Assembly (NCBI GenBank): GCA_951406725.2
Contig: OX597827.1
Coordinates: 47,740,001 to 47,804,000 of the forward strand
Direction of reading: 5' to 3'
Source of the DNA: Octopus vulgaris
Taxonomy: Eukaryota
DNA: 64,000 nucleotides
The position numbers and the translations under genes were made by a program. Below are positions 1 to 64,000 of this stretch, piece after piece. The notes under the pieces are model-generated. The model made no database searches and was not told the DNA's origin. It saw only the letters and a program-made list of their open reading frames with translations. Positions within the stretch are counted from its first letter, which is position 1. Each line of letters starts with the position of its first letter.

Positions 1-310
1 GAATGTAAGAGACAAAACGAATGAGGCTAATCCTTTTGTCAGCCAAAGTAAAGATGCTGACATCCCACCGTCTTTACAATTCTTTCCACTATAATTACGA
101 AGCCTGATATCGACTCCAATGCTCGACTAGTGATTTTTTTATTGACCCCGAAAAGATAAAAGACAAAACCACCTAAGAGTATATTGAACCTAAAACGAAG
201 CATTTTGTCCGACCTGCTAATGATTCTGTTATTTCGCCGCCTTATCCTTAAAATACAAATTTGACACCGGCGCCATTTGAAATCAAATCCCAAGAAATTG
301 AAACAAATTT

Positions 311-650
311 ACTCTTTTACTTGTTTCAGTAATTTGACAGTGGCCATACTGGAGCACCATCTTTAGTCGAGCAAATCGACCCCAGGTCTTATTCTTTGTA
401 AGCCTAGTACTTATTCTATCGGCCACTTTTGCCGAACCGTTAAGTTACGGGGACGGAAACACACCAGCATCGGTTGTCAAGCGATGTTGGGGGTGACAAA
501 CATAGACACATAAACGCACACATATATACGACAGGCTTCTTTCAGTTTCTGTCTACCAAATCCACTCACAAGGCTTTATTCGGTCCGATGCTATAGTAGA
601 AGACACTTAGCCAAGTTGCCACGCAAGCTACTTACCACACAGCCACTCCT
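311..650 (-). mobile_element. tRNA-derived SINE, family A (head GGCTGTGTGGTAAG, internal GT microsatellite, tail GACTGAAACAAGTAAAAGAG)
   Basis: Reverse complement matches copies at 25728-26170, 28640-29085, 47715-48112 and 56196-56620. Intact copies have an A/B-box-like head (GGTTCAGTCCC) and a CORE-like CCTTGGGCAAGT. Confidence 0.85.
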
Positions 651-884
651 GTCCGAAAATTTAGTGACTCTACAGATTCATCACTTTGAGAATTTGAGAG
701 ACTTAATTTTTTCATGGCCTTCAGTAATTTCCAGCTAGTAGAAGCTGGATAATCTTCGTTGTGTTGTCATAACAATAATGAAGGCTTACTTTTATTAGCA
801 GAGATCCTCAGATATCATAAAGTTTAACATTTGAATGGACGTTAAAAATTCGAATGTGTGATATTGATGTTTATAGATGACCTA

Positions 885-930
885 TAAGTTTGTCTCTAGA
901 TATGGCGTAAGTTTGTCTCTAGATATGGCG
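885..930. repeat. 23-bp tandem duplication
   Basis: TAAGTTTGTCTCTAGATATGGCG x2. Confidence 0.9.
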
Positions 931-2132
931 TGATAATAGTCATACATAGACCACCATCTCTTTTCTTCAGTCGGTATATCTATGACTACATTATCCTGAT
1001 GGCTCAGATTCAAGGTAATTAAGTATTATTAAATAAATTAGATGTTGCACCTGTAGCGATGATGATTATTCTGGTGGTTCAGTCAACAGCACGACTTAGT
1101 TATTTTGCTACAGTGTACGTAGGTGACCAATATTCAATCATTTTAGCACTTACCGAAATCGTTAGCTTGACAAGGTCTGCTACAAGTTGGAAGTGTTTCA
1201 AATACTGTTATTATCTTTCTAACAATCTCCATGCAGCTGCTTTCCTCTCATTTTCTCTAATACTATGCTTCTGATTCAATGGCAATAAAGAAATATATCC
1301 AAATATATAGCTTAAATATTCTCTTTATCTGTAGCACCATATAATGTAACCAAGAGCGAAATAAAATATAGATCACTCTGTTTCTGTGTCTATGCACGAC
1401 CTATCAAATATAGTAGCCAAATGCCTCTAAAATCTTTCATCATGCCAATGATAACAAGGGTGTGTTGAAAAATGTTTGTCTTGGATGAACTACGATGGTG
1501 TTAAGGAATGGAAGGGCTTTCATTATAGTAATTCAAGATCAAGTGTAAACTCAGGTGAACCCCCAGAAAATTAAGGAAAGGGTCATCAGATCAAATTTCA
1601 TTGGATTATGAAGTCAAAAGTACATCACTCCTGGAAACAGTAGCCAATTTTACCCTGGTTAAGATTACTTTGATCACATGTTTGTGCAAGCTGAGCCAAT
1701 ATGAAAAAAAACAACAACAACAGCAACAAAAGCATGTAATACTCTGCAGCAGAACAGATACATTCTTGCATTATTTATTTCGTTGTCATTTATATATCCT
1801 ATTTGATATGCAGTAGAACAAACTATTTAACAGCTTGGTGCCATTTGTGACAGGAAAAACTGACAGTTATCGCGGAATAATACTGCTCTCCAGTAATCTA
1901 AATTATGAAGTCCAGTGAAGTTTAAATGCCAGATAGACATAGCCAATTCCATATTAATGTATTCGGTAGGTTATTGTCTATTGTCAGGTTCTTGGGTTTG
2001 GAAGTGAGACAAACTAATATAATTATAACTGACTGGCTTTAACCCCTGTAGAAATAAGGTTTAATACATAAGATATAGACACACAAACATAACGTCCATG
2101 CCTCTCTCCCTCTCTCAAATTATTTATTTAAC

Positions 2133-2170
<38 letters not shown>

Positions 2171-2337
2171 TAATAATTAATAAGAGGAATAACCACTAAA
2201 GTGGATTCCTTTACGCTAGAGATAGACGTGAAATCGCCTTGCCACAAAGCCTGTTCTCAAGAAACAAAAAAAAAAGCAAATAACAATATTTAGAAAATAA
2301 GCAAGGCAAATGAAAATTTACAAAATAAAACGATTAC

Positions 2338-2408
2338 CTACGTATCATGATTTCATTATTAATACCTGCAAAATGCAAAATGAAAGTATCTGTAAATCCT
2401 CAGCGCAA
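2338..2408 (-). ncRNA. Type I hammerhead ribozyme motif with long helix II and palindromic helix III
   Basis: Minus strand reads UUGCG-CUGAGGA-[interrupted ~12-bp helix II]-GAAA-UCAUGA-UA-CGUAG. Helix I is UUGCG/CGUAG and the cleavage triplet is AUA. Confidence 0.65.
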
Positions 2409-2689
2409 TCTGTCATATCTTAAAACATATTTCACAGAACTATACACAGAAACGTTTTCCCGAAAGAAAACTCATGTACAGTTCTATAAAATATATTTCT
2501 GGTATTTTTCAAATGCCTTCATTTTGGCGAGCAAGTGCTGGAAATAACCCTGCAGATAACAAATTGCCGCAGTTACTTTACCGGTTTCAGAACATTGCCA
2601 TTTTAAATAAAAATAATGAGGATTGAAATTGATATCAATCAATTTAAACATCAATTTAAACCTGTGGTCTATGGTAGGGTTATTTTTTA

Positions 2690-2849
2690 GCATAAAAAAA
2701 AACGTTGAACACAATGAGAAACGAAAACATAAGAAAAACATAGAAATCGAACTTCTTTTCGAACAACGGAAAAACAGGGAACGTGATATGAAGATATGAA
2801 ACATAAAGAATATTTCCCTTCATCAGTTGTCCCTGTTTCATCTACTCCG

Positions 2850-2925
<76 letters not shown>

Positions 2926-2943
2926 GTATATATATGTATGTAT

Positions 2944-3006
<63 letters not shown>

Positions 3007-3100
3007 CATACATTTTTTCTCTCGTTCTTTGCGTATTTAACATATTTGTTTTTGTATTTCATGTTGTTTAATGTTGGTGACGTCCTGTATCTATATATGC
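2690..3100. mobile_element. Two divergent fragments of the TA-associated CTGATGAAGGG repeat family around a (TA)n tract
   Basis: 2690-2853 (-) carries GGGACAACTGATGAAGGG and 3010-3100 (+) carries the 3' end GTTGGTGACGTCCTGTA. Same family as 24355, 42555, 48461, 49450 and 51452. Confidence 0.7.
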
Positions 3101-3689
3101 AAATATATGTGCGTGTGTATGAATTTGTGTATCTGTGTATGTGTGTGTGCGTGTGTGTAGTTTCCCTTACGCTCCTTACCGCTAGTTTAACTGTACTTTT
3201 CTTTCCTTGTAAATATGTCACGAATTACTTGGCCGATCAAACCGATTACAATCTCTCGGAGTTAATACGCCAGTATAAGCATCGTCAAGAGATTGAAGGT
3301 ACAAAAGCATGCAAAAAAGAAATAATTATATATTTATTCTCTTGTGCATCATTTATAACTCTATGAGAATCGCAATTTTTGCGGTCATTCATGAACTTTG
3401 CACTCTCTACCAGTTTAGATTTTACAAGTGACTTTTAATCAATAATTTCTTTATATCGACACCAAAACTATAATTTCTTTTCCACAGGGATAGCATTTGC
3501 TAGTCTACATATATATAGATCACTTGAAGTGCAGCTGTTCCTTTCAACTTTAAAGTAGGCCTGGAAAACAAATAAGGACACTATGAGTTCGTTTGATTTT
3601 ATAGAAATATCTGATATTTTTTCGCTAAGAAAACATCGTATTTTGAGAAATGATTATATCTGAATTTCAGTGCAAGATTTAAGGAATCG

Positions 3690-4085
3690 AGGTTAGTTGA
3701 TAATAGTAACCCCACTTGCTACCTGGTTAGAATTTTATGTTATCGACATCGGGTGAATGAAAGGCAAATTTGGAAGAATTTGAACTAAGAAGATAAAAGG
3801 AAGAGGGACATACTGCAAAGCAATTTTTCCGATTCGTTAATATTTCTATCAGTTCTCTTGAATTTAGTGTCGGAAAAAAATGGTTTCAGATTTTGGCACA
3901 AGGCCAGAAATTTTTAGGTGACGGGGTAGGTCGATTACATCGAACCTCGTGCTAATATTATCGAACCTGAAAGGATGAAGAGTAAAATCGACCTCCGTGG
4001 ATTTGGAACTCGGAAGAAAATGAGTCGATAGACATACCACGAGTCATTTTCCGACTCGATAAAATTCGTAACAGCTCGCCCCACT
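3690..4085 (-). mobile_element. Two degenerate copies of SINE family B
   Basis: Contain ATCGA..CTGAAAGGATGAA...TCGACCTC...ATTTG.AACTC, the reverse complement of the family B core. Confidence 0.65.
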
Positions 4086-4114
4086 TTTGTCTCTGAAATG
4101 ATAAGCTACACGAA

Positions 4115-4174
<60 letters not shown>

Positions 4175-4578
4175 TGGGGGAGAGAGAGATTTATATGTTG
4201 TTTGAAAGTATGCAGGATAATCATTCATTCCTGGATCGTAAGTTTGGTTGAGCAGAATTAGACTCGGCGCAAAGAGCTACTGCATATGTGATGGACTGAT
4301 GTGGGATTATAGTTGCAATAACTGCATCACCAAATCATTAGACTGAAACTGCTGGTGACAACAATGTTAGCACTACTGACAATTGAAAATCAAACACCGT
4401 CCCATAGGCTAGAAATGGTAGCAACATGGTACTAGAATTGTTACTTAGCGTAGATATAAAATCGAATACAATACACATTATAGCAAGAGCTGCACAGGTC
4501 TTGAACAAAGGTACGATCCTTGTGGTTGGAGTATAAGCCATCGTAAGGAAAGCTGGTAATGGCTGACACTTTTCGAAA

Positions 4579-4607
4579 ATAATAACAGCAACAACAACAA
4601 CAACAAC

Positions 4608-4687
<80 letters not shown>

Positions 4688-4744
4688 TGGGATATAATGA
4701 TGATAATGATAATAATAATAATGACGACTACGACGATGATGATA
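4579..4744. repeat. (AAC)n/(AAT)n/(GAT)n microsatellite
   Basis: Direct inspection. Confidence 0.95.
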
Positions 4745-5668
4745 AAGGCTGTGAATATCATTCAAGCAATAAATACAGGGACTATTCCAGTATTAAGAGA
4801 CACTGTTACCTTTTTACTATGGACAGAAGTCGAGCTAAAGAAATTAGAAAGAAGAATAGAACATAGATCACTGCTCACAGTTCAAAACGCACACCACCAT
4901 GAAATTAGTACTGAGTGACTCTACATACCGGGAAGAGAAGGAGGCAAAGGTTTGATAGATGCAGAGGATGCTGTTTGTACCGCGATATTGGGGGTGAAAC
5001 AGAATAAAGAAAGATGACTATCAGCAACTAAAGGTGCCACAAAAATTTCTGGAACGATAAGAGATTAAAGAACACTTGGTCTGGCTGACGGACAGAAACC
5101 TGAGACCGAAGTGATAATCATAGCCACTTAGGAACAAGATATTTGGACGAATCTGATGAAGGCAAAGACGATACAGCTCAGAAACAGCACGTGTAGAATT
5201 TGAGTGAGTGCCGCAGGCTAGCACAAAAAGAGTATGAATGCCTAAGTGAAAGAATGAATTGGGATGTTTGCTGTATCTATGGCTTTCAAATAACACATAA
5301 GTGGTATGAACATTCACCAGAGGCTGTGACAAAGAATGAAGATTGCAGAATCTTATCGGACTTACCCGTAAAAAGACTGGCCTAACGAAAGGAAGAAGAC
5401 CAGATATGATTATAAAGAGCCAAAAAAAATGAACACTGTAAAATCATAGACTTTTCAATTCGTAGACTTATATGCAATTCCATATAATAGAGTGGAAACC
5501 AAAGAAGCCGGAGTGTGAAGAAATTGTTGCAGACTAGGAAAACAATTACACCTCTGGTCATTCTTACAACTGACAGAACATCCAGACTGCAACCTAAAAG
5601 ACTGAAACATTGGAATTAACAATCATATTGTCGACTTGCAGAATTGCCCTCCTGTATTCTGCAAGAAT
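4745..5668 (+). mobile_element. Degenerate R4/Dong-clade non-LTR retrotransposon fragment (post-RT region to REL endonuclease)
   Basis: Frameshifted peptides KAVNIIQAINT, WT..ELK, NAHH, LYIP.REGG.GL, KWYEHSPEAVTKNEDCRIL and RPD..I resemble the intact ORF at 60109. Flanked by (AAT)n. Confidence 0.8.
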
Positions 5669-5772
5669 AATAATAAGTTTTTGTGAGTTCTATATTTAAA
5701 AGAAAAGAAATTATGCACATTATTTGAATTATTTACATTTGACGGATATTTGTCCTCATTTTCTTTGTTGTT

Positions 5773-5818
5773 AACACAGCGTTTCGGCTGATATATCCTC
5801 CAGCATTTATCAGGTGTC
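5773..5818 (-). ncRNA. Degenerate minimal hammerhead ribozyme
   Basis: GACAC-CUGAUAA-A-UGCUG..CAGCC-GAAA-CG-CU-GUGUU, with G8A and cleavage-site mutations. Confidence 0.6.
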
Positions 5819-5948
5819 TTAGGGAAATTTCGAACTTGAGTTTTCATCTTTGTCTCTATATCTACGTAGGAAAGTTAGATGGTTTGAAAGACGTGCTAGT
5901 TTTTGATGGAGTTTCTCTATATGTCTCCCAGGTTCGAAATTTCTCCAA

Positions 5949-5994
5949 GACACCTCATGAAGGCTGGAGGGTATATCAGCCGAAACGTTGTGTT
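5949..5994 (+). ncRNA. Minimal hammerhead ribozyme with one core mutation
   Basis: GACAC-CUCAUGA-A-GGCUG..CAGCC-GAAA-CG-UU-GUGUU. Helix III is reduced to the palindrome AACGUU; core has G5C. Confidence 0.7.
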
Positions 5995-6877
5995 AACGAC
6001 AAACAAGATGAGGACAAATATCCGTCAAATGTAAATACTGTAAATAATGTAAGTATTTTTGAGAATTGTGATTTTTTGTCAGTAGTATTAGTAGTTGTGG
6101 CGTGAGTAGGAATAGAAGTAGTAGTTATGATAATAATAATAAGTTTTATTAAAACTGCAATAAATCCAATTTATGTGTTTCTACGAATTCGAACAGCTAA
6201 AATTGGTAGCAATTCTCTCTTCCACTACACTCTATACACGTAAAGAATATCTGAGAAATAAATAAAAATTTGAACTTCTTGCGCAGAGAAGGAAGTACTT
6301 TAACATTATTTTCCTTTTCAAAATAAAACAGTCAAATGTTACCGCTTTGCACTGCCTAAAATTAAACCTGTTCAGGCTTTATTGAATTGAAGATTAGAAA
6401 GATGAGAAACAAACGTTTGTGATCGCTTAAGACCTCTATATAAATGTTTTATTTTCTCTGAGACTATAGATAATGGAATTTATGTATCGTTCTACTTACA
6501 TATATTAATAAATAAATACATTTATACGTAACTTGAAAATCATTAGAATTACATCATATAAATCTGAGAGAATCTTAACCAGAATTCGAAAGAGAAGTGA
6601 AAGATATCTATAATGGTGCTTGCATACAGGAACGTTAACATAAATTATAATGCAGATATGCGTCGTTTCCATGAGGACGTCATTTTGATAGTTATTTTTT
6701 TCCAATTTCCGTAGTTTATCAACAAGTGGAAATAGAAGGAAAATATTGAAGCTTAATTAAACGAAAAGAAAACCAATGTAAAGAAGCATTTCGTGTATGT
6801 GACCTATCTCTACACAGGCACAAACACACCCTCGCATATTTGATATATACGTATATATGTGTATATATTTGTATTTA

Positions 6878-6921
<44 letters not shown>

Positions 6922-7216
6922 CACACACACCTATATATATGTAGATATACATGCATATACTCACACACATCTACACCCACACATATACGTGTGAGGGTGT
7001 GTGTGTGTCTGTGTTCATTCATACGGCAATTATATAAATATTTACACACAAACTCATTTACGTATAAATAAAAAAAACTGTATAATATATACGTGTGGCC
7101 GTGCGTAAGTTCCATACACAAACGTGCATATGGCACTATATATATATAGGTAGATATATATATGTACAAATATATATAAATACATGCATATATATATATA
7201 TACCTACCACACACAC

Positions 7217-7283
<67 letters not shown>

Positions 7284-7627
7284 TGCGCGCGTTTGTTCTA
7301 TTCAGCGAATGTAATAAGATTCCTATTTACTGATATTATACGATATATTGAAGTGACTGAAATATGTGAAATGATGAATTTAATCAAATTTTAATGCAGT
7401 TTTTAGTTTACTTTGTAAGCAGACGTTATGAGCGAGATGTCTAAGCTGCTAAATTGAATATGCATTTCCTGTTTATCATACTTTGTGTACTCTTATGCAC
7501 GCATGCGCATAAAATGCTGCGAGTTTCTCTCATAGATGTATATATATATATATGTATACATATATACAAACACAATATATCTATCTATCAATCTATCTAA
7601 CTATATACCTAGCTATCTTTCTTTCTT

Positions 7628-7672
<45 letters not shown>

Positions 7673-7809
7673 TTATATATCTATCTGTCTATACAAACAT
7701 ACATACTTATATATTCATATAAATATAAATGATTTATAAAGTGCTCTATATTTTCAACATAATTAAATTTTATGAGATTTGTATTTTATATAAAATTGCA
7801 TGAAGTGCA

Positions 7810-8270
7810 GTGTGTACGTATGTACATATGTATATATGCTTGTATGTATGTATATTTGCTTGTATGTATGTATGATTTATGTACGTGTTTGTATGTACGT
7901 ATGTATGCATATACGTATGTATTTTTGTACGTATGCATGTTTGTATGTATGCGTGTATGTATATATGCATGTATGTTTGTTAATATGTACGTTTGTGTAT
8001 ATATATATATATGAGTATGAATGTTTGTATGTATGTATGCATGGATGTATGTATGTATGTATGCATGTATGTATGTTTGTATGTATGTAATATTTGTATA
8101 TATGTATGTTTGTATGTATGTATATGTGTATGTATGTTTGTATGTATGTTTGTATGTATGTATAAGTTTATGTATGTGTCGATACATGCATATGTGTATG
8201 TATGTATTTTTGTATGTATGCATGTATATACTTTTGTATGAATATTTGTACGTATGTATGTATATATGTA
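7810..8270. repeat. Degenerate (TATG)n microsatellite
   Basis: Direct inspection. Confidence 0.9.
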
Positions 8271-8699
8271 TATTAATTATTAGAGACGGAAGCAGTATGA
8301 ATGCAAAACGGCAACCTTTATATCCAACTGAAAATGGATGCTTTGTTGCAACACTGTATTCGGAGATATTAGCCTCGGGATATCCTCTCACATAGACTAT
8401 TGTTGCATTATAGCACACACATAGAACATAGCAGATGAAATCCATCTGTTATTGGTGCTGCAATACCCCTATAACTTGCGATTCCTATATCACCTATTGT
8501 ATGTCATCAACTGCGTTGATTTGCGCTTCTCATGTTGTCTGAAATATATATGTAGTATTACATTTTGTGGTAAAATTTACACTTTGTCAGCAAATTCGTT
8601 TGAAAGTATTGTTCGGCCAGAACCGCTCTGGAACGATATTAAACAATGCAGCAATGAGAATAACGAGATCCTCATGTGTGATTTTTAGAACAATATTCT

Positions 8700-9160
8700 T
8701 TTCTTCTCTAAGCACAAGGACCAAAATTTGGGGGAAGGAGCCAGTTGATTATTCGTTTCTACTCTAGGCACAAAGTCTAAAATTTGGTGGTAGGGGGACA
8801 GTTGATTCTATCGACCCTGAAAGGCAAAGTCGACCTCGGCTGAATGTGGACTCAAAACGTAAAGACAGATGAAATACCATTAAACATTTCGCTCGGTGTG
8901 CTAACGTGTCTTCCAGCTCGCCGCTTTATTTTTAGAACAATATTCGTTTCTACTCTAGGCACAAGGCCCGAATTTTAGGGGGAAGGGGGCCAGTTGATTA
9001 GATCGACCCTAGTACGCAACTGGTACAAAATTTATCGACCCTGAAAGGATGAAAGGCAAAGTCGACCTCGGCGGAATTTGAACGCAGAACGTAAAGACAG
9101 ACGAAATAACACTAAGCATTTCGCCCGACGTGCTAACGTTTCCACCATCTCGCCCACTTA
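8700..9160 (-). mobile_element. Tandem copies of SINE family B
   Basis: Repeated TTCTACTCTAGGCACAAGG ends and GAAAGGCAAAGTCGACCTCGGCGGAATTTGAAC core. Confidence 0.85.
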
Positions 9161-9864
9161 TTTTGAGAAAAATACTATATCAGTGACGATGCATCCCTCC
9201 AATGATGTATCTAAAGTACAGAATGTGAATAATGTATGTCTGTTTCAGATAGAATGTTTCTGAGATTATATAATTCCATCGATATTCATTTTATAAAGAC
9301 TCCATTGTGGCATTCCATGAAATCTTGGACATAATTTTCAAAACTCAGGCTCACCATTTGAGGTTTTTTCGTTGTTAAGTGGAGGTCAATATGTGCTTCA
9401 TAATTTTCATTACTCATGATGTGGTTAAATAAAACGAAGAGATTTCTTTAGTTAATAACGATCGTAGGCTATTTTACTTTAAAATTTCTTAATATCTAAT
9501 ATTTAATAATTCAGGTTCCATATTTTGAAGATATTAAGATATTCATAATGATATCCAGTAGATAATGCACATGGACACACAGATATCATCATAAATATGT
9601 GCAAAATTACTTCCGTGTCCCCTTACCTACGGTTATTTATTTATATACAAATTTACATACACATACACAAACCTACTATTTATACACACACACGCACATA
9701 TATATTGTGTATGTATATATAAAGTTAATCCAAACAAGAAAACAAAAACAAAAAAACAACAACGCAAGGACGTAGGAGAAGGAAAGATCCCGAGAAGGGA
9801 AGACAGGGGGAAAAAATCACTGGTGATACAGACGAGGTCACATACTATATATATATATATGCAT

Positions 9865-9931
<67 letters not shown>

Positions 9932-9934
9932 TTG

Positions 9935-9996
<62 letters not shown>

Positions 9997-10800
9997 TATA
10001 GGGCACACATAAATGCCACACACTAGGAGGGACTCTTACAGTCAGAACTACTAAAATAAATAAACACATCATACCGAAAGCGTTCATTTATTATATATCT
10101 TGAACTATGCGTGCACTGACGATTAGAGAGTGCATTTCTGCACCAATTATGAAATCATGTGATTTGGAGATACAATATATTTCCTTATTTTAAACAACAA
10201 TAATTTTTGTTTTCTGTTTGTTTGTTTTTTACTGTGATTCAGTTTCATTAACAAATACTAGGTGTCGGTAACATTTGTGAGTTTAGTATCATTCATGAAT
10301 TGATGTCGATTCTTGCACTTAGGCAAGACTTTTCTTGGGCAAGTATTTTTGCTATCACGCAATGTGAAAAAGAAAAAAAAATATCAAAGATCAACGACAT
10401 ATATTAATTTCCTTGCAGAGCTGAGATAAAACAGATTTGAGATTGGAGAAGACAACCGGAAATCGATCCAAGATTCTGAAATATATCCGATCCCACTGGG
10501 TTTGAGATTTGGTTCCGATATAATCTTTCTAGTAGATTGTATGGAACGGTTCTTCTTCTTGCTTTAAATTTATCACAAACCATTCTCTTTTATCTGGTGG
10601 ATATTTAACTTGGCATCTGAATGATACCATATCGATCTTTCACTCGAAATAAGTTCACGTAATCGTAAACAACCGTAGCCAACACAATCACAAAACACAG
10701 ACACACAGACACACACACACAATAAATAGGATAAACGTTATGTCAACATATGAATAGCTCGTCTGCTGCTTGATAAATTTTACGTTAGGTTATATATGAC

Positions 10801-10802
<2 letters not shown>

Positions 10803-10851
<49 letters not shown>

Positions 10852-10875
10852 CATACATATATATATATATATACA

Positions 10876-10944
<69 letters not shown>

Positions 10945-10960
10945 GCATATATATATATAT

Positions 10961-10993
<33 letters not shown>

Positions 10994-11002
10994 CATACAT
11001 AC

Positions 11003-11050
<48 letters not shown>
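10803..11050. repeat. (TA)n microsatellite
   Basis: Direct inspection. Confidence 0.95.
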
Positions 11051-11055
<5 letters not shown>

Positions 11056-11929
11056 GTTTGTTTGTTTGTTTGTTTGAATATAGATTACTCGTTTCTATAC
11101 TCCGAAGTGGCGTATTCTCTTTAAATAGGAACCATATGCGGTAAGCAGCCTCCGAGAATATGATTGGAGTTTTGCCAAATAAGGAAAGTACTGTAAACAA
11201 GCTCATTCTTCAAACGTCTAAAATAGATTATGGGTGCTAGGCATTGTTTTAAAATTGATTTGAACTACAATATATATTCAACGTGGCCACAAATCAATGT
11301 TTATTGAAGGAAGTTATGTTAAGTAAATTTGATCGGTTATATATCGTTATGCTATTTTCACCCTCGCTTCAATGCTATCTAATAGGCTTTCATATAATGG
11401 AATCCTATATTGCGGTACGGCGCAGTATCTCGATTATTGATGTCTAAAGGTTAATGAAATATTAGTTTATTGCAAATTAACGTTATATGTGAAGTGTTTC
11501 TAAAGAAAGGAAACAACCACAGCGCAAAAGCAATGAACGTAATAAAAATGTAAAACAGCAAAAGAGCCTTCTAGACGGTTCCTTGAGCTACTAGAAATAA
11601 CAGCCAATTAGCTCTTCACAACTTCATACTCTGATGATTTAAATATATTGTGATACACAGGAATTCACCGTATTTCATATATGAAACGTAGGATATGTTA
11701 TGACTAGAGTTCTTTGTGAAATACAAGCAAAAGCCCCACCCCCCGTCCAATAAACGGTGCTGAGTTGTCAAACATTTAAACCAAATTTTCTGAAAACAAC
11801 TTGTCCGACCGTCCCATAGGCCTCCCCTTTGAGAAACACTTATTTAACGTAAATTTGAGACACCAGCAAAAGAAGAAATAAATAAAGATAGACTTATTTT
11901 CTATTCCAAAGAGAAACGATTTTACTCAC

Positions 11930-12433
11930 ACTAATATGCACCCGAAGAGTTTAAAGTACCAGTAACAATAAGGCTGCTGACTGGGAGAACACAAACATGG
12001 GTTAACCAGTAAGCTTGGCAGGAAAGAAACGTGCCTTTAAGCAGTACAAAGACAAAAAAAAATGAAAGTTGCTGGTATGTACAGCAGGACAAAAATGATG
12101 CATGCAAATGAGTTAGCTGGAGGAAAATCTAAATGGAAAGGCATGCTGCTTTTTTTGCGCAAACTGCACTAGCATTTTTCTCCGTAGCATTGTATCGAGC
12201 GCAACAGCTGATGTACTTGCGCCTACAAATGCACGTTCCTACGACTTTGTCGATCGCATTCTCACCTGGGATCGATTTTTGTAATTTTTTCAAGACTTAT
12301 ACACGCCCTGATACCGTCGGTATCCACATATCGAATTTGAGCGCAATCGGATGGAGGATGCCTGAAATCCTAGAAGACACACGCACACACACACACACAC
12401 ATACACACACAGAACGGATTTTATATAATAGAT
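11930..12433 (+). mobile_element. Helentron/HINE-like non-autonomous element (putative)
   Basis: Begins ACTAATATGCACCCG, has a subterminal (CA)n and ends TTTTATATAATAGAT, the same end style as 22678, 22796 and 23400. Confidence 0.45.
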
Positions 12434-12849
12434 ATTTGGTCAATCATGGTTGATCTGCAACAAAACATCAACAAACAACAAAGCCTTAAAATATGTTATG
12501 TCAAAATAGTTTGTTTCTATACGCAGCTAAAATTACCCTGTGGTTATAATTACAACACTATCAATGGATCTTTCTGATATTTGAATAATTTCCTATATAT
12601 TATACTGGAAAAGTTATTTCACACTATTGTTTTCTTGTTGATATGATAATAGTTATTCGATCAAGAGCCGGAGTGAGCTCTGAATAAATGTAAAGGATAA
12701 TTCAACTATTTCGAGCTGTTGTATTTATATCTAACCATATTTCAAGAAAGGACGTAGAAATAACATCCCCCTTACATTTTAAGATATTCATAATAGATGC
12801 GTTGTTTGCTTTTAGTAGTACATGTATTTGACAAAGGATCTTATCATCT

Positions 12850-13232
12850 TATTAAGATCGGTTGTGTCTTCTTCTTCCTCCAGTCAGGACTCACGCTATT
12901 AGCCACAAAAAATAATCTCTAATTCGAGTCTACTCTAAGCTACTAAGAATGCGTGTGGCGACTTGAAGATCCACCCACCACACGCGGTAGACTGGCGGTT
13001 GCACGGTCGCGAAAGCTACGCTGTTATCCTCATTCCGTAAACGGTGGCTTTTAACGAATGGAGAGTTGAACCATCCTGAGGTACAGAGGATTTGCAATCT
13101 AGACCAGGGTCTGAAAGTTTACCACACCATAATGGGTTACACCATGGTTCCTCTGCTTTGTGGCAGAAATAGGAAGAAAGAGTGAGAGAAAGTTGTGGTA
13201 AAAGAGTACAGCGGGGTTCACCACCATCTCCA
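12850..13232 (-). mobile_element. SINE family C-related copy with distinct 3' tail
   Basis: 13170-13230 is the reverse complement of the GGTGGTGA.CCC.GCTGTACTCTTT.ACCACAACTTTCTCTCACTCTTTC domain of 39637 and 40572. Confidence 0.6.
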
Positions 13233-13667
13233 GTGTTTTTTTTCCTCAGCGCGCAACTGATACTTTCATCCATCAACTGACTAAAACATCACGATTTTAT
13301 TACATTACAGGTCTCCATAGCAGAGCTAAAGATTGTTTCACTCGCGGTGATTGTTTTACTTTGTTGTCGTTTAAACTGAGGTAAAGAAAGCTACAAGACT
13401 AAGCAAATGTATGATGAAAATGTCTCTAGAATTGACAATATCACCATTCGGTGCATTAGCTACTTGATTTTTCGTCAGTTATGTTTTATTTTTTTCTCAT
13501 TTACATGTTTCAGCCATTAGACTGCAATCATGCTGAAGGGCACCGCTAATTTTCTGGGACGTAAACATACACACAAGAAAAAACACCGATTGCGAAGCGG
13601 TGATGGAGGGACAAACACAGACACACACGCATATTCCCGCCACACACACACACACACACACACACGC

Positions 13668-13729
<62 letters not shown>

Positions 13730-13992
13730 CAATTAAGGACAACTACTTAATAAGGAAAACTTAACAAGAAATTGTCAGGTAGATAGCGTGAAAACCTCAT
13801 AAGAGAATAAATTTCGAAAATAATTATTTCTTATTGAACATATTAATTTATATATAGAGGGCAGTATACATACATGCCAGCGGGCATTATACATACATGC
13901 CACACGCTAAGAGGGACAATTAGTCATTTCTACCAAAAATATTACTAATCCCACCGAGTGCAATTTTTCAAAGTAAGACATTTAAAAATATA

Positions 13993-14038
13993 GACCTGTA
14001 TCACAGTGATTTCATACTTACGTACTCATCAGCAGGCC
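13993..14038 (-). ncRNA. Type I hammerhead ribozyme
   Basis: Reverse complement of the motif at 14546-14591. Confidence 0.85.
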
Positions 14039-14545
14039 TGAATGTATCATACATAAACAAACGACCCTGCCCCGCTTAAGTCGATCAGCTAACTGATCAA
14101 CATCAACGAAGCACATGGGTGAGTTTACATATATTACATCCTGTAAATGGCATACTTTTACGAATTGCATTTCGGGAGAGGAAAAGTTTTTTCGGAATAA
14201 AAATTTAGCAATTAAGGACAACTACTTAATAAGGAAAACTTAACAAGAAATTGTCAGGTAGATAGCGTGAAAACCTCATAAGAGAATAAATTTCGAAAAT
14301 AATTATTTCTTATTGAACATATTAATTTATATATAGAGGGCATTATACATACATGCCAGCGGGCATTATACATACATGCCAGCGGGCATTATACATAGAT
14401 GCCACACGCTAAGAGGGACAATTAGTCATTTCTACCAAAAATATTATTAATCCCACCGAGTGCAATTTTTCAAAGTACTGATGTTGATCAGTTAGCTGAT
14501 CGACTTAAGCGGGGCAGGGTCGTTTGTTTATGTATGATACATTCA

Positions 14546-14591
14546 GGCCTGCTGATGAGTACGTAAGTATGAAATCACTGTGATACAGGTC
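14546..14591 (+). ncRNA. Type I hammerhead ribozyme
   Basis: GGCCUG-CUGAUGA-GUAC GUAA GUAU-GAAA-UCAC U GUGA-UA-CAGGUC. Helix I has 6 bp, helix II has a GNRA loop, helix III is quasi-palindromic, and the predicted cut is after 14585. Confidence 0.88.
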
Positions 14592-15024
14592 TATATTTTT
14601 AAATGTCTTACTTTGAAAAATTGCACTCGGTGGGATTAGTAATATTTTTGGTAGAAATGACTAATTGTCCCTCTTAGCGTGTGGCATGTATGTATAATGC
14701 CCGCTGGCATGTATGTATAATGCCCTCTATATATAAATTAATATGTTCAATAAGAAATAATTATTTTCGAAATTTATTCTCTTATGAGGTTTTCACGCTA
14801 TCTACCTGACAATTTCTTGTTAAGTTTTCCTTATTAAGTAGTTGTCCTTAATTGCTAAATTTTTATTCCGAAAAACCTTTTCCTCTCCCGAAATGCAATT
14901 CGTAAAAGTATGCCATTTACAGGATGTAATATATGTAAACTCACCCATGTGCTTCGTTGATGTTGATCAGTTAGCTGATCGACTTAAGCGGGGCAGGGTC
15001 GTTTGTTTATGTATGATACATTCA

Positions 15025-15070
15025 GGCCTGCTGATGAGTACGTAAGTATGAAATCACTGTGATACAGGTC
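15025..15070 (+). ncRNA. Type I hammerhead ribozyme
   Basis: Identical to 14546-14591 and 479 nt downstream; predicted cut after 15064. Confidence 0.88.
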
Positions 15071-15237
15071 TATATTTTTAAATGTCTTACTTTGAAAAAT
15101 TGCACTCGGTGGGATTAGTAATATTTTTGGTAGAAATGACTAATTGTCCCTCTTAGCGTGTGGCATGTATGTATAATGCCCGCTGGCATGTATGTATAAT
15201 GCCCTCTATATATAAAAAAATATATATATATATATAT

Positions 15238-15502
15238 AATATTAGGGAATATTATTCCAAACTTACAGGGACAAATTCAATTTAATGTTAAATCAAATTT
15301 CACAAAATACAATATATGTATATAAATTAGAAAAAAACACCTTTTATCACGTCTAGCCATTTTGCCAATTATATACCTTTTATTTATTATTTTGTACATT
15401 ACTTAATCATCGGTATATGTTTTTATCGTATATTGAATTTATTTCTATATGGTATAATTTAATTATTACATTGTTGAATTGATAAAAGGTGGTTTTGTTC
15501 TA

Positions 15503-15510
<8 letters not shown>
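15238..15510. mobile_element. TA-flanked insert with internal ~30-bp inverted repeat
   Basis: ATATAAATTAGAAAAAAACACCTTTTATCA versus TGATAAAAGGTGGTTTTGTTCTAATTTATAT. Confidence 0.5.
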
Positions 15511-15544
<34 letters not shown>

Positions 15545-15613
15545 AGAGTTTACGAAAAAAACAAAAGACGAAGAGAGGTGGTGTACAAAACAAATGATCA
15601 GGAATAGGAAAAG

Positions 15614-15652
15614 CCTTTTACGTTTCGGGGCCTACGCTCTTCTACAGAAAGG
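15614..15652 (-). ncRNA. Minimal hammerhead-like motif, CUGUAGA core variant, in TA-adjacent element 15541-15748
   Basis: CCUUU-CUGUAGA-A-GAGC GUAG GCCCC-GAAA-CG-UA-AAAGG. Confidence 0.6.
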
Positions 15653-15747
15653 GACACAGAAAAAGAACAAGGAGAGAAACAAGGCGAGAAAAAAATGAGA
15701 GGAAAAAACAAGGAGACAAAAAAATATTTGTAGTGGCTAACGATCTA

Positions 15748-15900
15748 GGCTTCTTTCAGTTTCCTTCTACCATACTCACTTACATGACTTTGGTCGGCCT
15801 GAAGCTGCAGTAGAAGACACCTGCCGAAGGTTCCATGATGTGGGACTGAACCCTGAAGCAAATTGTTGGAAAGCAAGCTTCTTATCCCCACTGCCATACC
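15748..15900 (-). mobile_element. SINE family A, 5' half
   Basis: GGCTTCTTTCAGTTTCC..TAGAAGACAC..TGGGACTGAACC. Confidence 0.75.
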
Positions 15901-16495
15901 TAATATATTGCAATTTGAGTGAAGTTTGGCTGTTATATCTATTAGGTCTAACGGTTACGTGTCTATACCCTTGTTCGTTTGAAACTCTGCAATAATGGGA
16001 AAGTAGCTGTATTCTATTTACAACGAAATAGATTTCTCCATAAAGTAGACATAACTACTATTGAATGCAAAACATATTACACAACTTCAATATTTACGTA
16101 TAACGTCTTATATCAATAAATGATTGGAGTGAAATTTTAAATGAAGAAAGAAATAAAACTAGCATTAGTGTTGAATCGAAGTATATTTCTTGAGAATGTT
16201 TAATGAAACAAGATGACAGTGATTTTAATGCGTTGTGACGTTAGCATCTGAATATGTCGGATTTAAAATCTCCAAGTACGTTAAATATTTTGTCAGTTTT
16301 GAAACTACGGCCGAATATTGAAATGATTCAAGTTTGGCAAATATGAAAAGAAATTAAGAGGAACATTTAAAATCAACTTTCTCATCAATGTTTGTATACA
16401 TGACATTCTCATATAGACTCACAACCATCGACACACATTAAGATAAACACATGCATACATACATGCATACATATATGTCTATAACCATATGTGCC

Positions 16496-16531
<36 letters not shown>

Positions 16532-16702
16532 TACACACATATATATAGGTACACACATATATATATATAGGTACACACATTTAAATGCATGCATATACGC
16601 ATGCACATGCTCATACATACGCACACACACATATACATATATGTATAGCATATAATTTGTATATACTTATGTACAAATGTTTACCCTTACGCGCGCAAAC
16701 AA

Positions 16703-16746
<44 letters not shown>

Positions 16747-16887
16747 TTATGCATATACATAGACCTATTTATGCATATACATAGAAACGCATATGCACCA
16801 ACATAAATATAATGACCACTAGAACTATTACCGTACGCTGTTTATATAATGGATAATAGTTCATTCTACTTTATATATACATCTATG

Positions 16888-16932
<45 letters not shown>

Positions 16933-17083
16933 TCGTGTGTGTGTACGTGGGTCTATGCATTCCCGTAAGTGTGTATGCATGCATTATGCACATATATATG
17001 GATACATACATACGTTCATATATATAGATATATACACATATACACACACACATATATACACTTAGAAACACAATGATATTGGA

Positions 17084-17200
<117 letters not shown>

Positions 17201-18196
17201 AGCAACGCCAAACATTTTAATAATAATAATTGATGAATAGAACCATACGTCATACATTTGGAACCATTTATAGTAAAGTTCGAAAGAAAGAAAGAAATAA
17301 GTATATATCTTAAAATCTTTTCACTTAAAAACTAAGGATAATAAAATATGAAATGTGCCCATTTGTTGTAATAAAACAGCACACACAAAGTATTTTAAAC
17401 GACAACTCGCAGTTCGATGTAATGGGGCATCTCAGCTCTGGGTTGATTGTATCGAAACTTTTAAATGGTGACTCTAGTGAACTTTTAGACGGAGGCTGTA
17501 TTGAACTGATTTTGTTTGGAAGGAAACACCTGAGTAGTGTATATAATTATAGCATCACATATTTGAAGAGCGAACTCAGCGGTCGTTTTAATGATATAGC
17601 TAAGCGTTGATAGCTCTAAATACCACGCTGCTTGTTTTAACATCACAGACTTTTGTTGGTTGTAATAACACAGTTCATCTGTAGCTTAAATATACTCTGC
17701 AGTCTTCTTACTCGTAATGAAACGTTAGATATACGTGTAATGAGACATCTAGCGGTGACAATTACAGTGACTGATGCAGTACATAGGTTGCTGAGCTCAG
17801 CGTGGTTGTAATGACGTGACCTATTTTTGTTTGCAATGTAGCCATTTTCTTGGTTGCGTTAATGACAAGGCTCAGAGATATCGAAATGTGGAACCCTGCG
17901 GTGATTGTAATGAAATTGATAAGTGGTAGTTTTATGGCAGACACAATTATACCTACCTACCTACCTACCTACCTACCTACCTACCTACCTACCTTCCTAC
18001 CTACCTACCTACCTACCTACATACGTACATACATACATACATACATACATGTACATACGTACATACTTACATATATACATACATGCATGTATGTATGTGT
18101 GCGTATGTATACGTACACACACGTGTTGTTGTTTGTGAGGTGGTTCATATTGCCAAACGTATGACGCATAATTCTATACATTAATTATTATTAAAA

Positions 18197-18540
<344 letters not shown>

Positions 18541-19465
18541 GACGTCACACAGTATGCAATATCGTGAGGTTGTTAATTGAAGATAGTGTGTCTGCCGGGG
18601 ATTTGTACTGTTTGTCAAGTCACAACGAGGAAATCAGACAGTATTTTTACGTAATATGCGTGCAGTTCCAAGTAATGCTGACTTTTGCAATACATCTAGA
18701 ATGTAGAGTATTTCTAAGGTTTTTAGATGGGGTTTTTTTCCAGATTGGGTGGTACTGAACCCAATGCTCCGATGACAATAGGGATGGCCTTTATATTTGA
18801 CTCTCGTAGCTGCCACATATTCGCGAACTCAATTCTCAGATCTCCTTATTTATCAACCTCTTCTCTTTCTTTCAAGATGATATATTGATCTCCTGGCACT
18901 GCCACGTCAATTATTAGGTACTCTTGTTTGTCCCTCCTAAAGTTTACTATATCCAACTTTCGGTTCTCTAATATCTTGTCCGTCTGGAAGTGAAAGTCCC
19001 AGAGGAGTTTTGCCTTCCCCTTTTCGTCCATTACCTTTTCCGGTGTATGTTGGTATCAAGCACCCGTAACCTCATATTCATACTTACGGCATTGTAGCTA
19101 GTGGACGTTTTGGGCTACCCTCTCGTATCTACGCTCGTACTGTTTCTGTGTAAGACTTTCACAAGCATTAACAATATGAATTATGCTTTCGATCCCCTTC
19201 CACACATTCTGCAGACTTCTGTTGCACTTGCGTGGTATATATTCATTTTCACTATGTTGGTAATCAATGCCTGGTCCTGGGCAGCGATGATTAAGATTTC
19301 AGTATTCTTTTTAGGTTACCCTTGTTAAACCACCCCTATGATTCTTCCTGATCTTTTAACTTGTTCGTTTCACAGTGTAAATGACCATGATATTCCATGC
19401 GGAGTAGGCTCTTCTTGTTCGGAATTCATGAGCACCCTCAAGTCCATTTTTGTTAAATTTTTCAG
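18541..19465 (-). mobile_element. R4/Dong-clade retrotransposon 3' fragment
   Basis: Peptides AAQDQAL, KLLWDFHFQTDKILENRKLDIV..YLIIDVAVPGD and LQKSALLGTARILRK (REL domain). (ATT)n on both sides. Confidence 0.85.
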
Positions 19466-19538
<73 letters not shown>

Positions 19539-19550
19539 TAATATTATTAT

Positions 19551-20070
19551 AACTTTTGCACAGCTTTTAATGCTGGAGATGTATTACAGTGTCAGCCGTA
19601 CACTAACAGTGAACTAAGGTAACACTTCTTATTGTTCGAGCACCTTGCAGTGTATTCAAGCGGTTCCAAGCAGTGCTGTATTCTGCAAGTGCTCCACCCT
19701 TATTGTTGCCCCTATTTCTTCCACATACTTCTCAAGATTTTTGCAAACTGTTCCCAGGGCTCCAACGATCATTGGTACTACCACTACTTTTTTCATCGAC
19801 TACAACTGCTTAACATCCCAAGCTAACCTGTTATATCTCTCGACTTTTCTTTCTTCCTTATCGTATACCTTGTTGTCAGCTGGTCATGCTATATCTATGA
19901 TCCAGCATAGTTTGTTTTCTTTCTCAATTAAGACTATATCTTGCTTCCTGTTCCCTATCTCCTGGTCGCACTGAATCATAAAATTCCATAGGATCTTTGC
20001 ATTTCTATTTTCGGCGATGCCTTTAGATTCGTGGTCGTACAAACATTTTGCTCTTTCAAATCCATATATG
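19551..20070 (-). mobile_element. R4/Dong-clade retrotransposon 3' fragment
   Basis: ENRNAKILWNFMIQCDQEIGNRKQDIVLIEKENKLCWIIDIA and EHLQNTALLGTA. (ATT)n on both sides. Confidence 0.85.
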
Positions 20071-20112
20071 ATTTTTATTATTATTGTTGTTATTATTGTT
20101 ATAATTATTATA

Positions 20113-20186
<74 letters not shown>

Positions 20187-20223
20187 CATCTTCATCATCA
20201 TCATCATCATCATCATTATTATT

Positions 20224-20512
20224 CAGCAGTCTAATTTTTATCACGTGCTGTTATTGCACAACCGAGCGTAGCTCTGTGTGCCCTGGGTATAGGCTGTGGT
20301 TTGTTGTGATGCTCTTATTTTTACTGTATTGAGTGTTTTACGTAGGATGTGTGCAGTGCTTAGTAATGCTATTTTCTGTATGTTATATATATATATATTT
20401 ATTTATTTATTTATTTTATAGAAGGAGCTTCAACAGGACTAGAACTGTTTCATTCTCTGCCATGTATTGAGTACCTTATTTACAGTGGTTAACCCCGACT
20501 CAACCCGGGACC

Positions 20513-20580
<68 letters not shown>

Positions 20581-20601
20581 TCTTTATGTATATACATTTA
20601 T

Positions 20602-20642
<41 letters not shown>

Positions 20643-20865
20643 ATTCCTGGTATTTTTATTATGTATTTGTCTGAATATTTTTTTATCATACCTAACGCGC
20701 CTACAGTGATAGAAATTGTTTCTGTTTTTAAACTTCCCATTCGAGTTACCTCTAGTTCCTACTCTTTGTACTCTGATAGCTTCTCGATTTCTTTTACAGA
20801 CACGTTGTCATCTGTTGGTATTGATATTCCCATTAGAAAGCATTTTTTTCTTGATGATCTCTGAC

Positions 20866-20920
<55 letters not shown>

Positions 20921-21345
20921 TCTTAATTTCTCAATCTGTGTGTATTGGTATATTCAAATGTATGATTGCTTACTTATTTTCTATGACTTCTTCTGGCCTG
21001 TGCTTATATCATCTTTCTTTGGTTATTCCATAGTTTTGGCATTGCTTCCAGCGTATATAGATCTCTGTCGTGTCTGTGAATACATTCCTTCTTAGCCAGG
21101 ACATGGCAGCCAGAGACAATATGGTTTATTGTTTCTTCTCCATCTCCAGATTCTGCAGTTACTTGTTATCTTTTTTTTTTTACTAAATGTCTTTGGTAAT
21201 TTCTGGTGTGGAAGCTTTAGCCTTGCGTTGCAATTAGAAATTCTTCTGTCGCTGCTTTGAGTCCTGAGCTTCTCAGCCATCGATGGGATTTTGCTTTGTG
21301 TATTTTTTCTCTTACGTTTAATCCAGTAGGGCCACAAGTACTAAT
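20224..21345 (-). mobile_element. R4/Dong-clade fragment interrupted by (TA)n tracts and a small insert
   Basis: [43 protein letters not shown] and a zinc-knuckle remnant near 21100-21160. Confidence 0.8.
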
Positions 21346-22399
21346 GGGAATTATATCCTATGTAAAATCACTCGAAAAGGCTATAAAACTTGGAACATAG
21401 TATGCCAGTTAAAATGTACTGAGGGTGAGTACACACAATGTATCGCATTTTAACTTGGTGAAAATGCAAGTAGCGTGGTTGAGAAGATGGAGGACACTAG
21501 CAAGAATATACAGACTGAAATTTTCAGTTGAATCTGTAACAGCATGTATATGACAATATGGCGATATTTTGTATAACATAAAAAATAAAATGTGTATAAC
21601 CCAGCATTAAAACAAATTCATGTAACCTTAAACAAAACAGGAAAAGACCGATGTAAAAAGGAAAAAAAGAATAGCAATAACCCTACTACTGCAACACATA
21701 GACATAAATCTCGCCTTCATCAAATTTTAGGGCGATCCGTGTCCAAGCGTGTGTGTACATATGAGCATGCGAAACGTGAATGTTTACACGTGCGCAAATT
21801 TATAATTATCTAGATATGAAATTGATTCTACGCCTGTCTTTTCATTGGCACGACTCCTCTACTCATATAATGTAACAGGTTCACCTCTCTGCCTTAATTT
21901 TCAAATATTTTATTTCCTTAACCGTTCCGGCATTTTGACTGTCAAAATGCTATGGTTTTACCACATGGGGTGAATATCAAACTTTTGAAAATTACTCTTG
22001 CAATATTGAGTAACTTGTTGAATAAGGACGTGTTCTTTATTATTTGCTACGATGGTATAATAGTTTTTCCTATTTTGATGGAATAGTTTTCGACGAGTTT
22101 TGTATATTAATTTTACAAGGTGATAAACAGTATTTGTTACAAGAAGGTTTCTCTTAATAGGTTCATCATAATTTTTTCACTGGAGGCTTTTAACTTGTAG
22201 TGGGTTTAATTTCTCAATATATTTTATTTACGTTTACATGTTTCCTTTGTTGAAATATGTGTTTGTGGGAATTTATCGTTTATAATGTACAAGCAGTGTC
22301 ACCCAGTGTTGCTTGGGTTTGTTTCGACGCTTTAGAATTGGAATTTTTGAAAAGTAAAAATTTTGCATTATGCAACTTGTTCTTCTCTTCAAGTGAACA

Positions 22400-22678
22400 T
22401 TTTTGCAGTTGAAATAGACCGAAAATGGTAACACAGCAGTCAAAAATCGTAAAAAATTGGGATTTTCATAGAAAAAAAGCACCTTTTTGATGTAAATAAT
22501 ATTTGGTGTTAACATGGTCCGATTTGAATTTTATCTTCTACAGAATGAAGAGCAAGCCTTCTTCTATCATACTCTCAATTTTGGTCAACTTGCGTTGCAG
22601 GGTCTCGAAGGAGATAGTGTTAGTTGAAGGCTACCAAACCTGTCACACACAGACAACTTCAGCTTTATATATAGAGAT
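22400..22678 (+). mobile_element. Helentron/HINE-like element 3' part (putative; start uncertain)
   Basis: Ends CACACACAGACAACTTCAGCTTTATATATAGAGAT. Confidence 0.4.
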
Positions 22679-22727
22679 TTGTTACACACTACTTTCCATC
22701 CTTAATAATGAAACTTGGTAGATCCAA

Positions 22728-23400
22728 AAGTTAAACACACAGACACACACACAGATACACACACAGACACACAAGTTGAGTTATATATATATAGATTTCT
22801 CAACGGGGATTTCAGGGGAGAGTTTCAGGGAGTCGCTGGCGATGTATCGTGATGATCAAAAATCCGACCTGCTAAAATTTAGTTAAAGTGATTCAAACTG
22901 CAGACTCAAGCCAAAATGGTCACATTTAATTGAAAGCGTTAAAAATATTATGAAAACAATTGGTATGTATTCACAAACTCCAAACGATTAATACGAAAAA
23001 ACCCTCCAGGCAACATCCCGAAAATTCATTTCTTTGCTGAATTTCTACAATGTTTACGGTGATTCGTTTTTATATCTTGATTTTGTAAAATTTTTCATGC
23101 AATTTACGCATGCTTGCACGCGTGGTGAACACAGTTCACGTCAAACAGCTGACTGAGTAAAGTTCACTATTCAATGCATGGGATAAGGCCTAAACAACCA
23201 CATTATTGATTTTTGCACTTGCGAGATGAATTTAGGAACAGAAATAGCGCAGTTCAATTTCCATTCGCCTAAACATTAAGTGACCCATTTTTGGTGGTTC
23301 TATGATTTGTTGGTTAGGAGGATATGTGCCGGAAGTTAAACACACAGACACACACACAGATACACACACATATACACAAGTTGAGTTTTATATATATAGA
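22728..23400 (+). mobile_element. Helentron/HINE-like element with duplicated 68-bp 3' end
   Basis: 22728-22795 is nearly identical to 23333-23400 (AAGTTAAACACACAGAC...AAGTTGAGTT.TATATATATAGA). Confidence 0.5.
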
Positions 23401-24007
23401 AGTTTCCATGGCTATAAATAATTCATCCTAATCATGAATATACATATTAAGATCTAGATATGTAGGTAGGAAACTTGAGTATAGAGCTATATATTCGTTG
23501 CATACGCATATGATATATGAGTGTAGGTATACAATCTACGTCGATATATGAAAATAAACCGTGCATCATTCAACTACTGGAGTAGAATAATATTCTTAAG
23601 ACCGCAATTTACTCGCACGCAGCATCTTTCAGAGTTTGGCGCTAATTCAGTCCTTAACCAAATTGAAAGCTACATTTTGACATAAAAAATTGAGATTTCG
23701 TCCAGTAAAAAAAAAAGTTACATCAAAATATGTAGCAACGTTATAGGAGAGTAAGTAACGCCTCCAATCAAGTTTAGATCTAGATAATATTTTTATATTA
23801 GCTTCAATGATAGAAGAAAGAATGAGGAATTTTAAGGTTGAGGTTCCGTGCAACAGAAATTGCGTGTTTACATGCCCGTAGTTTATTGGTTTAGTTAGAA
23901 CTTTAGAAAAATACATTGGATTGTTGATCTGTTCGACTAAATTCTCCAAAGCAGTGCCCGAAACAGCGCTATTTAAGCACAAAATCAAGTTAAAGTACAT
24001 ATTTCTC

Positions 24008-24102
<95 letters not shown>

Positions 24103-24354
24103 ACCTATCTATCCATCTATCTATCTATAATGGAGAGATATACGTTCCTAGAGTTGTATAGCACATTCATTCAAGCCCACACACATACAGACACATGCAA
24201 TTATACAAGCAGACACATAAATCGATATATCTGCAAACACACACACATACAAACGTACATATAATTATATAAGTGAAGCGAACGTCTTGCCACATGTGTC
24301 GATCAGTGTTCGAAATTAGGAGTAGATAGAAAGCCGGCAACTCATGAGAAGTCA

Positions 24355-24573
<219 letters not shown>

Positions 24574-24612
24574 ATGTGTGTGTGTTTATGTATACACATA
24601 TTTATATATATA

Positions 24613-24772
24613 TGCGAAAGAGTGGCTGTGTGGTAAGTAGCTGGTTTATCGACAACATGGTTCCTGGTTCAGTCCCACTGTGTTGCACCTTGCCTGCTAC
24701 TATAGCTGCTGGCCGACTAAAGCCTTGTGAGTAGATTTGGTAGATGGAAACTGAAAGAAGCCCGTCGTATAT
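24613..24772 (+). mobile_element. SINE family A, 5' half
   Basis: GAGTGGCTGTGTGGTAAGTAGC..GGTTCAGTCCCACTG..GGAAACTGAAAGAAGCCCGTCG. Confidence 0.85.
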
Positions 24773-24788
24773 ATGCATATACATATTC

Positions 24789-24869
<81 letters not shown>

Positions 24870-25727
24870 TGTGCTATTAAGTTTGGTAATTCTCGTGCAC
24901 TGTTTACGTTAGTTGACTTCATGTTTCTATATTCATATTGTTGCACCCATCGTCATATGGTATTTAATTGTTATCTAATCAATTTGCTTTCAAACTGACA
25001 TTTTGTTTACACTAAAGGAGGAAACTATAAAACTAATCTTATATGAATATCAAGCATGGAGCCAAGAGCACTTGTTATTCGTGTGAAAATATTTATTAAC
25101 ACATAATTATAGCATATCCGATTATCACGATGTAAAATAAAGATACGCAACAGGCCATGCTATTATTGTAATTGTTTCATGTCTCTATCACAAATACTTA
25201 AAATATTTCTGTAAACATTCAAACAACAAGGGGAACAGGTATGGAATAGGTTAGGATTGTGGTTCGTGAGACGAGGAAACAATACGAAAGATTAAAGTAA
25301 ATGTTGGCAAAATTCGCAGCCACATTGCAACAGCTGTTAAAATGAGAATAGCAGCACTACGGATCGAACGTCAGATGGCTTATTGTAATTGAGAAAATCT
25401 GATAAATTTAAATATTTTCGAAAATTACAAATACGCGTCTTACTTATAGAAAGCAAAGAAAAAAGATAATCTGATATTTAGTGCGTGTGAATTTTGTAGA
25501 AAAACTTCATGTAGCATATGCACTTATTTTTTCAAAAATGCAAGAATGGACTATAAATAATAAAAATGCAAGAATAGATTGACTAATAGGAGACACGTGG
25601 GATGGACAGTCGCTGAAGAGGTCATAGGCGGCGTGACGAAATATTACCAGAGAAAAGACATAACATTAGAATAATAATAAGTCTGAAGTGAAGAACATAT
25701 ATACAAGGCGTATGTTTATTTACAATA

Positions 25728-26170
<443 letters not shown>

Positions 26171-26967
26171 AAGAAGAGAATAAATAAATAAATAAATAAA
26201 TAAATAAAAAATAAATAAATGACCATCCTGGAATATAAAAATATCTGTTTCAACACATTATTTCACATCAGGAATCTTGCAGAACAAATGCATAAATGTA
26301 ACGTTTAGCGAATTTGTACAGCAATTTGGACTTAAGCAGGTTCGATCCCACTATCTGGCCTCTTTAGTGATGTGTATTCTACTGGAGCATCATGTCATTT
26401 CAAGCATCGTGGGTAAAAATGAGTAAATAGGAACAGCGTAGAAGTTCGTCACATGCTAAATATCGATGACTGAAAATGCGAAGCGTTGCATATCATATGT
26501 CACATTAATACTGTCTTATCAGTAAACAAATGTGTACAACGTTCTCTGGAATATGCAAGCTAATTTAACAAGTCGTATTTGTATGTCTTGATCAAAAATT
26601 CACGTTCGCATAAGGATGAGAGAGAGAGAGAAGGAAAACATAAGTTGGCCGAAATTTAGTTGGGACGTGTGAATTATTCAGACACTGATTTTTTATGAGA
26701 TAAGAAACAAGAATTGCAATCTCTGCGGTATGTTTTTTCTCAACTAATTCCGTCTCAGAAATCTTAGTTTTGAATCGACATGAGGAAGGAATTTCTTCTT
26801 AAATGATTCATCGTACTTGTTTCAGCGAGTCAACATGAAGTTACGAAAATGCTGAATTTCTGAATAATTTACAATAAAGTTTTGATGTTGGCTGAATATA
26901 ACAAACTCTGTGTTGGACTGTTCCAGGTAGTTAAAAAGAAAACAATTTAATGATATGTATCTACCTA

Positions 26968-27360
26968 TGCGCAAGAGTGGCTGTGTGGTAAGAAGTTTGC
27001 TTCCCAAACGCATGGTTCTGTGTTCAGTCCTACTGCGTGGAACGTTGGGCAAGTGTTTCCGACGAAACCCTCGGACCGACCGAGAAAAACATACTATGTC
27101 CGCGCTGACAAATTGGTAAAATTCATTTTATTATTATTATTATTATTTTATATATATGTATATTTATATATGTATGTGTGTCTGTGTTTGTCTCCCCACC
27201 ATTGTTTGACAACCGATTTTGTCGTGTTTACGTCCCTGTAACCTAGTGGAATAAATACCAGGCTTACAAAGGGTAAATCTTGGGGGCGATTTGTTCAACT
27301 AAAAGCGGTGCCCCGGCATAACCGCAGTCAAATGACTGAAGCATGTAAAAGAATAAAAGA
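26968..27360 (+). mobile_element. SINE family A
   Basis: GAGTGGCTGTGTGGTAAG ... CCGCAGTCAAATGACTGAA. Confidence 0.8.
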
Positions 27361-27373
27361 TCTATATACATAT

Positions 27374-27419
<46 letters not shown>

Positions 27420-28639
27420 CGTATGCGGGCATGTACATGCGTACATGACACATCCATACATGCGTACAAGCATATATTTGCAGAATATGTCGAAATCATA
27501 TGACAAAAATAATACAAATTTGGATTGCGTAATGACTTAATTGCTTACTTATGAATTCAAATTAAATTCAAATGCAGTCAATTTAAACTTCTTAGCTTTA
27601 GAAATTAAAATATGGAGCATTAAATTGTATTCATTGTATACATGTATGTATATGAGAGCGTCTACGTGCATAATCCGCACGCATACATGCATTTCTTCAT
27701 AGATTTTGGCTGATTCCTGTTCATGGTAATTTCTGAAATAATTTTCATATTATTTTACTTTCTGTTATTTATACTGCTTTAAATATGAGATTTCATTTAA
27801 ACTAGAGCCTAATTATAAACTATAATTAAATAACATTTAGGAATTTGAGAATAAATAAGTTCTTTGTTACTCCGCATGCTATAGCGAGTCGACGTAAAAT
27901 GGTACCCAGTTTGGTATCAGATGAACAGCGATGCATAATCACGTCGCTTTCGACAACCAATCGGCATTAATGCATATACACAAAAGCTTTGGGTACCAGT
28001 AATTATTGAGGCCCATGTACTTCACATCTGTTACTGAAGAAGTAGTAGTGGTTCTTGTATATAAGCATGTACATGTTATTTGTAATAATGAATTATTATG
28101 TTACAAAAAAAATATTCGACACCCCATGCATGATCTGTGCATCTTGGAAAAGATAAGTATACATTTTTTAACGAACAGTCAAAGACTTGAAAAGGATGCA
28201 AAGCAATCTGGCGTAGAATGATTTGTCACTGTTTCTCAGAAAGATGAGTGGAGACCGCAAAAATAATCCAGAAAAAAAAGAGAAACAAAAAGCGGCCATC
28301 TTAAACTATATACCATTAGAATAGCTCTAACCAAGCATTAGATGATATGAATAGAAATCCCCCCCCCAAAAAAAAAAATTATTAGATTTAGTTTAAGAAA
28401 TGAATCTATAAACTTATTATTAAACGGAAAACTAAGTAATATGAAATAATACCAAGAAAGTCATCCATATATGAATGCCAAACTTAAATATTCTTCAGAT
28501 CAAGAAACGAAGATGGATTGCAACAAGTTGTCAGAAAGTCATAAATAGTGATGAGATCAAAATTTCAGTTACACAGAGCGATGGATTGAAATATGAGTTG
28601 TATACCAAACGTTTAGTTAGTGTAATTCTTAATTTTCTT

Positions 28640-29085
28640 TATTCTTTATTTGTTTAAGTTATTTGACTGCGGCCATGCTGGAGCACTGCATTTAGTCGAG
28701 CAAATCGACCCCAGGACTTATTCTTTGTACATTTAAATTTGGGATTCATGTATGGATGACTTATTCTTTGTACGCCTAGTACTTTTTTCTATCGATCTCT
28801 CTTGCCGAACCGCTAAGTTACGGGAACGTAAACACACCAGCATCGGTTGTCAAACGATGGGGAGATACAAATACAAACACAAACACAAAAACTTATACAT
28901 ACATATATACATATACATATACACGACGGGCTTATTTCAGTTTCCGTCTACCAAATCCACTCACAGGGGTTTGGTCGGACCAAGGCTATAGTAGAAAACA
29001 CTTGCCCAAGGTGCCACGCAGTTAGACTGAACGGGGAAACATGTAGTTGGTAAGCAAGCTACTTACCACACAGCCACTCCTGAGC
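28640..29085 (-). mobile_element. SINE family A
   Basis: Near full-length reverse copy with internal duplication of GACTTATTCTTTGTAC. Confidence 0.85.
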
Positions 29086-29783
29086 CTTTTTACGTTGTAT
29101 TGAAATATGAGTTTTTAATTTTGGCACCAGACCGGCAATTTCGATCATAGGGGTGCAGCCAAATACATCGACCCTAGAGCTCAATCGTCACTTGTTTTAA
29201 CCGACCACAAAAAGATGAAAGGCAAAACGACCTCGGCGGCAAAACAACTCAGAATATGAAGGATTTTGTCCGGTGTACTAACGATCCCGCCAGTACGCTG
29301 TATTGAAATAGAGATTTCAAATTTTGGCACAAGGTAAGTTTGTATCGAAATTTTGAGAAGGAAACCAAAATGGCAAGAAATGTAATGTGGATATCTTAGA
29401 ATTTTATTTACTAATCAAGTGGTTTTGATTTCAGTCCTGCAGCGCCTGGGACGAATATCTTCTTTAATTCCAGGTCAACTAAATCTTTTTGAGTGAATTA
29501 GGTAGACGGAAACTAAAAGAAGCCCATCCTGTATGTATTTTACCCCCGTGACTGTTTGGCGATCGCTGTTGACTTCTTAACATACCTATAACCAAGCGGT
29601 TCAGCACAAGATACCAATAGAATGTGTAACGGACTTTAAAATGTTAAGTGATGGCGTCAAATCGTTCCTCTAAAACTCTTGAAGGAGGCATCCCAGTATG
29701 GCCGCAGTCCAATGACTGAAAGAAGTGAAAGAAAAAATCTTTTAAATGAATACGGCAAGTTCGCTAGAATCTGACGAAACAGT

Positions 29784-30078
29784 TTTTCAGCAAGACATGA
29801 ACCCATGTGAATTCTGTATGAAAAGTTTAAAAGATCATAAAATCCATTTTCTACATTGACTTAGAAATTGTACTTAATCCGAGAGAAAATTTATGGCGAC
29901 CAATCAAGAGACATGTATTGATTCAGTAAGCCATCAACAAAACACTAATGACTGAAACGGTCATTAATGCCAGGTACAAAATCGTAAATTCTGAAGAGTT
30001 GAAGAATATAATTGCTTCCACGCAACGGAAAATTAAAGAAATAATTAAAATAAAAGGCTATCATGCTAAATACAAGTA
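29784..30078 (+). pseudogene. Tc1-like transposase C-terminal fragment
   Basis: FQQD..PC, LNP.ENLW and ETVINARY..NIIASTQRKIKEIIKIKGYHAKY resemble the Tc1 DD34E C-terminus (SPDLNPIENLW...SM..R...VI..KG..TKY). Confidence 0.75.
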
Positions 30079-30490
30079 TAAAACATCGTATAGTAAATTA
30101 AATAAAAACAGCGCAGACTTTCTAATAGGTTTCATATAGCAATGCCTTTGTTGACATTCATGTTTTCGTGTGTTTAAGTCTCTTAGATACTCAGTCAATG
30201 AACAATATAAATTTGGATGTAACATGCAGTGGAGAACAATAAAATGGCCATGATGAAGAGAGAAAATTATACAATTTGAAAAAACACAAATAATGGATAA
30301 TAGAAATAAAGGAAAAGAAAATATTGGATTTTCTCTTAGCTTCTCACTTTCGATACATATGCAAACATGCAGCCATAAATGGAAAGCCGTACATGTACAG
30401 AAACACGCGCTCATGATCAAACTCAGTGTGTATTTATATACACACACATACACATGGTCATATACACATATACAAAGACGTACATATAAT

Positions 30491-30590
30491 CAGTGGCGAA
30501 CTGGGTTTAGAAATATTGGTTGCCAGGAGATTAAGCGGGTCCAGCCGCAAGTACAAGGGGGCCCACCCGCAACTACAATGCAATCATTTA

Positions 30591-30654
<64 letters not shown>

Positions 30655-30880
30655 TTATTTTTATTATTATTGTTGTTGTTGTTGTTGTTGTTAAAAGTAT
30701 TCTTTTCAACTGTCTACAGCCAGGCTGAAATAATGCATTCTTCTTGGAGTGAATAAACAATTCTCAAACTTGAGGTGATGGGCCACTTAGATGCTAACAT
30801 GTGCCCTCATATATGGATTCTATTGGCGCAGGGACCAACTTACCATCAGGCAAGCTGGTAACATGGCTAGTCTGCCACTG
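30491..30880. mobile_element. hAT-type MITE
   Basis: TIRs CAGTGGCGAACTGG / CTAGTCTGCCACTG and an 8-bp TSD-like CATATAAT / TATATAAT. Confidence 0.7.
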
Positions 30881-31170
30881 TATATAATCATATACACATC
30901 CACCATACTCACCTGACCTTGTCCCCACTGACTACCACTTCTTCCAGAAGTTAGAAAACTTTTTGATAGGTAAAGAAATTTCCAAGATTTTATTGACTCT
31001 AGATTTCCAGGCTTTTGCAGTTCCGGATTGGACAAACTACCGCTGAAATGGCAAAAGTGTATTGACAATAAATGTGCATATTTTGATGAATTAAACTATT
31101 CCTTGTATTTATAAAACGTTAGCAAACTTTTTTTTCTATTCTACAAAAATCATACTTGACGACCTAATAA

Positions 31171-31226
<56 letters not shown>

Positions 31227-31316
31227 TGATGACGATGATGATGATGATGACGATGATGAAGATGATGATGATGATGATAATATTAAAGAGAAGGAATTTT
31301 TTAAAAATATATATAC

Positions 31317-31364
<48 letters not shown>

Positions 31365-32140
31365 ATACATACACACACATGCGTACATACGTACATACAT
31401 ACATATATACATACATACATACATACGTACGTACATACAAGAGGTCTAGATACTCATGTATACATTCTTTTTTGTTGTGTATAACTGTGTGCCGCTATAT
31501 TTTTTACTTGCCTGAATGAGTGTTTGCGAATTTCACATAGACACATATATCTCTTAAGCCATCATCGTTCAGAAACAGACACGCACAAATGCACACACGA
31601 CACGCATATATTCTCTTATCTACATATGAACATTTCTGAAGAAAGAAATCGTAGGTGTAGGTGGATTGTTCTGTTGTGTAACATTGCTATTAATCTATAT
31701 GAAATATAAAGTATATACATCAGAAAGTTGTCTTACTGAAACATTAAAGCGGATATTTTTAATGAGTGGTTGTCATCCGGTGCAGACTGATTTATTAGAT
31801 AGAAGTATCTGCACGGATTATATAGTTCTGAAATATTATATATATAATATTAATATTGTAATGCTTTTACAGTATAATGATGTGTTGGGCAGTGTTGATT
31901 TAAGAAACAGTCTTAACTATGGTAAGTATTTGTACGTAACGAAATATAAAATGACCTTTGCATGTGTGAGTAGGAGTTGTATGCTCCAAATTTACGTGTA
32001 GGCATTGTAGAGAGAAATACATAGCTACGAAATACATGTAAACACATACTTACATATATAAATGTATGTATGAATGTTAGTGTAAGCATATATGTATACA
32101 TATCTGTATATGTTTATGTAGAAACATGTATAGCTAGACA

Positions 32141-32277
<137 letters not shown>

Positions 32278-32372
32278 CGGGAAGGTTTACGAAAATAAAC
32301 AAAAGACGAAAGCAGGTGGAGTACAAACAGACAATGTATTAGTATGGCGCTCAGGAATAGAAATAAAACAAG

Positions 32373-32410
32373 TCTTTTACGTTTCGAACCTCCGCTCTTC
32401 GACAGAAAGA
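32373..32410 (-). ncRNA. Minimal hammerhead-like motif, CUGUCGA core variant, in element 32278-32468
   Basis: UCUUU-CUGUCGA-A-GAGC GGAG GUUC-GAAA-CG-UA-AAAGA. The element lies between (TA)n and (CTAT)n. Confidence 0.65.
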
Positions 32411-32467
32411 TACACAGAAAAGAAACAAGAAGAGAAAAAAATTGCATGTAGGGGCTAACGATCCAAC

Positions 32468-32564
<97 letters not shown>

Positions 32565-33960
32565 ATTGTCTGCATGTTTGTCTGTTTATCTATCTATCCA
32601 TCTATCTATCTGTCTATCTATGATTTTATCATGAGGATTCTTTAGGATCAGGTCACATCAATTTGAAGGATGTCAATGATAATAAAAAAGGATATGGTAG
32701 CATGATACTATAGTAGAAGACACTTTCGTAGGGTGCCACGCAGTGGGACTGAACCCTAAACCCGGAACCATAAAGAAGCAAGCTTGTTTATTTCATTTTA
32801 TATTGCCATAAATACCTTACATAGAGATATGGTAGATATAGAAGCATCTAATCCAACTTAAACAACAAAATCCGATTCAGGGTGGGTCATTGTTGTGACC
32901 TATATATATATAAATAAAATCGCGTTTAAAATTAAGCACTGCCGTTTATTTTACTTAAATTTATTTAATGCACTCATAAAAAGATTACATCGTCATACAT
33001 AATACTCCATCATCAGGTAAAATTCTAAACAGGTATGATTTTGCATAAGTTCATAGCTGGGCTAGTGATGCGTTTAAGTTTTACATTCGAATGTATGGGA
33101 GAATTTGAATGTTTGTTTACTTCATTGACCTTTTTAAATTTGCTGCGACATTAAACATGGTCATCACACATTTGTTGATATGGGCAAGCTCTATGAACCT
33201 AGGTCAGTAAGACTCAATGAGGAAAACTAAGTGACATTTTCACAGAGAAGACAGAAAGAGATCATACAAATATGCTATCTAAATTCACTTACCTAACTTA
33301 GTTTATGGTTTAATACTGGCACGACTCATCTAAGAATCAATAGACGGAGCGGTTCCAGAAGTTGTGATTAAGAAGTCGTTAAAATTATTCTCAGTTAAAG
33401 GGGGGAAAGTCAAGGAGTTCATTGACCACAATCAAACAGTCGTCAGCGTTCACCCTCTTCCTACTTAAATACAATAGAAGCGCACACGCACAGACACACA
33501 CACACATACAAACGAACACACGCACACACAAATATATATTTACGCATTATATATATAGTGAGAGAGAGATGCACACATACAGGGAGAAAGAGAGGGAGAG
33601 AGAGGCATACACACACACTTATCACAGTACATATAACTACAGATAAGCATGTAACTACCATGAATATGATATCTATGTGTATATATACAAATACACAAAC
33701 ATACATATGCATCTATATGCATGTGTGTATACGTGTGTGTGTGTACTTACAATATATATATATCTGTGTGTGTGTGTGTGTGTGTGTGTTCGCGTGTGTG
33801 TTGTGTACATATAGATGCAGAAATAAACAAGTGGCTTTTGAGTTGTTTTGACTCTTGTTTCTAGCAATAACTGGTGCTGGTCAGTACCCTCCGTCACTTT
33901 TTTGACCTTTATTAATTTTGCTTTTAGGTTCAAATGCTAGTAAGCCACCCATTTAATTTG

Positions 33961-34011
<51 letters not shown>

Positions 34012-34452
34012 TACAAATATATTTGTGTGTGTGTGATAAACATATTTCAACTAACCTAAATTGTGATTATACGCAAATACTGCTTAGCGCCATTGCTATC
34101 TTGGGGGCACTAAAGTTCATTAATGTAATTGTCAGCATGTATGCCATGGAGACACATGGAGCACGTTCGCGCCAGCCTGGAAGCATTCGCGCTTTGTTTT
34201 TCAATCTCAAAGTTTATAATCGAATTATAATAAGAGATATATTATGCGCCATTATTTACGAATACATCGCTTGCCGTAATGTCGGTGTTTTGACCACCTA
34301 CGATTATGATCATGATACAGGTAACGCTTTTCCAATATTCAGATGGCTTCCAAACTTCTATATCAGTTGACATTATCTCGACTATATCTATGATTATCAT
34401 GCCCTTCAACACCGTTGAATGTTCACCAATATATGAATATCTATCTATCTAA

Positions 34453-34492
<40 letters not shown>

Positions 34493-34581
34493 ATATATCT
34501 ATCTATCTATCTATCTATATATCTATCTATCTATCTATCTATCTATATGTCTGTCTATCTGTCTATCTATCTTTCTGTCTT

Positions 34582-34696
<115 letters not shown>

Positions 34697-34754
34697 GCCA
34701 TGATTGACCGCTAACTCTAAAAGTTTTTTATTCTCTCTCTATTTATTTTCTTCC

Positions 34755-34788
34755 TTTCTGTTGAAGAGGATAGGCTCGAAACGTAAAA
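34755..34788 (+). ncRNA. Minimal hammerhead-like motif, CUGUUGA core variant, in TA-flanked element 34693-34875
   Basis: UUU-CUGUUGA-A-GAG GAUAGG CUC-GAAA-CG-UA-AAA. Confidence 0.6.
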
Positions 34789-34873
34789 AAAACTTTCTCA
34801 CCTTCCCGAGCGTCAAACTAATACACCTGTTATTTATACACCTGTCGTTTCTTGTTTTTCTCTAAATTTCAAC

Positions 34874-34948
<75 letters not shown>

Positions 34949-35033
34949 ATAAGGGTGAAAAGGAACACACGAGTTGATATATATGAAAAAACAAGTCCAA
35001 ATAGAAAATGCTAAAATAATTTTATAAAGAACA

Positions 35034-35077
35034 TTTCAGTACCGGATTCGGTCATTTTGAGACCTTTTCAACTGTAA
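35034..35077 (-). ncRNA. Minimal hammerhead with U3-A8 core (UUGAAAA), in microsatellite-flanked element 34951-35409
   Basis: UUACAG-UUGAAAA-GGUC UCAAAAU GACC-GAAU-CCGG-UA-CUGAAA, with one substitution in GAAA. Confidence 0.6.
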
Positions 35078-35407
35078 CGATTAAATAATTAAATTTAGAA
35101 AAATTATAAGAAAAATTTTTTAAAGGAATATTTGTATAGTGTTGAAGTATAAGTGGCATTCTGCCTTTCTCTGACTCCCTTGTTTGCACTTGTGTGTTCG
35201 AGGTCGTTGTGAATTCTTGGTAGGGTAGAAGAAGAAGAAGGCTGATGAGGAGAGGGGGTGGAAAAATTTGGGAGTACCTTGATTGTTGTATTTTGAATGG
35301 TCAGTGACGGCTAGCAGTTGCAGTTCAATTCAGGAGTTATATTTCTATTGAGGGGTTTGTTTATGGAATTTGCGTAGGTGTTTTACTAAAAAGCATTTAC
35401 TAAAAAG

Positions 35408-35475
<68 letters not shown>

Positions 35476-35479
35476 TTTT

Positions 35480-35830
35480 GTACGTTTCATTCTTTTGGCT
35501 GCGGCCATGCTGGACCACAGACTTTGGTCGAACGAATCGACCACAAGACTTACTCTTTGTAAGCCGAGTACTTATTCTATCAGTGTCTTTGACGAACCGC
35601 TAATTTTTGGGGGCAAAATCATACTGACATCGGCTGTCAAGCGTTGGTGGTAGGGGAAAAACACAAACGGAAAGGCACACAAAAATATATGTGCATATAA
35701 TTATACATATGCGCGACGGACTTCTTTCAGTTTTTGTCTACCAAATGCACTCACAAGGTTTTGATCGGCATGATACCATAATAAAATACACTTTCCTAGG
35801 CTGCCACGCAGTGGGACTGAACCCTGAACC
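35480..35830 (-). mobile_element. SINE family A
   Basis: CTGCGGCCATGCTGGA ... GCCACGCAGTGGGACTGAACC. Confidence 0.8.
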
Positions 35831-37074
35831 CGAAACCATAAAGAAGGAATCTTGGTCGTTTCATTTTATATTGGTCATAAAGGCCTTACATAGATTTAGG
35901 AAGCTGCGGGCTGGACACAGATATAATGTTATATGAAATGAAAATGATGATTAATGGGGGAAAAAGCGATGCCCACGGATCGTTTTTTTCCCGAGAACAT
36001 TCATCTCTTATTTTATTCATGCAGTAAGAAACCTCTTACATTGTCCACAATTCAATAACAAAATGAGACACTAAGCCTCTTACCAGTTTTTATTTTTCAA
36101 ACTAGGAACTTTCAATAACACTGAGGCTTTTCAACCTCTTAAGTTGTGCTTCAATAATTCACGACGTTGGTATGCAAAGACGTGAAGCCAGCAGCGAAGA
36201 AGGACGCGTCCACACAGTAGTGAGGGAAGCAAGCTTCTTACCACCCAGCCACGCCTGCGCCTAAACCTCTCACTACAGTCACATTGATGAAAATCTCGCC
36301 GTTGAAAAGGATAAAATACGGGGGGTGGGGTGGCATATCACACGCGTAAAAATTGTATAATGAAGTGAAATGTGCCAATATATGATACTGAAGCTATTCC
36401 AATGTCACGAGCGGGAGCCTTTATTATAGGGATGAAATGTAATTAGGAGAAATTTTAGAGGAAAATGTTAATGGAAGAAATATAACATGCGGAAATTCTT
36501 TATCTGTTTACCTGCCAGGCCTAAATCTAAAACTAATTTGCGTAGTTGTAAGGAAGGACCGGAAGTCGGGGAGAATCTGTGACTGCATAACAAAGAATGG
36601 GAAAAGCGTGGTAAAAGAGGGAGTAAAAGAAATCAAAAATAAGTCAGGAGGGATATGGGGAAAATGCGAAATATTGAAGGGAAAGAAGAATGTGTAAAAG
36701 AGAGGAGAAAGCCAGGAAAGAACTAGTGATGGGGTGAATGTGGTCGGTTGGCTGGTGGTTTTTAATAATATACAATAGTAGTTCCTGGTGGCTTTCAAAG
36801 AAAAGGAATTTCATTTTTGATTAGTCAGGTGATTTATTAGTTAGATATTCGTGTCAGTTTCAATATCTCTGATGAACTCACGAATGCCTGGTGGCGGGCA
36901 AGATTTATCTCTTGCAATTAAAGATAAGTGCCAGGGCAGCTAAATTATTGCTGTTATTTCTTGTCAATATAACAACCCGGCCATTGTTGCAGGAAGCATA
37001 AAAGCAGTAAAAGTACTGTAATATAGGTTATGTTCTTTTTTAGAAGAAAGTAAAATGAAAGGATAGTTTCAACT

Positions 37075-37870
37075 TTAGGCATCAGGCCAACAATTTCGAA
37101 GTAGGGCACAGGTCAATTTCATCGACCCACCTACTTTACTAGTATTTATTTTACCTACCTTGGAAGGGTGAAAGGCAAAGTCGACTTCTGCAGTATTGAA
37201 CTCAGAACGTATATAGGTACGAAATGGCGCTAAGCATTTTGCCCGGCGTGCTAACGATTCTGCCAGCTCGTTGCCTTAGCAATACGAAATATTCATTTCA
37301 CATTTTAGCACAAGGCCAGCAAGTTTTGGGGAAGTGGGTGAGATCGATTACACCGATTCCAGTGCTTAACTGGTACTTATTTTATCGACCCCGAAAGGAT
37401 GAAAGGCAAAGTCAACCTTGGTGAAATTTGAAACCAGAACGTAAAGCCGGACGATGTCTCGCTAGACTTATTGCGCGGCATACAAACGATTGTGCCAGTG
37501 CGTCTCCTTAGCAATACAAAATGATGAAATAGATTTTGGTACAGTTCAGTGAGATTTTTTGATAAGTATCACATTTTGATTCTAATATTCAATATTGAAT
37601 CTTTTGAGTCAGTTTAAAAGTTTCAAAAAAATCATGTAAAACCCGCAATTCCATAGCAGCAGTATAGTTCATAAGAGATCAAATGAAGGAGCCGACACTT
37701 GGTTGCTGGACTTGTGATAAATAACAGCACTGGTACTTTATTTATCGACGCCGAAAGGATGAAAGGCAAAGTCGACCTCGGCGGATTTTGAACTCAGAAC
37801 GTAACGGCAGACGAAATACGGCTACGCATTTCGCCCGGCGTGCTAACGGTTCTGGCAGCTCGCCGCCTTA
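37075..37870 (-). mobile_element. Cluster of SINE family B copies (37075-37510 tandem; 37728-37870)
   Basis: Repeated GAAAGGCAAAGTCGACCTCGGCGGA.TTTGAACTCAGAACGTA core. Confidence 0.85.
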
Positions 37871-38367
37871 TTATAAACCAACCAACATTATAATTTAATG
37901 AGTTGTATCTTGTGCTGATCGAAAATTCACTTTCGGAACAACATTGTATCAATTTACATATTTTTAGACTAGCATGATTTCTCTATTCAGGCTTTTAAAC
38001 TGCGTGTGTTATAAACGAAATCACTGATCTCTGAGGAACGCCTGTCAGCGAATTCAACTGCAAAAATCTCAGTATTGAATCTGCATAAGGGAGAAATCTC
38101 TCCCTCTATTAAAGATTCATCTTACTTATTTCAGTTTGTGTCAGAATGAAGTTATAAAAATTCCGAATTCCTGAATAATTTATGTTATGCTGACGTTGGC
38201 TGAATTTGACAAACTATTTGCTGGCGGATTGTGAGGTGTGAAGATAATGGTTACAAAATAGTCTTAAACAGCTGTCTTGAAACATATAGATAAATTCAAT
38301 AGAATGTAATTATTTACACTGAGGGATGACAATAATGGAGATAATTGCACAAACACACACTGTCACA

Positions 38368-38426
<59 letters not shown>

Positions 38427-38473
38427 ACATTTGCGCATATATATGCATACACACATATATAAAGATTTACCTG

Positions 38474-38511
<38 letters not shown>

Positions 38512-38613
38512 GTTTGTATCTACGTATGAGTGCATATATATATATATATTTTTTAAATTTTATATACAGGTAAATCTTTATATATGTGTGTATGCATATA
38601 TATGCGCAAATGT
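38427..38613. repeat. ~55-bp perfect inverted repeat spanning TA tracts
   Basis: 38427-38481 is the reverse complement of 38559-38613. Confidence 0.85.
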
Positions 38614-39597
38614 GTATGTACTAACATGGATGCACACAAACACTCACGTACATACACACACACGTACAGACACAAACACCTATACATATGTCTATATCTG
38701 TGTGTTAGAGTAATATTTAAAAAGAAAGATGTAACAATTTATACACAACTAGATTTCGTCTTTGCATAATTACTTAGTCATGAATCAAAATTACATTAGA
38801 TTTTGATAAAATAATAATTCTCTGAACCAGAAATCAAAATATAGAGTATAAAATTCCCATTACACATATGTACACGCTGATTATTTGGCTGTCGGCTGGG
38901 TGAAGTCAAGCGTTGTTGTAATCAACCTGTTGGAATCATAATCTTATGGTTGTGCTTTCGATTCTCGAACTGGGCTGCGTGTACTTGGGCGAGTCACTTT
39001 TACACGTTGTTCCTATTGACACAGTAGAAACAGCTGACCAGTAATATGCGTACATATTTTAACAAAACAACTTGTCAAGGCTCTGCTTGTAAAGTAATTC
39101 ATATTAAAATAACAGTACGTTTGCAAGCGAAGTAAGTTAGAAAGTGGACAGTAAAGCAATCATTTAGAATTTCAGATTTTAATTTCAATGTTAGTAAAAG
39201 CTATATCCGTATATGTTGTAAAGTCACCCAAGAAATACTTGTTTTGTACGAAAGAGAAGCTAACTCGTTAAAGTCGTTAGCGCATTGAATGTTCTCACTC
39301 TTGGAGTTTTGAGCTCAAAAACAGCCGAAGTCAGATTGGATTTTCCCCTTCTCCGTATTGATAAAACATACCAAGTGTATGAAAATGGAACCAAATGATT
39401 TGAGGTATCTGATCCAGATATTTGCTGCTCATTCGCTATTTGTCTCAATACCTTACGTGACATATTCTTTGTTTTAGCAAAGCGGACACTATCAGTTGTA
39501 TTTAAAATATTTCCTTATCAAGAGATCAATGTTCTCCCACTAGTTCTGAAGGACCTATCAAGGATTATGGGCTCTACTTTCCATTTTTAATAACAAC

Positions 39598-39634
<37 letters not shown>

Positions 39635-39636
39635 GA

Positions 39637-39933
39637 TGCGCAATGGCCTAGTGGTTAGGGCAGCGGACTCGCGGTTTCGATTCCCAGACCGAGCGTTGTG
39701 AGTGTTTATTGAGCGAAAACACCTAAAGCTCCACAAGGTTCCGGCAGGGTGGTGGTGGTGGTGATCCCTGCTGTACTCTTTCGTCACAACTTTCTCTCAC
39801 TCTTTCTACTGTTGGCCTGCTCGCTTAGCCAACGGGGTGGCGTCATTTGAAGGCTAAAACAATGCGAGGCGCATTGTGACCAGCGGTGTGTAACAACATC
39901 TGATAGCCTGGTTGGTCACGGTGATCACGGTGA
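39637..39933 (+). mobile_element. tRNA-derived SINE family C
   Basis: GCGCAATGGCCTAGTGGTTAGG (A box), GGTTTCGATTCCC (B box) and tail GGTCACGGTGATCACGGTGAT. Confidence 0.85.
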
Positions 39934-40571
39934 TATATATATAGTTTGAAAGTATTTGCTGTCGACTACATGCTGATTTGTTTAGATGTATGTGTGCATA
40001 TATATATAGCTCGTTAGGGTTCGCTAAAGTTGCATTGTCTGCTAAGAGTAAATGTGCTGCATTAGACAATGAGTTACGTTTCAAATCTTATTAGCTACAT
40101 CCCTTACAAGTGTGGACTTCACACGACCGTGACTGAAACACGTATAGGCCCTAAAAAAGAAAAAAACTAACAAACACATAGGTTTATGCGAAAAATGTAT
40201 TGCTTTCTCACCATCGGATTTGAAAAGATTTAAACATTAGTAAGGTGACTTCCCTTCTAAGGAAATATTTGATAAAGCACCCCATACTATAATAGTGGTG
40301 TGGTCGACAGTAACTTTAAAATCATATTATATATTACACACCCGACGCAAAATAAAAACAGGTTAAAATTAGACCTAGTAAAATTATAGAAACCGATTGA
40401 CTTCTCAGTACTAATATAGGTAAAAAAATCCTAGCTTTGATAGATATAATTTCTTCGATAGCTATAGATATATCAGGAAATCATTAATAGACGTTCCGTT
40501 AAAGTTATCTACAGCTGCATCTCTAACATGCAAAACAGAATTTTAGTAACCCGTTAAATAGTATCACTCCA

Positions 40572-40961
40572 AAGTTGAGGCGCAATGGCCCAGTGGTTAG
40601 GGCAGCGGACTCGCGGTCGTAGGATCGCGGTTTCGATTCCCAGACCGGGCGTTGTGAGTGTTTATGGAGCGAAAACGCCTATAGCTCCACGAGGCTCCGG
40701 CAGGGGATTGTGGTGATCCCTGCTGTACTCTTTCACCACAACTTTCTCTTACTCTTACTTCCTGTTTCTGTTGTACCTGTATTTCAAAGGGCCGGCCTTG
40801 TCACTCTCTGTGTCACGCTGAATATCCCCGAGAACTACGTTAAGGGTACACGTGTCTGTGGAGTGCTCAGACACTTACACGTTAGTTTCACGAGCAGGCT
40901 GTTCCGTTGATCGGATCAAAAGGAACCCTCATCGTCGTAACCGACGGAGTGCCCCCCCCCC
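40572..40961 (+). mobile_element. SINE family C with 13-bp target site duplication
   Basis: TAGTATCACTCCA at 40559-40571 and 40962-40974; tRNA-like head. Confidence 0.9.
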
Positions 40962-41841
40962 TAGTATCACTCCATACTGCAACAGCAAAGACCCAGACAC
41001 TCGCTCAATAGAAGACGTATTCATGTTTACCCCAGGCGCACACAGAGACGAGGCCATTTCTGTTCTACCAAATAAGGGACCCAAAAGGAAAAAAAAAAAA
41101 ACTCGCATATTAGTGTGTGAGAAAATGATTTCAAAACAATATACATCAAAGGACCAGGTGTGTAAAACGTAAGATAAACTTGAAATATTGCAAAACATAA
41201 CCGGGAAAGGAATGAGACAAATAAATCATAACTATCAAGTGAAGCATTGCAGAAAGATTTAGGCCATACATTACTTGGTCCAAATAATTCAGGTTTTGTC
41301 CTTTCTAAATTCCATCTCAGAGATTTTTATATGTACGCATCATGACAAATGTTTGTTGACGTAGACACAGAGACTAACGTACGCTATTCAACCCACATTC
41401 GATGATTCTTACCAGGCATGGTTATTTTAGAATTAAATTCTCAAAATGAACAATATCCATCATAAACAATATCCATCTTCTAATAATGTGCATAAACTTT
41501 ATTCCATTTACCTTTAATATCATGTTTTTGTTTTCTAGTGAGTTTTTTTCGTTGTCTTTTCTCGCATTTCCACTCCGAATAGCCTTGTCATTACCATACC
41601 GGATCACGCGCGGTATACTACAGAAACCTATCATATTTCTTCAAAATCCCGGCATCAAAATTGAGTAGACCATCTAAACTTCTGTATGCATTGTCACTAT
41701 ATCGATCAGAATATTTGACGTTCTAAAACACAGCTGGTCACAATGCACTTCCTATCTTTGTTTTAGCTTTCAAGGTATACTTATCTCTCTCTAGATTGAT
41801 CACTTTCCCCTGATCCTACTAATAAGCAAACAGCATTATCG

Positions 41842-41872
<31 letters not shown>

Positions 41873-42383
41873 TATGTATGAATATATATATATATATGTG
41901 TGTGTGTATATGTATATGTGTGTGTATGTATGTATGTATATGTACGTGTGTATGTATGTATATGCATGTGTGTGTATAATACACACACACACTCACACGT
42001 ATATATGTGACAGTTCATTATGTACATGAAAATAATACTCTCTATTTTATTTGAAGTCTTCTCCCAAGTAATATCTCGATAAATTGAACAAGACAGGAAA
42101 GTATGAGTATGGAAATTATTGACAATAAATTGACAATCATCCTTGTAATATTAAGCTCCATGGAAATTCAAGCCATCCAAATAAGGTATATACCAATGTT
42201 TTTGTCCCTATAATTATTTTCCAGATCATTCCCAATCTTGGATTTATAATGACACACAATCTTTCACACATGAACAAACGTGCGCATAAATACACATCCA
42301 CACACACACACACACACACATGCATGTTTATTATATATATATTATATCAACATACATGTACTTACATCTATATGTCTATCTAA

Positions 42384-42421
<38 letters not shown>

Positions 42422-42484
42422 ATGTATATATGCATATATATATATTTATATGTATTATATGCATATATATACATGCATATATAC

Positions 42485-42540
<56 letters not shown>

Positions 42541-42554
42541 GCACACACATACGT

Positions 42555-42722
42555 ATGCACATATGGGTAGAGGACGTCACCAACAGTAAACAACATGAAT
42601 ATGAAAACAAGTGTTTTCAATACGCAAGCAACGAGAGAAACAAATGGAAAACAAGACAAGTAACATAAAGAACGACCATTCATCAGTTGTTGGCTGTCTA
42701 CCTACTCCTCATTTCGAGCATT
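42555..42722 (-). mobile_element. CTGATGAAGGG-family fragment between TA/CA tracts
   Basis: Minus strand: GCTCGAAATGAGG..CAACAACTGATGAATGG..GTTGGTGACGTCCT. Confidence 0.7.
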
Positions 42723-42728
42723 CTACGC

Positions 42729-42779
<51 letters not shown>

Positions 42780-43234
42780 CACGTTTGTATCTCTCTCCCT
42801 ATATTATATTAACCGTTAAACGAATGTAAAATCACGACTAACTGTGATTATTTTGTAAATGCAAACTCAGCCGAGAAGAAAATTGCTTATGGTAAATTAT
42901 ATTTCATACTATACCAATACCTAATAACAATAAAAAAAATGAACTGCACAATAACAGGAACAAATGAAACAAGATGCTACGCTGGCAATAGGCAGAGTAT
43001 TGAATGAGTTAACGAGAGCTCTTTTTACGTAGTCGAGAAAATTCTCTCCTAAGCTGCTAATCAGCCGTCGGCCATTATATCGTCACTTCAAGGTCGGATC
43101 AGACGACAGTGTTAAACCTTCATAAGAATATATTATCACGCGCTGTTTGTACACACAAAATGTAAATCACAGACAGACTGAAAACACGAAAATATAGCAA
43201 GAATATTTAAACGGATGTAAACTAAATATGGTAG

Positions 43235-43532
43235 AGGTACATGGCCTAGTGGTTAGAGCAGCGGACGATCGGTCGAGGTATCGCGGGATCGAAACTCAGA
43301 CCGAGTGATATGTGTGTTTATGAGCGGAACATCTAAGCTCCATGCGGCGCCGGTAGAAGGTTAATGGCGTACTTCTGCTGACTCTTTCGCCACAATTTTC
43401 TCTCACTCTTTCCTCCTGCATCTAGCAGCTCGCCTGCGACGGACCGGTGTCTCGTCCACGTTGGGAACCTATACGCCAAGGAAACCAGGAAGCTGGCCCT
43501 ATGAGCCAGGCATGGATTGGGAAGGAACAAAC
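43235..43532 (+). mobile_element. tRNA-derived SINE related to family C
   Basis: TGGCCTAGTGGTTAGAGCAGCGGAC head, shared CTAAGCTCCA and CCACAA.TTTCTCTCACTCTTTC, tail GGAACAAACA. Confidence 0.8.
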
Positions 43533-43781
43533 AGCAAATTAAATATGAGTAATTTATAAGAAATCTAACTTTGTTCAAATAGGGGAAACGTTATTGGAGG
43601 AAAAGGAAGATGAGGCGAAGAGGCTAAATGATGGACAAACTGTAGTCGTTCATTTTAATCTACCTCGATCAGACCCTCGAAAAAGAACAGAAGTGATCAA
43701 AATATGGGAGGAAGTGGAAAAGAGAAAGGAAAAGTGGTACATAAAGGAATAAAGTAGATGTTCAATATAAATGCACCATCA

Positions 43782-44215
43782 AGGCAACGAGCTGGCAGAA
43801 ACGTTAGCGCGCTGGGCGAAATGCTTAGAGGTATTTCGTCTGTCTTTACGTTCTGGATTCAAATTCCGCCGAGGTGGACTTCGCCTTTCATCCTTTCGGG
43901 GTCGATAAATTAAGTACCAGTTACACACTGGGGTCGATATAATCGACTTAATCCGTTTGTCTGTCCTTGTTTGTCCTCTCTGTGTTTAGCCCCTTGTGGG
44001 TAGTAAAGAAATAGGTATTTCGTCTGCCTTTACGTTCTGGGTTCAAATTCCGCCGAGGTCGACTTTGCCTTTCATCCTTTCGGGGTCGATAAATTAAGTA
44101 CCAGTTACACACTGGAGTCGATGCAATCGATTTAATCCCTTTGCCTGTCCTTGTTTGTCCCCTCTATGCTTAGCCCCTTGTGGATAATAAAGAAATAAGA
44201 AACGTTAGCACGCCC
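43782..44215 (+). mobile_element. SINE family B, partial tandem dimer
   Basis: Full copy, then restart at GGTATTTCGTCTG (~44014), then third restart AACGTTAGCACGCC. Confidence 0.9.
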
Positions 44216-45059
44216 CTCCGCTGCGGCCACGCACTCAAGTCGCACTGGCGGGGTAGCATTACTTCTCGAATGATGGCGCCGTCCACCTTAATACACTGGC
44301 ACCCCGGGATCCCCTTCGTCCAAAACTTGGTCTGCACGGTCGTTGGGACTAGGCCTTGGCGAGGAGGCTTCGGTCACTAATCTCAGTGATAATATATTTA
44401 GCATCTTGCTGTATTATATCATGCATTGAATCGTGTGATATTATCATCATTTTTTCATATAACATCAGTTACTCTGTCATATTATGCCACGTGAATCGCA
44501 ATATAAAATATTGTGCGAAATGGTCGATGAGTTCAATATTGTAATGAAATTTTCGCACTAATATTTTGTGTAAAGAATCCGTCAAGGTTTTTGAGTGTTA
44601 TTGTTTTAAATATCCAATTGAAAAACCGAGATGCATTTCAGTATTTAAACGATAAAAGGGACTTTTGTTATATTTTTATTGAATTCGATTTTAATATATT
44701 GGATTGAAGTTTTATCAGGTCCCTTAGTGGAGGAAGAAACCTGTGATCGTGAAATGACTGATGATCAAAATATTCTGAACTAATGGTTCATAAGGTTTTC
44801 AATACTCCGTACACCTTGGAAATACTGGATTAACTGTTGCACAACGACAAAAGAAATATCAGATTTAAATATTAAAAAATCAATTTTTCTCATTAAAATC
44901 TTTTTTAAAAAATGGGCCACAAACGACCACGCTAATGGACAAATCCAACTAAAACATAAAATGTTTGAATCAGTGGATATAATGGAAATGTAAACAGAGC
45001 ACTAATACAAACTAAAAGAGGAGAAATCATTCACAATTGTGAACATAAAACGTTATGGC

Positions 45060-45330
45060 TTCTTTGTTCCCGCTTCTCTTTCAAGAAGTTCTAAAAAAAT
45101 AGAATTTCTTTCTCATCACAATTTGCAAGTCTGCTACTGGATTCATGCGATTCTTAAATTTTGGTTTCATTGACAAACGGTCAATTAATCTAGATTCACA
45201 GAAGTATATCGCTACAAGTGGATTAAAAATATACCAATGTGAGGATAATCTCTTAAGCCCATATTGTCATCAATAGACGAATGTAGTTTTTAAAGATTAC
45301 TTGGTAAATTTATTCCTAGGATTGATATTA
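45060..45330 (-). pseudogene. hAT transposase C-terminal dimerisation-domain relic
   Basis: DYPHIG ... PLVAIYFCESRLIDRLSMKPKFKNRMNPVADLQI resembles the hAT motif PF.TTYLCE.GFS.L..IK.K.RNRL...D.R. Confidence 0.6.
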
Positions 45331-46482
45331 CACTCTGAAATGCCATCTCTTACCATTAAGTGTTGTGGTCAGCCTATTTTGATGACTATGTTATGATGGA
45401 AACAGTGACTTGAATTACGAATTATATTTTTATTAACGTTCGATTAAAGGCGATGATCGAGGCAAATTGGTAGAGCGTCGGGAAATGAATCGTGGTATTT
45501 GTCCTGCTCTTTACTTTCTGAGATCAAATCCCGCAGCGATCCAGTTTGCATTTTATCAACGGGGCTCAATAAAGTAATTTGCCACACAAATAATGATATC
45601 AGTTGTATCATCTGATCTACTGTTCGAAAAATTGCGGGCCTCGTGCTTAAGCCTCAAACATTTATACTTTAAGTAAGGCTAGGAATCCGCAGTGCTACAT
45701 GTTTTAACTACATATATATTCCTGCAGGCGAGTATTAACTATTAACCAATTTATTGCTAAGTTACTATGAATTTCTGAGTTACATTCCTTTTTCATGTAT
45801 ATTGATAGCTGAGTTTTTTTCATCTTGTAACTAATTCAGTAGAAGCAGAGTTGATGTTAAGATCACAATTTTCCAGAAATGATTAATTTTTGAAATTAAT
45901 TTTAACTTTAATATTTAAAATTCAATTTCAGTAATTATATTTTTAGTTTAGTTTTATATAATTATCACTAATCAGATTAAATTCGCTTTAATTGAATTCC
46001 GCACTCAAGTACCAATTTCTAATATTTTAACACAAATATGATTAATTTTAAATTTGAAACTGGAGGGATAAACAATAACAACAGTTAAAAATATTGAAAA
46101 TTATGGGAAAAAAAAAAACATTCGAATTGATATTTACAAAAAGAATTACATGTTTATACAAATACATTTTACTTGATGTAACTGAATTTATTACACACAT
46201 GCACTAACATTGTTCTACATAAAGTAAAAAATTTCAGTACATCCTGAAAAATTTTCAACGTACGAAATTTGATTTCTAATTAGGAAAAAAAAATCAACAA
46301 TTTTTTTGATGATTAGACAGTTGGAAAAAAGAAAGATTTTTGTGATCTATCCTTTTAATACTGTGTAGATGTGAAGAGAGACGTGTAGAATGACCGCTGA
46401 TGTGTTACTGAAGTATGAAACAGCTTACAAATAAGTGCTTACAACATATTAAGAGGGTGAATCATAATTATATCTATATCTA

Positions 46483-46570
<88 letters not shown>

Positions 46571-46597
46571 GCGTTCCTAACGGAATACACACACACA

Positions 46598-46679
<82 letters not shown>

Positions 46680-46709
46680 TGTGTGTATATATATGCATAC
46701 ATATATATA

Positions 46710-47249
<540 letters not shown>

Positions 47250-47714
47250 CATATATATCAATCACATGGACTTGCTAAATTCAAATCATGCATATATTTT
47301 GATTAAGTTTTAAAAGAAATATATAAAGATCATATAATGTGGTTATCTAATACACAATCCAAACATCGTGGGAGAGTAAACAGTTTATGAAATAGCTACA
47401 GTTATGCGCTATGTAACATCCTATATTTCAACGTGATGAGAACAAATAAAGCGTAGTTTTGTTGACAGTGAGTCAGATAATCGAGTGAACCAACATAAAT
47501 TGAAAGGATACGAAAGTAACAACACGGAGAAATGTGTTTTTTAGCTTGAAATCTGATCTCGCCGGTTTTACTGAACAACGTGTAGGAGTTTGGTATTGGC
47601 ACGAATACATTTAAAATTGTTAATATATCTATACATTACCAGGCATGAAGACGCAGAAACGCCTCCATACATGTATATATCTATATATATTCTTTTAAGT
47701 TGTTTTTTTTAATT

Positions 47715-48112
47715 ATTTCACATGTTTCAGTCTTTTGACTGCGGCCATGCAGGAGCATCGCCTTTAGTTGAACATCTCGACCCCAGGACATATTCTTTGT
47801 AAACCTAGTACCCATAATATCGGTCCCTTTTTGCTGAACTGCTAAGTTACGAGGGCATAAACACACCAAGATCGGTTGTCAAGTGACGGTGGGGGACAAT
47901 CACAGAAACAAATACTCACACACGCACACACACACAACACACACTAACATATATGTATATACGACGGGCTTCATACAGTTTCCGTCTACCAAATCCGCTT
48001 ACAAAGTTTTGGTCGGCCCGAGGCTGTAGTACTTGCCCAAAGTGCCACACAGTGGGACTGAATCCAGAACCATGTGGTTTGAAATCAAGCTTCTTACCAC
48101 ACAGCCACGCCA
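47715..48112 (-). mobile_element. SINE family A
   Basis: Near full-length reverse copy. Confidence 0.85.
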
Positions 48113-48114
48113 TA

Positions 48115-48212
<98 letters not shown>

Positions 48213-48314
48213 GGAGTAAACACATAAATGTGAAACAAGATGGAAAAAAGAGTACTCAAATACCAGTGGTAGAGTAATATGCTTTATTTCAAGCAGCAGA
48301 AAATTCAACATAAT

Positions 48315-48352
48315 CTGTTACTCCGAGTTTCTCGTTGCCGTTCATCAGACAG
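48315..48352 (-). ncRNA. Minimal type I hammerhead
   Basis: CUGU-CUGAUGA-A CG GCAA CG A-GAAA-CUC G GAG-UA-ACAG. Confidence 0.75.
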
Positions 48353-48368
48353 TTTTTTCTAGCAAAAA

Positions 48369-48406
48369 CTGTCTGATGAACGGCAACGAGAAACTCAGAG
48401 TAACAG
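48369..48406 (+). ncRNA. Minimal type I hammerhead
   Basis: CUGU-CUGAUGA-A CG GCAA CG A-GAAA-CUC A GAG-UA-ACAG; inverted partner of 48315-48352 in TA-flanked element 48211-48444. Confidence 0.75.
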
Positions 48407-48460
48407 ATTTTGTTGAATTTTCTGCTGCTTTAAATAAAGTATATATATATATATATATAA

Positions 48461-48720
48461 CTTGGCCCTGTTTTCGAAGCGCGGATCAGGTGAAACAAGG
48501 ACAACTGATGAAGGGGGATATTATTTATGTTGCATATCTCGTGTCTCTGTGTTTTTAGCTGTTCGAGAAAAAAGTTCGTTTTCTATGTTTTCATTTCTCA
48601 TTGTGTTCAACGTTTTTTTTTTTGATGTACTGTACCCATATATGCATTTATATTTACATATATATGTAGGTATGTACATATATGTATGTATATATGTGCA
48701 TATATTTATATATTATTTAT
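48461..48720 (+). mobile_element. CTGATGAAGGG-family fragment
   Basis: TTTTCGAAGCGCGG..GAAACAAGGACAACTGATGAAGGG..GATGTACTGTACCCATATATGCAT. Confidence 0.7.
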
Positions 48721-49352
48721 AAACTTATATATTATATATATATATATATTGGACTGCGACCTTTCTGGGGCGCCGTTCTGAAGTATTCTAGTAGAACGAA
48801 TGAACCCCATACATATGTTGACAATCAGTCTTTATGAGATTATAATATTATTATCTTTAAACGCTTGATTTCGTTCTTCATTCTGCTTTATTTTCCTTCC
48901 CTTTAATCTGACCATGACGATAAGAATGTAATTTATAAATAACTTCACACAGAAGATTTTCTTCTATTTGTTTATTTATTTCTCTGTTTTGAATTTTGAT
49001 TATACCTGCGATTTGTCTGTCACTATATCTATGGTTTCAGCTTTATATGCTAACTGCTGCTGAAAAATGCACACTCTATTGCGTCTTCATTCTTTTACAG
49101 AGTGAAATGACAGTAATGTTATAAGGAAGGACTTTTTTCAAAAAATCAAGGCATTGCATTACCTATACCATCTCACGTATAAACGGGGTAACGATGTGTG
49201 ACAACTATTGTAGCGATTTCAATTAGGGAATATAGTTTAATCGATACATTCTTATTTTCTATTCATCTCTCTCTCTCTCTTTCTGTGCATATATAAGTAT
49301 GTATACACACACACACTCACAAAGAAATATGTATATATTCATGTATGCTTAC

Positions 49353-49436
<84 letters not shown>

Positions 49437-49444
49437 ATAATAAT

Positions 49445-49885
49445 ATAAATAATATATATATGCATATATACATACGTATACGTACATACTTACAACTATA
49501 CCTATATACATACGCATATGTGGACACAGGTCGTCAGGAAACGTAAACAACATAAAAATTAAACGTAAACATGAGATACGAAATACGAATACATGAAATA
49601 TGAACCTGTTTTTGCAACAACGAAATAAACACATGGAAAACAAGACGAGTAACATAATGAACAACCCTTCATCAGTTGTCGGCTGATCAGATTTTCTGAA
49701 CCATATTTTGAGCAATTTAACGAAAAGAAAGATACACCTTCGATAAAAAAAAAAGTTGCCCCTGCAAAGCAAATTCAATAAAAATTTCGGTTTTGCGGAG
49801 GATCAATATTGGTAAGAAAAAAAGGACAGTGAAAACAAACAGGAAGGATTGCTAAGCTAAGCCTAAACTAGGCGAGGTGGCGAAC
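49445..49885 (-). mobile_element. CTGATGAAGGG-family fragment
   Basis: Minus strand: GCTCAAAA..CAGCCGACAACTGATGAAGGG..GACGACCTGTGTCC. Confidence 0.7.
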
Positions 49886-50076
49886 GCGGAGAAACAAGCT
49901 TAAACAGGAGACAGACAAATATATGTCTCATTCCTCTTCACACACCGACACACATACACACATTCTATTTCATGATGGTCACTATTTTCTTGCCACATAA
50001 ACACACGCGTTATATATTCATTTTTCACTTGTTTATTGCTGTTCTTATTCTATGTATATGTTAGGTATATGCTATG

Positions 50077-50108
<32 letters not shown>

Positions 50109-50191
50109 CGTATACCCATAGACATGTACATATATGTACGTACACCCCCATATATATATATATATATGTATATACATAAATATATATGTAT

Positions 50192-50228
<37 letters not shown>

Positions 50229-50232
50229 AATA

Positions 50233-50305
<73 letters not shown>

Positions 50306-51352
50306 ATGTATATATGTGTGTGTGTGTGCGCGCATGTGTATCAAAATATACGTATATGATACATTCACATATGAGGATAATCAGCTTACAATTGTACAAA
50401 TTATATCACCATTTTATACATAAAAACATACCAACTGAATGTATTTTTTATAATGATTTGTGAGCGGAAGCACACACATACAAATGAACGGACACACACA
50501 AACCCATACACACACAGCCGCACCCATACATGCACAATTTATATGCGTGTATACATATAAAGCGTGAAGTGTATAAGTTGTTTAGAGAAATTAAATAATT
50601 GACGCTACTTCTAAAATTTGTGTTGATTAAATAAACATTTTACGAAAATTATACAGAACGGATCTGCATTAATGAATTATTAATATTCTCTTCCATGATA
50701 ATATTATTCTATTCATATTACAACACGAAAATTCCCAATACGTGTCATTGTTAAGGTACCTGGTTTCAGTTATTGCTTGAATTTCATAATGTATTCTAAG
50801 TTTGTAATGTCCTCATCATAACTTCTTTCTATAGTAGACAGTACTGACTCTAAAATATGATACAGGCCTACTTATTGCAAGCGGTACTGGTTGCCTAGGA
50901 GTTTTCTATCAACTGAGGTAAATCTTCGCGAAATCATGTTACATTCTACCGCCAGGAATATGAGAAATAGCAATATTATTTTTTTTAAGTGTTCGTCATG
51001 GCATTACTAAACGTTTAGTTGTATATGGTCGTAACGATAAACGTTCTACTATAGGCACAAAGCATGAGGAATTTGGTTGGTTGGGAGATAGTCGATTACA
51101 ACACTTCCAGTGGTCATGTGGTACTTATTTCATCGAGTGAATGATTCCTGTTTCGGAGACTTCCGCTAGACTGCATTGTTTCTCAATAAGATGCCGCTTG
51201 CTAGATCAATTAGTTTCTTGAATTCACTTGATATTTTTCAAGCCATTGTCAATCGCCTATGTTTAAATAAAAATAAATAGATAAATAAAACACATACATA
51301 GGTTGAAAAAAGGAAGGGAACTACATAAATAAACTGACAGACAGAATATGCA

Positions 51353-51390
<38 letters not shown>

Positions 51391-51420
51391 GAGAATGAGA
51401 GAGGGAGAGAAAGAGAGACA

Positions 51421-51451
<31 letters not shown>

Positions 51452-51456
<5 letters not shown>

Positions 51457-51651
51457 GATGTCGGTACGTACATATATGTTTGTATGTATGCATATATTTT
51501 ATTTATTACACTATTGTCTGACAGCGCTTCGCGTCGGGTTCGTTTGAATTTTCGATTTTGCGAATTCTCACTTCGTTCCATCTCTTTCCTCCCAGTTTGT
51601 TTTACAGTTTACTACAATGATGCGAAATTCTCTCCCTTTGCTTTGCCTTCC

Positions 51652-51692
<41 letters not shown>

Positions 51693-52417
51693 CTCTCTCT
51701 CTGCCTCAACCTTCTCTCTAGCCGCGTGTCTTCCTCTATCTGTCTCTCTCTCTCCCACTCCTCCTCACTTTCGTCACTGCTAATCCTTTCGCCTGTTGCA
51801 TTCAGACCCTAAGGTCATTTTTCCCAGCGCTCGCCAGTTACCTTCTCGTCCCCGCCAGAACAAAAGCCTTCGTTCGTCTTTTTCGTTTGTTCTCTTGTTT
51901 ATTTTGATTTCTCGTAATTTAATTTAATTCTCGTTTTGTATTTTCTTGTACATGTATCTTTAATTTTGTATTATTTTTTTCCTGTATTTTTTGTGCAGTT
52001 CTTTGTTACGTCCCTTTTTGTGTTACATTTTTTCTTGCTCGTTTTACCCCTCTACGAGGTTATTTTGTTTTAATTCTCTCGTAGGGAGGCCTAGCATGAC
52101 CAGAAGTGTTCTGTCTTGCCTTCGAAACACGCTATGTCTGCTAGCGACAGCTGATGAAGGGTTTTTTTTCCTTGTGCAGCATGTCCTGTACTTCGTTTTC
52201 TTTTGTACATAATTGTTTTTCCCGTTTTCGTTTCGTCTTGTTCCAAGTCTCTGTCCTTCTGTTGTAACAAAATGGCTTTTCCGTTTTCGTTTCTCTTGAT
52301 TTTTACGTTTTCTTGTGATGTCCTGTACGTATATATATTTATATATGCATGTATATATACATGTAGATGTCGGTACGTACATATATGTTTGTATGTATGC
52401 ATATATTTTATTTATTA

Positions 52418-52422
<5 letters not shown>
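51452..52422 (+). mobile_element. 909-bp non-coding unit of the CTGATGAAGGG family with 62-bp direct terminal repeat, inserted in (TA)n
   Basis: 51452-51513 equals 52361-52422; TA on both sides. Confidence 0.8.
52106..52161 (+). ncRNA. Candidate non-circularly permuted hammerhead ribozyme
   Basis: Strands GUGUU-CUGUC (52106-15), UUC-GAAA-CAC (52121-30) and GACAG-CUGAUGA-AGGG (52146-61) pair into helices III, I and II. Confidence 0.5.
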
Positions 52423-52450
<28 letters not shown>

Positions 52451-52452
<2 letters not shown>

Positions 52453-52675
52453 CAATAATAAATCTCTGAACGAGGTATAAACAGTAACTGCAGGACAATG
52501 TGAGGGATATTTGCCATCTCAATACGTAGCCCTAGGAGAACGTCGTCTCCAGCTGGCTTTAGGCACACTTTTGTGTTCTTAAAGCCGACTGGAGACGATG
52601 TTCTCCTGGGGCTACAAGCTACAGTAACACCCACCCTTAGTGGTTAGCCATATTGAGATGGCAACTATTCCTCAC

Positions 52676-52680
<5 letters not shown>
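52451..52680. mobile_element. TA-flanked foldback element
   Basis: AATGTGAGGGATATTTGCCATCTCAATA / TATTGAGATGGCAACTATTCCTCACATT and GTAGCCCTAGGAGAACGTCGTCTCCAG / CTGGAGACGATGTTCTCCTGGGGCTAC. Confidence 0.7.
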
Positions 52681-52744
<64 letters not shown>

Positions 52745-52745
52745 T

Positions 52746-52804
<59 letters not shown>

Positions 52805-53222
52805 GGATAGATAGATAGATATAAAACAGAAAATTGTTCTCTATCTGAATGTATGAAACTGAAACGTTGACAAGGCACTATAATTCATGTCATACTTGCC
52901 ATTTCCCAGAGAATATCTTACGCACTGCCTTATACAGTATTATAGTTTCACTGACAGGACTTCATATTGTCAAGTGTAGTCAGGTATTCAGAAGTTTCTA
53001 ACCACTCAAATACGAAATTTTTTCTATTGAAATATGGTGTCGATATCCGCGTACAACTCTATTCGATGTAAACGTTTAAGATGACGCATTAGGAATGGAT
53101 CTACGCTTAACCCTTTGCATCCACTTGTAACTGTCAACGTGGCATTTTTCTATATAGCTCTTTAACACTATATGCATTAACGATTAAAGCACTGGCAAGA
53201 AATATAGAGAAATAAAGAAATG

Positions 53223-53319
<97 letters not shown>

Positions 53320-53353
53320 TATATACATATATATATATAAATATGTGTGTGTG

Positions 53354-53406
<53 letters not shown>

Positions 53407-53536
53407 ATATATAATATAATATAATATAATATATAAATAATATAAATTTGTGTGTTGTATGTATATATATATGGGTGTGTACATATATATTTGTGTATGT
53501 ACATATATAAGTATCTATAAAAAAACAAATATATAT

Positions 53537-53579
<43 letters not shown>

Positions 53580-53652
53580 TATATATAGAAATATATGTAC
53601 ACACCCACACACATATATATTCTCACATATGCGTATATATTCTATTCTACGG

Positions 53653-53962
53653 CACACCGTCGGTTACGACCAGTCTGCTCGCGAAATTAACGTGCAAGAT
53701 ACGTGCTATCGGGAGAGATTCAGTGTGACACAGAGTGTGAAAAGGCTGAGCCCTTTGATATACAGGTACAACAGAAACAGGAGGAAAGAGCGAGAGAAAC
53801 ATGTGATGAAAGAGTACGGCAGGGTTCGTCACCACGGAACTTCGTGGTGGTTTCAGTATTTTTCCCTCAATAAACACTCACAACGCCCGGTCCCGGTCCG
53901 GGAATCGAAACCGCGATTCTATGACCGCGAGTCCGCTGCCTTAACCACTGGGCCATTGCGAC
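53653..53962 (-). mobile_element. SINE family C
   Basis: Reverse complement of 40572-40961 (head, body and tail). Confidence 0.85.
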
Positions 53963-54086
53963 CCCACGCGTAGATATTACATATATGATGATTCATATAC
54001 AAGTATTTTCACTGACACGTATCTGCGTGTTTATGAGTGTCTACATATTGAGTGTATTGACGGTAGTGTATACATGTATAATCGAT

Positions 54087-54130
<44 letters not shown>

Positions 54131-54537
54131 ACATTTCTTTTCATATTTTTTGTTGTTGTAACTTCAAGAATTGTACTTAACGATGTGATGGACTCTTTTC
54201 TGTCGTCGTTCCATCCTTTACATGAAGTAAAGCTATTATTTATTTGTTGCGACTGACAAAGGGTGCAGAAAAATTTTCCATTATTTTCCATATTACTGAT
54301 TGTTATTCATCATGAAACATGACATTTCCCATTCACACCTCAGAAAATTCGTTACCTGGACACTTTGCTCCGTATACAAGACACACACACAAACACACAT
54401 ACACACTCACATGTTCTTGTGTTTATTCTTTCAGATACATATACATACATTCATACTTATGTGTGTGTGCATGCATATATATATATGTATATATATATAT
54501 ATGTGTGTGTGTATATATGTATATATATGTATGTATA

Positions 54538-54596
<59 letters not shown>

Positions 54597-54814
54597 GCGT
54601 GTTATACGTTCACTTACTTATATGAGCTCACACACACACAGTTACACACACGTGCATGTGTGGGTGGGTGTGTTTGTGTGCTTTTGTGTGTGTGTGTTTA
54701 TTTTTGTGTACATATGTATGACTTTATATACTTATGTTTATATGTGTGTGTCTGTGCATATATATGTAAATTTATGATACGCAAACTTATACATTCATAC
54801 ATATATATATATAC

Positions 54815-54913
<99 letters not shown>

Positions 54914-55527
54914 TCAATGTACACATGTGTATAAATGTATCAATGTATGTATATGTAAATGAAAGAGTGAACACAACCACAAATCGCATACACACAGACA
55001 GATATACATATAATATTCTACTCATGGCTTTTAGAATTTAAGAATTTGTTTTGCATGCAATACGGATTTAATAGTTCTGGAAGTGTAGCATGATAACCGC
55101 AAAAAGTTTTTACCGTAGTACGTGTGTAGCTGCGTTTAGATGCATATACACGGGTGAGTGTCTGTGTGTGTGTGTGTGTACGTCTGTGTATGATTGCGTA
55201 TATACACACATATTTATATTTACAGCGGATGTGTGTGTGCTCCGTTGCATACATAGCAGCTACCAATTTCCTGCTGAAATGCATTATAACCTGTGTAGAA
55301 TAAAAGGTGAACAGGTAAGAGCAGATACTTCTATTATTATATTAGTCAATGGTTAAACTCATTGTACATCTGAAAATCACAGAATATTCCACTTACCACA
55401 ATGCTGCATCGAATAATGATGACTCAATATATCAATGGTTTGGTAAAGCAATTTCAAAATTTCGTACAGGTTATGTATGAGTTCACACTCCTATGTTCAC
55501 CTATCAGCAGAATATTATTATAATCTT

Positions 55528-56053
55528 TTCTACTCGAGGCACAAGGCCTGAAATTTTAAGGGAGGGAGCCAGTCGTTTAGATCAGCCCCAGTACACAACT
55601 AGTACTTGATTTATCGACTCCGAAATAATGAAAAGCAAAGTCGATCTCGGCGGAATTTGAACTCAGAATGTAAAGACAGACGAAATGACGCTAAGCACTT
55701 CGCCCGGCGTGCTAACGATCCTGGCAGCTCGCCGTCAAATATTATTATATACTCTAGGTACAAGGCTCGAAATTTTGAAGGAGGGTAGCAGTCGATTAGA
55801 TCAACCCCAGTACACAACTGGTATTTAATTTATCAACCCGAAAGGAAGAAAGGCAAAGTCGATCTCGGCAGGATTTGAACTCAGAGCGTAAAGGCAGACG
55901 AAATACCTATTTCTTTACTACCCACAAGGGGCTAAACACAGAGAGGACAAACAAGGACAGAGAAACGAATTAAGTCGATTATATCGACCCCAGTGCGTAA
56001 CTGGTACTTATTTAATCGACCCCAAAAGGATGAAATATCAAAGTCGACCTCGC
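55528..56053 (-). mobile_element. Tandem SINE family B copies
   Basis: Three cores; includes the same dimer junction as 44014. Confidence 0.85.
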
Positions 56054-56195
56054 ATACACAAGCACTTACACACACACACATGCATATATATGTACACTGA
56101 CGCATATATATATATATGTCTTTATATAGCTACATCCTATTCGTATTAGCCCAAGCTTCACCTGCATATAAGAGCGAAGGTAAGATTGTAATTAG

Positions 56196-56620
56196 TCGCA
56201 GGAGTGATTGTGTGGATAAGCGCAGGTGTGGCTGTGTGGTAAGAAGCTTGCTATCCAGTCACGTGGTTCGGGGTTCAGTCCCTTTTCATGTCACATTGGG
56301 CAAGTGTCTTCTCCTATAGCCTCGGACCGACCAAAGGATTGTGAGTGCATTTGGTAGACGGAAACGGAAAGAAACCCGTCGTATATATATATATTTATGT
56401 GTGTGTGTATGTATGTATGTATGTATTTACATTTATGTGTGTCTGTGTTTGTCCCCACCATCACCACTTGACAACTTGTTTTGGTATGTTTATGTCCACG
56501 TAACTTAACAGTTCGCCAAAAGGGACCAGGCTAAAAAAAATATAAGTATTGGGGTCGATTCATTTGACTAAAACTTCTAGGCGCTGCCCCAGTATGGCCG
56601 CAGTGTAATGACTGAAACCT
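56196..56620 (+). mobile_element. SINE family A
   Basis: Duplicated head; GGTTCAGTCCC, TTGGGCAAGTGTCTTCT and tail ATGACTGAAAC. Confidence 0.85.
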
Positions 56621-58010
56621 GTAAATGATTAAGATAGTGCAGTTTATGGCATGTATGGCATCGTCTAGATTTGTGTAGGTTACATCCTTTGTGGAGTTTG
56701 ATGCTTTTATTGGGTTAAATGCTCTCGCTTCCTTTGAGATTTCCCCATCAATATCTCGCGCATATTTACTGTTCATACTGATGAGGTAAACGCACACCAT
56801 TACTTCCTCGATTTCATTGCTTCTCACCTCTATTCGGACAATTAAGAAGTGGGTAGAATATCGATTGTTTATATTCTGCTTCTTGACATAAGCATCTTCA
56901 GAATTCCACTACCTATTAAAAATAGACAAAAGACGACAAAAATAAATCCTAATATATTAATGTCTATGTCAGCAACGAATATGTTCATGTGAGGAATAAA
57001 AAAACAAACATTGATAACGCTAATAGCGTTCCAAATTTAATACGGGAGTTAACTACCCAAGATAGAATTTGAACACCGTGTATTAAGGTAACGAATTGAG
57101 ATTTATACTGTTTTAAACTGAAGTTCATCTCCAAAGGCGAATTTTCTTTTAACCACTTATGTGATAATCTCATTATTTGCCGTGTACTTATCATTCGTCC
57201 TGCAGTATAAAGATTGAAGTAAATGAAACAGATTTAATAATATGACTACGGAAGATTAAGTATTCTCCTTTATCTATAAATAAACTATTTACATATTAAG
57301 AAATATTACTTCTAAGTATTTATCTTGCTCTTGTTCGTTGCACTTTGTAAGGATTAAAGTAAATATTTCATAAAGACTTTTAATGTTTTCAAATATGTCC
57401 ATTTGTAGAAGTAATGCGTGCTCTTTTCCCAGTCTGCCATTAAATCACTTTTGTTCAGAGGATAATATAATGGGCTAAACATAAACATTTAATCAACTGA
57501 ATTGCTCCGTTGGTGTTTATAGTCACATCCTTCGAGAAAATTTTGCTGGAATAAATTGATATATTGTGAGTGTTTTCTTTTTTTCGTTACTCTTTATTCA
57601 TTAAACATATAATATACTGTTTCCATTTAAAAACTTAATCGAAAATCATATTTAGAAGAGAAAGAATAAACACGGTTGTAATAGCGAAGAAAGCGTACGT
57701 AGGTTGCTGCTTGAGAGATGTAATGTATTCATTTCAGCATGCTGTGTTTCAGTAGTTTCAAAGTGAATACTCCTATCAGACAATCTACTTTACAGCCATT
57801 TTCAGTTTGTTTAATATGCACTATTATTGTAAGAATTCAGAAATATAATGTGAATATTACTATTAATTTTAAAGCATCCTTAATTCATAGGGATGTCTGA
57901 AAAACGTTTCTGAAATAACAGAATATATGAGATATGACAGTCAATAAAAATTATGTTGTATACTTGAAATGTATTACAATATCTTATATAATATAAGACA
58001 TCATTATTGC

Positions 58011-58082
<72 letters not shown>

Positions 58083-58083
58083 A

Positions 58084-58151
<68 letters not shown>

Positions 58152-58181
58152 CATCATCATCATCATCATCATTACTATTAC

Positions 58182-59537
58182 AGATTAGGCTTTTGGAAAA
58201 CAAAAATGTTCTAACGTCGGGTTACAGCAAATAACTGTAGATGCCAACAACCCTTCTAAGTATCTTACTTGTCCCTAATAATACTGTTTTCTGGAGTTTT
58301 ACTAAACTATTTTTAGTACTATTGTACTAAACTATTTTTCTATACCTTTCATATTAATTTTGTCATCATTTGTGAATGCAAAGTCAATTATCTGGCACTT
58401 TTTATTCTCGTTATCTACTACTAAATCAAGCCTTCTGCTTCTATTAATATGTCAGTATGAATGTTAAAGTCCCACAGCAACTTATATTTCTTACTTTCTA
58501 GCACATTACTAGGTTCATATTCATACGATTTTTCAGTATGGTAAAATCTTAGCTTTCTACAAAATTCCCTGTGAATTACTCTGCCTAGGATGTCTTTTCT
58601 TGTATTCTTTCTTTGCCAGCATGCTATATTCACTTACTATATGAATAACACTTTCTTCTTTTGATTTGCATAATCTGCATAGCGAATCTATTTGGTTTTT
58701 GTCTATCTTGCCTTTTATCCAATTAGTTCTTCATGCCCGATATTGTGCTGCTACTAGCAAGCTTTCTGTCTCCCTTTCCAGCCTTCGTTTTTGCAAACAT
58801 AACCATGTCTCACTACCACTATTTGCTACAACTATCTTTGGGAATCTACCTGCCAGTCAAATAACTTTCTTCTTTATTTTCGGATTTCAACTTCATTCAC
58901 TATTCCCTACATAGGAGTCTATATCTGCTATAGCTAACTGTACGTAATCTTCTACTAATATTAACCCTCTTCCACGTTCCGTTTTAGGTAAGTATAATCT
59001 TTCTACACCACCCCTTGGGTGGAGACCTCCATTCATATTGAGTTCTTCTTGGTTTTTCTGTCTAGCTTTGCTAATTTAGATTTTGTCCAATCTTCAAAAG
59101 CTGCTGAGTATCTAAGTAATGATACCTTCACTAGATTCGGATCATTTAGCTTTGATTCATAAACATCCTCATTCTTCTGACGTACTCCTTCTCAATATTG
59201 TCTTTCATTTCCGTCAGATTCTGGTAATCCTACATACATATAACTCTCTCCTCCTTTCAATGATTTTAATGTCTGGCCATCTGATAATTGGATGCCTTCC
59301 CTGTTGACTACCTGTCTTCTTCTCATGACTAATATTGCACACTTATCCATGCCAAATTCCATGCCTATAGCTTGGCTAAAATTTCTTACATTTATGTTGT
59401 GGAAATGCTTAATTTTCCTATTCTAATTCTAAACTGGCACCCAACCTTTCCCTTCCTTAATACTAAACTGAGGGGGATCAAACATAAGACAAATATTAAA
59501 GTGAACGTCGAGTCTCCTTGGAAAATTTCCCACTTGA
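58182..59537 (-). mobile_element. R4/Dong-clade retrotransposon fragment (RT 3' part to REL)
   Basis: IFQGDSTFT, GMEFGMDKCA, MNG.LHP.GGVE.LYL and IHREFCRKL..YEYEPSNVLESKKYKLLWDFNIHTD. (ATT)n on both sides. Confidence 0.85.
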
Positions 59538-59555
59538 TATTATTATTATTATTAC

Positions 59556-59652
<97 letters not shown>

Positions 59653-60004
59653 TTATCATTGTTCGCAAAATCTAAGGAATGCTGGGAAAATGCTTTACGT
59701 TATTTCATCTAATACTTTACGTTGCATTCCTTCGGGGATTATAAACTAAATTATCTGTCAAATACAGGACTCGATGGAATTGGCTAATCAGTGACTCTTA
59801 ATTACGTTATCATTTAATCCCTTTCTCGAGGCCATCAGATGTCTTTCTACAGCAATTTATTTTTACTAAACGAGTAACATATAACCCACCGCGCAATGAC
59901 GAATATTATAATTCCAGTCAGGAAACTTTTGAATTCCCTCTCATTTTATTCTCAAGCGGCGAGTAATATTATGTAATTACTAATATTATCACTTATCACT
60001 ATAC

Positions 60005-60061
<57 letters not shown>

Positions 60062-60062
<1 letters not shown>

Positions 60063-61010
60063 GAGAGCGAATGCAGATATCGACAAAGCCCTGACCCATC
60101 AATGGCTAATGGCCTCTGGCTTAAAATCTGAAACAGAGGGGTTTATCATAGCAGCTCAAGATCAATGCCTACCAACAAGAAACTACCAGGCCAACATATT
60201 AAAGATCAGAAGCAGTCCAACGTGTCGTGTATGCAAGCAACAAAATGAAACCATTGACCATGTGGTCTCCAAGTGCAGTCTTCTAGCGCCTACAGAGTAT
60301 CTCAACAGGCACGATAGAGCTGCACAATATATTCACTGGGTAATCTGTAAAAACCTGGATTTGCTCCATGAAAAAAACTGGTGGGAACACAAACCACCTC
60401 CAGTGCTTGAAAATAACCACATCTCACTCCTCTGGAACTTCACCATTCAAACTGACAGGAAGATAGATGCAAATAGGCCAGACATCATATTGAAAGACTT
60501 CAAACAAAGAACATGCCTCCTCATTGATATGACTGTCCCAATCGATATAAACGTATCTGTCAAGACCTACCAAAAACTGAGCAAATATAAAGATCTTGAA
60601 ATAGAAATCAGCAAAATGTGGAAGCTGAAGACTAAAACAATACCCGTTGTCATAGGTGCCCTGGGAATGATAGCAAAAGGGGCTGATAGCTACCTAACTC
60701 AGATACCAGGAAACCCAAAAATGGCAGAAGTTCAAAAGATAGTGCTCATGGGAACTGCTCATATCCTACGCAAAATACTCTCTATGTAATCTCAAGGTTT
60801 AAAACAAACATAATTTTCGGTTTAAAAAAAAAAACAAAAAAAAACCTTTTTTTTTATTTTAGACATTCATTAGTACAACATCCCCACCCCCCAAATATAT
60901 GGCACACTAGGCATAACCACAACATGAACTTCCAAACCTGTTGTCTCTTGAGGTCTCTGGGTGAGACTTGGAGCCAACTTGTACAAATATAAAGCAAAAG
61001 TCAAACATAG
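60062..61010 (+). mobile_element. 5'-truncated R4/Dong-clade retrotransposon with 3' UTR, flanked by (AAT)n
   Basis: (AAT)n at 60007-60061 and 61011-61028; contains an uninterrupted ORF. Confidence 0.9.
60109..60789 (+). CDS. C-terminal portion of R4/Dong retrotransposon ORF: CCHC zinc knuckle plus restriction-like endonuclease
   Basis: AAQDQ, CRVC..ETIDHVVSKC, RHD, RPDII..LIDMTVP..K..KY and PVVIGALG. The ATG is internal to a truncated element. Confidence 0.88.
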   Translation: MASGLKSETEGFIIAAQDQCLPTRNYQANILKIRSSPTCRVCKQQNETIDHVVSKCSLLAPTEYLNRHDRAAQYIHWVICKNLDLLHEKNWWEHKPPPVLENNHISLLWNFTIQTDRKIDANRPDIILKDFKQRTCLLIDMTVPIDINVSVKTYQKLSKYKDLEIEISKMWKLKTKTIPVVIGALGMIAKGADSYLTQIPGNPKMAEVQKIVLMGTAHILRKILSM

Positions 61011-61028
61011 AATAATAATAATAATAAT

Positions 61029-61433
61029 TTGTCTTGGTATAAAAGATGGGCTACTGCAAATATTCTGCTCAATACCACAGATTTGCTTGTCAGTTGTTTG
61101 ACCTTAACCAGTTGACCATATCCCTTAGTGGCTGACGGTATGTGCATCTCTGACCATGAGCAGAAGTAGTGGGGGAGCATCATAGCCATGTGTTGAAAGG
61201 TATTCTTAGAGTTTTGGATAATTCACTTCTGGAAACATGGGTGGTTCATTCAACATCCTTAAACAATCCTTTTAAGCGAGATGGGCCCCACCTGTAAGGT
61301 CATGCGCTGTTTATATTGATATGAGATCACCATGTTGCGCACACATGGATGTGATGGTAGTCAGGATGGGTATACTGGACTTCGTATATTTTACCCCAGT
61401 TTCACTTGGATGGCATGCACTGCTCTCTCACTC
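61029..61433 (+). mobile_element. Probable non-autonomous or 3'-UTR fragment inserted in the same (AAT)n tract
   Basis: Bounded by (AAT)n on both sides; no ORF. Confidence 0.45.
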
Positions 61434-61445
61434 AATAATAATAAT

Positions 61446-61524
<79 letters not shown>

Positions 61525-61699
61525 CCTTTCTACTACATGCACAAAGTCTGAAATTGTAGGGGAGGCGACTAGTCAATAACAGCAATCCTAGTGCTTAATT
61601 GGTATTTATTTTATCGACTCCGAAGTAACGCTAAGCATTTCGTCTGGCAGGGTAACGATTCTGTGAGCTTTTCGCTTTGTTAAAGAGAAAAAGAATAAT

Positions 61700-62290
61700 C
61701 CTTCCTAGCATAGTCGATAAGGGCTTGGCCAAAGAGGAGTCTATGTGTCTCCTAGTCCTTTCAACCGCGTCCACTACATTAACTCTTTCGCTAAAACAAT
61801 AAGAAAGTGGAAAACTGCCTTCCCTTCCCGGTCAACAAAAGGTGTCGGAGCGTGCGATCTTCACGACAAACAACCAAATCCCTGTTACAGGCGTCGACAG
61901 CTGTTCAACGAAAGTTTACAAGTCAGTGATGTCCGGACACTGGTCGAATGCTCGCAGAGCGGTTTTATCGACCTGCGCACATCTCCGACAGGTCAGTTTG
62001 ATTGCATTTCCGTACCTGTAGAGATCATCTTGAAACGGCAGAGGCTTCAGGTAACACTGTCAGGTCAGGGATTTATGGAAATAATCCACAAGGAATCCAT
62101 ATGTCCAGTGACAAAAGCCCTCCGGGGAAGAAAATGTTAATAGATATCTCCCGACGCCCAAAGTTTCTTCGAGATCATTGTCGCACTTAACTGCCACCAA
62201 TCTCCTAGATAACTCCACTCTGGAACTTCCACTGACCGCATTGCCTGAGTAGCAGAGGGATACCAGCGCTTGCCGATACACCAGGTGCTC
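61700..62290 (-). mobile_element. L1/Tx1-type LINE ORF2 C-terminal fragment
   Basis: DYFHKSLT..CYLKPLPFQDDLYRYG..LTCRRCAQVDKT..AF.QCP..DL..FVEQL is a degenerate C-terminal zinc knuckle. Confidence 0.6.
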
Positions 62291-63879
62291 AGTCTACGCT
62301 TGATTCAGCACTAAATGCTTTGCCTGAGTCTCATGGGAGACTGAGCCGCTTGCGCAGTAGCATTATGCATGACCAAAATACCTACCTGCTAGTAAATGAC
62401 GAAAATAATTACCCCTCAAAGCTTACGATCAATTAATTACATGTCACACAACCGAGTATAACATACTCACATTCATCTTTCAGATGTATAACAAAATAGG
62501 CCGTTTTTGACGGATAACAAGATATTCTCCAGTGAACAAAGAGTTGTCAACGTGTTCACATAGTTTTAACCAATTGGATGGTCCTTCACGACTGCCATAA
62601 ACGACGCAAATATCTTTTATTTGCCTGTATTAATTGCAAAAATGTGTTTCAAATGAGACTTGTGAACTTCCTGCAGATATCGTTGGAATTAGAGGAATGT
62701 TACCAGTATCATTATTCCGAACAAAATCGAATTTTAATGTAATGAAATGATGTTAAACAACAATGCAATAAAGTTTGTTTTCTAAAATCTTCGAATGTTC
62801 TCTTCGTATTATTTTCCATTCACCACTGATTCGTGAGAAAGAACCATGCATCACTTTTCCACGACGTGCAATAGCACATTTTCAGTATGAGATGTGCTAA
62901 TTGGCCGAAATCTTTCCTCACTATTCACCTCACTTTTATTGTTTACAGTCAGTTTTGGATGGATATAAAATCTTAATTCGTATGGATTCTGCTAAATACT
63001 GTAAAAAAAATACTTTGGCCTGTCTTCTACCATACACATTTCATTCTACATCTATACTGAAAATTAAAAGACGATTGTTATGAAGAGCAGTAATCTCAGA
63101 GTTAATTATATCAGGATTGTAGCCGATTTAAGTTCCCCTTATCCAAACTGAACGCACCCCACCAAATAAAAAAAAACGACAACTACACGATACATGGTAT
63201 AGAACACCTGAAATTAAAAAAAGTTTTCCAACTATCGCCTTATATTTTCTTCGGTGCTCAACCGATTCTGAGGGCTAGACAGGAATTTATTATGTAATAG
63301 TTGCTTTATAACTGAATCGAAATTGCATAGAAACCGAAAATAATTACTATGAAATTGGTTAAATTCTTCCAATAGATGTAAATAATAAAGATAAGCAAAA
63401 TTATGAAACGCCATAGTATTTCTTCTATATTAATCAAACCATTTTTATAGTTAACAACTATAAGCTGCTCATAAAATTTCAGTGGATTATTGGATAATGG
63501 AATAATATATAATTGATGCTTTTTTATATATATTTCCCATGAGTATCAAAATATTTATATTTGTAGAGAAATACGAAGAATAGTAATTTAAATAATTATG
63601 CAGCTGAATGGGTGTAATAAACTTCAAAATAAATAGTTATATAATACAATAGATGAATGCTATATTAGAATTAGATATCAAACGTATTCAATACATAAAA
63701 AGCAAAAATATCAACAGCGACTCAGAGAGACAGAGGAACAATTCAATTACACAATCACACACATTCACATATATATATGTATGTATACACACGCACGCAC
63801 TCTCACAACACACACACATATACATATGTACATATATATACGTATAAGTATATATAAATATATATATATATGTATATGC

Positions 63880-63910
<31 letters not shown>

Positions 63911-64000
63911 CATACATACATACATATATATATTTCTCTCTCTCATACACACAAAGAAACATAGACACAGACACACACACAATTATCTTATTAAGTCGGT

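What the first reader, a model, noticed from the sequence alone, without database searches (positions are those of the whole stretch)
52106..52161. Candidate scrambled (non-circularly permuted) hammerhead ribozyme
Seen: strand A is GUG-UU-CUGUC, strand B is (CC)UUC-GAAA-CAC and strand C is GACAG-CUGAUGA-A-GGG. A pairs with B (helix III ACAC/GUGU), A with C (helix I CUGUC/GACAG) and C with B (helix II GGG/UUC after an extra A, as in other HHRs here). This gives a full core with a predicted cut after GUU at 52110. Types I-III have strand orders CBA, BAC or ACB; order ABC is none of them and requires a pseudoknot or a multimer. Diverged copies keep the layout, with helix I changing in concert: UUGGCC..UUC-GAAG..GGACAA-CUGAUGA-AGGG (48462-48515), UUUUCG..GCUC-AAAA..CGACAA-CUGAUGA-AGGG (49665-49726, minus) and GCUC-GAAA..CAACAA-CUGAUGA (42677-42719, minus). 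In none is CUGAUGA followed by GAAA. From memory, non-circular HHR permutations have been reported in a few eukaryotic repeats, so novelty must be checked; I know of no description for this family.
Basis: partly seen in the sequence, partly recalled or inferred. Interest (0 to 1): 0.9.

Follow-up and report, generated by a model that had tools for sequence, protein, structure and literature searches.

The report
Split-core scrambled hammerhead in Naiad retrotransposons
This stretch is one copy of a jumping-gene repeat that carries a rearranged hammerhead RNA motif, predicted to cut itself, whose catalytic core is interrupted by two extra helices; the same layout sits at the ends of many Naiad retrotransposons, a group reported to lack standard hammerheads.

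Summary
The S-G-C strand order belongs to the non-circular hammerhead class of Eckert et al. 2023, known only from environmental RNA/DNA. Here the strand after CUGAUGA pairs with the 5' end. Helix II is made by a separate upstream strand preceded by a hairpin, so two helices sit between A9 and G10.1, a link Eckert et al. assumed unbreakable. All six helices covary over 55 genomic copies. The host is a 0.9-kb non-coding Penelope-like repeat; 4,748 exact motif hits against 1 control hit. The same fold ends decayed Naiad elements of this genome and published Naiad consensus sequences. It occurs in 12 of 79 Naiad-type loci from metagenomes, with 0 in controls and G10.1-C11.1 in 12 of 12. Nematode Naiads carry the type-CSG form. 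Cleavage is untested, insertion ends show no spike at the cut, and no intact partner element was found. The scan earlier noted a CSG hammerhead in another genome (e1-7368731), not this form. I found no description in nine paper searches.

The parts
51424..52423 (+). Non-coding Penelope-like repeat, subfamily A: last ~91 bp of one unit (51424-51514) followed by one full ~0.91-kb unit (51515-52423), then (TA)n
   Evidence: 51424-51514 = 52331-52423, 94.6%; sister copies 93-96% identical, with 5' truncations, partial tandems and inverted partners; no PLE protein match in the window
52047..52051 (+). p' strand of closing helix P0 (pairs with the bases straight after CUGAUGA)
   Evidence: P0 82.7% paired, 3 of 6 pairs change on both sides
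52052..52084 (+). Hairpin P5 (7-bp stem 52052-52058 with 52078-52084), directly between p' and the helix II strand
   Evidence: 90.3% paired, 5 of 7 pairs change on both sides; also formed in the single-strand folds of 5 of the 6 full-length copies folded
52085..52089 (+). Strand 'a' = positions 10.1-10.5 of helix II (starts with G10.1); one G-U in this copy
   Evidence: 94.9% paired, 3 of 5 change on both sides; compensatory variant in L044 and L124 while the strand after CUGAUGA stays the same
52091..52100 (+). [quoted passage not shown]
   Evidence: 81-96% of the first 6 pairs formed per subfamily, best of two registers; same connectivity in CSG-1
52105..52115 (+). Block S: helix III strand (52106-52109; 52105 mismatched in this copy), H17 = U52110 (predicted cut 3' of it), helix I strand 52111-52115
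   Evidence: H17 = C 24, U 18, A 13, G 0 of 55
52119..52131 (+). Block G: helix II strand 52119-52123, GAAA 52124-52127, helix III strand 52127-52131
   Evidence: CGAAA present in 71 of 79 subfamily-A copies not selected on the core
52136..52144 (+). 3' strand of bridging helix P4
52146..52161 (+). Helix I strand 52146-52150, CUGAUGA 52151-52157, p strand 52158-52161 of closing helix P0
   Evidence: CUGAUGA present in 73 of 79 subfamily-A copies not selected on the core
48462..48515 (+). 5'-truncated subfamily-D copy (starts at the helix I strand, GAAG instead of GAAA); incomplete
49665..49803 (-). Decayed subfamily-E copy (G12 changed to A, small insertions)
42677..42720 (-). 5'-truncated subfamily-F copy (blocks G and C only)
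2815..2855 (-). 5'-truncated subfamily-D copy (block C only)

Best explanation
This is a copy of a non-coding Penelope-like repeat carrying a rearranged hammerhead RNA, predicted to cut itself after U52110, in which helix II is likely formed by an upstream strand so that two helices interrupt the core between A9 and G10.1; the motif is likely inherited from Naiad retrotransposons. Shown: the strand order p'-P5-a-b-S-G-l-C-p, covariation of six helices, and the same layout 3' of Naiad reading frames. Inferred folding: a long stem (P4 plus helix III) forms first; its loop pairs back with the 5' strand a (helix II) and forward with the strand before CUGAUGA (helix I); the 3' tail then closes P0 on the 5' end. 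This is the same ring of four helices as in the validated SGC and CSG ribozymes, opened at a third place. Inferred from hammerhead chemistry: G12 and G8 act as base and acid, giving a 2',3'-cyclic phosphate at position 17, as a monomer. Inferred role: processing of long tandem transcripts of the element, as proposed for other Penelope-like hammerheads.
L136 has N-terminal GIY-YIG, CxC and RT remains followed by the motif on the same strand; four further RT hits lie within 3.5 kb upstream of an exact motif hit on the same strand; same layout, read by eye, at the 3' ends of Naiad_Obim, _Ovul, _Esco, _Amil, _Aacu and _Anas; the four-helix ring cleaves in vitro in SGC and CSG forms; an unpaired base at the 5' end of stem II is known in PLE and some canonical hammerheads, so this link tolerates additions.
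Against: No cleavage data for any split-core RNA. 5' ends of 88 subfamily-A copies show no spike at the cut (1 exactly at 1.1, 1 at -2). Single-strand folding gives weak z-scores (-2.3 to +0.5) and competing folds. Only 16 of the 55 aligned copies pass the strict descriptor. 66 of 79 Naiad-type loci have no hit (44 of them with at least 300 nt of flank). No subfamily A-F copy was found next to a Naiad ORF, and all scored Naiad ORFs here are decayed, so Naiad descent of this very subfamily rests on shared architecture. The 55 copies fall in about six related subfamilies, so cells are not independent events.
Confidence: 0.75

Rival explanations
1. Plain type-SGC hammerhead: helix II is made by the GGG after CUGAUGA, and the upstream strand and 5' helices are an off-switch that holds the ribozyme inactive (a two-state switch in these subfamilies).
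For: That helix is 97.7% paired in 55 copies, with one pair changing C-G to G-U; validated HRIMA-1 RNAs also have one extra base after CUGAUGA (oligos); 3 of 55 copies score only as SGC.
Against: Two of four pairs are G-U; it is disfavoured in 55 of 55 copies; L044 and L124 change a and II' together while p is unchanged; in 12 of 12 metagenome examples this helix has 0-1 pairs; in the Naiad_Ovul-type copies it is irregular (2-3 of 4 positions, mostly 1 Watson-Crick pair).
Confidence: 0.09
2. The fold is real but does not cut on its own: it is a hammerhead-derived structure kept for binding the element's protein, or it cleaves only with that protein or as a multimer.
For: No insertion ends pile up at the cut. 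The Anolis PLE hammerhead showed no cleavage without protein, was not needed for insertion in vitro, and no RNA-seq reads began or ended at the cut (Frangieh 2024). Minimal PLE hammerheads cleave poorly. A four-way junction at A9 could disturb the A9-G12 stack.
Against: Core letters that matter for chemistry are kept: H17 is never G in 55 copies though it varies among C, U and A; G10.1-C11.1 in 12 of 12. All helices are long enough for a monomer, unlike the dimer-dependent minimal forms.
Confidence: 0.14
3. Chance arrangement of short motifs in an AT-rich, repeat-rich genome, amplified with a repeat.
For: CUGAUGA alone is only twice as frequent as expected in the window (18 against 9.0); Rfam finds nothing.
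Against: Compensatory changes in six helices; 12 unrelated-sequence examples at the matching place of Naiad elements with 0 in four control sets; 0 split hits in 20 shuffled windows.
Confidence: 0.02

Closest known systems
Type-SGC hammerhead ribozymes (HRIMA-1 and variants; Eckert et al. 2023, PMC10085705)
   Same: [quoted passage not shown]
   Different: In SGC the stem II strand and the fourth-helix strand follow CUGANGA. Here they lie 5' of block S, the bases after CUGANGA close a helix with the 5' end, and a hairpin precedes G10.1. SGC RNAs were found only in metatranscriptomes; these are in an animal genome.
Type-CSG hammerhead ribozymes (CSG-1, CSG-2; same paper; two soil-metagenome sequences)
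   Same: Same circular order of strands and same four helices; nematode Naiad consensus sequences and locus L289 have exactly this form.
   Different: CSG keeps block C whole and opens between helix III and the fourth helix; the present form opens between A9 and G10.1.
Naiad Penelope-like elements (Craig et al. 2021, PMC8557442)
   Same: 5' truncation, partial tandems, inverted partners, (TA)n targets; same ribozyme layout at the 3' end of Naiad consensus sequences and of ORF-bearing copies in this genome.
   Different: Craig et al. report no canonical hammerhead in Naiads and only flag 'HHR_core' and 'HHR_half_core'. Subfamilies A-F are 0.8-0.9 kb, non-coding, and no linked ORF was found.
[quoted passage not shown] 2026 preprint 10.64898/2026.07.22.740005)
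   Same: Ribozyme in the terminal repeat of a PLE or of a short non-autonomous tandem unit.
   Different: Those are type I (C-G-S), often need dimers; this one has the opposite (non-circular) order and stable helix III.

Membership tests
Hammerhead ribozyme | CUGANGA, GAAA and NUH core with A15.1-U16.1 | tested here: met
   GAAA 53 of 55, U16.1 53 of 55, H17 never G; 73 and 71 of 79 copies not selected on the core. For part of the 55 copies the core letters were in the search pattern.
Hammerhead ribozyme | Helices I, II, III with covariation, G10.1-C11.1 at the base of II | tested here: met
Hammerhead ribozyme | Site-specific self-cleavage 3' of H17 | not testable with these tools
   no assay; genomic footprint absent; only contigs were available for laying
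Hammerhead types I-III (Rfam models) | Circular block order CGS, GSC or SCG | tested here: not met
   order is S-G-C; no Rfam hit
Type-SGC hammerhead (Eckert 2023) | Block order S, G, C | tested here: met
Type-SGC hammerhead (Eckert 2023) | [quoted passage not shown] | tested here: met
   P4
Type-SGC hammerhead (Eckert 2023) | Block C unbroken: stem II strand follows CUGANGA within 1-2 nt | tested here: not met
   0-1 pairs in 12 of 12 metagenome examples; possible but disfavoured in subfamilies A-F
Penelope-like element | 5'-truncated copies, partial tandems forming pLTRs, inverted partners, microsatellite targets | tested here: met
Naiad clade | ORF with N-terminal GIY-YIG, CxC, DKA and C-terminal RT in the same element | tested here: not met
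   window subfamily A and B-F are non-coding. Met for the sister motif in L136 and for the proteins behind L241-L319.
Naiad clade | Descent of subfamilies A-F from a Naiad | tested here: inconclusive
   same ribozyme architecture, but no blastn link outside it and no A-F motif behind 20 divergent Naiad RT hits
Non-LTR retrozyme | Short non-coding tandem unit with a type I hammerhead | tested here: not met
   short tandem unit yes, type I no
Non-LTR retrozyme | Accumulates as circular RNA | not testable with these tools
   no raw RNA reads offered

The most novel reading that the evidence does not exclude
A seventh natural hammerhead topology: an active monomeric ribozyme whose chain is opened inside the catalytic core, with a closing helix and a hairpin inserted between A9 and G10.1. 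It is the overlooked ribozyme of many Naiad retrotransposons from cnidarians, arthropods and molluscs, present in thousands of copies here, while nematode Naiads use the CSG permutation of the same ring.
Probability: 0.65. Interest if true: 0.88.

Novelty: new variant of a known kind. Interest (0 to 1): 0.8.

Why it matters
It breaks the stated assumption behind the six-permutation scheme for hammerheads (block C cannot be interrupted) and moves non-circular hammerheads from a few environmental RNAs into animal genomes at high copy number. It offers an answer to why Naiad elements seemed to do without the ribozyme that other Penelope-like elements keep: descriptors could not see it. It gives many diverse natural sequences for testing how much the A9-G10.1 link tolerates, a position that could carry a switch or aptamer in engineered ribozymes. 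One retroelement clade holding two permutations of one ring is a direct case for studying how RNA permutations arise.

Tried and rejected
Rfam at gathering score: nothing in the window or in 20 Naiad-type loci. Canonical C-G-S reading: no GAAA follows; a weak local hairpin after CUGAUGA exists but leads to no core. Cleavage footprint in insertion ends: none among 88 copies; two junctions fall at the cut (L203, L182), about what chance gives. Autonomous partner for subfamilies A-F: none within 1.5 kb upstream in 100 loci, none behind 21 GIY-YIG loci or 20 divergent RT loci; scored Naiad RT hits are all decayed (150 of 734 and 131 of 2399 candidates scored). Word-index protein search found no relatives; the full HMMER search did. 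Sequencing runs: no RNA holder listed on record; four contig sets guessed to be RNA cover the family but cannot show ends, strand or level, so nothing is concluded on expression. MAFFT could not align the 13 metagenome ribozymes, so pairs were counted from core anchors. The careful tree did not finish; the quick tree is used only to show spread. Single-strand folding cannot draw the pseudoknots. Weinberg et al. 2015, cited for hammerheads with additional helices, is not held; two reviews and Perreault 2011 gave no passage on a helix inserted after A9.

Full report
1. What is in the window. Rfam has no match. The stretch belongs to a repeat: 46 matches at up to 93-96% identity from 40 of 1985 candidates scored. 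The pattern TCGAAA-N18-40-CTGATGAAGGG occurs 4,748 times in the 2.8-Gb genome, the backwards control once. The genome looks like an octopus-type cephalopod; this is my inference from its size and from exact matches to the Naiad_Ovul motif. The window copy is a 0.91-kb non-coding unit (51515-52423) preceded by the last 91 bp of another unit and followed by (TA)n. Sister copies are 5'-truncated, form partial tandems and have inverted partners, the anatomy Craig et al. give for Penelope-like elements.

2. What is known. Eckert et al. 2023 (PMC10085705; I read parts 2-6 of 8 of the text, part 1 of the supplement and search passages) described non-circular hammerheads. [quoted passage not shown] None was found in the genome of a known organism except one bacterial GCS candidate. 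Their scheme assumes that CUGANGA and its neighbouring stem strands cannot be separated by more than 1-2 nt. So the scrambled order itself is known.

3. The real fold is larger. Motif copies fall into six related subfamilies, A-F. Comparing them shows three more helices and a different helix II partner. From 5' to 3': p' (52047-51), hairpin P5 (52052-84), a (52085-89), b (52091-100), block S, block G, l (52136-44), helix I strand with CUGAUGA, p (52158-61). Strand a pairs with the helix II strand of block G, b with l, and p with p', with no spare bases between p', P5 and a. I aligned 55 natural copies with MAFFT. They were chosen from 121 extracted copies: 8 of the subfamily-A copies were kept, the 12 Naiad_Ovul-type copies were left out because MAFFT misplaced them, and copies truncated or deleted in the 5' part were dropped. 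The 34-pair model is 87.0% paired, 23 pairs change on both sides, none of 500 shuffles reaches this, and slid controls give 41-47%. Per helix: P0 82.7%, P5 90.3%, II 94.9%, III 91.6%, I 96.6%. P4 scores 68.7% because its register shifts by one in some subfamilies; with the better of two registers it is 81-96%. The copies are related, so these are counts, not probabilities, and for part of the set the core letters were in the search pattern. Among 79 subfamily-A copies picked by a 22-mer outside the core, 73 keep CUGAUGA and 71 keep CGAAA; 41 of the 64 that reach p' pass the strict descriptor.

4. Which helix II? Rough helix sums favour a/II' plus P0 in 55 of 55 copies. Two subfamily-D copies change a and II' together while p stays. 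The deciding evidence comes from outside this genome (section 6).

5. Link to Naiad elements. Craig et al. 2021 (PMC8557442; passages, supplement part 1 and search passages of the consensus file) state that Naiads lack canonical hammerheads and flag 10 'HHR_core' and 8 'HHR_half_core' cases. Read by eye, the 3' ends of Naiad_Obim, _Ovul, _Esco, _Amil, _Aacu, _Anas and four consensus sequences I could place only by file part (parts 9, 12, 12, 19) have the full p'-P5-a-b-S-G-l-C-p layout. In the Acropora and the four unnamed ones p cannot pair with II'. Naiad-1, -2 and -3_Nbra and three more in the nematode block have type CSG, with the same connectivity as validated CSG-1. I saw 60 of 62 CTGATGA places and 19 each of 23, 43 and 25 places for the other three core words; hits broken by line ends are missed. 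I saw no such motif in the bivalve part. In this genome the Naiad_Ovul-type motif has 411 exact hits, control 0. L136 shows a decayed N-terminal GIY-YIG, CxC and RT frame followed by the motif on the same strand (Pfam GIY-YIG on the L133 homologue is below cut-off). Four more RT hits lie within 3.5 kb upstream of an exact hit, and 4 of 20 divergent RT loci show it clearly.

6. Independent test. A HMMER search with a Naiad RT fragment gave full-length proteins with N-terminal GIY-YIG, CxC and DK(A). An alignment of six fetched 79 loci from metagenome contigs. A descriptor for all block orders, run on up to 1500 nt after each ORF match, found 12 split-core and 1 CSG motif; 44 loci with at least 300 nt of flank and 22 shorter ones had none; the reverse strand and three shuffles gave none. 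L318 is a 13th by eye. In the 12, strand a makes 4-6 pairs and starts with G10.1-C11.1 in all 12, which the descriptor did not ask for; the bases after CUGANGA make 0-1 pairs. Sites are GUU 3, GUA 3, GUC 3, AUA 2, CUC 1. Four pairs of hits are related, so about eight lineages are independent; none resembles this genome's copies by blastn. On a quick tree of 78 RT pieces the split form occurs in both main branches, mixed with loci that lack it. The same descriptor calls the window copy 'split' and finds no split motif in 20 shuffled windows.

7. How it likely works. SGC, CSG and this form share one ring: helix I and helix II are tied at their far ends by short links and the fourth helix, which runs on into helix III. 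SGC opens the ring before block S, CSG after block G, and this form between A9 and G10.1, where P0 and P5 fill the gap and make a four-way junction. An extra base at this link is known in PLE and some canonical hammerheads (Cervera and de la Pena 2014, passages, citing De la Pena and Flores 2001, which I did not see). Chemistry, monomer action and the role in cutting tandem transcripts are inferred from other hammerheads, not shown. P0 can form only after the last core base is made, which could time the cut; that is speculation.

8. Against. No cleavage data. 5' ends of 88 subfamily-A copies do not pile up at the cut; Frangieh et al. 2024 (PMC11167929, passages) likewise found uncut RNA to be the main template and cleavage only with protein, so this neither supports nor refutes activity. 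The window copy has three weakening changes (52105, 52086, 52162). Most Naiad-type loci have no hit. Subfamily A is young, yet no intact Naiad frame was among the scored hits; the only intact PLE frame seen is a 784-aa C-terminal-endonuclease element with a type I hammerhead. What moved subfamily A is unexplained.

9. Novelty. Nine answered paper searches gave no description of permuted hammerheads in Naiads or of a helix inserted after A9. The 2026 preprint on animal retrozymes (abstract, outline, passages) treats type I and III only; its supplement is closed. PMC13725137 (passages, references) mentions variants with additional helices, citing Weinberg 2015 (not held), Eckert 2023 and Forgia 2023 (passages, nothing relevant). 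Subscription journals are mostly not covered. Verdict: new variant of a known kind; interest 0.8.

Noticed in passing
window 14032 (-), 14552 (+), 15031 (+): Three copies of an ordinary type I hammerhead, two in tandem and one inverted, as in a Penelope-like insertion of another family.
   Followed up: partly
window 48317-48404: Inverted pair of short type I hammerhead-like ends with extra bases on both sides of a 2-bp stem II.
   Followed up: no
L149:1132-3483, L150:1061-3412 and their 3' flanks: Intact 784-aa Penelope-like ORF (RT, C-terminal GIY-YIG) whose 3' type I hammerhead has a U3/A8 core instead of C3/G8.
   Followed up: partly
Eckert 2023 CSG-1 and CSG-2; L289:2770-2860: The two soil-metagenome CSG ribozymes have the same layout as nematode Naiad 3' ends and L289, so they may be Naiad ends.
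   Followed up: no
L255, about 4350-4430: Naiad 3' flank with hairpin, strand a, blocks S and G and the bridging helix but no CUGANGA after them; truncated or a core-less relic.
   Followed up: no
Craig 2021 consensus file, parts 8 and 17-19: Some ctenophore, spider and ostracod Naiad ends carry CUGANGA with other neighbours (a 2-bp helix I in one, different strand orders in others); more permutations may exist.
   Followed up: no
L203 and L182: Internal junctions in two subfamily-A copies fall at or next to the predicted cut; 2 of 88, not above chance.
   Followed up: partly
window 52163-52190 and matching flank in subfamilies B-F: Downstream bases can pair back on the helix I strand and on p, enclosing CUGAUGA; a possible competing fold kept across subfamilies, not counted formally.
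   Followed up: no
L047 and L137: Long near-perfect inverted repeats built from a ribozyme-like core (fold-back copies).
   Followed up: no
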